Shown: piece by piece, positions 1 through 31,760 of the stretch | How positions within the stretch are numbered: the first letter of the stretch is position 1 | Layout: each line of letters starts with the position of its first letter | NCBI GenBank assembly: GCA_030649345.1 | Contig: JAUSKK010000033.1 | Coordinates: 1 to 31,760, forward strand | Origin: Candidatus Iainarchaeum sp. | GTDB lineage: Archaea > Iainarchaeota > Iainarchaeia > Iainarchaeales > 0-14-0-20-34-12 | Length of the DNA: 31,760 nt | Direction: 5' to 3' | Notes under the pieces: model-generated | What the model was told of the DNA's origin: nothing | The model's input: the letters and a program-made list of their open reading frames with translations, nothing else | Database searches by the model: none | Translations under genes and position numbers: made by a program

Positions 1-821
1 TCATCTTCAGGCAGTGGTTTGAATACTATCTTACTTCTTGATCCGCTTATTTTTAAAACCAGTTTTGCCAGCTGCATTATCGTAAATTCATCAGGATTAC
101 CTAAGTTTACAGGTTCATTAATTTTTGAAATCATCAGGCGGTATATCCCCTCCACCAGATCATCAATATAACAAAAACTCCTCGTCTGCTGCCCTTTACC
201 GCAAACAGTTAACGGCTTATTATTCAGGGCACAAAAGATAAAATTAGGCACTACCCTGCCATCATAATGGCGCATTTTAGGCCCATAAGTATTAAAAATT
301 CGCACTATTTTTGTATCCAGCGAATGTACGCGATGGTAGGCCATGGTAATTGCCTCAGCAAAACGCTTAGATTCATCATAGCAGCCGCGCACGCCCACGG
401 GGTTAACATGCCCCCAATAACTTTCTTTTTGCGGATGTTCTAATGGATCGCCGTACACTTCGGAAGTGCTGGCCTGCAAAAATACTGCTTTATTTTTGAC
501 TGCTAAATCCAGCAAATTTTTTACACCCAAAGAATTGGCCAGCATTGTTTCAATTCCGTATTTTTGATACTGCACAGGGCTGGCTGGAGATGCTAAATTG
601 TAAATCTGAGTTAGATCGGTTAATTTTAAAGGCTTAATAATATCGTGTTTTAAAAAAGTAAACCTTGAATGATTTTCAAAAGTTTTCAAATTTTCTTTTT
701 TTCCTGTTAAAAAATTATCCAAACCAATGATTTCTGTTTTCGGTTCTTTTTCCAATAAATATTCACATAAATGAGAACCGATAAAACCTGCAGCCCCTGT
801 AACTAAAATTTTTTTCGCCAT
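1..821 (-). CDS. UDP-glucuronate decarboxylase / UDP-xylose synthase-like NAD-dependent epimerase-dehydratase (C-terminus runs off the window)
   Basis: Absent from the supplied track because no stop lies in the window. My translation of the minus strand from the ATG at 819-821 reads MAKKILVTGAAGFIGSHLCEYLLE...LASPASPVQYQ...LQASTSEVYGDPLEHPQKESYWGHVNPVGVRGCYDESKRFAEAI...RIFNTYGPKM..GRVVPNFI...GQQTRSFCYIDDLVEG..NLGNPDEFT. It has the GxxGxxG Rossmann motif plus the STSEVYG and YDESK (YxxxK) motifs typical of UXS-type SDRs. Confidence 0.88.
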   Translation of the reverse strand, partial: MAKKILVTGAAGFIGSHLCEYLLEKEPKTEIIGLDNFLTGKKENLKTFENHSRFTFLKHDIIKPLKLTDLTQIYNLASPASPVQYQKYGIETMLANSLGVKNLLDLAVKNKAVFLQASTSEVYGDPLEHPQKESYWGHVNPVGVRGCYDESKRFAEAITMAYHRVHSLDTKIVRIFNTYGPKMRHYDGRVVPNFIFCALNNKPLTVCGKGQQTRSFCYIDDLVEGIYRLMISKINEPVNLGNPDEFTIMQLAKLVLKISGSRSKIVFKPLPED

Positions 822-824
822 ACT

Positions 825-1577
825 TTAACACCTGCACACAAACTCTTGTTCAGTTTGCCGCAAAGATTCTTTCCAGCCAATATCAAACCATTTATCCGAA
901 TACACAAAACCATACAATAAATGTTTTTCAACTAACCAGTTCATAAAATAACCCATTTTATCTAAATCAGGCCCTTGTTTGCCTTTTTGATGCACATACT
1001 CTTCAATCAAAGAAATCTTATTTTTTGGAATAAAATAAATTCCATGTGAAGCCAAAGTTGACTTTGGATTTTGAGATTTTTCTTCAAACTCCAAAACTTT
1101 GTGCCCAGAATTTAAAACACCTGTGCCCAATTGAGCAGCCAATTCTTTCGAACCGCATTCATGAAAGGTATTTACAATTACATTATTTTTTTTAAAAAAA
1201 TCATAAGCTGGTTTCAATGAAAAATTAAACAAATTATCTCCGGCTACAACCAATAAATCTTCATTCATTTTATTTTGATTGATGGCCAAAGCAATGTCTC
1301 CAATCTGCCCCAAGCGTGTTTCATTTGAAGTAGTTTCATCATTCAATAAATAAATTGGAATACTGGAATAAAATGCTGACAGCCAATGTTTGAATACTGG
1401 AAAAAACTTGGCATTGCATACAATCCAAATCTCAGAAATGTCTTGCAGTTCTTCAAGCTTGCAGACAATATGTTCCAAAATAGGCTTGTCTTTGATTTTC
1501 AGCAAAGCTTTGGGTTTATTTTTCGTCAAAGGATACAAGCGCACAGCATACCCTGCAGCTGGAATAATCACTTTCAT
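825..1577 (-). CDS. sugar-1-phosphate nucleotidyltransferase (glucose-1-P uridylyl/thymidylyltransferase-like)
   Basis: The N-terminus KVIIPAAGYAVRLYPLTKNKPKALLKI matches the GxGxRLxPLTxxxPK signature. VVAGDN matches the metal/sugar-site motif. The start overlaps the upstream stop as ATGA (1574-1577). Confidence 0.85.
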   Translation of the reverse strand: MKVIIPAAGYAVRLYPLTKNKPKALLKIKDKPILEHIVCKLEELQDISEIWIVCNAKFFPVFKHWLSAFYSSIPIYLLNDETTSNETRLGQIGDIALAINQNKMNEDLLVVAGDNLFNFSLKPAYDFFKKNNVIVNTFHECGSKELAAQLGTGVLNSGHKVLEFEEKSQNPKSTLASHGIYFIPKNKISLIEEYVHQKGKQGPDLDKMGYFMNWLVEKHLLYGFVYSDKWFDIGWKESLRQTEQEFVCRC

Positions 1578-2722
1578 TTAAACATCGTTCTCCTAACTTT
1601 TTCTGCAGAACCTTGAGCTTGAAATGCTTCAAAAAACAATAAAGCTTCAGAGTAAGCAACGCTTTCAAGAGCTTGAACTGTGGATTCACGCAAAGAATAC
1701 AATTCGTCAAAAAATTCTTTCGTAGCATTCTTTCCATACAAGCCCAAAATTTGCGGTTCAGTTTTTAGTCCTTTTTTGACAGCATCTTCTTTAAATTTTT
1801 CCATAGTCCAAGCACACATTCGTTGATGCAAATCAGGCTCGTATACTTTTAGAGTATCCCATACAATATTTTGCCAAAAAGTTCCAACATTTCCTTTCAA
1901 TACATCTTTATGCGGAAACAAAGTACGAATTAATTCTCTAGGAGTTCCAGTAATTCCATGTTGAGCAATGCGTACATCCAAACCAGCTGTGCGAATAGCT
2001 TTGGCTACAGCTTGAGTTTGCGAAATATCAATAGATAATTGAGCCATTAAATTTCCTTGCAAGTCATAATTGTTTCCATGCGCTGAACCATTTGCAATTG
2101 CCAAAACATTCGGAAAAACATCTTGTTCTTTCAAGCCCTGCAAAAAGGTTACAGCTTCTTCTGGTTTTGTTTTAACTTTGCCTTGACCGTCATGATAACC
2201 AATTTCTCCAACTTCTACTTCTAAACCAAATTCTTTGTCATTCATTTTATTCTTGACATATTTAACCATACGAGAAGTCACTTCAATATTTTTAGCCAAA
2301 CATTCTTCTGTTGTCTTTCCGTTTACATTAAACAAAAACGAGGCATCAATAGCAAACGAAGTATACCCTGCTTTGACTTGCGCATCAATTAAATCTTGAA
2401 CTTCTTTAATTTCTTCAAGATTCCCTTTTTTTAAAGTAATATGATCCGCATGAAGACCCCACATGTCAAACTTTACATCTTCTGCAATTGCTCGAGTCAT
2501 TTTAGATAATTTTTCAGGAGTTAAACCAGTATAACCGCCAGTTAAATCACATTCCGATTTAGCCAACTCAACCAAAAAAACAGCATCCATTTTTTTTGCA
2601 GCACGAAATACACCGTGAGCCACACCATTCAAGATCCGTAAATTGGTGGCCATAATAATGGAACCAGAATCTTTTAAAGTATTAAAAAAATAATTGCTTG
2701 GCTTGGGTTCAAAATTAGTCAT
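1574..2722 (-). CDS. class II (metal-dependent) fructose/tagatose-bisphosphate aldolase family protein
   Basis: Motifs align to class II FBA: HADH (HxDH zinc ligand region), EVEVGEIG, IANGSAHGN, AQHGITGTP and KGNVGT. An AAGGTG Shine-Dalgarno sequence lies upstream of the ATG. Confidence 0.8.
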   Translation of the reverse strand: MTNFEPKPSNYFFNTLKDSGSIIMATNLRILNGVAHGVFRAAKKMDAVFLVELAKSECDLTGGYTGLTPEKLSKMTRAIAEDVKFDMWGLHADHITLKKGNLEEIKEVQDLIDAQVKAGYTSFAIDASFLFNVNGKTTEECLAKNIEVTSRMVKYVKNKMNDKEFGLEVEVGEIGYHDGQGKVKTKPEEAVTFLQGLKEQDVFPNVLAIANGSAHGNNYDLQGNLMAQLSIDISQTQAVAKAIRTAGLDVRIAQHGITGTPRELIRTLFPHKDVLKGNVGTFWQNIVWDTLKVYEPDLHQRMCAWTMEKFKEDAVKKGLKTEPQILGLYGKNATKEFFDELYSLRESTVQALESVAYSEALLFFEAFQAQGSAEKVRRTMFK

Positions 2723-2732
2723 ACAGCACCTT

Positions 2733-3677
2733 TTATTTTAAATAAATTGAATTAATATAACGAACTGATTTGGTTTCAGCATTCAAAATCAAAGAATGTA
2801 ATTTTATTTTCTCTGAAGAAACTTCAGCTCCTTTCAACAAAACACCGGATTGAATTCCGGTTGCAACAAACATTCCTTCAGATCCTTTGGATAAATCTTG
2901 AATCAAATATTTTTTGTTCAAATCCAATACACCCATTTCTTTGGCTCGTGCAGCTTGCTTTTCATCCGTAAACACCAAACGGCCTTCCATATAACCACCG
3001 AGACATTTTAATGCAACTGCAGAAATAACGCCTTCGGGTGCTGCTCCAATTCCCAGCAATAAATCAATTCCAGTTCCTTCCAAGCAAGTAGCAATGGCTG
3101 CAGGCAAATCGCCATCAGCAATCAATTTTATCTGTGCTCCAGTTTCTTTTACTTCTTTAATTAATTGTTCATGCCTAGGCCGATCCAATACAATTACAGT
3201 AACTTCGGAAACTTTTTTATTCAAACATTCTGCCACAATTTGAATATTTTTTTGTACTGACCAGTCTAAATTTACTTTTCCTTTGCATTTAGGACCTACA
3301 GCAATTTTATTCATATAACAATCTGGAGCATGCAATAAAGTTTTACTCGGAGCTAAAGCCAAAACAGCAATCGCATTCGGAACATTGTTGGCCACACTAT
3401 TCGTACATTCCAAAGGATCTACTGCAAAATCTACTTCAATGCCTTTCCCAGTTCCTACTTTTTCTCCAATAAACAACATAGGCGCTTGGTCTCGCTCTCC
3501 TTCTCCAATCACAATAGTTCCTTGCATTTCAATTTTATTAAACTCTAAACGCATGGCTTCCACAGCAGCTTGATCTGCAGAATTTTTGTCTTTTTTTCCA
3601 ATCCATGGAACACAGGCCAAAGCAGCTTGCTCGGTTCCTTTCAAAATTTCAAAAGCCAAAGAATCTTTCAATAACAT
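2733..3677 (-). CDS. glpX: class II fructose-1,6-bisphosphatase (GlpX type)
   Basis: The N-terminal block ...TEQAALACVPWIGKKDKNSADQAAVEAMR...GTIVIGEGERDQAPMLFIGEKVGTGKG..VDFAVDPLECTN... closely follows the GlpX consensus. Its start overlaps the ugd stop as TAATG. Confidence 0.9.
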   Translation of the reverse strand: MLLKDSLAFEILKGTEQAALACVPWIGKKDKNSADQAAVEAMRLEFNKIEMQGTIVIGEGERDQAPMLFIGEKVGTGKGIEVDFAVDPLECTNSVANNVPNAIAVLALAPSKTLLHAPDCYMNKIAVGPKCKGKVNLDWSVQKNIQIVAECLNKKVSEVTVIVLDRPRHEQLIKEVKETGAQIKLIADGDLPAAIATCLEGTGIDLLLGIGAAPEGVISAVALKCLGGYMEGRLVFTDEKQAARAKEMGVLDLNKKYLIQDLSKGSEGMFVATGIQSGVLLKGAEVSSEKIKLHSLILNAETKSVRYINSIYLK

Positions 3678-4963
3678 TACTTCGACCCCAGGCCTACATA
3701 GGTAAATCCTAAATTTCTCATTTTTTGCGGATTGTATAAATTACGTGCATCAATTAAAACAGAATTTTTCATCAAAGACTTTGCTTTCACAAAATCTAAT
3801 TCTTTGAATTCATTCCATTCAGTCACCAAAATCACAGCATCCATATTCTTGAATACATCATACACGGAAGAAACATATTCTGTTTCCGAAAACAATTTTT
3901 TGGAATTCTCCATAGCCACTGGATCAAATGCTTTAATTTCAGCACCTTCTTTTTTCAATAAATCCATAATCACTAAACTCGGAGCATCTCTCATATCATC
4001 GGTGTCCGGCTTAAACGCCAAACCCAATAAACCAACCTGTTTTCCCTTTAAATTGCCCAAAACTTTTTTTAATTTTTCGACTGGCAATTTTTTCTGCAAA
4101 TCATTCGAATGATAAGCTGCTTGAGCTACACTTAAATTTACATGAGCTTGATTTCCAATCGAAATTAAACCAATCACATCTTTTGGAAAACATGAACCCC
4201 CCCATCCGCAGCCGGCTTTCAAAAAAGCTTTCCCAATTCTGGCGTCTAAACCCATGCCTTCTGCAACCAATCGAACATCCGCATTTACAGCATCGCATAA
4301 ATTGGCCACTTCATTAATGAAAGAAATCTTCACAGCCAAAAAAGCATTGCTGGCATACTTAATCATTTCCGCAGTTTTGACATCAGTAAACAAAATTTCT
4401 GCATTCAATGGAGCGTACAAGTCACCCAATGTTTTCTTAATCGATTCAGAATCCGCGCCAATCACAACCCGATCTGGTTCCATAAAATCTTTGATTGCAT
4501 TGCCTTCTCTTAAAAATTCTGGATTGGATACCACATGAAATTTTCCTTTATAATATTTTGAAATAATTTCCGAAACTAAATCACCAGTTCCAACTGGAAC
4601 TGTACTTTTATTAATAATTATTTTTTCATTCGTCATATTTTTTCCAATGGTTTCCGCAACACTTTTCACATACTTTAAATCCGGAGTTCCATCTTGGTCT
4701 TGCGGAGTTCCAACTGCAATAAAAATAATTTCGGAATTCTGCACAGCTTTTCCAACATCCGTAGTAAAACTCAAACGCTTTGCTTGAACATTTCGTTCAA
4801 TAATTTCTTCCAATCCAGGTTCGTAAATCGGACAATGACCTGCGTTCAACAGTTCAATTTTCTTGGAATCAATATCTCCGCAAATGACTGTATTTCCTAA
4901 ATCCGCAAAACAAGCACCGGCCACTAAACCAACGTACCCTGTACCCAAAACAGCAATTTTCAT
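3677..4963 (-). CDS. ugd: UDP-glucose 6-dehydrogenase
   Basis: MKIAVLGTGYVGLVAGACFADLGN is the Rossmann region. GGSCFPKD contains the catalytic Cys. LGLAFKPDTDDMRDAP is the C-terminal UDPG_MGDP_dh motif. Confidence 0.92.
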   Translation of the reverse strand: MKIAVLGTGYVGLVAGACFADLGNTVICGDIDSKKIELLNAGHCPIYEPGLEEIIERNVQAKRLSFTTDVGKAVQNSEIIFIAVGTPQDQDGTPDLKYVKSVAETIGKNMTNEKIIINKSTVPVGTGDLVSEIISKYYKGKFHVVSNPEFLREGNAIKDFMEPDRVVIGADSESIKKTLGDLYAPLNAEILFTDVKTAEMIKYASNAFLAVKISFINEVANLCDAVNADVRLVAEGMGLDARIGKAFLKAGCGWGGSCFPKDVIGLISIGNQAHVNLSVAQAAYHSNDLQKKLPVEKLKKVLGNLKGKQVGLLGLAFKPDTDDMRDAPSLVIMDLLKKEGAEIKAFDPVAMENSKKLFSETEYVSSVYDVFKNMDAVILVTEWNEFKELDFVKAKSLMKNSVLIDARNLYNPQKMRNLGFTYVGLGSK

Positions 4964-5016
4964 TAAAATTCCTCGGATTTTAAATACTTAAAATTTGTTT
5001 CAGATTTTAAATTCAT
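4963..5016 (-). promoter_or_regulatory. candidate 17-codon leader uORF (MNLKSETNFKYLKSEEF*) ending in TAATG on the ugd start codon
   Basis: The ATG (complement of 5014-5016) is directly preceded by the hairpin/SD module also found in front of rpl10 and the PHP gene. The stop (complement of 4963-4965) shares one nucleotide with the ugd ATG (4961-4963). Confidence 0.35.
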
Positions 5017-5039
5017 TAAAATCGCCCTTGCAATTTTAA
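5014..5039 (-). promoter_or_regulatory. SD-in-loop hairpin module, copy A (TTAAAATTGC-AAGG-GCGATTTTA-ATG in gene sense)
   Basis: Arms are 5016-5025 and 5030-5039, with one G-U position. The loop is AAGG in sense. The ATG follows immediately. Confidence 0.5.
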
Positions 5040-5130
5040 ATATTTAAAATTTCTTGTTTCAAATTTTAAACCCACAAAAAACACCTTATTTCCAGCATTT
5101 AAACGCATTTTATACTAGTTTAGATAAAAG

Positions 5131-5220
5131 AACCAGAAATAATTTAAATATCAGAACCTACGGTTCCGATACCTCCCTTCACAGTTCATTAATAGAAAAA
5201 ACCAGAAATAATTTAAATAT
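5131..5220. repeat. two perfect 21-bp direct repeats AACCAGAAATAATTTAAATAT (5131-5151 and 5200-5220), each carrying a TATA-like TTTAAATA
   Basis: I confirmed an exact match by indexing. The second copy lies about 60 nt upstream of the 5281 ATG, a plausible promoter position. A small GAACC-TAC-GGTTC hairpin sits between the copies. Confidence 0.7.
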
Positions 5221-5280
5221 ATGACTCCATCATATACTATAATACAAAGTATGAGGATTTCAATAAGAGGTTAAACCCAA

Positions 5281-6093
5281 ATGAGAGAACGCATTACCAT
5301 TACGATTAAACAGGAAATTTTAGACCAAGTGGACCGCATGGTCGACGGCTTAAATGTGCGCAGCCGAAGCCAAGCTTTTGAATTTTTGTTAAGCAAAGTT
5401 TTAACAGATGTAAAACTTAAAACTTGCTTAATTTTGGCTGGCGGAGAAAAAAACAAAATAATGATTGACCGAAAACCTAAATTTTTGCAGGAAATCAAAG
5501 GAAAAGAATTATTGATTCACTCCATGGATGCCATCCACAAACACCATGTAGGAAGATTTTTAGTTTACGTAGACAATTTCGGAGAAGAAATTGCACAAAA
5601 ACTCAGCCAAAAACAATTGCAGTACAATTTAGAATTCATTCAAGGAAAAACAAGTTCTGGAACCATTGAACCCTTGCAATTAGCTAAAGACAAACTCAAT
5701 GACACATTCTTGTTAGCTTACGGTGATACTATTTCAAACGTAAATATTCAAGAAATGCTTCAATTTCACCGCGAACAAAAAGCAATTGCAACCATTGCAT
5801 TAACTACAGTCAGCAATCCCAAAGACTATGGAGTAGCTATCCTGCAGGGCAATAAAGTAAAAGCATTTATTCAAAAACCCAGCAAAGACTTAGGCAGCTA
5901 TATTATCAGCACAGGCTATTTTTTGTTTGAACCTGAAGTCTTCAAATATTTATCCAGAAATGACACCAGTTTAGAAAAAGACTTGCTGCCCAGACTAGCT
6001 GAAAAAGGCTTATTGAATGGTTACACCTTTCAAGGACTTTATTTAAACATTAACTCCAAAAAAGACCTAGAAAGAGCAGAAATACTTCTATAG
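5281..6093 (+). CDS. ribbon-helix-helix (CopG/NikR-like) DNA-binding domain fused to a nucleotidyltransferase-like domain
   Basis: Residues 1-43, MRERITITIKQEILDQVDRMVDGLNVRSRSQAFEFLLSKVL, show the beta-strand / helix / helix pattern of RHH proteins such as the NikR N-terminus. The remainder (ILAGG..., LLAYGD, GVAIL..G.V..F.QKP, GYFLFEP) is an NTP_transferase fold. An AGAGGT SD sequence lies upstream. Confidence 0.8.
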   Translation: MRERITITIKQEILDQVDRMVDGLNVRSRSQAFEFLLSKVLTDVKLKTCLILAGGEKNKIMIDRKPKFLQEIKGKELLIHSMDAIHKHHVGRFLVYVDNFGEEIAQKLSQKQLQYNLEFIQGKTSSGTIEPLQLAKDKLNDTFLLAYGDTISNVNIQEMLQFHREQKAIATIALTTVSNPKDYGVAILQGNKVKAFIQKPSKDLGSYIISTGYFLFEPEVFKYLSRNDTSLEKDLLPRLAEKGLLNGYTFQGLYLNINSKKDLERAEILL

Positions 6094-6140
6094 TAACATA
6101 AACATAATTGAACAAAAGCAAGATAGATAACACATTAGCA

Positions 6141-6193
6141 GTGGTGCTGACCAACGGAAAGCACCACAACCTACCGCCGCGGTTAGGCGGCGG
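6141..6193. other. two adjacent GC-rich hairpins (candidate small structured RNA, cis-regulator or terminator)
   Basis: GTGGTGCT (6141-6148) pairs with AGCACCAC (6160-6167) across an 11-nt loop. CCGCCGC (6174-6180) pairs with GCGGCGG (6187-6193) across a 6-nt loop. The segment is about 67% G+C in a roughly 30% G+C background. Confidence 0.4.
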
Positions 6194-6239
6194 CGAAAAG
6201 CACTTAAATTAAAATTACCTAATAAAAGATACTGAGAAT

Positions 6240-7070
6240 ATGATTCAATCCTTTATTCAAGCCATCAAATTATTGGTTCAAAAGCCTTGGTTAATTTTAC
6301 CAGCAGTACTAATCCAAGTACCCATTATCGGAGTTAGTGCCTGGGTAGCCGAAAAATTTGTAACCATTTTTATTCAATTAATTTTTGTATTGGAATCTGG
6401 ACAAATTTTTCCATGGGAATTACCCATTCGATTGCTTCAACTCAATCCAATTCAATCCCTTGAATTTTTGTTGGGTCTTTTAGTTATTGCTTATTTGAAT
6501 ATTGGAATGTTTTACGTATACGCACGATTTGCCAGAGAACACAACACAGGAAAAAATGCATCCATTTTAACCGCCAGCAAATACACAGTAAGCAAATTCA
6601 AAGAATTATTTTATTTAATATTATTTTTCGCAGTCATTGGCTTGCTTACCATCACAGCCTATGAATTGATTTTAATGCTGAGTTTCGGAATTCAAATCTT
6701 GGGAATTATTTTCACAGCAGCCTTATTCTTGCTTATGCTTTATTTGGTTGTCAAATTTTTAACACTCATTCCAATTATCAGCGATGGAAAAAACACACTC
6801 AAAAATGGATTGAAAAAAAGCTGGGCTTTTAGCCAGCAAAATTTTATTGCCAGTTTAGCAGTCATTGCATGGATTTCAGTATATTCATTCTTTTTTGAAC
6901 GAGCCATGGAATACATTATTGGCGCCAACACCAATCCAGTATTGGTCATCAGTGCATCCATTATATTGTATGGAATTCTTTCCACCATTACTTTGATTTA
7001 TATTTCCTTGTTCTATTTCAATAAACACAAACAAGAAAAATATTCAGAAACTGAAACCATCACGGAATAA
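6240..7070 (+). CDS. polytopic integral membrane protein, function unknown
   Basis: It has at least six hydrophobic segments of about 20 aa, for example WLILPAVLIQVPIIGVSAWV, LLGLLVIAYLNIGMFYVY and ILGIIFTAALFLLMLYLVV. I recognise no catalytic motif. Confidence 0.6.
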   Translation: MIQSFIQAIKLLVQKPWLILPAVLIQVPIIGVSAWVAEKFVTIFIQLIFVLESGQIFPWELPIRLLQLNPIQSLEFLLGLLVIAYLNIGMFYVYARFAREHNTGKNASILTASKYTVSKFKELFYLILFFAVIGLLTITAYELILMLSFGIQILGIIFTAALFLLMLYLVVKFLTLIPIISDGKNTLKNGLKKSWAFSQQNFIASLAVIAWISVYSFFFERAMEYIIGANTNPVLVISASIILYGILSTITLIYISLFYFNKHKQEKYSETETITE

Positions 7071-7096
7071 ACTGTGAGACCATGATAAAGACAGTC

Positions 7097-7120
7097 CCTT
7101 TTCTTTTCAAAAAGAAAAGG
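7097..7120 (+). terminator. T-rich hairpin downstream of the membrane-protein gene
   Basis: CCTTTTCTT (7097-7105) pairs with AAGAAAAGG (7112-7120), 27 nt after the stop at 7068-7070. The T4 runs fit the oligo-T termination signals of archaea. Confidence 0.4.
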
Positions 7121-7151
7121 CTCTGAGATTCAAAAGAAGATAGGGAATCCA

Positions 7152-9584
7152 ATGATTAAAATTAAAGAACTTCGTTTAAAAAATTTTAAATCCTTCAAAA
7201 AAGCAATCATTCCTTTTCGAGACGGAGTTACCACCATAGTAGGAGCCAATGGTTCAGGAAAAACCAATATTTTAGATTCACTTCTTTTTTCTTTAGGAAC
7301 AACCTCGCTTAAACTATTGCGGGCCAATCGCTTGACAGATTTAGTCAATATCAGTACCAACGAAAGCTATGCCAAAGTAGACTTAGTGCTCAAAGATAAT
7401 TCCAAGGAATGGATCATCACAAGATTAATTGACACCAAAGGAAAGTCAGTGTATCGATTAAACGAAGAACGAAAGTCCTTAAACGAAATCAATTCATTGC
7501 TCACAGAACTAGGCATTCAAAACGATGGACATAATATTGTAGCCCAAGGAGATGTCACAGCACTTATTGAAAAAAATCCAATTCAACGAAGAGAAATCAT
7601 TGATGACATTTCCGGCATTAAAGAATTTGATGAAAAAAAACAAGAAGCCGAAAAAGAATTGGGCAAAGTAGAAGAAAAAATTAGAGAAACCAGAATTGTC
7701 TTGGGAGAACGAAATTCCTACTTAACCAAACTCGAACAAGAACGAGCCGCAGCCTTACAATTTGAAACGCATACAACCCAAAAACGAACCCTGACAGCCA
7801 GTATTCTCAATATTGAAATGGATAAAATCAAAGAACTTGAAGAAGGATTGAGAAAAAAAATAATTGACTTTAATCAAAAAATACTTGAAAAAGACCAAAA
7901 AGAAAAAGAAATTGAAGCCAGTGAAGAAAAGATACGTTCAGACATTGAAGACATCAACAATCAATTACTTCACGAAAGTTCAGTTTTATACATGAACACG
8001 ATTTCCAAAATTGAAGAAAAAAAAACCAAACGCATTCTATTGGAGCAAGGAATTCAAAACGCCCAGCAAGTCATGAGAAAACATGCAGAAAAAATAAAAG
8101 AAATTCAAGGCAATGAAACAGAATTAATGAACGAAGTTCAAAAATCAGAAAATGAACACGCTCAATGGAAACAAAAACAAACCAGCTTACTCAAAGAACA
8201 CGGAAATCTACGAGAAGAAATTCAAGCCATCCTGGAAGAAATCAATACAGCCGTAAGCTTGGAAAAAGACGAAAAAGCCACAATCCAGCAGCTGGCCAAA
8301 GTAGTGCAAGAATTAGAACAAAATCATAAAGAATGCCCTATTTGCGAACGAGAACTAAGCCCAACTCAAATTGGACAATTGAAACAAAAACGACAAAAAG
8401 AAATCAAAGACCATCAAACCAGAATGACTGAATTAACCAATGCCGTTAATCAATTGGATTTAAAAAAACAAGAATTGGAAAAAATTATTCAAACAGAACA
8501 AGAAATCCAAACCAAAATACAGGTACTAGAAAGCAAAACCCAAGAATTGCGCAAAATATTGGAAAAAACAAATTATGGAAAAGAAATTTTGTTATTGGAA
8601 AAAGAAACCAAACATTTAGAAGAAGCCAATACATTCAAACTAAGTGAACTCGAAGCGTTAGAAAAAGAACAACAGCAGCTGGATCAAATATTGGAAAAAA
8701 ACAAAAAGGAAAATGAATCCAAGCAAATCAAAAAAAATACTTTGGCTGAAAAACTATATACTTTAAAGCAAAGCAAAGATGAACTGCGAAAAAAAATTGC
8801 GGAAATGCGAAAAGAAGAAAACCAGCTGGAAATCGAAAAAAGCAGGCACGAAGTACGCTGGGCTGACATGAGTGAAGAATTCAAAGAATTTACAGACGTC
8901 AAAACAATCAAGGGAGACATTAAAGAATTACGAAAAGAATTAAGCGAAGTAGAGAAAAAAATCCAGCAGTTGGGAAACATTAATTTAAAAGCCATTGAAT
9001 CTTTTGATGAACTCAAAAAAGAAGTAACTGAAATTACCGAAAAAGTCACCAAATTAGAAGAAGAACGAAAAGCAGTTGTAGACTTAATGCAAAAAATTGA
9101 AGACAAACGAAAAGAGGTATTCATGCAATGCTTTGAATCCATCCGCAAAAACTTCAATGACATGTTTTACAATTTCTTTAAAGGAAAAGGAGATCTTGAA
9201 TTAACCGACATGGAAGATTTACTGGAAGCAGGATTAATCATTAAAGCCCAGCATAAAGGAGACCAATTTCAAAGATTGGAAAGCATGAGCGGAGGCGAAA
9301 AAACATTGACTGCTCTAGCTTTCTTATTTGCCATCCAATTATACGAACCAGCTCCATTTTATGTATTCGATGAAGCCGATGCAGCCTTAGATAAAGAAAA
9401 TTCAGGAAAACTCATTCAAGTCATTAAAGAAATGGCCAAACATTCGCAATTCTTGATTATTACGCATAACGATGGACTAATTAAAAACGCTGACCAAATT
9501 GTAGGGGTAGCTTTAGATCAAAATAAATCCAGTGTCATTGGATTAAACTTAAAAGAAAGCGTAATGCAAAAATTAATAAAATAA
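7152..9584 (+). CDS. SMC-family ATPase with short coiled-coil arms and a central CxxC zinc-hook motif instead of a hinge
   Basis: The N-head reads LKNFKSF..IPF.DGVTTIVGANGSGKTNILDSLLFSLG, with Q-loop IVAQGDV and RREIIDDISGIKEFDEKK. The C-head reads MSGGEKTLTALAFLFAIQLYEPAPFYVFDEADAALD, with IITHN. The middle is E/K/Q coiled coil, with HKECPICERELS at residues 395-398 (nt 8334-8345). Confidence 0.85.
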   Translation: MIKIKELRLKNFKSFKKAIIPFRDGVTTIVGANGSGKTNILDSLLFSLGTTSLKLLRANRLTDLVNISTNESYAKVDLVLKDNSKEWIITRLIDTKGKSVYRLNEERKSLNEINSLLTELGIQNDGHNIVAQGDVTALIEKNPIQRREIIDDISGIKEFDEKKQEAEKELGKVEEKIRETRIVLGERNSYLTKLEQERAAALQFETHTTQKRTLTASILNIEMDKIKELEEGLRKKIIDFNQKILEKDQKEKEIEASEEKIRSDIEDINNQLLHESSVLYMNTISKIEEKKTKRILLEQGIQNAQQVMRKHAEKIKEIQGNETELMNEVQKSENEHAQWKQKQTSLLKEHGNLREEIQAILEEINTAVSLEKDEKATIQQLAKVVQELEQNHKECPICERELSPTQIGQLKQKRQKEIKDHQTRMTELTNAVNQLDLKKQELEKIIQTEQEIQTKIQVLESKTQELRKILEKTNYGKEILLLEKETKHLEEANTFKLSELEALEKEQQQLDQILEKNKKENESKQIKKNTLAEKLYTLKQSKDELRKKIAEMRKEENQLEIEKSRHEVRWADMSEEFKEFTDVKTIKGDIKELRKELSEVEKKIQQLGNINLKAIESFDELKKEVTEITEKVTKLEEERKAVVDLMQKIEDKRKEVFMQCFESIRKNFNDMFYNFFKGKGDLELTDMEDLLEAGLIIKAQHKGDQFQRLESMSGGEKTLTALAFLFAIQLYEPAPFYVFDEADAALDKENSGKLIQVIKEMAKHSQFLIITHNDGLIKNADQIVGVALDQNKSSVIGLNLKESVMQKLIK

Positions 9585-9602
9585 AACAAACCAGCTAAGA
9601 AG

Positions 9603-12041
9603 TTATTTTTTAGTCTTAGGTTTGCGTTTCGATTTCTCTGATTTAGATTCAGTTTTAGGAACATTCATTAATTCTGTTTTTGGAACAGATTGAATGCTTT
9701 GCACTGGAACCACAGCCAATGAATTGATTGAATTAAGTTTTTTTGAATTGGATTTTTTTAATGCTTGTTTTTCGGCATCAATTTCTTTGGCTAAAGCTTG
9801 TGTATGTTCTGCATAATAATGCAAATTTTTTTCATAGTCTTCTTTTACAATTTGGCCTGTCAAATAATGACGTTTGAGTTCATGCAAGGTATGTTGAGAT
9901 GCAACCAACTCAGACTTCAGTTTATCCAATTCAGTAACATGTCTGGAATGCTCTTCTTTCCCTAGTTTAATTTCAGAAAGCATTTGCTTATATTGAACAG
10001 TAAGTTCAGCATATTGCTGATTGGAAATCTTATTTTCCGCAAATGCTTTATCTAAATTCACTAACATAATTTGCACTTGTTTTTCGTTATTGTTTGGAAA
10101 AAAAGATTTTTCAGGCAAAGATTTAGAATGAATATAAAAATATATTAATCCCAGAATGGCTAAAAAAGCCAGAATAGGAATTAAAATTAAGAAAAATGAA
10201 GAATTCAATGCAGGCCCAATTGAATTGGTTCCAGAACCAGTATCTGTAGAAACATAGGTTTCCACTTCAGCTATTTCAGATAAATCGTATGCAGAATGAA
10301 TGGTTTCAAATAAATGATCGGCTAAAAAAATTAAACTAATTCCTCCGCGAGCCGAATCTAAAGCACGAACAGTACTGTTTTGGGTTTGATAATAGTTGGC
10401 AGCATTCAAAAAATATTTAGCATGATCTAAATACAATTGCGGCCAAACAAATTCTTTTCCAGATTCTGCAATTTTTTGTTCTAAACTTTGAACTCGGATA
10501 GTTAAAGCATCCAATAATTCAGGCAAAGATTTGTCTTGAGTTTCTGCTTTAACCAAAGCCAAAGCTTCAGCTGAAGCAGCATCTACGGCTGCAGAAACCA
10601 GCCAGCCTTTTCCTTGTTGGTATAAAGAAGCATTCAGTCTGCGAAACACATCTTCGTTTTCTTCGTCATTAACTAAGTTTTGAGTTAGATTTTGAGCTCG
10701 AATAATAGCTTGCTGGGCATTTTCTGTAAATAATTCATTTAATTTAATTCTGGAACCATTGGTTTGAATGGTTACATTGTAAAAATCTTGGGCAATATCA
10801 AACCAAGCGCGTGCAAATTCATATTTTCGTAAATTTTCAATTGCTGAAACAAGCTCACTTTGCGCATCTTGACCTACAACCACAATTTGACTGGTGGTTA
10901 ATTGCTGCAAGCTTAATTTAGCCCAGCTTAGTCTTTCTTGAGCCGCAATATACCACTCCAAAGAATCTAAAGGAATTGCTTTATCCAAACGGATCGAAAA
11001 TTGATTAATTTCAGTTAATAGTTTTTCGGATTTATTTTGTAAAGCCAAAGAATTTAATTCCAGCAAAGAAGGATCATTGCTAATGTCTTCCACCATAAAT
11101 GCATTCACCATAGCCAAATAACCTGAATTAGCGGCAGAATACAAATAGTTTTGATCCAACAAAATTTTAGCCGTGCCCAAAGTTTGCTCGGAACTATTCA
11201 AAGATTCCAGCAAAGTATTCAAAATTTCAGTCCTGGACATAATTGTATTCGATAAAGAACCTCGGGCAGAATTAATCGAAGAATCTACTTTTTCTAAATA
11301 TTTGGAAGTTAAAACATGCATGACTTCTAATTTTGAATTCAGCGAAATTCCAGTTGGAATAAATTCAGGTTCTCTGGCTTGAATGTATGAATTCACATCA
11401 ATGTTTTCAATATTTGTAAATGCCAAACTTAAAGCTTCATCTAAATTACTGACTTCAATTACTTTCATACCCCATTCGCTTAAAGCATATTCAGCTAAAT
11501 CGATTGTATGAATGCCATCATCAAATCTTCGTGTTTGCAAAGCTTCTCCTTCTGGAATTAAAAAAAGTTTTATGCCGGTCTCGGAAGCTTTTTTTGCTTT
11601 TTCAAATACTCCGCCGACTGGCCCAATTCTTCCATCACTGTCAATGGTTCCAGTAATTGCAACATATTCTGGAATGCGTTTATTTTGCAGCATAGTTACA
11701 ACCAATAAAGAAATTGCACTGCCTGCACTTGGGCCGTCTACAATACTGGCATCGGAGTTAATGTCAAATTTGTAATCGTAATTTTTAGCCAAAGAAGAAT
11801 AATTTTTAGCCAATTCTACAGCAGTACGTTCACTGCTTTGCGTTGCAGTCCCCACCAAAGGACCAACACCTGAATAAATTTTTCCAGTCCCCAGTTCTAA
11901 ATTTACAATTAAATCAGCTTTCAATGCACTTTGGCCTTCAGCAATCACAGCATAAATCGGCAAAGTAGCTTGCGTAATCACAGCCAAAGCAGGAAGTGAA
12001 AATAGCAGCAAAGCTAAAACAATACTAAACGCAAAACGCAT
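9603..12041 (-). CDS. secreted, membrane-anchored Lon-like (peptidase S16) serine protease lacking an AAA+ module
   Basis: The signal peptide is MRFAFSIVLALLLFSLPALA. The Lon_C block is IVDGPSAGSAISLLVVTMLQNKRIPEYVAITGTIDSDGRIGPVGGVFEKAKKASETGIKLFLIPEGE, carrying the GPSAG catalytic Ser and the downstream Lys. There is one TM helix (FFLILIPILAFLAILGLIYFYI) and then a 175-aa basic coiled-coil tail ending KSKRKPKTKK. Confidence 0.75.
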   Translation of the reverse strand: MRFAFSIVLALLLFSLPALAVITQATLPIYAVIAEGQSALKADLIVNLELGTGKIYSGVGPLVGTATQSSERTAVELAKNYSSLAKNYDYKFDINSDASIVDGPSAGSAISLLVVTMLQNKRIPEYVAITGTIDSDGRIGPVGGVFEKAKKASETGIKLFLIPEGEALQTRRFDDGIHTIDLAEYALSEWGMKVIEVSNLDEALSLAFTNIENIDVNSYIQAREPEFIPTGISLNSKLEVMHVLTSKYLEKVDSSINSARGSLSNTIMSRTEILNTLLESLNSSEQTLGTAKILLDQNYLYSAANSGYLAMVNAFMVEDISNDPSLLELNSLALQNKSEKLLTEINQFSIRLDKAIPLDSLEWYIAAQERLSWAKLSLQQLTTSQIVVVGQDAQSELVSAIENLRKYEFARAWFDIAQDFYNVTIQTNGSRIKLNELFTENAQQAIIRAQNLTQNLVNDEENEDVFRRLNASLYQQGKGWLVSAAVDAASAEALALVKAETQDKSLPELLDALTIRVQSLEQKIAESGKEFVWPQLYLDHAKYFLNAANYYQTQNSTVRALDSARGGISLIFLADHLFETIHSAYDLSEIAEVETYVSTDTGSGTNSIGPALNSSFFLILIPILAFLAILGLIYFYIHSKSLPEKSFFPNNNEKQVQIMLVNLDKAFAENKISNQQYAELTVQYKQMLSEIKLGKEEHSRHVTELDKLKSELVASQHTLHELKRHYLTGQIVKEDYEKNLHYYAEHTQALAKEIDAEKQALKKSNSKKLNSINSLAVVPVQSIQSVPKTELMNVPKTESKSEKSKRKPKTKK

Positions 12042-12048
12042 GCAATAA

Positions 12049-12119
12049 TACAGGTGTTGAACAAATAAAAAGATATCTTTGATTCAATGTTTTATATTAA
12101 ATAATATTCAACACCTGTA
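12049..12119. promoter_or_regulatory. 13-bp perfect inverted repeat TACAGGTGTTGAA / TTCAACACCTGTA bracketing a TATA-like element and a 12-bp palindrome
   Basis: The arms are 12049-12061 and 12107-12119, separated by a 45-nt spacer. The spacer contains AAAGATATCTTT (12069-12080) and TTTTATATTAAATAA. The element lies between the stop of 12153..12899 and the start of the Lon-like gene. Confidence 0.45.
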
Positions 12120-12152
12120 AGTATCCTAAAAGGTATTAAAGGATTGCGAATA

Positions 12153-12899
12153 CTATTTTGGCTTTGACGCATTTCGTTTCAAATGCCTAGTAATTAAATT
12201 ATCCGTACGTGATCTAATCTCTAAAGCCAATTGGTCGTGTGGAAATAATGCAGCGTTAAATCTTAAAGACAGCCATTCTACTGCAATATCCCTAATGGCC
12301 CTGTCATTTTCTGTAAATGGGATAATTTTAGAACTTGGATATTGCCTGCCATTTAATCCATGCAAACGCTTTTTAATCAAACGCAAAAAATTATCTTTAA
12401 GAAGCCCTCTTTGAAAAAGTCTTAATATGTCATCCTGCTCTGACTCAAACATTTTCTTCGGAACACCATAAGTTTTGATTAAAGATTCTGAAATTCCTAA
12501 AATAGTTTTTAATTCTCCTACTTGAACGCGATGAATTGGACTTACTAAAAAAGTAAGTTGTCGCTGTAATCGAATTGCCTTATGTTTTTTCCCATCTGGC
12601 AAATTCATTCGTTCTAAAATTTGTTCCATGACATGGCCTTGCATTCGAACAGCTTGTTCTAAAACACTCATTGGCCTTTGCCCTGGTTTGTCTTTTCCGA
12701 ATTTCAAAAAACCTTCAGCAACCAAAGCACGAAGAACTTTCGGAGTAAATCTTTCTTGAATCAAATCACGATATGCCTCAGCAGCCTCTTGATGAATCAA
12801 AGCTTTAGATGCAACTGCAGCTCTCTTTAAAGTCTTCCGCGTTTTTCGACTTGGTCTGCCAATTGGCTTTGGTTTAACTAAACGAAGATTGGGTTTCAT
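12153..12899 (-). CDS. hypothetical highly basic, Arg-rich protein (orphan 1)
   Basis: The ORF is a clean 248 aa. The N-terminus is MKPNLRLVKPKPIGRPSRKTRKTLKR. I count about 26 Arg and 25 Lys. I recognise no family. A TATA-like AATATATTAA is centred about 30 nt upstream of the ATG, suggesting a leaderless or very short leader. Confidence 0.6.
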   Translation of the reverse strand: MKPNLRLVKPKPIGRPSRKTRKTLKRAAVASKALIHQEAAEAYRDLIQERFTPKVLRALVAEGFLKFGKDKPGQRPMSVLEQAVRMQGHVMEQILERMNLPDGKKHKAIRLQRQLTFLVSPIHRVQVGELKTILGISESLIKTYGVPKKMFESEQDDILRLFQRGLLKDNFLRLIKKRLHGLNGRQYPSSKIIPFTENDRAIRDIAVEWLSLRFNAALFPHDQLALEIRSRTDNLITRHLKRNASKPK

Positions 12900-12970
12900 A
12901 CAAATGAAATGTATGTATTCAATTAATATATTTAATAGGAAAAACGGCAGGGCTTTCGCTAGAGTAAATT

Positions 12971-13008
12971 AAAAAAATAAAAAAAGGCCTGGTTAAAGAA
13001 ATTTAACC
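12971..13008 (-). terminator. hairpin plus double T7 tract terminating the L1-L10-L12 unit
   Basis: In sense, the hairpin GGTTAAA-TTTC-TTTAACC (13008 down to 12991) overlaps the rpl12 stop. It is followed by AGGCC TTTTTTTATTTTTTT (12985 down to 12971). Confidence 0.65.
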
Positions 13009-13299
13009 AAACAATGCACTTAAACCGGAAGCAGCTTCTTCTTCTGTTTTCTTTTCTTCAACTTCTTCTTTTTTGGCTTCAACTTTAACAGGAGCAGAAG
13101 CAGTTGGAGCTGCGGCTTGCATAACAGATGCTTTTGCAATTGCATCATCAATATTGACGTCTTTTAATGAAGCTACCAAAGCTTTGGTTCTAGCATCATC
13201 GGCTGTAACACCAGCTGATTGCAATATTTTTTTTACTGCATCTTCGCTGACTGGTTTTCCAGCAGAATGCAACAACATGGCACTATAGATGTATTCCAT
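13003..13299 (-). CDS. rpl12: 50S ribosomal stalk protein P1 (archaeal L12)
   Basis: The sequence [31 protein letters not shown]... has an Ala-rich hinge and the acidic tail [31 protein letters not shown] sequence lies upstream. Confidence 0.92.
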
Positions 13300-13337
13300 A
13301 CATTAACCTCCTTTAAATATCATAAAATTATACGTGT

Positions 13338-14174
13338 CTAAACTTTTTCATTTAAAACAACAGCTTGTTGGTTAGCTTTAGCCAATAATTCTTCTGTTGT
13401 AACTTTGTTAACTACTCCGGCTTCTACAGCAACAGCTTTAGCATCTCTGAATGCTTTTTGTACAAACATTTCACAATTGTCTTTAGTAACATAACCTAAT
13501 TCAAATGCTAAATTGAATGCATTTCTATAAGCTTTAGAAAAGTCATTGAATACTTGATCTGTGTCAATATTTAATATAGCTTTTTGGTACACTTGGCCTT
13601 TTTCATAAGCAACCACTACATTCAAGCTGACTTTCAATGGACGAATATCTAATTTAGATAAAACACTGGCCACTTGAGGAGAAACAATTTCTCCTTGTTT
13701 GGTTACAATTTTTTCTTTCGTAATTGCAATGGTCGGCCCTTTCACTTGAACAGTCAAACCCACTCCTTTCAGTTCACTTAAAGCAGGACCTGGAGGTAAA
13801 CCAGTGTCTCCTTCAGGTACAACTAAATCAATCGGAGTAATGGTTCCAGGTTTAACTGCAGCACTTAATTGTTTTTTCTTAATTTCAGCATACAATTCAA
13901 ATGCATCCAATTTACTGAAAATAATTCCAACTGGACCATCCAAAGTACTTCCCAGAATAGCAGTATCAATGCCGTGTTCTTGCAAGGCTTTTTTAATAAC
14001 TTTATTTTTAGAAATTGTCATCTTGGCTCTAGGATACAATGCTTTTCGTACTTCTTGAAATAAAGAAGCTCTGGTATTTCGCAAGTCCGTTAAAGCAATC
14101 ACAGGATAATCTTTCAAGTCTTGCTTTAATTGAGCTAAAGACTTTTCTTTCCAAGCAAATGAATGCGTTTTCAT
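13338..14174 (-). CDS. rpl10: 50S ribosomal protein uL10 (P0), short form
   Basis: It sits between L1 and P1 as in the conserved archaeal cluster. It has the L10 N-terminal domain pattern and spine-helix-like FVQKAFRDAKAVAVEAG. It ends at 278 aa without an acidic tail. Confidence 0.88.
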   Translation of the reverse strand: MKTHSFAWKEKSLAQLKQDLKDYPVIALTDLRNTRASLFQEVRKALYPRAKMTISKNKVIKKALQEHGIDTAILGSTLDGPVGIIFSKLDAFELYAEIKKKQLSAAVKPGTITPIDLVVPEGDTGLPPGPALSELKGVGLTVQVKGPTIAITKEKIVTKQGEIVSPQVASVLSKLDIRPLKVSLNVVVAYEKGQVYQKAILNIDTDQVFNDFSKAYRNAFNLAFELGYVTKDNCEMFVQKAFRDAKAVAVEAGVVNKVTTEELLAKANQQAVVLNEKV

Positions 14175-14197
14175 TTAAAATCGCCTCGCGATTTTAA
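14172..14197 (-). promoter_or_regulatory. SD-in-loop hairpin module, copy B (TTAAAATCGC-GAG-GCGATTTTAA-ATG in gene sense)
   Basis: Perfect 10-bp arms lie at 14175-14184 and 14188-14197, with a 3-nt loop. The rpl10 ATG (complement of 14172-14174) follows directly. Confidence 0.6.
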
Positions 14198-14249
14198 AAG
14201 CGTTTAAATTTTGCAAATTTAAATTCATAAATGTACACCTAGTTAATAA

Positions 14250-14900
14250 TTATGCGCTCAGTTTAATGGCTGGCCCCATGGTTTTTTTGATATGCAATGA
14301 TTTAATATTTTGTCTTTTTGCAGGCAAAGATTCTACCACTCGGTCGTAAATAGCCATTACATTGTCAATAATTTGTTCAGCAGGCATTCCTTCTTTTCCA
14401 ACCACAACTTGCATAACTGGCAAAGTCTTACCTTTCTTGTTGCTGACTCGAATGGCAGTCATTAAACTATTAATATAATCTTTCAAATTACTTTGAGTAT
14501 CTTTAACTGGTTTAGGCATTTTTCCTTTCGGAGCCAAAGTTTGACCTAAATATTTTGCAACAGTTAAAATCGCTTGACCTTCAGCTAAAGAAACATCGTA
14601 GGATAAAATTTCTTGAACAGATTCTTTTTTCAAACTAGAAATATCTGGTTCCATGATAATTTTGTCAAAAATTCCTTTGGCTTTATTGGCAAACTCGTCT
14701 GTTTTTGCAAACAACAAAGTTTTGCCAGCTTGTCGTCCAGTAGAATAAGGCAAATTAATTTTCAAATCAATTTGTGAATCTGGTTTGCCTAAATCCAAAC
14801 CTTTTAAATTAATCATTAATTCAACAGTTTGCGCAAATTTTCGTTTCTTGGATTGAGCTTCCATTTGGCTTAATGCTTCGGTTAATTCTTTTTTATTCAT
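14250..14900 (-). CDS. rpl1: 50S ribosomal protein uL1
   Basis: The typical L1 sequence is present (FAQTVELMINLKGLDL..PD, KGKMPKP). The gene also occupies the conserved position upstream of L10. Confidence 0.92.
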   Translation of the reverse strand: MNKKELTEALSQMEAQSKKRKFAQTVELMINLKGLDLGKPDSQIDLKINLPYSTGRQAGKTLLFAKTDEFANKAKGIFDKIIMEPDISSLKKESVQEILSYDVSLAEGQAILTVAKYLGQTLAPKGKMPKPVKDTQSNLKDYINSLMTAIRVSNKKGKTLPVMQVVVGKEGMPAEQIIDNVMAIYDRVVESLPAKRQNIKSLHIKKTMGPAIKLSA

Positions 14901-14944
14901 TTAATTCACGTTTAAAATTTCAATACATTTTTGGAATACTTGAT

Positions 14945-15005
14945 TCCTGCCTACTGCATGAAAGCAGTCAACGGCTTGCGAGTGAAACACTCGACAAAAG
15001 CAGGA
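14945..15005. other. 61-nt three-helix structured element in the L1 upstream spacer (candidate r-protein leader or small RNA)
   Basis: The closing helix is TCCTGC (14945-14950) with GCAGGA (15000-15005). Two internal hairpins are ACTGC-ATGAAA-GCAGT (14953-14968) and CGAGTG-AAA-CACTCG (14979-14993). G+C is about 51% against roughly 30% in the flanks. Confidence 0.4.
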
Positions 15006-15109
15006 CTAATACAATAATAGTAAAAAGTTAAGTTTAAAAACCTGATTAAAGCCTTGCTTAACTGCCATTTAGACAGAATATATAATAAAGTTACAAACCA
15101 AATATAGGT

Positions 15110-15967
15110 ATGCCGCAAACATTAGCTCATTTTGTAAAACACCCTCAGAAACCAGTAAATGAAAGACCTGGAAAAAAAGAACGCAGAAAACGAATCCATG
15201 GACCCGGCCAACGAAGTTTACTTAAACGTGCTTTTTCGGAATCTCAAAGATTTGGAATTTCTCCAACTCTAAATGAAGATGCCGAAGCACTTCATAAAAT
15301 GGATACCCAAGCAAGACATGCTGAAGAAAGACATCAGCGAGACCGAGAAGCCAATAAATTCATAGATGAAATACGAAAAGCAGGAAGAGCTGGGATGCGA
15401 ACCATGCAAATGTTATCTGTACGCAGAATAACTTCTAAAATTCGTGCATATAATTTAGGTGTCACAGATCGCAAGCCTAGATTTTTAGAATTAACTTCCA
15501 ATATTCAAACTGAACTCCAACGACAAATACGCGTACGTCAAGGAGATAGTATTGAAGTCACCATGGGAATTGTTTACGATAAAACTCCATTCCCAGTACA
15601 AGAAATATTCATTCGAGTTGCAGACTCGAGCAGAAAAAATCACAAATTATTTGAACTAAAACCAGAAACACAAGGAGTCTTGTATGCTAAAGTAGCCAGT
15701 GAATTAATGGCTAAAGCAGAAAAAGGAGAACTTCAAATCACGCCAGCAGAACAAGAAAATTTTACAGAGTCTGCCAGAAGATTTAATCAAGCATTAAGTG
15801 AATTTGTAACCCAACATGCACACGTATCTGGAGATACAGTTACAATTCCAAGAACAGCATTAAGACAATTTCCCATTCACGCCAATTATTTAACGCCTGC
15901 ATTAATTGCAGAAGAACTTAAACGAAAAAAAACAGAACTATTTGGAGAAAAAAGATTAGTTATATAA
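15110..15967 (+). CDS. hypothetical highly basic, Arg-rich protein (orphan 2) inserted between rpl11 and rpl1 on the opposite strand
   Basis: The ORF is a clean 285 aa. The N-terminus is MPQTLAHFVKHPQKPVNERPGKKERRKRIHGPGQRS. AATATATAATAAA is centred about 27 nt upstream of the ATG. I recognise no family. Confidence 0.6.
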   Translation: MPQTLAHFVKHPQKPVNERPGKKERRKRIHGPGQRSLLKRAFSESQRFGISPTLNEDAEALHKMDTQARHAEERHQRDREANKFIDEIRKAGRAGMRTMQMLSVRRITSKIRAYNLGVTDRKPRFLELTSNIQTELQRQIRVRQGDSIEVTMGIVYDKTPFPVQEIFIRVADSSRKNHKLFELKPETQGVLYAKVASELMAKAEKGELQITPAEQENFTESARRFNQALSEFVTQHAHVSGDTVTIPRTALRQFPIHANYLTPALIAEELKRKKTELFGEKRLVI

Positions 15968-15994
15968 AATAAGTTAAACTAAAAAAAAGTTAAA

Positions 15995-16090
15995 GAAGAT
16001 TTATTTAAATAAATCTTCATGCGCAGCACATTTTCCCCACCAAGCAAAATCATAGATTTTGCGGGTTTCACAAAATTTGATTTTGTGAAA
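15995..16090. terminator. three consecutive perfect hairpins in the convergent spacer between orphan 2 and rpl11
   Basis: The first is the 24-nt palindrome GAAGATTTATTTAAATAAATCTTC (15995-16018). The second is GCAAAATC-ATA-GATTTTGC (16044-16062). The third is TTTCACAAAAT-TTG-ATTTTGTGAAA (16066-16090). An A8/T8 run at 15983-15990 follows in the rpl11 sense. Confidence 0.55.
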
Positions 16091-16096
16091 GGCTTT

Positions 16097-16573
16097 TTAC
16101 GAAGTAAAAAGGCTGTCATGTAAGCCTTGCTCGATTTCTTTTTCAATTTCTTTAGCTCTTTTGCCTTCCACGTAAACACCCATAGAATCGCAAGTACCCA
16201 AGACTTCTTTGACTGCAGGCTTAATTTTGTACGAATTCATGTCTGGCATTTTTTGTTCAGCAATGGTTTTCACTTGAGCTAAAGTTAAATCTCCCACTTT
16301 GTCTGCTTTTGGATTGGCCGCTCCCTTTTCAGCTTTGGCTTCTTTTTTAATAATTGCACTAGTCGGAGGGCTTCCGATTTTGATTTCAAAGTTTTTGGTA
16401 GCTGAATCAATTACAATATCGACTGGAATTTTCATTCCAACATACGATTTTGTTTTTTCATTAATTTCTGCAACAATTTTTCCAATATTTACACCCGTTG
16501 GACCTAAAGCTGGACCTAAAGGAGCTGCAGCTGTAGCTTTTCCGGCATCAATCATTACACTTACTTTTGGCAT
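16097..16573 (-). CDS. rpl11: 50S ribosomal protein uL11
   Basis: The sequence is GKATAAAPLGPALGPTGVNIGKIVAEINEKTK...IGSPPTS. A GGAGTGA SD sequence lies upstream. Confidence 0.93.
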   Translation of the reverse strand: MPKVSVMIDAGKATAAAPLGPALGPTGVNIGKIVAEINEKTKSYVGMKIPVDIVIDSATKNFEIKIGSPPTSAIIKKEAKAEKGAANPKADKVGDLTLAQVKTIAEQKMPDMNSYKIKPAVKEVLGTCDSMGVYVEGKRAKEIEKEIEQGLHDSLFTS

Positions 16574-16583
16574 AATTTATCAT

Positions 16584-17033
16584 TCACTCCTGTAAAATTC
16601 TAATATTTTCTGCTTTCAAAGTCATTGGCATTTTGACTGCAGCTTCCAATAATTCAACTGTAATTTCTTCTTTGGTTTCATTTACTCGAGTAATCAAAGC
16701 TTTGTCTCCTTTGAATGGACCGGAAACAATTTGGACTTTTAATCCAGCTTTCAAAGTATGCATTAAAGGCTTGGCTTCCAATAAAGAATTCAATTCATCA
16801 ATTTTGATTTCTCCGCCGACAATTCCTTTGCCTTTAACATGCGGAACATCATTAATGGTTCTACGAATTGTAATTTCATTATCGCCTTCAATTAAAATAT
16901 AACCCTTTAATCCAGGAATGACTGTTAAAGAATAAACATTTAATTCTTCACCGTCTAGTTTTTTCTTTAACATGTCTGCAACAAGACTTTCTTGTCCGAC
17001 TGTAGTTCGAATTGAAAAAATCATAAAATTCAC
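16584..17033 (-). CDS. spt5: transcription elongation factor Spt5 (archaeal NusG)
   Basis: It has an NGN domain (IFSIRTTVGQE...GYILIEG) and a KOW motif (GLKVQIVSGPFKGDKALITRV). It sits in the conserved position between secE and rpl11. Confidence 0.88.
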   Translation of the reverse strand: MNFMIFSIRTTVGQESLVADMLKKKLDGEELNVYSLTVIPGLKGYILIEGDNEITIRRTINDVPHVKGKGIVGGEIKIDELNSLLEAKPLMHTLKAGLKVQIVSGPFKGDKALITRVNETKEEITVELLEAAVKMPMTLKAENIRILQE

Positions 17034-17041
17034 CTAAAAAA

Positions 17042-17242
17042 TTACTGGGCTCCACCCAATTTGGTTATAGTAAAAACCAAGAATACAATATATCCAACCA
17101 GCGAAAGAATTATAATTCCAATTCCAACAATTTTAACCATGCCTTTGTATTCATTGCTTTTGGGTTTCTTGGCAATAGCTAACACTCGTTTGGAATCAGA
17201 GAAAAAATTTCTCAAAGACTGAATTGGATTCATATTAATCAA
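17042..17242 (-). CDS. secE: protein translocase subunit SecE / Sec61-gamma
   Basis: It has a single C-terminal TM helix (IVGIGIIILSLVGYIVFLVF) after a basic KKPKSNEYK segment, and sits in the conserved position. The track start at 17242 is a TTG. The ATG at 17231-17233 (MNPIQSL...), with GGTG upstream, is the more likely start. Confidence 0.8.
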   Translation of the reverse strand: MINMNPIQSLRNFFSDSKRVLAIAKKPKSNEYKGMVKIVGIGIIILSLVGYIVFLVFTITKLGGAQ

Positions 17243-17317
17243 TGCACCAAACTTTTTTTAAAAAAAATTTGATTAAAAACCTCTGGATTGAATTGGATTC
17301 ATATTAATCTTTGCACC
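17220..17317 (-). repeat. duplicated secE translation-initiation region (copies 17220-17248 and 17289-17317), with the upstream copy opening a 9-codon uORF
   Basis: TGAATTGGATTCATATTAATC is identical at 17220-17240 and 17289-17309, and TGCACC is also shared, giving 27 of 29 positions. The upstream copy encodes MNPIQSRGF* (complement of 17273-17302), which mimics the SecE N-terminus MNPIQSLRNF. Confidence 0.6.
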
Positions 17318-17330
17318 CATCGTTTAATAA

Positions 17331-18485
17331 CTATTCTGTGAATTCAATCCCTAAATCAATGTCTTTTGGGAACTTTCCACTGGCTTTTCCTGAATCCAAG
17401 TAAGGCAAACGTCCACCGGCTACAACTACCATGGCTTGAATTTGCGATTTTGGAGCTGAATCATCTGTCATAGCACCCCAAATAATATGAGCATTGTCAT
17501 CAATTTTACTGGATACAGTTTCTACAATCATTTCTGCTTCTCTTAAAGTCATGTCGGTTCCGCCAATTACATTAATTAAAGCTCTACGAGCATGACTAAT
17601 ATCAACATCCAATAAAGGAGAAGTTAAAGCATTTTCAACAGCTTCTAAAGCTCTAGCTTCAGATGCTTCTTGAGTTCTAGATTCACCCAAACCAATCATA
17701 GCTACTCCGCCTCTTCTTAAAATTGTGCGCAAGTCAGCAAAATCCAAATTAATTAATCCTGGCTTGGTAACCATTTCAGTAATTCCTTTCACGGCATTGG
17801 TTAAAACTTCATCTGCAACTTTAAACGCAGCATTCACTGGCAAGTCTGGAGCAATTTCTAAAATTTTGTCATTCGGAATTACAATTAAAGTATCCACCAT
17901 TTCTTGCATTCTTTGCAATCCAGCAAAAGCATTTTCCATTCGAGTTCTTCCTTCAACTGTAAAAGGCAAAGTTACAACACCAATAGTTAATGCACCCAAT
18001 TCTTTTCCCATTTCAGCAACTACAGGCGCAGCACCAGTTCCAGTTCCGCCGCCTAAACCGCAAGTAATGAAAATTAAATCAGAATCTTTTAATAATTCAC
18101 CCAATTCATTTAAACTTTCTCGAGCTGAAGCTTCTCCAACTTGAGGATCTGAACCAGCACCTAAGCCTCGAGTTAATTGTTTTCCAATTAAAATTTTTCG
18201 ATCAGCTTGAGTATGAATTAAATCTTGTGCATCTGTATTCAAAGCAAAAGTTTCAGCTCCAATAATTCCAACTTCATGCATTCTTTGAACAGTATTGCTT
18301 CCTCCGCCGCCAACTCCAACAACTCGAATTCTAGGCTGAGATTCAATTAATATTTTTTCCAAAGTTTCATGATCTTGAGCCAATTCTTTGGACATTTCTT
18401 TTTTTGGAGCAGTTGATTCTCCAGCAAACATTTGAGCCCGCTTAACAGCTTTTCGCACCACACTATCCATACCTAAATCCCCCAT
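17331..18485 (-). CDS. ftsZ: cell division GTPase FtsZ
   Basis: The diagnostic motifs are VVGVGGGGSNTV and the tubulin signature GLGGGTGTGAAPVVAEM, together with NTDAQ. Confidence 0.95.
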   Translation of the reverse strand: MGDLGMDSVVRKAVKRAQMFAGESTAPKKEMSKELAQDHETLEKILIESQPRIRVVGVGGGGSNTVQRMHEVGIIGAETFALNTDAQDLIHTQADRKILIGKQLTRGLGAGSDPQVGEASARESLNELGELLKDSDLIFITCGLGGGTGTGAAPVVAEMGKELGALTIGVVTLPFTVEGRTRMENAFAGLQRMQEMVDTLIVIPNDKILEIAPDLPVNAAFKVADEVLTNAVKGITEMVTKPGLINLDFADLRTILRRGGVAMIGLGESRTQEASEARALEAVENALTSPLLDVDISHARRALINVIGGTDMTLREAEMIVETVSSKIDDNAHIIWGAMTDDSAPKSQIQAMVVVAGGRLPYLDSGKASGKFPKDIDLGIEFTE

Positions 18486-18613
18486 AAAACATAACCCTTT
18501 CTAGTAAAAAAGTAATTAAAACTAATATAATACCTCAAACAAGAGTTTAAAAACTTGAGCCCTTTCAGCAAAAAAGCAGACGTATTTAAAAAAAACAATG
18601 CCCTAATTCATCC

Positions 18614-19555
18614 ATGAATTCAAACACAGTCCTTCAAGCCATTCAAGACATTAAAACCCTGAAAACCCAGGGAGCCAGCCAAGTCAAAAAAAGCTTTCTT
18701 AAAAACATTAAAATTTGGATAGAGCAAAATCACAACAAAAACTTAAACCAATTTAACTCAGACTTTCAACACATAGTTTCCTTGTTTGTAAAAGCTCGTT
18801 CCACAGAACCAGCTGTATTCAATATGGCGCGCAAGCTTTTAGAATTAACTGAAAATGAAAAAAGTTTATCTAAACTTAAACAAGAATTAATTCAATTACT
18901 GACTGAATTCGAAAATCGAGACCAACAAAACATACAAAAAATAATTCAATTTGGACAAAAAGTTGTTCCCAACAAATCCATTGCATTTACGCATTGCCAT
19001 TCTCATACAGTGGAAGCTATTTTAATTCAGGCCAAAAACAAAATTGACCAGGTGATTGCAACTGAAACACGACCTTTGTTTCAAGGAAGAATTACTGCAA
19101 AAAATTTAGCTCAAAAAGGAATTCACTGCACTTTGATTGTAGACAATGCAGCCCAAACATTTATGCCTAAAGCAGATTTTTTAATTACTGGAGCAGACTC
19201 TGTTTTAGCAAATGGAAATTTAATCAACAAAATTGGAACCAGCATAATTTCTAAAATTGCTCAAGAAAACAAAGTGCCTCATTATGTGGCTTGCACAACT
19301 GAAAAAATGGATCCATTAAGTTTTTTTGGAAAAGATACCGAAATCGAACAACGAAATACCAACGAAGTATGGAGTGAACAGTATGCCCATATTACAGTTT
19401 TGAATCCAGCCTTTGACATTACTCCAGCCCGGCAAATTCAAGGATACATTACAGAAAAAGGAATCCTAAAACCTAAAAAATTTGCACAAACAATGAAAAA
19501 AGAATTCAAAATATCCAAACAGTCCAAACAAATATTTGAAAAACTATTTAAGTAA
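18614..19555 (+). CDS. eIF-2B alpha/beta/delta family protein (putative ribose-1,5-bisphosphate isomerase)
   Basis: The IF-2B family pattern is present: HCHSHTVEAIL, ATETRPLFQGR..AK.L...GI..TLI.DNAA, GADSVLANGNLINKIGT. Confidence 0.78.
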   Translation: MNSNTVLQAIQDIKTLKTQGASQVKKSFLKNIKIWIEQNHNKNLNQFNSDFQHIVSLFVKARSTEPAVFNMARKLLELTENEKSLSKLKQELIQLLTEFENRDQQNIQKIIQFGQKVVPNKSIAFTHCHSHTVEAILIQAKNKIDQVIATETRPLFQGRITAKNLAQKGIHCTLIVDNAAQTFMPKADFLITGADSVLANGNLINKIGTSIISKIAQENKVPHYVACTTEKMDPLSFFGKDTEIEQRNTNEVWSEQYAHITVLNPAFDITPARQIQGYITEKGILKPKKFAQTMKKEFKISKQSKQIFEKLFK

Positions 19556-21700
19556 ATTTTTCTTTTTCTTTCGCAAAAATAAATAGCCTAGAATAAGTAC
19601 TGAAATTAAACCAAGCAAACCTAAAATTGAAAAAACGGACTCAAAGCTTAAAAATCCAGTTTTTCCAGAAATCAGTTCAGAAGTTTCGGGTAAATTTTTT
19701 GAATTAGAATCTAAAAAAATAAAAGCCCAAGAATCTGAAAACTCAATCCAGCCATTTTGATCTAAATGAAACTCCAGATAGTAGTTCATAAAAGAACCGC
19801 AATCTAAAAATGCATTCGAATCCAAAACAAGTTTTAGTTCAGAACCAAAATTAGCCAGCACATTGGAAAATTTTTCAGTACTTTCTTTGGAAAATAATTC
19901 CAAACTAAGTATTTTGTTTTCCAAGAAAATTGGAACTTCAAATGCAGGCAAAAAAATACATTCAGTTACAGGCATCACAAGCGCATTGGGTATTTCAGAA
20001 AACACATTCAAATCAATAGTTTCCTGCGGATAAAAATAATTACCCAAATTTTCGTCTAAATCTTGATTTGAATAAACTTCTAAAGAATTTTTTGAAGAAC
20101 TAAATCCACTGCCACCACCTCCGCCGCCTGAGCTTATATGAGTAGGAACTGGAGGAATGATCGGCAAAGCAAGTTCTTCGATTTGATCCCAAAAAATCGA
20201 AAAAACAATTTTGGAAACATTTCCAGCAAAATCCATGGCTTGCAGGTTTACACTATTTTCCCCAGATTGGAGATTGAAAATACTAACAGAATTGGAATCA
20301 AAAACACTAAAATTGGAATCATTTAAACTATACTCCATAGCTTGAATTCCTGTTTCTAGATCAAAAACATTTAAATCTAATCCAAATTCATTATTTTGAA
20401 AATGAGTTCCCGGCAAAGGAGACAAAAGAGCCAGATTGGGAAAACCATTGTCTACAACAAACGAAGAACTGGAAACCACTGAACAAGAAAAAGCATCGCA
20501 TATTTCTAAATCTAACACCACATTGGAGTCATTTAAAGGAACTGACTTCCAATCCAAAGTACAAGAATATTTAAACAAATTATTTTGATCCAAAAAAACA
20601 CATTGATTAAAAATATCCAAAGGCTGTTTTAAAATAATTGAATTGAAAAAAATTTCTGAATCACTGGAATGCCAGGCTAGCGAAACCCAAAAATTAGAAT
20701 CTGAATCCAAATCCATGAAATTAAAAGGAATTGAATGCGGTTTTTGGACAGAGCTCCAATACAGACTAGAAAACAAACCAAATTCCGCAACCGGCGGAGT
20801 ATTTACTAAATGCCAGTTGTTTGCAATATTCCCAAACACATTTTTTGCTTGGAAAACATTTTGAATTCTTAATTGCTGCGCAAACGGTGTTTCAGTATTG
20901 CAAACTCCTTGCCTGGTTTCGTGTAAATCGAATTGCAAGAAAAAAGAATTTGCTGAAGTCATCCAAGGTTCGATTGTAAAGTTCAATGTTTCATCTAATT
21001 TTTGTGGTGTTCCAATCCGCTGAGACCAAAAAATTGAGTTGCCCAAAGAAGCACTGGCATTGACCACAATACAATCTGATCTTGTAATTCCTGTTTTTCC
21101 GCTAAAAGTTAAAAAAATTTTGTAAACAGAATTTTGATCCAATGCAGAACTAGTAACTTGAACTCTTCCTTGCCCCATTCCAACAGTCGGCGGATTGTTA
21201 ATGGAAAGCAAGGCATTTTCTGAAAACGAAGCATCTGCATACCCTGGAGTGCTTTCAATAATGCTTGGAGAAAAATTGATTGAAAGATTCGAAAAATTGT
21301 AATCAAACTCGGTATTGGCATCCACAGAATTCAAACACTGGGTTGCCAAAAAATAATTTTTATCCAAAAAGCCTGCCGGCAAATCAGTTAAAAGATTAAA
21401 TACAATACGCGTATTCTCTGTTCGAAATCCTGAAAGTTTTCTGGAAAAAATTTGTGCACCCAGTCCTACAGCTAAACAGGATTCGGAAGGAAACAAGACA
21501 GGATCTAAAGTATTCAAAAAAACAGTTACTGCAGTTCCAGCAGAAAAATTTTGATCTGTCCTTAATTCAATTTCAGTAATTTGATTAAAATCTAAAACAG
21601 AACTGCTTTCAGCTAACGGCAAAAAATTCAGAAGTCCTAAAACCAAAATACAATAAATGTACGAATGACTATGTTTCATGTTCAACCAACTTCTTAGCAA
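19544..21700 (-). CDS. large secreted surface protein with a C-terminal membrane anchor (candidate S-layer/adhesin-like glycoprotein)
   Basis: It has an N-terminal signal-like segment (YIYCILVLGLLNFLPLAES) and ten N-x-S/T sequons by my count. An Ig-like repeat signature (AMDFAGNVS) and a GGGGGGSG linker are also present. The C-terminal TM helix and basic tail read GLLGLISVLILGYLFLRKKKKNLLK. The track start is a TTG, and the ATG at 21677-21679 (MKHSHS...) is more likely. Confidence 0.65.
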   Translation of the reverse strand: MLRSWLNMKHSHSYIYCILVLGLLNFLPLAESSSVLDFNQITEIELRTDQNFSAGTAVTVFLNTLDPVLFPSESCLAVGLGAQIFSRKLSGFRTENTRIVFNLLTDLPAGFLDKNYFLATQCLNSVDANTEFDYNFSNLSINFSPSIIESTPGYADASFSENALLSINNPPTVGMGQGRVQVTSSALDQNSVYKIFLTFSGKTGITRSDCIVVNASASLGNSIFWSQRIGTPQKLDETLNFTIEPWMTSANSFFLQFDLHETRQGVCNTETPFAQQLRIQNVFQAKNVFGNIANNWHLVNTPPVAEFGLFSSLYWSSVQKPHSIPFNFMDLDSDSNFWVSLAWHSSDSEIFFNSIILKQPLDIFNQCVFLDQNNLFKYSCTLDWKSVPLNDSNVVLDLEICDAFSCSVVSSSSFVVDNGFPNLALLSPLPGTHFQNNEFGLDLNVFDLETGIQAMEYSLNDSNFSVFDSNSVSIFNLQSGENSVNLQAMDFAGNVSKIVFSIFWDQIEELALPIIPPVPTHISSGGGGGGSGFSSSKNSLEVYSNQDLDENLGNYFYPQETIDLNVFSEIPNALVMPVTECIFLPAFEVPIFLENKILSLELFSKESTEKFSNVLANFGSELKLVLDSNAFLDCGSFMNYYLEFHLDQNGWIEFSDSWAFIFLDSNSKNLPETSELISGKTGFLSFESVFSILGLLGLISVLILGYLFLRKKKKNLLK

Positions 21701-21811
21701 AAAATATTCGCACCCATCTTTTTTTAAATAAATGCGGTTAAGCGGAAAAAATCCGAAAACCGCTGTATTAAAACGTTTCAGTTTAATGAATGTATAGAAA
21801 AAGGTGGATTT

Positions 21812-23707
21812 TTGGAAAATTTTGCAAGCCTAGGTTTTAAAGCAGGGTTGGAAGTACACCAACAATTGGACACAGGAAAACTTTTTTGCAGATGTCCGTT
21901 CAGTCAAATGAATGAAAATCAGCCGGATTATTTATTTGAGCGAAAATTGCGCGCTGTAGCCAGCGAATTGGGTGAATTTGATCCTGCGGCTTTGCAGGCA
22001 TTTAAAAAAAATCTTATTTTTGAATACCATGCATTCAATGCCTGCAATTGCTTAATTGATGTAGACGAAGAACCCATCCAAGAACCGGATGCACAAGCAT
22101 TGGAAACTACTTTGTTGGTTTCCGTTATGTTAAATTCCAAAATTTTTGATGAACTTATTGTAATGCGAAAAACAGTGATTGACGGAAGCAATACCTCAGG
22201 ATTTCAACGAACCATTTTGGTGGCACAAAATGGAAAATTAAAACTATCCAAAAAAGAAATTGGAATTCAAACTTTGGCTTTGGAAGAAGATTCAGCCCGC
22301 CCAATTGAAAAAAAAGACAATCGAATTATTTACAATTTAGATCGATTGGGAGTTCCATTAATTGAGTTGGCTACAGCCCCAGAACTTACAACACCCGAAG
22401 AAGTTAAAGAATGCGCATTAAAAATTGGAGAAGTATTTCGCAGAACTTGCCAAGTTAGACGAGGTTTAGGCACCATCCGGCAAGACATTAATATTAGCAT
22501 TAAAAACGGGGCACGAACTGAACTCAAAGGAGTCCAGCAAATTGAATTGGCCGATTTAATTGTAATGCGGGAAATTCAAAGACAACAAGCATTGATTGCC
22601 ATCCAAGAAGAATTAAAAAAACGCAAAATACAAAAGCAAGATTTAAGTACACAATCCAAAGACGTAACTGAAGTATTCAAAAATACAGAATGCAAATTTT
22701 TAAAACAAGGAATTCAGGAAAATAAAAAAATTCAAGGAATTTCTTTAAATGGATTTAAAGGAATTTTAGGAACAGAAATTCAGCCCGGAAAACGGTTTGG
22801 AAAAGAAGTTTCCGAATATGTTAAAACCAATACACGCGCAGGAATTATCCACAGCGATGAATTGCCAGCCTATGGAATTACTGAAAAAGAAATCCAAGAA
22901 GTAAAAAAAACATTGAACACAGATTCCACCAGTGCGTTTATTTTAGTCTGCGATGAAAACACAAATGCACTGCACGCAATAGAAACTGCGGTTCAACGAT
23001 GCCAGCAAGCCTTGCAGGGCGTACTGGATGAAACACGCGAAGTAGAAGAAAATGGAAACTCAGTGTATCTAAGACCTTTGCCTGGAAAAGCCAGAATGTA
23101 CCCAGAGACCGATGCTGCAACCATAACCATTACGGAAGAATGCCTGCAAAATTTAAAGAAAAAAATTCCCAAAACAATTGAAGAACGGATTCAATTATAT
23201 CAAAAAAATGGATTGAGTGCAAAACTAGCCGACGCAATGAAGCTCAACAAGCAAGCTCTATTTTTTGAAGAATTGTTAGAACACAAAATAGATGCAACCA
23301 TTGCAGCAGTTACTTTATTGGAAACACTCAAACAACTGGAACGAGAACATGTGCCCATTCAAGCATTAACTAAAACTCAAATAAAAGAACTCTTACTGGC
23401 CTACAAAAACAATCAAATTTTGAAAGAAAATATTCCTACCTTGCTTCGAATTTGGGCCAGCCAACCGTCATTCAGTTTAGCTGAAATCATTCAAAAAGCT
23501 GATTTGGGAACAACGAACATTTCTGATGCTTTGGAAATTATTCAAAAAATTGTTAAAACCAATCAAGCCATTATTTTGGAAAAAAAAGAACACGCCCTTC
23601 CAGCCTTAATGGGTGATGCCATGCGGCAATTGAAAGGAAAGCTGGACGGGCAAAAAATTGCTGAATTATTAAAAATAGAAATTCAAAAAATGTATACGAA
23701 CAAATAA
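21812..23707 (+). CDS. gatE: Glu-tRNA(Gln) amidotransferase subunit E (archaea-specific)
   Basis: GFKAGLEVHQQLDTGKLFCRCP is the GatE N-terminal signature. The length of 631 aa is typical. The start is TTG, with an AAGGTGG SD sequence 4 nt upstream. Confidence 0.93.
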   Translation: MENFASLGFKAGLEVHQQLDTGKLFCRCPFSQMNENQPDYLFERKLRAVASELGEFDPAALQAFKKNLIFEYHAFNACNCLIDVDEEPIQEPDAQALETTLLVSVMLNSKIFDELIVMRKTVIDGSNTSGFQRTILVAQNGKLKLSKKEIGIQTLALEEDSARPIEKKDNRIIYNLDRLGVPLIELATAPELTTPEEVKECALKIGEVFRRTCQVRRGLGTIRQDINISIKNGARTELKGVQQIELADLIVMREIQRQQALIAIQEELKKRKIQKQDLSTQSKDVTEVFKNTECKFLKQGIQENKKIQGISLNGFKGILGTEIQPGKRFGKEVSEYVKTNTRAGIIHSDELPAYGITEKEIQEVKKTLNTDSTSAFILVCDENTNALHAIETAVQRCQQALQGVLDETREVEENGNSVYLRPLPGKARMYPETDAATITITEECLQNLKKKIPKTIEERIQLYQKNGLSAKLADAMKLNKQALFFEELLEHKIDATIAAVTLLETLKQLEREHVPIQALTKTQIKELLLAYKNNQILKENIPTLLRIWASQPSFSLAEIIQKADLGTTNISDALEIIQKIVKTNQAIILEKKEHALPALMGDAMRQLKGKLDGQKIAELLKIEIQKMYTNK

Positions 23708-23731
23708 AAGCATGCAAAACATTATTTTTGA

Positions 23732-25024
23732 ATGCAGCACAGCATTACTGTTTTCTTAGGGCAAGTTCGAACGGATTTAAAAAATACGCCGAAAACCACA
23801 GCCCAACTTTTACTAGGCTTGTTTTTGTATTATTTGGCTTGGGGATTAATTGATCCATTTTTGTCTATTTACATTGAACACATTGTTTCATCGTATTCAT
23901 TTGTCGGCTTAATTTTTGGAACTCTTTTTTTGATTGGAATTTTAATCAACATTCCGCTGGGAAGCTTGGCCGACAAAATTAACAAAATTCAAGCCATTGC
24001 TGGAGTCCTGCTTTTTTATGTGCCCATTTCGCTTCTTTATTTTTTTTCCGGAATGTTTAACGGCATGCTGGCCATCGCCTTATTGATTTTTGCCAGAATA
24101 CTGCATGGATTTGGTTTAAGTTACAAAATATTCGTAGAATCATTTCTTCGAAAAAACTCAGTTCCCAAACACACAGCTGGCTCATTCGGATTGTATTTCA
24201 CCACGCAATTCACTGCTCGATTGATTGGAATCTTAATTGCATTAATTTTGATTACCAGCTTGGGATTAACCATTGAAAACTTGCATTGGTTTTTTTTAGG
24301 AATTATTCCTTGCTCAATTTTAGCTTTCATTATTATTCGAAAAATTCCAGACGATGGAAAAAAACTCAATGAAGGAATGAAAGAAATGATTGAAAAAGAA
24401 AAAATAGTGGCTCAAGAAATTAAAGATTTCACTGAAATGGGTTTCCCGGGAAGTGTTATGATTTTGTCCGCATTTTTCTACATTATTTTGCATTTATTGA
24501 TTTGGGTTTATTTGCCCTTGTATGCTTTGAAAGTAAATGTAGGCTTGCCTCAAATTGCATTGATGTATGTATTCATTAGTATACCGTATGCTGGGTCTTT
24601 TTTATTTGCTGAATTAGCGGATTTTTTAGGCAAAAAAAAGACAGCCATGATCGCATTATTTTTTGCAGCCATTATTTTAGCACGTCTTTCTATTTTAACC
24701 ACCGACGGATTTGAATTTTTATTCTTGGGATTTTTACTGGCTGTAGTCGTATCTTTTTTAGGCCCTTCCTTGAATGGAATTATCACCGACATCACACCCA
24801 AATCCAAAGGCGGAGAAATTACAGGAATTATTAATTCCGTTGTCAAAACATCGGAATTGGTAGGTGTTATTGGCTTGGGAATTTTATTGGATTTAATTGG
24901 ATTTAAAGAAAGTTTTCGGATTATTGCTGCGCTTTTAATATTAATGGCCATTCTTTTTTTGCTGGCACGAAAAAGTTTTGAAATAAGAACTGCCAATACC
25001 AGCAAAATAGACACTATTCTTTAA
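23732..25024 (+). CDS. MFS-type transporter
   Basis: There are about 12 hydrophobic helices in two halves separated by a charged loop (KIPDDGKKLNEGMKEMIEKEK). A GSLADK-type loop motif follows TM2. Confidence 0.78.
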   Translation: MQHSITVFLGQVRTDLKNTPKTTAQLLLGLFLYYLAWGLIDPFLSIYIEHIVSSYSFVGLIFGTLFLIGILINIPLGSLADKINKIQAIAGVLLFYVPISLLYFFSGMFNGMLAIALLIFARILHGFGLSYKIFVESFLRKNSVPKHTAGSFGLYFTTQFTARLIGILIALILITSLGLTIENLHWFFLGIIPCSILAFIIIRKIPDDGKKLNEGMKEMIEKEKIVAQEIKDFTEMGFPGSVMILSAFFYIILHLLIWVYLPLYALKVNVGLPQIALMYVFISIPYAGSFLFAELADFLGKKKTAMIALFFAAIILARLSILTTDGFEFLFLGFLLAVVVSFLGPSLNGIITDITPKSKGGEITGIINSVVKTSELVGVIGLGILLDLIGFKESFRIIAALLILMAILFLLARKSFEIRTANTSKIDTIL

Positions 25025-25054
25025 AGAAAGCATTTTTCATTTGAAAACCAAACG

Positions 25055-25113
25055 AAAGGGCGATGCAAATAATTAATAGAATAAACAATTGCTCGACATA
25101 GGCATCACCCTTT
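25055..25113. promoter_or_regulatory. 12-bp inverted repeat (11/12) AAAGGGCGATGC / GCATCACCCTTT with a 35-nt AT-rich spacer
   Basis: The arms are 25055-25066 and 25102-25113. It lies between the MFS stop and the PGI/PMI start. The spacer contains TATA-like AATAATTAATAGAATAAA. Confidence 0.4.
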
Positions 25114-25147
25114 AATAAAGTAATTCATTCCACAATAATAGAGAAAA

Positions 25148-26095
25148 ATGTTAAACCAAATTAAAAATTTTTATAAGCAGCTCGAAACAGCACTCCAATT
25201 GGTTGAAAAAATAAGATTTCATAAAGGTTTTACGGAAGTGCTTATTTTAGGAATGGGCGGAGGAAGTTTTGCGGATATCATAAAATGTTACAACACAACC
25301 GCAGTCAGAATTGAAACTCAGAAAGATTATACATTGCCTGCTTGGGTTTCTAAAAAAACGCTTATTTTCGCAGTATCGTATTCTGGAAACACTGAAGAAA
25401 CTCTTTCCAGTCTTAAACAAGCTTTGCAAAAAAAATGCAAACCTATTTTAGTTGGATCCGGAGGACAATTAGGCTTATTGGCAAAGAAATACAAATTAGA
25501 CTTTATTCAAATACCGCAAGGAATTCAGCCCAGGCAAGCCATTGGATATCAAGCCATGGCAGTAATTTGTGCATTGCAAAAATATAAATTACTTCCTAAA
25601 AAAAATGACTTACAGGAAACAATTGCATTTTTGAAAAAAGACCAAATTCACAAAGGAAAAAAGATTGCACAACAACTCAAAGGAAAAATTCCAATTATTT
25701 ATTCTTCGAACGACTTTCAAGGCTTAGCTCAAAATTGGAAAATTCAAATCAATGAAAATGCCAAAACACCAGCATTCTGGAATGTTTTTCCTGAACTCAA
25801 TCACAACGAAATGGTTGGTTTTACTAAAATTAATGGAAACTATATTTTTATATTTATTGAAGATAAAACAGATCATCCTAGAATCAAAAAAAGAATGAAA
25901 ATCACAAAACAATTATTTACAAAAAAAGGCTTGAAAGTTATTGAAGTAAAAATAACAGGCAAAAACAGAATGGCTAAGATTTTTTCCGCCATTCAATTGG
26001 GAATGTATGTCAGCTATTTTTTGGCTTTGGAAAACAAAATGGATCCAGAGCCAGTGCAAATGGTGGAAGAATTTAAAAAAAAATTAAAGGAATAA
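25148..26095 (+). CDS. bifunctional phosphoglucose/phosphomannose isomerase (SIS domain, archaeal PGI/PMI type)
   Basis: The motifs are ILGMGGGS, VSYSGNTEET and the C-terminal FPELNHNEMVGF characteristic of the PGI/PMI family. Confidence 0.8.
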   Translation: MLNQIKNFYKQLETALQLVEKIRFHKGFTEVLILGMGGGSFADIIKCYNTTAVRIETQKDYTLPAWVSKKTLIFAVSYSGNTEETLSSLKQALQKKCKPILVGSGGQLGLLAKKYKLDFIQIPQGIQPRQAIGYQAMAVICALQKYKLLPKKNDLQETIAFLKKDQIHKGKKIAQQLKGKIPIIYSSNDFQGLAQNWKIQINENAKTPAFWNVFPELNHNEMVGFTKINGNYIFIFIEDKTDHPRIKKRMKITKQLFTKKGLKVIEVKITGKNRMAKIFSAIQLGMYVSYFLALENKMDPEPVQMVEEFKKKLKE

Positions 26096-26122
26096 ATCTA
26101 ATTTTAAAAAATAGGAAACGAA

Positions 26123-26833
26123 TTAAACAACCATTGGCACGCCCAACCAAATTCCAATAGCATAACCAACCATGGCTGCTGCAAATCCAATGACTGCCAT
26201 TTCTAAACCAGATTTAATCCAATTGCCCACAGTTAATTTGGCTTTAACTGCACCAGCTAAAAACAATACAACTACAGCTAAAATCAAAGCAATAATGATT
26301 GCTTCTTTGACTGGAAAGAATAAGAAAGGCAATAATGGAATAAACGAACCAATTAAAGTTGCTCCAAAAATAACCAAAGCTTCAATTTTAGGATCTCTAA
26401 ATTCTTCGGAGCCCAGATGCAATTCTTCGTTCATCATAATATTCAGCCAAGCTTTTTTATTGGAAGTTACTAAACGCACAATATCATCTAGATCTTTTCC
26501 AGTGTAACCAAATTTTTGGTAAATTTCTCGAACTTCTTCTCGTTCTTGTTCTGGAATTTCTTCCATTTCTTTTAATTCCCGCAAGCGTTCTTTTTCGTAA
26601 TAATCTCGTCTGGCTTTTCTGGAAGTATAGCCTACAGCACCCATCGAAATAGATTCAGCAAATACGGCAGCCAAGCCAGCAATGATTACAATTCTTGAAT
26701 CATTGGTTGCCACAGCTACACCTAACAAAACACCCAAGACATTGACCAAACCGTCTTGTCCACCTAAAATAAATTCTTCCAACCAAGAACCTGTAGCATG
26801 CGGTTCATTGTGTTCTACAATTCCATCCGGCAT
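26123..26833 (-). CDS. VIT1/CCC1 family iron/manganese transporter
   Basis: LGGQDGLVNVLGVLLGVAVAT is the VIT N-terminal motif. An acidic cytoplasmic helix bundle (EMEEIPEQEREEVREIY) and C-terminal TM helices follow. The start lies 6 nt after the stop of the upstream ORF. Confidence 0.85.
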   Translation of the reverse strand: MPDGIVEHNEPHATGSWLEEFILGGQDGLVNVLGVLLGVAVATNDSRIVIIAGLAAVFAESISMGAVGYTSRKARRDYYEKERLRELKEMEEIPEQEREEVREIYQKFGYTGKDLDDIVRLVTSNKKAWLNIMMNEELHLGSEEFRDPKIEALVIFGATLIGSFIPLLPFLFFPVKEAIIIALILAVVVLFLAGAVKAKLTVGNWIKSGLEMAVIGFAAAMVGYAIGIWLGVPMVV

Positions 26834-26839
26834 AATGAA

Positions 26840-27910
26840 CTATTGGGAATGGAAACCTTTTTTATACAATGCAACTACTTCCGGAAGTCTACGGTACAAT
26901 GTTTGAAACTCAATAGATTCAATCAAAGAAGCAACTTCGTCGGAAGGGAGAATTTTCAAAGCATCGCGGACAGCTTGAATATTCAAAGGAATAATTCTGG
27001 TTTTCAAGTCCTTAAACCAAGCACTAAATCTTTTTTTATCTATTTTAGACTCTGTCAGCAATTCTTTTCCAGTTTTAACAGTTTCTCCGCGTTTAATCAA
27101 TGCACCTTCTTTAGCACGACGCACATTACTCGCTACAGCTTCATGTAAACTTTTCCGAATAGGTTTAGAATATTCGCGCATATGATAATCTAAATTCACT
27201 GGAGGATTACCTTCTGCAACAAATGCAGCCAATTCACTGCGCAAACGATTTGCAAAATTTTGCCAAGTTGTTGGAAATACTTGAATATCTGCTTGTCGTT
27301 TCAAGTCTTGAATATTATGTCTTGCTTCATGATCTAAAATAGCTTTGCCATAAGATCGTTCAATAATTTCCATACTCAATGGAATTCGCTGGTTTGGAAA
27401 AAACATTCCAACGGTTTCACGATCTCCGAAAAATTGTTTTCTTAATCTGGAAACATTATCGGATGATTCTAAACTTAGATGAACCAAACCGCGCAAAAAT
27501 TGAACATGTACTCTGGAATTGACAGGAACCTTAGATTCATTTAATATTTCAAAAATTTGTTCATGAGAAAGATTGTGAACACCATGTTGAAATTCTTTAA
27601 CTCTTTGTTCTGCATTGATTAAATGAAATGCAAATTTTCGCAGTTGTTCTTGCACGCGAGGAGTTGTTGGTTGTTTTCTTAAAACAGTTTCCAAAATATC
27701 TCGAATAGCACGATCTTTAAAATGTTGTACTTGAAATAAAAATTCGGCTTCGATTCTGCTTAAGTTTCTTAAATGTTTAAAGAACTTTTCGCGGACTTGA
27801 AGTCTACGTGCCCTGGTTTTCTTAGCCATTCTTATTTTTTCTTCCGGCAAACCTTGGGTTCTTAATTGTTGTGCAAAAATATGCGGTGGCCTGAATTGTT
27901 TTCGTTTCAT
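26840..27910 (-). CDS. hypothetical Arg-rich protein with an HExxH motif (orphan 3), co-transcribed with the VIT1 gene
   Basis: The ORF is a clean 356 aa. The basic N-terminus is MKRKQFRPPHIF...AKKTRARRLQVRE. AILDHEARHNIQD contains HEARH. It shares the heptapeptide DRAIRDI with orphan 1. A TATA-like ACATATATATTTG is centred about 25 nt upstream of the ATG. Confidence 0.6.
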   Translation of the reverse strand: MKRKQFRPPHIFAQQLRTQGLPEEKIRMAKKTRARRLQVREKFFKHLRNLSRIEAEFLFQVQHFKDRAIRDILETVLRKQPTTPRVQEQLRKFAFHLINAEQRVKEFQHGVHNLSHEQIFEILNESKVPVNSRVHVQFLRGLVHLSLESSDNVSRLRKQFFGDRETVGMFFPNQRIPLSMEIIERSYGKAILDHEARHNIQDLKRQADIQVFPTTWQNFANRLRSELAAFVAEGNPPVNLDYHMREYSKPIRKSLHEAVASNVRRAKEGALIKRGETVKTGKELLTESKIDKKRFSAWFKDLKTRIIPLNIQAVRDALKILPSDEVASLIESIEFQTLYRRLPEVVALYKKGFHSQ

Positions 27911-27977
27911 TGAATTTCACAACCTACAACATATATATTTGAACAACTTTTAATATATACATGAATTTAGATTTTAC

Positions 27978-28001
27978 TGAAAAATGCAGCTGCATTTTTC
28001 A
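27978..28001. promoter_or_regulatory. 24-bp perfect palindrome TGAAAAATGCAGCTGCATTTTTCA (candidate shared operator)
   Basis: I verified the dyad base by base. Its centre (27989/27990) is 79.5 nt from the orphan-3 ATG (27910) and 78.5 nt from the PHP ATG (28068). Confidence 0.55.
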
Positions 28002-28005
28002 TATA

Positions 28006-28022
28006 CGCAATTATAAATTGCG
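28006..28022. promoter_or_regulatory. inverted repeat CGCAATT-ATA-AATTGCG enclosing a TATA-like core
   Basis: It has perfect 7-bp arms. The core TTATAAATT is a plausible TATA box for the PHP gene, about 50 nt upstream of its ATG. Confidence 0.4.
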
Positions 28023-28044
28023 GTATGTTACAAAATTTAAAAAT

Positions 28045-28070
28045 TTAAAATCGCAGAGGCGATTTTAATG
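28045..28070 (+). promoter_or_regulatory. SD-in-loop hairpin module, copy C (TTAAAATCGC-AGAG-GCGATTTTA-ATG)
   Basis: Perfect 10-bp arms lie at 28045-28054 and 28059-28068, and their sequence is identical to copy B. GAGG lies at 28056-28059. The last arm base is the A of the PHP ATG. Confidence 0.6.
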
Positions 28071-28934
28071 AAACTTAAAGCAGAACTGCATTGCCATTCG
28101 CATTATTCGGTACGCGAAGTTTTGCCAGTAGAAGGCTTGGATAGTCCTGCCCATATGGTGAAATATGCTGGAAAGCTCGGAATTCAAATAATGGCTTTAA
28201 CCGATCACGATGTCATCAAAGGATGGAAAGAAGCCTTGAAAGCCGGAGAAAAATACGATGTTACAGTCATTCCAGGCGAAGAGATTAGTGTCAATGGAGA
28301 TGTACACATCTTAGGCTTGGGTTTAACTGAAAGAATAAAACCAAACCTAGGCGTACTTGAAACCATTGATGAAATAAAACGCCAAGGAGCTATTAGTATT
28401 GCTTCACATCCATTCGATGTCTTAGATAAAGGCATTAAAGAACAAGCCAAATATTGCACTGCTGTTGAAGCATTTAATTCCATAAATTTAGATCGATTGG
28501 CCAATCGTAAAGCCAAACAATTTGCCATTAAAAACAAAAAGCCTATGACTGCCGGAGGAGATGTTCATTGCCTGCCTATGTTTGGCCGGGGAATTACAAT
28601 CATTGACTGCGAACCAGAAATAGATAGTGTGCTTAAAGCAATTAAAAAAGGAAAAACAGATATTTCTAAAGCAAAATATCAAAAAATTAAAGTCATGCAA
28701 GACTGGACTTTGAAAAGACTGCAGTTATCGCAGCCGAATGTAATTCAGTATATGGAAAAAAATTATTCTCTGCCCAAACGAATAGTTTCCAAAAAATTAT
28801 TGGCTTTAACCAAATACAGTCCAGGAAAAATTGACTACATATTTCGAGGCTTGTCTTACCTTGCAGTCGGCGGAAGTGTATTGTATAGTACAGCTAAACA
28901 AATTGGAAGAGGATTAAAAAGAAAGAAAAATTAA
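28068..28934 (+). CDS. PHP-domain metal-dependent phosphoesterase
   Basis: ELHCHSHYS, ALTDHD, GEEIS...HILG and ASHPFD are the PHP His/Asp metal-ligand motifs. The C-terminus has a hydrophobic segment (LSYLAVGGSVLYSTA) and a basic tail. Confidence 0.85.
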   Translation: MKLKAELHCHSHYSVREVLPVEGLDSPAHMVKYAGKLGIQIMALTDHDVIKGWKEALKAGEKYDVTVIPGEEISVNGDVHILGLGLTERIKPNLGVLETIDEIKRQGAISIASHPFDVLDKGIKEQAKYCTAVEAFNSINLDRLANRKAKQFAIKNKKPMTAGGDVHCLPMFGRGITIIDCEPEIDSVLKAIKKGKTDISKAKYQKIKVMQDWTLKRLQLSQPNVIQYMEKNYSLPKRIVSKKLLALTKYSPGKIDYIFRGLSYLAVGGSVLYSTAKQIGRGLKRKKN

Positions 28935-29128
28935 ACCATTCGTTTGGCAAACTTTCTTGTGCTTCGCAGGCATTTTTTATGCCAATACGAGCCACCGAAC
29001 TTTTTGTCTGCACCCGGTTGATTGCAGAAAGTACACACATTGCCTAAATTGGGTTCGCTTTTTTCAAGCAGTTTTTCTTCTTTGGTTTCACCGGTTACAA
29101 ACTTTCTCAAGGAATCTGTTAAACCCAT
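28931..29128 (-). CDS. small CxxC...HxxC zinc-finger protein (hypothetical)
   Basis: The 65-aa ORF contains CTFCNQPGADKKFGGSYWHKKC. It converges on the PHP gene and overlaps its end by 4 nt. I recognise no family. Confidence 0.45.
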   Translation of the reverse strand: MGLTDSLRKFVTGETKEEKLLEKSEPNLGNVCTFCNQPGADKKFGGSYWHKKCLRSTRKFAKRMV

Positions 29129-29181
29129 GTATAAACAAGAGTTCTTGAAGAAATAAAAATCTATCCTTCTTTAGTAAGTTA

Positions 29182-30369
29182 ATGGCTGAAGATTATTCGC
29201 AGGAAAGTTTAAAAAAACACAAAGAACTCAAAGGCAAACTTGAAGTCAATGTAAAAGCCCATTTAAAGAATGCCCATGATTTAAGCATTTATTATACGCC
29301 AGGAGTAGCTGCGCCTTGTTTAGAGATTGCACAAAACAAAGAACTAGCCTATGATTACACCATCAAAGGAAGCACAGTAGCCATTATCAGCGATGGTTCT
29401 AGAGTTCTAGGCTTGGGCAATATTGGAGCTGAAGCAGGCTTGCCAGTCATGGAAGGCAAAGCCATGTTGTTAAAAGAATTGGCCAATGTAAATGCTTTTC
29501 CAATTATGGTAAAGTCTCAAAAAGCAGAAGACATTATTCAAGTAGTTGAAAATATTGCTCCATCATTTGGAGCTATTAATTTAGAAGATATTGAAACACC
29601 GAAAGCATTTCAAGTATGGGAACAACTTCAAAACATTGGAATTCCAGTATTTCATGACGACCAACAAGGAACAGCCATTACAGTGCGAGCTGCTTTAACC
29701 AATGCATTAAAAGTAGTTGGAAAAGAATGGCCAAATTTGAAAATTGTCATGACTGGCGCAGGCGCAGCAGGTTTAGCAGTTGCTAAATTTTTATCTTGTT
29801 TAGGACATGACCGCAATGTTTGTTTGGCGCCCAAAGAATTAATTATTTTTGATGCAAAAGGACCACTAAACTCTTTGCGCATGGACTTGAATCCTTGGCA
29901 GCAAGAATTATTGCAAAATATTCAGCCAAAGAATTTTACTGGGACATTAAAAGATGCTATGAAAAATGCCGATGTATTCATTGGATTAAGCGCTCCAGGA
30001 ATTGTTTCCAAAGAAATGATTCAAAGCATGAACAAAAATGCCATTGTGTTTGCTTTAGCCAATCCAGTTCCAGAAATTATGCCAGAAGAAGCCTTGAAAG
30101 CCGGAGCCAAAATTGTTGCCAGCGGAAGAAGCGATTCAATCAATCAAGTAAATAATTCTTTAGCTTTTCCGGCAGTATTCAAAGGACTATTACAGGCCCG
30201 TGCAAAAAAATACACCAAAGAAATTGAATTAGTGGCAGCACAAGCTTTAGCAGAATATGTAAAAAAACCAGACGAAAACCATATCTTGCCAGACCGATTG
30301 GATAAAAAAGCAGTAGACTATGTTGCTGAAAAAATAGCTGAAGCCATTCAAAAAGAACAACTAGAATAA
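29182..30369 (+). CDS. NAD(P)-dependent malic enzyme (short prokaryotic form)
   Basis: The block YTPGVAAPCLEIA...AIISDGSRVLGLGNIGAEAGLPVMEGKAMLLKELA..NAFPI is typical. FHDDQQGTA and GAGAAG (dinucleotide-binding motif) are also present. Confidence 0.92.
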   Translation: MAEDYSQESLKKHKELKGKLEVNVKAHLKNAHDLSIYYTPGVAAPCLEIAQNKELAYDYTIKGSTVAIISDGSRVLGLGNIGAEAGLPVMEGKAMLLKELANVNAFPIMVKSQKAEDIIQVVENIAPSFGAINLEDIETPKAFQVWEQLQNIGIPVFHDDQQGTAITVRAALTNALKVVGKEWPNLKIVMTGAGAAGLAVAKFLSCLGHDRNVCLAPKELIIFDAKGPLNSLRMDLNPWQQELLQNIQPKNFTGTLKDAMKNADVFIGLSAPGIVSKEMIQSMNKNAIVFALANPVPEIMPEEALKAGAKIVASGRSDSINQVNNSLAFPAVFKGLLQARAKKYTKEIELVAAQALAEYVKKPDENHILPDRLDKKAVDYVAEKIAEAIQKEQLE

Positions 30370-30765
30370 TTATTTCTTTTCAAAATTTAAACAAACTGAA
30401 TTAATGCAGTATCTTTTCTTGGTCTGCGTTGGACCATCATCAAATAAGTGTCCTAAATGAGAACCACAATTCTTACACAAAACTTCTGTTCGCTTCACCC
30501 CAAAGGAACTATCTGTTTTCAGTTCAATGTTTTTCAAATTATTGGGCTCATCAAAACTAGGCCAGCCTGTTCCGGAATCAAATTTTGCTTGAGAAGAAAA
30601 TAATTCAGTCCCGCAAGCAGCACAGGAATACATTCCTTGTTCTTTATTTTTTAACCATTTTCCAGTGAAAGGCAATTCAGTACTTTTTTCTCGCAAAACT
30701 TTGAATTGTTCTGGAGTTAGTTTTTTCTTGAAATTAGTTTCAGAATCGGGCATAAAAAAAGTCAA
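30370..30765 (-). CDS. msrB: peptide-methionine (R)-S-oxide reductase
   Basis: It has the two CxxC zinc pairs (CAACG, CKNCG), GWPSF, and the RTEV.C..C..HLGHLFDDGP catalytic region. Confidence 0.93.
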   Translation of the reverse strand: MTFFMPDSETNFKKKLTPEQFKVLREKSTELPFTGKWLKNKEQGMYSCAACGTELFSSQAKFDSGTGWPSFDEPNNLKNIELKTDSSFGVKRTEVLCKNCGSHLGHLFDDGPTQTKKRYCINSVCLNFEKK

Positions 30766-30783
30766 CAGACCATAATTAAAAAT

Positions 30784-31197
30784 TCATTTTTCCAAAAATA
30801 CTGCATTTGAGTTATTTTTAAAATCAGAATCTGAAGTAACAACTTTAGCTTCGTTTAAAACTGCGGTTGCAAGAATAATGGCATCACCTAAACCCAATTT
30901 TTTTTCATACCTGATTTCAGCTGCTTTCAAAGCAATTTCATCCGAAACTGGAATAGAAAAGGAAACTTTTTTCATAAATTCAATAACCAGAGCAGCTTCC
31001 TTTTCAGATTTATGAGCCAACATAAAGCGGTAAACTTCTGCAAGATTAATTGAGCTGATGATAAGCTCATGTTCGCCTTCAATGAATTCTTTGGCACTTA
31101 AATTCTTGCCACTAAAGTAATCAATCCAAATGCAGGAATCAATCAAAGCGATCAAGTTCTTCCCTCTTAAATTTAGGCAAACCTTTAATTGCACCAA
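30784..31197 (-). CDS. vapC: PIN-domain ribonuclease toxin VapC
   Basis: LIDSCIWIDYF carries the first acidic residue. GDAIILATA and VVTSDSDF are also present. The real start is probably the TTG at 31153-31155 (M-IALIDS...), preceded by GAGGGA at 6 nt and overlapping the vapB 3' end by 17 nt. Confidence 0.8.
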   Translation of the reverse strand: MVQLKVCLNLRGKNLIALIDSCIWIDYFSGKNLSAKEFIEGEHELIISSINLAEVYRFMLAHKSEKEAALVIEFMKKVSFSIPVSDEIALKAAEIRYEKKLGLGDAIILATAVLNEAKVVTSDSDFKNNSNAVFLEK

Positions 31198-31336
31198 ACA
31201 TCGATTTTTTGGGTTTCTTTATTTGGCGGATCATTTTCTGGATTGTTTCATCCAAAGTTTGAGATTGTGTTTCTTTCTTTAAAATTTCCAGTAATTCTCG
31301 TGTTTCTGTTTTAAGTGCAACCGAAGTCGTAGCCAT
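31139..31336 (-). CDS. small antitoxin-like protein (VapB-type partner of the PIN toxin)
   Basis: This 65-aa ORF lies immediately upstream of, and overlaps, the PIN gene. The N-terminal pattern VALKTETRELLEILKK resembles small archaeal antitoxins. The assignment rests mainly on context. Confidence 0.6.
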   Translation of the reverse strand: MATTSVALKTETRELLEILKKETQSQTLDETIQKMIRQIKKPKKSMFGAIKGLPKFKREELDRFD

Positions 31337-31441
31337 TATATCACCATAGAATATAGCACTATAAGTTATATTTAAGAGTATGGTTTATTTGTAGAAATTA
31401 ATCATAAACTCGAGGAAATGGTTTGTGTTTAATAAAATCAC

Positions 31442-31760
31442 TTACTTTGAAACCGCTTGATCAAAATCAATCACATACACTTTAGGAAATTTTTTACCAT
31501 TACGACGGCTTTTCCATTGAATGCAAAAATTGGCATCATGCATGTGCCTGTGTTCAATACTTAGCCTATCTAAATCAGCCTCAATTTTTTTTACCATATC
31601 CTCCCCGGGAACATACGACATTACCACGACAATCACAAAAGAGATAACTAAACCTATGTTTAGGATCGCATCATTATCAATATAAAGCATACCAGATAGA
31701 ATAAATATGCCTAATCCCCACCATTTAGACCATCCTATATCATTTAATCTCCATGCTGTA
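31442..31760 (-). CDS. hypothetical membrane protein (N-terminus runs off the window)
   Basis: The reading frame stays open upstream of the track ATG (31690) to the window edge (..TAWRLNDIGWSKWWGLGIFILSGMLYID..). There are two hydrophobic segments and then a soluble tail. Confidence 0.45.
   Translation of the reverse strand, partial: TAWRLNDIGWSKWWGLGIFILSGMLYIDNDAILNIGLVISFVIVVVMSYVPGEDMVKKIEADLDRLSIEHRHMHDANFCIQWKSRRNGKKFPKVYVIDFDQAVSK

Follow-up and report, generated by a model that had tools for sequence, protein, structure and literature searches.

A ribbon-helix-helix protein with a degenerate sugar nucleotidyltransferase domain as a candidate nucleotide-sugar-sensing regulator in DPANN archaea

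The gene at 5281–6093 (plus strand) of the window, that is, the whole 31,760-nucleotide stretch of Candidatus Iainarchaeum sp. DNA analyzed here, was characterized from its ORF, its Pfam matches and its homologues, and encodes a 270-aa protein in which a predicted ribbon-helix-helix (RHH) DNA-binding domain is joined to a domain with the fold of the sugar-1-phosphate nucleotidyltransferases (NTases). On balance we favor the reading that this protein is a one-component regulator that senses a nucleotide-sugar through an enzyme-derived domain and represses its own gene. The analysis shows the domain architecture, the motif loss, the synteny and the conservation and placement of the predicted operator, and from the sequence and its conservation we infer DNA binding, the ligand and the loss of catalysis. 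A preliminary description of this DNA had already proposed a one-component regulator. The part of that proposal concerning an enzyme-derived, probably inactive sensor is supported by RHH conservation, motif loss and synteny, but its assignment of two direct repeats as the binding sites is not.

Domain architecture and likeness to NikR

The fusion protein is a member of a large uncharacterized family in DPANN archaea. It has 377 homologues, the best 120 of which are ~262–284 aa long with near-full coverage, and the public annotation of these homologues is sugar phosphate nucleotidyltransferase. Nothing relevant was found in the literature searched for a fusion of an RHH domain to a sugar NTase. 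The single-chain AlphaFold2 model of the 270-aa protein (pLDDT 92.6) places an extended N-terminal segment first, followed by helices at residues 11–20 and 29–44 and then an alpha/beta domain.

The predicted RHH domain, of NikR/CopG type, covers aa 1–45 (5281–5415, plus strand; RHH_1, family profile and AlphaFold2). The ORF is preceded by a Shine-Dalgarno-like GAGGT at 5267–5271 and its product begins MRERITITIK. Pfam RHH_1 matches aa 4–35 of the full protein with 20.5 bits (E 4.6e-4), exactly at the gathering cut-off, and gives 24.8 bits when aa 1–45 are scanned alone; 19 of 22 family N-termini also match. The layout is that expected, with a beta-strand R4-x-T6-x-T8 and the sequence RSRSQA opening helix 2, and in the single-chain model residues 1–10 are extended (pLDDT 77–87 in the RHH part); the strand pairs only in a dimer. 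R4, T6, D18, R29, S30, A32, E34 and L37 are near-invariant in the family alignment. When the family profile was compared with the PDB, the best match was the RHH domain of Escherichia coli NikR (1q5v, E 1.3e-5), with MQRVTITL of NikR aligned to RERVTITI of the family. By these profile and sequence comparisons the RHH domain is real and NikR-like, and no other segment of the protein is as well conserved, the mean majority fraction being 0.72 in the RHH domain, 0.60 across the NTase part and 0.32 in the signature loop. The ACT-like nickel-binding tetramerization domain of NikR is absent, the C-terminal domain having the NTP_transferase fold instead.

That fold also rules out a type II toxin–antitoxin arrangement (RHH plus MNT with HEPN), since the C-terminal domain is PF00483; no MNT or HEPN family was found among the Pfam matches and no HEPN annotation among the called neighboring genes.

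Genomic context and lost catalytic motifs

The predicted regulator gene is divergent from a minus-strand operon whose first gene, ugd, encodes a UDP-glucose 6-dehydrogenase (3677–4963; Pfam, and TuaD/AglM-like by NCBIfam). It is followed by a glpX-type fructose-1,6-bisphosphatase (2733–3677), a class II fructose-bisphosphate aldolase (1574–2722) and a bona fide sugar-1-phosphate NTase (825–1577) that carries AAGYAVRLYPLT... and WFDIG and is without an RHH domain, each assigned by Pfam. The operon order ugd-glpX-fba-NTase-uxs put forward in the preliminary description is upheld for these four genes, and its fifth member is a UXS-like NAD-dependent SDR of the UDP-glucuronate decarboxylase type (1–821, alternatively 3–821; minus strand), truncated by the edge of the window. 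The arrangement recurs in related archaea, as that description had asked: of the 31 informative GTDB species loci, 28 have the gene divergent from ugd, its conserved partner. In Aenigmatarchaeota (L005, L006) ugd is the sole sugar gene among the annotated neighbors. Members of a Woesearchaeota subfamily face a cupin-HldD-RfaE(I)-GmhB-RfaE(II)-GT2 heptose operon, an arrangement present at 31 of 34 loci, and in a few relatives (L039, L040) sugar genes are missing from the neighborhood. The ugd-type and ADP-heptose operons each encode their own true NTase, and therefore neither depends on the fused protein for an enzyme activity. The idea that it supplies the missing NTase of the linked pathway was rejected for the window, whose operon holds a canonical NTase, and for Woesearchaeota, where a distinct CTP_transf_like (RfaE domain II) gene lies in the heptose operon.

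The NTase-like domain, the predicted ligand sensor, spans aa 49–270 (5425–6090, plus strand). Pfam NTP_transferase matches aa 50–244 (78.6 bits, E 7e-22), the best structural matches in Foldseek are VTC1, GMPPB, GMPPA, RmlA and GlmU (E 1e-20 to VTC1 and GMPPB), and phmmer against the PDB returns GMPPB (E 6e-22). Pfam and Foldseek both place the domain in the Rossmann-like NTase fold of PF00483. It scores far below every cut-off of the NCBIfam enzyme models, the best giving 98 bits vs a cut-off of 300.

The degeneracy lies first in the NTP/PPi-binding signature loop, aa 54–67 (5440–5481, plus strand), where the alignment to GMPPB sets GGEKNKIMIDRKPK in place of GGxGTRLxPLTxxxPK. Residues 52–69 of the fusion are LAGGEKNKIMIDRKPKFL, and the neighboring enzyme (825–1577, minus strand) retains its signature as AAGYAVRLYPLTKNKPKALL. 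The stretch in the window reads GGEKNKI--MIDRKPK and lacks the G-x-G-x-R-L-x-P-L-T pattern; the aligned Arg position holds Lys59, which refines the earlier description of an absent Arg. Within the best 120 of 377 homologues, the GxGxRLxPLT signature occurs in 0 of 106 members of the subfamily, as does [WFY]xDxG (0 of 106), whereas the sister subfamily (P0107–P0120) has at least one of the two motifs in 13 of its 14 members and both in 10 by strict pattern. The second loss is at Asn256 (codon 6046–6048, plus strand), which occupies the position of the second catalytic/metal Asp (Asp219 of VTC1); in the same best 120 of 377, this position is N in 108, and all 12 members with D are found in the intact subfamily.

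For catalytic mapping, residue roles were taken from VTC1 (PMC9168903) and positions were carried over through the GMPPB alignment. In these terms Thr12, Arg13 and Asp219 are replaced by N58, K59 (unconserved in the family) and N256, leaving D149 as the only one present of the two acidic residues (Asp111 and Asp219) that lie on either side of the phosphates. Gly9 (G55), Lys23 (K67), Gly85 (G127), Asp111 (D149), Tyr145-Gly146 (Y183-G184), the EKP lysine (K199) and Glu195 (E232) are kept, as is the E232-K233 pair. The residues of the nucleoside and sugar pocket, G127, Y183-G184, K199-P200, G212 and E217, are invariant or nearly so. The domain is probably catalytically dead, although the fusion may have residual or altered activity because D149, E232-K233, K67 and K199 survive and the signature loop is rich in Lys and Arg.

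The same residues bear on the alternative that the protein is a trigger enzyme, an active but unusual NTase that also binds its own operator, with turnover or substrate occupancy setting DNA binding. Their retention and the basic loop speak for it, as do the R-M-F-P-L-T stretch retained in one relative (L020) and the sister subfamily, which joins an RHH domain to an intact NTase and has the same type of operator before its gene. We nevertheless judge this alternative unlikely. All 106 subfamily members have lost both the signature loop and the second Asp, which the sister subfamily retains (best 120 of 377); the loop is the least conserved stretch of the protein (positions 56–66, entropy 3.0) and has been entirely deleted in the Woesearchaeota subfamily; and a canonical NTase is already supplied by the linked operons. 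NTP_transferase scores run from 155–157 bits for the intact proteins, vs 78.6 for the window and 71.5 for Woesearchaeota.

A different possibility is that the protein is a DNA-binding autoregulator whose NTase-like domain serves for oligomerization alone, spacing the RHH dimers and binding no small molecule. NTases of the sugar-1-phosphate fold form dimers and tetramers, a multi-site predicted operator array needs higher-order assembly, and the base-discriminating residue (aa 122, equivalent to Asp80 of VTC1) is unconserved; for this last reason the ligand is not nameable from sequence. Against such a scaffold, the pocket contacts are invariant or nearly so, and the pocket residues that differ between the ugd-linked and heptose-linked clades are conserved within each. 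Change between clades with conservation within them is the pattern expected of a ligand pocket and not of a scaffold, so we consider this explanation improbable.

The spacer and the predicted operator

The spacer between ugd and the regulator gene (4964–5280) is 317 bp long and, as first described, contains two perfect 21-bp direct repeats; they occur nowhere else in the window (chance expectation 0.01). A duplicated ugd leader was likewise recovered, as an imperfect tandem duplication of ~56–59 bp (4977–5085, minus strand; promoter/leader) that adjoins ugd and is rich in TATA-like sequence, its units at 4977–5026 and 5033–5085 having 78–91% identity. No structured RNA turned up when the window was scanned with Rfam and for tRNAs.

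The predicted regulator promoter (5203–5219, plus strand) consists of an A-rich BRE-like stretch and a TATA box, TTTAAATA (5212–5219), and the positions of both match the conserved A-rich segment (−27 to −21) and TTTAAA (−18 to −10) of 34 aligned sites. Directly past it lies the predicted operator (5220–5254; sequence and cross-species consensus), with half-sites in exact 10-bp phase: TATGA at 5220–5224, TCATA at 5230–5234, a degenerate TAATA at 5240–5244 and (g)TATGA at 5250–5254. These align position for position with the consensus TATA(−18 to −10)-TCATA(0)-gTATGA(10)-gTATGA(20). Of 38 loci from distinct species, 24 have TCATA-N5-TATGA in the 125 bp that precede the start. Elsewhere it is found at 8 sites in 447,846 bp, all of which are the same spacer with insertions or lie before a paralogue. 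The third half-site, at +20, falls outside the search pattern and is conserved as T33 A34 T30 G30 A33 of 34. The half-site array is conserved across phyla, and the operator is likely to be this array of GTATGA/TCATAC hexamers just past the TATA box, not the 21-bp repeats. The only further match in the window, at 2709–2723, overlaps the start codon of the aldolase and fits chance, and the window yields no regulon that extends past the spacer.

The preliminary description had instead placed RHH binding at the repeats, which are perfect, unique within the window and improbable by chance. We find this very improbable, because the element conserved across phyla is the half-site array and the repeats equal the BRE/TATA segment of the consensus, are without a GTATGA-type hexamer save for the single shared base at 5220, and are not repeated in relatives, whose spacers reach down to 42–63 bp. 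The downstream copy (5200–5220, plus strand) has a functional-looking BRE/TATA, and its last base opens the first half-site; the upstream copy (5131–5151, plus strand; repeat search and sequence) is promoter-like but has no half-sites after it. Read from their sequence, the repeats carry a lineage-specific BRE/TATA promoter element, and with only two copies a genome-wide promoter consensus was ruled out. A further alternative is an ordinary metabolic enzyme, in line with the public records (sugar phosphate nucleotidyltransferase), whose N-terminal extension is vestigial and which plays no part in regulation. It is hardly credible when that extension is better conserved than the rest of the protein, matches RHH profiles and co-occurs across phyla with a conserved, cognate-looking operator.

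For control of ugd the window differs from its relatives. The predicted operator is 266 bp from the ugd start in the window vs a median of 66.5 bp in relatives, where an operator-type site lies 39–95 bp upstream of the divergent ugd start and stays by ugd even in expanded spacers (80 bp in a 318-bp spacer in L001, 95 in 238 in L003 and 67 in 701 in L017). No half-sites were found near the ugd-proximal promoter copies of the window. Direct control of ugd in this genome is thus the weakest step of the regulatory reading, given the degenerate TAATA, the 266-bp distance and the lack of a ugd-proximal half-site; here, what points to control of the ugd promoter is synteny.

Proposed mechanism and relation to known systems

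In the mechanism we propose for the nucleotide-sugar-sensing regulator, two N-terminal NikR-type RHH domains would pair into a dimer whose beta-ribbon (R4, T6, T8) reads one (G)TATGA hexamer, and several dimers would sit on successive helix turns along 5220–5254. The occupied array would block recruitment of RNA polymerase and so repress the regulator's own gene; repression is expected because the array starts right past the TATA box and covers the expected transcription start. In relatives, the site near ugd may also set expression of the operon for the UDP-glucose to UDP-glucuronate to UDP-xylose pathway. The C-terminal NTase fold, with its nucleoside and sugar pocket kept and its triphosphate/PPi loop and one metal-binding Asp lost, would no longer catalyze; its ligand would instead be one of the pathway's nucleotide-sugars (UDP-glucose, UDP-glucuronate or UDP-xylose), whose binding would change the assembly of RHH dimers on the array. 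With less assurance, we lean toward a wider superfamily in DPANN archaea (and Altiarchaeota) of nucleotide-sugar-responsive factors that may exist in an intact state, a possible trigger enzyme, a motif-degenerate state as in the window and a loop-deleted state as in Woesearchaeota, and may be wired to either UDP-glucuronate/UDP-xylose or ADP-heptose synthesis.

The closest known counterpart of the DNA-binding part is NikR, whose operator in E. coli is GTATGA-N16-TCATAC (PMC7055735). The R-x-T-x-T strand and, as a sequence match, the GTATGA/TCATAC hexamer half-site (PMC7055735) are common to both, as is the logic of an RHH domain with a C-terminal ligand-binding and oligomerization domain, ligand binding being predicted for the window protein. 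The differences are the C-terminal fold (NTase vs ACT-like nickel-binding domain), the half-site spacing (TCATA-N5-TATGA-N5-TATGA in 10-bp phase vs the N16 arrangement) and the ligand, presumably a nucleotide-sugar in the fusion and a metal in NikR. The NikR-type RHH domain, together with its GTATGA half-site, seems to have been redeployed next to a very different sensor domain.

For the sensor the nearest parallel is GMPPA, a catalytically inactive paralogue of the GDP-mannose pyrophosphorylase GMPPB; it is reported to bind GDP-mannose, which the pathway produces, and to serve as a sensor (PMC11228364; PMC9168903). It shares its fold with the NTase-like domain (Foldseek 7d72_A), and the lost catalytic motifs and kept nucleoside/sugar pocket of the fusion would fit a sensor of this type. 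GMPPA, however, regulates through protein–protein contact with the active enzyme, whereas the fusion carries a predicted DNA-binding RHH domain, and GMPPA has a left-handed beta-helix domain that the 270-aa fusion lacks. More broadly, the fold and most nucleoside/sugar pocket residues are those of RmlA, GalU and GMPP (PF00483), from which the fusion differs in lacking the signature loop and second Asp and in its extra RHH domain.

In PutA, BirA and NadR a DNA-binding domain (RHH in PutA) is fused to an enzyme domain of the regulated pathway. The intact sister subfamily looks like such trigger enzymes; however, those proteins are active enzymes, unlike the window subfamily with its missing signature motifs, and their enzyme folds differ from that of the sugar NTases. 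NrtR (a degenerate Nudix), the ROK-family repressors and PurR of Bacillus subtilis use a degenerate enzyme domain as the effector-binding module, so they resemble the fusion in its predicted role as a one-component regulator with an enzyme-derived sensor, but have winged helix or HTH DNA-binding domains and other enzyme folds. We know of no regulator with an enzyme-derived sensor built on the sugar-1-phosphate NTase fold, and the literature searched yielded none.

Together, these features suggest a switch not described before, in which the sensing of nucleotide-sugars would govern sugar-precursor genes. Hundreds of database entries now named sugar phosphate nucleotidyltransferase probably represent regulators. 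Most DPANN archaea have not been cultured; their genomes are small, they depend on hosts, and their gene regulation is almost unstudied. The family offers a whole testable circuit of protein, predicted operator, target operons and a few candidate ligands, and its intact and degenerate paralogues, side by side, illustrate how a metabolic enzyme can become a sensor domain. If the superfamily reading is true, that transition would be captured across three states, and the subfamilies would be tied to different surface-glycan precursor pathways. They would belong to the earliest metabolite-sensing regulators put forward as candidates in these reduced, uncultured archaea, and GTATGA hexamers spaced in 10-bp phase would give them a ready-made operator code. 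What the family would control is the supply of nucleotide-sugar precursors, which plausibly feed cell-surface glycans, and this control may bear on contact with the host.

An RHH-nucleotidyltransferase fusion conserved as a family

The ORF at 5281..6093 (+), with a GAGGT element 9 nt 5′ of its ATG, encodes a 270-aa protein (N-terminus MRERITITIK) that the preliminary description took to be a ribbon-helix-helix (RHH) module fused to a sugar-1-phosphate nucleotidyltransferase (NTase). The Pfam scan found both domains: RHH_1 at aa 4–35, with a score of 20.5 bits that equals the gathering cut-off, and NTP_transferase at aa 50–244 (78.6 bits). The AlphaFold2 model (pLDDT 92.6) shows an extended N-terminus and helices at 11–20 and 29–44, followed by an alpha/beta domain, and its nearest structures are VTC1, GMPPB, GMPPA, RmlA and GlmU.

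The fusion is a conserved family rather than a one-off, with 377 homologues at E <= 1e-5 in a word-indexed search and 80 loci when one genome from each GTDB species was scanned. Residue and motif statistics were taken from the best 120 of the 377 homologues, which are ~262–284 aa long with near-full coverage (two are shorter fragments), originate from Diapherotrites/Iainarchaeia, Aenigmatarchaeota, Nanoarchaeota and Woesearchaeota MAGs, and are all named as generic enzymes in their records. Across these 120 sequences R4, T6, D18, R29, S30, A32, E34 and L37 are invariant or almost so, and the majority residue accounts for a mean fraction of 0.72 over aa 2–45 versus 0.60 over the NTase part. Scanned alone, 19/22 N-terminal segments matched RHH_1; a profile built from these segments matched P. 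horikoshii NikR and the E. coli NikR RHH (1q5v, E 1.3e-5, with MQRVTITL opposite RERVTITI) and gave a weak hit to CopG. This is a true, NikR-like RHH domain, under stronger constraint than the rest of the protein.

Directly 3′ of the stop codon, two GC-rich hairpins (6141–6168 and 6175–6194) stand in AT-rich surroundings; they have a fold z-score of −3.5, none of 200 shuffles folds equally well, and a search of Rfam gave no match. They may represent a small RNA or an element resembling a terminator. Directly downstream of the RHH-NTase gene, 6240–7070 (+) encodes a predicted 276-aa membrane protein with no Pfam match.

Catalytic elements of the NTase-like domain

Residues were numbered via the GMPPB alignment, which follows VTC1 numbering in the N-terminal part, and assigned the roles given in the VTC1 structure paper (PMC9168903). 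In the PPi site, Gly9 (window G55) and Lys23 (K67) are kept, Thr12 is lost (N58) and Arg13 corresponds to K59, which is unconserved in the family. Catalytic Asp111 (D149) and Glu195-Lys196 (E232-K233) are kept, whereas Asp219 is lost (N256); the nucleoside and sugar pocket retains Gly85 (G127) and Tyr145-Gly146 (Y183-G184), and the EKP lysine is also kept (K199). The alignment bears out the degenerate signature described previously, and conservation along the protein is lowest at the signature-loop positions 56–66 (entropy 3.0). Specific catalytic elements have been lost, from which we infer a loss of activity; motifs lost and a pocket kept are what one would expect of a domain that binds product but no longer catalyses. 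The pattern recalls GMPPA, the non-catalytic, GDP-mannose-binding paralogue of GMPPB (PMC11228364; PMC9168903).

Among the best 120 homologues, the canonical signature and [WFY]xDxG are both missing throughout the window's subfamily (P0001–P0106), and 13/14 members of the sister group (P0107–P0120) have at least one of them, 10 having both by strict pattern. An intact subfamily (e.g. L008 and a 281-aa paralogue in L023), 35–37% identical to the window protein over its full length including the RHH, carries LAGGKGTRLRPLT, GTGGPL, EKP, and WFPTDT or WFDTG and occurs widely among Nano-, Woese-, Micr-, Parv- and Altiarchaeota. NTP_transferase scores fall from 155–157 bits in intact members through 122 in the intermediate L020 and 78.6 in the window protein to 71.5 in Woesearchaeota members, in which the signature loop is deleted (LLLKGEHQ). 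The 281-aa paralogue, its catalytic signature fully intact, is a second RHH-NTase in L020 (8328–9173), L023 (6896–7741), L029 (7692–8537), L033 (7752–8597) and L036 (8318–9163), with its own TCATA-N5-TATGA-N5-TATGA site at the start and an epimerase gene after it. Both the intact and the degenerate, sensor lineages probably descend from one ancient event that joined a NikR-type RHH to an active NTase; the intact ones are possibly trigger enzymes. The main rival reading, that the window protein is itself a still-active trigger enzyme, would draw on the retained D149, E232-K233 and K199 against the changes at N58 and N256, and we consider it unlikely.

Linkage to nucleotide-sugar operons

ORFs, Pfam matches and repeat analysis confirm that the gene faces five genes on the opposite strand across a 317-bp, repeat-bearing spacer (4964–5280): ugd (3677–4963; top-scoring models UDP-glucose 6-dehydrogenase), glpX (2733–3677), class II FBA (1574–2722), a canonical NTase (825–1577) and a UXS-like SDR (3–821, incomplete at the window end). 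Two gluconeogenic genes, those for the glpX FBPase and FBA (1574–3677), separate ugd from the true NTase within this UDP-sugar operon; in the related locus L001 an FBPase_3-type enzyme (5170–6288) occupies their slot and looks like a non-orthologous replacement.

In the neighbourhood check nearly all orthologues proved to be linked to sugar genes. In the window's clade, ugd lies directly upstream on the opposite strand in 28/31 informative species loci (L041 has an epimerase instead; L039 and L040 are without a sugar gene), and the operon usually goes on with a canonical NTase and UXS-like SDR; in Aenigmatarchaeota L005 and L006, ugd is the sole sugar gene among annotated neighbours. In 31/34 informative loci of the Woesearchaeota/Nanoarchaeota subfamily, the gene diverges from an ADP-heptose operon that encodes a cupin, an HldD-type epimerase, the RfaE domain I kinase, GmhB, a GT2 transferase and, on a gene of its own, CTP_transf_like (RfaE domain II). 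Both operons bring their own true nucleotidyltransferase, so the fused protein fills no missing enzymatic step. The loop-deleted gene is divergent from the heptose operon at L054 (2616–5877) and ~30 more loci, and the cupin occupies the expected place of the GmhA isomerase. MAGs titled 'uncultured Methanosarcinales archaeon' (L047, L050, L052, L056, L074, L077–L079, L082, L084, L085, L087, L090) carry the Woesearchaeota-type gene, most in the heptose-operon context, and their taxonomic labels may be unreliable.

A predicted operator and the regulatory reading

Orthologous spacers are unalignable (42 to 701 bp) and have TCATA-N5-TATGA in common, usually followed by a third TATGA. In 24/38 loci this palindrome stands no more than 125 bp before the start, and the remaining 447,846 bp contain only 8 further copies: 3 belong to this very spacer, enlarged by insertions (L001, L003, L017), and 5 precede the intact paralogue. 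The consensus of 34 aligned instances has an A-rich BRE-like stretch at −27..−21, TTTAAA at −18..−10 and, outside the search pattern, a third half-site at +20..+24 (T33 A34 T30 G30 A33 of 34). The window array matches it position by position, with TATA at 5212–5219 (−18), an extra TATGA at 5220–5224 (−10), TCATA at 5230–5234 (0), a degenerate half-site TAATA at 5240–5244 (+10) and gTATGA at 5249–5254 (+19 to +24). Archaeal transcripts begin ~25 bp past the TATA box, so the predicted array covers the expected start site, the classical place for archaeal repression. A related array in the Woesearchaeota subfamily reads TATAAAG-TA(A/T)(T/G)A(C)-N4-TACTAC-N4-TCATAC, immediately 5′ of ATG. The operator of E. 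coli NikR, GTATGA-N16-TCATAC (PMC7055735), has the family hexamer as its half-site, in keeping with the R-x-T-x-T strand that the two proteins share.

Repeat analysis confirmed the two perfect 21-bp repeats (5131–5151 and 5200–5220; no other copies in the window, chance expectation 0.01) and an imperfect tandem duplication of ~56–59 bp adjoining ugd. The repeats had been proposed as the RHH binding elements, a role that is very unlikely: they correspond to the BRE/TATA segment of the consensus, are not conserved as repeats in other loci's spacers, and no half-sites follow the upstream copy (5131–5151), which may be either a relic or a further promoter that escapes regulation. A small hairpin, GAACC-TAC-GGTTC, lies after it (5154–5166).

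The first half-site is 39–95 bp from the ugd start in 24/26 loci with a site (median 66.5 bp), the exceptions being L018 (122 bp) and the window (266 bp). It stays near ugd even where insertions displace the regulator gene (80 bp of a 318-bp spacer in L001, 95 of 238 in L003, 67 of 701 in L017), which argues that the predicted operator also serves the ugd promoter in relatives. The inserts in L001 (7790–8000) and L003 (7880–8000) are GC-rich and repeat-like; that in L017 (5375–5989) carries a 204-aa ORF. The window is an outlier because duplications expanded its spacer on the ugd side; with that distance, and no half-site close to the ugd-proximal promoter copies, ugd control in this genome is the least secure inference.

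RHH constraint, motif loss and ugd linkage support the part of the preliminary hypothesis that proposed a one-component regulator with a probably inactive, enzyme-derived sensor. RHH regulators with a ligand domain and enzyme-derived sensors are a known kind, and the literature searched for this fusion contained no description of the RHH-NTase architecture and its operator. With somewhat more confidence than doubt, we read the window protein as most likely a one-component regulator that senses nucleotide-sugars, represses its own gene and controls the UDP-glucuronate/UDP-xylose operon.

Follow-up and report, generated by a model that had tools for sequence, protein, structure and literature searches.

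A MIRU-like palindromic repeat on start codons of a DPANN archaeon probably keeps its genes expressed by translational coupling

INTRODUCTION

In a 31,760-nt stretch of archaeal DNA (the window), closely similar hairpins presenting Shine-Dalgarno (SD)-like purines at the loop directly abut the ATG codons of unrelated genes. What such a hairpin is, and how a gene is expressed with one on its start codon, are the questions raised by this locus. The first-pass annotation of the window had proposed a portable translation-initiation or regulatory module and named an RNA thermometer-like element, a protein- or RNA-binding site, and a REP-like element captured at starts as candidates. Here, the hairpins are identified as the 3' end units of a multi-copy palindromic repeat that is specific to this lineage and copied exactly onto gene start codons. 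Genes that carry the module are probably still translated, by ribosomes that pass on to them from a mini-ORF running through the repeat.

The host (assembly G000; 1.316 Mb in 55 contigs, 34.5% G+C, 94.6% complete) is a tiny uncultivated DPANN archaeon, and the window encodes the archaeal proteins L1, L10/P0, and L12.

RESULTS

Hairpins at start codons of the window

Direct inspection of the window recovered the three palindromes letter for letter as first described, at rpl10, at a gene for a PHP-domain protein, and in the leader of ugd. A further hairpin was found at the start of ugd itself. The hairpins, each written in gene sense, are as follows.

14197 to 14172, minus strand: rpl10 hairpin with start codon, TTAAAATCGC-GAG-GCGATTTTAA-ATG
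14174-14198, minus strand: rpl10 terminal hairpin (H2), TTTAAAATCGC-gag-GCGATTTTAAA, stem of 11 bp
28045-28070, plus strand: PHP hairpin with start codon, TTAAAATCGC-AGAG-GCGATTTTA-ATG
28045-28068, plus strand: terminal hairpin (H2) of the PHP-domain gene, TTAAAATCGC-agag-GCGATTTTAA, sharing its last A with the ATG at 28068
5039 to 5014, minus strand: distal ugd hairpin with start codon, TTAAAATTGC-AAGG-GCGATTTTA-ATG
5016-5039, minus strand: distal ugd terminal hairpin, TTAAAATTGC-aagg-GCGATTTTAA, with one T.G pair, ending on the ATG at 5016-5014
4963-4983, minus strand: hairpin at the start of ugd itself, TTAAAATCC-GAG-GAATTTTAA, with one mismatch

The final stem A of rpl10 H2 is the A of the rpl10 ATG, and its GAGG lies in the loop and 3' arm; the ATG at the end of the distal ugd hairpin (5016-5014) opens a second ugd mini-ORF. 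Two details of the original description required correction. The palindromes had been credited with 10-bp arms, but the stems are 10 to 11 bp long with the A of the ATG included, and the third copy contains one T.G pair. The statement that other genes in the window use plain sites was not entirely right, since the start of ugd carries a fourth hairpin of the same family.

The claim that these are not chance symmetries was upheld: TTAAAATYGC-N3-4-GCRATTTTA occurred at 3 sites (6 strand-hits) in the window, compared with 0 in 100 dinucleotide-preserving shuffles. A search of the whole genome for the same strict pattern yielded one further copy (C14:3112-3134), with an ATG directly after it, and this copy shares 41 identical bases with the PHP copy, reaching upstream of the palindrome. 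Folded in isolation as RNA, the hairpins had energies of −8 to −10 kcal/mol and z-scores of −3.8 to −6.8.

A genome-wide family with covarying stems

When one mismatch was allowed, a census of the genome returned 43 candidates. Of these, 39 were convincing, and all 39 are placed on the ATG of an ORF no shorter than 40 aa. The three window hairpins thus represent the CGC/GCG variant within a family of at least 39 modules spread over a 1.3-Mb genome. A module ends in TTTAAAA(T/A)xx, a loop with GGAG, GGGG, or GAGG, and xx(A/T)TTTTAA(A)TG, and the 3' arm usually shares its final A with the ATG. The pattern TTTAAAA-N7-15-TTTTAAATG had 25 matches in the genome, versus 2 for the reversed pattern, and perfect stems of at least 10 bp numbered 140, versus 45 to 54 in third-order Markov controls. 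Random placement of copies relative to genes was not borne out by the census: family copies nearly always adjoin an ATG and carry a GGAG-type core at the loop, as expected of a portable translation-initiation module. The idea of a REP-like element captured at starts also fits, with whole modules at unlinked loci being 80 to 93% identical and tandem module copies present at ugd and on contigs C12 and C14. We infer from this that the element is copied by some route.

The genes served with Pfam support include those for L10/P0, the PHP-domain protein, UDP-glucose dehydrogenase, L21e, TBP, S6e, Spt4, DnaJ, L10e/uL16, a class II aminoacyl-tRNA synthetase, S12, and proteasome beta. Judged from translations only, topoisomerase VI A and B, aCPSF1, A-type ATPase subunits, SdhA, mevalonate kinase, GlmM, and HisD are also served. 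This diversity of housekeeping functions argues that the genes are not a regulon.

Only the outer TTAAAA/TTTTAA (six pairs) is invariant across the 39 copies, and loops vary from 2 to 12 nt. Stem positions 7 to 9 occur as T-A, A-T, C-G, and G-C, the partner changing too, and 24 inner-stem types are present, the CGC/GCG arms being one. Covariation was measured by an end-anchored pair count with a partner-shuffle test. At positions 7 to 10, 123/156 pairs were Watson-Crick, compared with 65.8 ± 6.0 (maximum, 88) when 3' arms were shuffled among copies. MAFFT plus RNAalifold, applied to 26 modules, gave a poor, structure-inconsistent alignment with 6 pairs. Mismatches in imperfect stems (3 U.G versus 4 C.A and 1 G.A) showed no clear G.U bias, and by the pair count an excess of wobble was limited to position 10, adjoining the SD. 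Multi-copy imperfect palindromes with compensatory stem changes are what characterizes REP/REPIN sequences, and the modules share these features.

These data bear on whether the palindrome is an operator for a dimeric transcription factor with rpl10, the PHP gene, ugd, and the C14 gene as its regulon. A perfect 10- to 11-bp dyad between a TATA-like box and the start codon occupies the usual position of archaeal repressor sites. However, only the outer TTAAAA/TTTTAA is fixed, and positions 7 to 10 change on both arms together, which is the signature of a structure or palindrome and not of a fixed half-site. The variable loops, the unrelated genes, and the absence of the site in relatives also speak against a shared repressor. 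The protein-binding operator offered by the first-pass annotation was therefore rejected as an archaeal repressor site, on account of covarying half-sites and unrelated gene content, and we regard it as highly improbable.

In spite of the widely varying loops and inner stems, G is present at positions −12 to −9 from the new ATG in 62 to 81% of copies. The 16S rRNA ends in ...GGAUCACCUCCU, and the GGAG-type core in or beside the loop is complementary to this tail. A few modules serve no gene; they have perfect stems and no GGAG in the loop.

C15:15489-15514: solo module
C17:12733-12758: solo module
C39:28147-28229: solo chain

Because solo stems are perfect and yet lack GGAG, the palindrome is taken to be intrinsic to the element, with the SD kept only where a gene depends on it.

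Module layout and retained upstream starts

Three features had been overlooked in the original description: the SD hairpin is the last unit of a longer palindrome chain, an older start with its own SD or TATA is kept upstream of it, and a mini-ORF crosses the chain to end on the new ATG. The whole module is a chain of 2 to 5 AT-rich hairpins, 45 to 140 nt in all, that starts directly after another start codon. A second palindrome lies ∼27 nt upstream of the SD hairpin, and long versions add two or three more. The modules of the window have the following features.

14236-14240, minus strand: retained older SD of rpl10, AGGTG, 7 nt before the upstream ATG at 14228
14203-14223, minus strand: first rpl10 hairpin (H1), TTTAAATTT-gca-AAATTTAAA, with a TATA-like 3' arm
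14175-14228, minus strand: rpl10 mini-ORF, MNLNLQNLNAFKIARRF, whose stop TAA (14177-14175) lies directly before the rpl10 ATG (14174-14172)
27961-28068, plus strand: PHP mini-ORF, 35 codons from the ATG at 27961, whose stop is the TAA of TAATG (28066-28068)
5014-5075, minus strand: distal ugd module, with the SD AAGGTG, 6 nt, GTG (5075-5073), and a 19-codon mini-ORF that ends with TAATG on the ATG at 5016-5014
4961-5016, minus strand: proximal ugd module, ATG (5016)...TTAAAATCC-gag-GAATTTTAA-TG, with a 17-codon mini-ORF that ends with TAATG on the ugd ATG at 4963-4961

At rpl10, the L1 stop is 21 nt upstream of the ATG at 14228, and the chain begins directly after that start (junction ...taactAGGTGtacatttATG / aatttaaatttgcaaaatttaaacgcttttaaaatcgcgaggcgattttaa / ATGaaaacgcat). 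The rpl10 mini-ORF reads ATG (14228-14226) AAT TTA AAT TTG CAA AAT TTA AAC GCT TTT AAA ATC GCG AGG CGA TTT TAA. The PHP mini-ORF passes three palindromes (27978-28001, 28006-28022, and H2), and the two tandem ugd modules lie downstream of AAGGTG-N6-GTG.

The upstream starts look native. An SD-like tetramer was found at −16 to −4 in 27/37 of them, compared with a 10% background, and six others had no SD but had a TATA hexamer at leaderless distance (−35 to −22). The PHP gene belongs to this leaderless class, with a ATATATAT box ∼27 nt upstream of the ATG at 27961. Non-family genes, taken from a crude ORF-based call and restricted to those with at least 60 nt of upstream spacer, showed a TATA hexamer peak at −31 to −27 from the ATG and a T at −1. 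TATA and SD were anticorrelated among them (185 with TATA only, 114 with SD only, and 32 with both), which suggests that leaderless mRNAs are common in this genome. The TTTAAAA in the 3' arm of H1 sits at −33 to −26 from the new ATG, close to the leaderless TATA position of the genome (−31 to −23).

This placement raises the alternative of a portable promoter that acts at the DNA level, with the H1 3' arm (AAATTTAAAA) as TATA and transcription starting 2 to 5 nt before the new ATG. The module could then fire its own near-leaderless transcript, making SD and coupling unnecessary, and the last palindrome would lie outside the functional mRNA, filling the gap between TATA and transcription start. 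The prevalence of leaderless mRNAs, the position of TTTAAAA, and the perfect palindromes of gene-less solo copies are all compatible with such a promoter, which is itself compatible with coupling. However, the TATA-like box of the modules is 2 to 4 nt upstream of the genome mode, and the GGAG core is strongly kept in gene-serving copies and missing in solos, which argues that the SD is used and hence that the hairpin is transcribed. Half of the modules lie in tight operons and would be read through anyway, and a promoter leaves both the open coupled frames and the conserved SD unexplained. We therefore consider the promoter an unlikely account of the modules.

Mini-ORFs that end on the new start codons

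In 28/39 modules, the frame set by the upstream start stays open across every hairpin and ends at 0 (TAA-ATG), +1 (TAATG), or +4 (ATGA) relative to the new start. In five of the remaining 11/39 modules the frame stops at +8 to +50, and six modules have no such frame. From base frequencies, the chance of 17 open codons at module composition was estimated as ∼15%; since the copies share ancestry, part of the excess of open frames was inherited, and the set does not amount to 39 independent tests. All five copies with an ATGA junction have an A after the ATG. Nineteen of 38 modules lie at most 40 nt after a co-directional ORF, often at −4, +1, or +2, and these modules inside tight operons must be transcribed within polycistronic mRNA.

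The arrangement points to translational coupling. From 5' to 3', an old SD or leaderless promoter is followed by the old start, the hairpin chain, and a final hairpin that carries GGAG in the loop or 3' arm; this 3' arm ends in TAA(A)TG, so that the element itself supplies the new start codon. The old initiation signals would load ribosomes, which would translate a mini-ORF of 15 to 45 codons through the hairpins and unfold the last one. Termination would then occur on or against the new AUG (UAA-AUG, UAAUG, or AUGA), with re-initiation aided by the SD of the element, a combination of termination-reinitiation coupling and RNA unfolding. Coupling of this kind would make the insert nearly neutral for expression, which could explain why it is tolerated before ribosomal-protein, TBP, ATPase, and topoisomerase genes.

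A hairpin that encloses the initiation site could also be regulatory in itself, as a thermometer-like or otherwise structure-gated element in which warming or a factor releases the stem-held portion of the SD, along with the first base of the AUG, and thereby tunes translation. Part of the SD is indeed in the 3' arm, paired with CC(T) of the 5' arm, and the stem ends on the A of the AUG, so that pairing of the SD and/or AUG in a 5'-UTR hairpin, a trait of fourU/ROSE-type RNA thermometers, is seen here. The folding energies of these A-U-rich stems are in the range of known thermometers, and DnaJ is among the genes served. On the other hand, the genes form a broad housekeeping mix (L10, L21e, S6e, S12, TBP, Spt4, aminoacyl-tRNA synthetase, and proteasome) with no stress theme, unlike the heat-shock or virulence genes with which such thermometers are associated. 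The chain's upstream hairpins, which lack an SD, are palindromes just as perfect, relatives run the same genes with no hairpin, and stem mismatches show no clear sense-strand G.U bias. Gating of this sort appears improbable to us as the role of the hairpins.

Insertion and distribution within the order

The rpl10 module was compared with the same locus in relatives. L10 identity to the closest relatives was at most 52% (40 nearest genomes), and a search of genome contigs for close relatives with the L10 protein returned none. In 19/19 relatives examined, the L1 stop adjoins or overlaps the L10 start, the SD is inside the end of the L1 gene, and there is no spacer; the 75-nt L1-L10 spacer is found only in G000 among these genomes. 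The rpl10 module is therefore an insertion relative to its relatives, as judged from this comparison of loci.

Matches to the family pattern were counted in 196 genomes of the order.

G000: 25 matches
G173: 9 matches
G033: 7 matches
The other 193 genomes: 0 to 4 matches each, mostly non-hairpin

G173 and G033 come from different families of the order than the host, and the two genomes of the host's own family had one match each. Modules in G033 and G173 consist of an SD, an ATG, a first hairpin, an SD hairpin, and an ATG, include tandem and long forms, and have coupled mini-ORFs too. They serve S28e, phosphomannomutase-like, E1-alpha-like, Pth2, and signal-peptidase-like genes. The three host orthologs that were examined (of the G033 S28e, E1-alpha-like, and Pth2 genes) have plain starts. 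By these sequence comparisons, two other lineages carry the same design at non-orthologous genes.

Such patchiness, with 25, 9, and 7 matches in three genomes and at most 4 elsewhere, would also be expected of a purely selfish or neutral repeat. The SD, ATG, and open frame would then be what remained after selection removed harmful insertions, and the hairpin would reflect copying only; solo modules with perfect stems and neither SD nor gene, together with the tandem arrays, agree with this. The neutral repeat differs from the coupled repeat only by denying that the coupling is used, and the frame statistics, the retained upstream SDs, and the conserved GGAG indicate selection on features that preserve expression. 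We consider strict neutrality improbable, and continue with coupling as the probable reading.

How the element moves was approached through transposase genes. Y1_Tnp (PF01797) had no match in the 94.6%-complete host assembly, and the same search matched 6 control genomes. Searches of the assembly for DDE_3, DDE_Tnp_1, and OrfB_IS605 were likewise negative, although metagenome-assembled genomes often lack insertion sequence copies, so that these absences are weak evidence. No clear target duplication was found at the modules beyond a possible ATG. With no transposase of the four families and no defined duplication, the element lacks the marks of a MITE of a DDE or IS200/605 transposon as far as these searches go.

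DISCUSSION

We conclude that the hairpins probably belong to a MIRU-like repeat that sits on start codons and keeps the genes behind it expressed by translational coupling. Mycobacterial interspersed repetitive units (MIRUs) are inserted where genes start and contain an ORF coupled to the gene (Supply et al. 1997, as summarised in PMC12548453). The archaeal element and MIRUs have in common short units (about 50 nt), single or tandem, at start codons and inside operons, an internal ORF whose stop overlaps the downstream start, and little effect on expression, the last of which would be expected of the archaeal modules if coupling operates. As for MIRUs, the archaeal modules are a many-copy single or tandem repeat in operon spacers, and the stop falls on the new start in the 28 coupled modules of G000 and likewise in G173. 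In contrast to MIRUs, the element occurs in a DPANN archaeon, consists of perfect AT-rich palindromes, and holds its SD in a hairpin, and its junctions are TAA-ATG, TAATG, or ATGA and are not confined to a −4 spacing. No sequence kinship is expected, and since the host is an archaeon of 34% G+C, the likeness to MIRUs is best taken as an analogy of design and not as membership.

Other repeats resemble the element in part. Like REP, BIME, and REPIN sequences, which are multi-copy extragenic palindromes of 20 to 35 nt, it is often clustered and shows compensatory stem changes. Unlike REPs, which are found mainly downstream of genes and require a RAYT (Y1) transposase, its copies are on start codons in sense orientation, and a cognate RAYT was not detected, there being no Y1_Tnp in the assembly. 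Neisseria Correia/REP2 elements and Rickettsia palindromic elements (RPEs) are also small palindromic repeats that land beside or inside genes, where they provide expression signals or keep the reading frame. Correia elements are marked by TA duplications and by promoter and IHF sites, and RPEs are inserted in frame within coding sequence. In neither case is the repeat bound to a start codon with a coupled mini-ORF, as it is in the archaeal modules.

The proposed mechanism has precedents at individual loci. In MS2 coat-lysis and E. coli rpmI-rplT, structure-occluded ribosome sites are opened by upstream translation (PMC12548453). There, as in the modules, the downstream SD and AUG are in a hairpin, and translation of the upstream ORF terminates close to or at the start codon, which lets the ribosome unfold the site. 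The MS2 and rpmI-rplT sites are single evolved loci between real genes, whereas the archaeal module is a repeated cassette with a mini-ORF as a by-product. Models of coupling by RNA unfolding and by reinitiation (PMC12548453) match the mechanism proposed here for the module.

A more far-reaching reading is that the element is a self-propagating DPANN "expression cassette" aimed at start codons, for example by RNA- or translation-linked copying. The 50-nt unit would then combine a leaderless TATA, a hairpin-gated SD, and a coupled mini-ORF, with which a reduced genome could rewire or insulate core genes (those for TBP, ribosomal proteins, and ATPase). We offer this as a speculative possibility with perhaps a slim chance of being correct. 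To our knowledge, no start-codon-targeted element of such kind is known in archaea, and a literature search on DPANN SD/hairpin repeats found nothing relevant.

If the coupled-repeat reading is right, the element would be an archaeal counterpart of MIRUs that has reached about 3% of genes in a symbiont-type genome of 1.3 Mb, among them core genes of translation and transcription, without killing them. Data on archaeal termination-reinitiation are scarce (PMC12548453), and the modules would provide a natural set of ∼40 "old start/new start" pairs with which to study it, along with hairpin-occluded sites. The repeat would also mislead start-codon calls and predictions of "promoter motifs" and "operators" in these genomes.

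Gene-start classes and paired modules

Gene starts across the whole genome fell into two classes. Leaderless-type starts lack a Shine-Dalgarno (SD) sequence; relative to the ATG, they have a TATA hexamer between −31 and −27 and a T in position −1. SD starts carry their SD near −9. TATA and SD were anticorrelated (185 starts with TATA only, 114 with SD only, and 32 with both). One hairpin module belongs to the TBP gene and another to the L21e gene, which is transcribed divergently from it; 280 to 290 nt lie between the two modules (C2:15615 and C2:15960).

Palindrome upstream of the PHP gene

The mini-ORF upstream of the PHP-domain gene, 35 codons long, contains the following element:

Window 27978-28001, perfect 24-bp palindrome, core GAAAAATGCAG|CTGCATTTTTC

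Its position inside the mini-ORF makes it part of the hairpin chain of the PHP module and rules out an independent divergent-promoter operator.

Modules without an ATG and a second hairpin family

A complete SD-hairpin module, TTTAAAAAA-caggaggt-TTTTTTAAA, lies at C33:20217-20242 (minus strand), where the next codon is ATA, not ATG. From this ATA, an open, pilin-like frame (INSKAFNLFTALVGMILIVL...) runs into a 473-aa ORF, suggesting from sequence that the start of this gene is noncanonical or mutated. At three further sites in the genome, solo modules or hairpin chains serve no start codon:

C15:15489-15514, solo module or chain
C17:12733-12758, solo module or chain
C39:28147-28229, solo module or chain

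Their stems are perfect (10 to 11 bp) and their loops lack the GGAG core; one of them has the TTTAAAATCGC arms of the hairpin that recurs at rpl10, the PHP gene, and the ugd leader.

A hairpin family distinct from the start-codon modules has the unit GCGC-ATTAAAAC(N)-N3-4-(N)GTTTTAAT-GCGC. Its units are grouped in twos or threes, away from start codons, outside the window:

C14:7790-7874, GCGC-flanked hairpin cluster
C20:8444-8491, GCGC-flanked hairpin cluster
C25:3994-4040, GCGC-flanked hairpin cluster
C39:6507-6553, GCGC-flanked hairpin cluster
C36:5501-5594, GCGC-flanked hairpin cluster

Duplication at the secE start

The secE start region, ATTAATATGAATCCAATTCA(A/G)TC, has a second copy 69 nt upstream (window 17220-17317, minus strand). 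An AT-rich T8A7 palindrome separates the two copies, and a 9-codon ORF begins at the upstream one. Judged by its sequence, the arrangement looks like an insertion whose flanks are long duplicates of the initiation region, and it may bear on the origin of the inserts at start codons.
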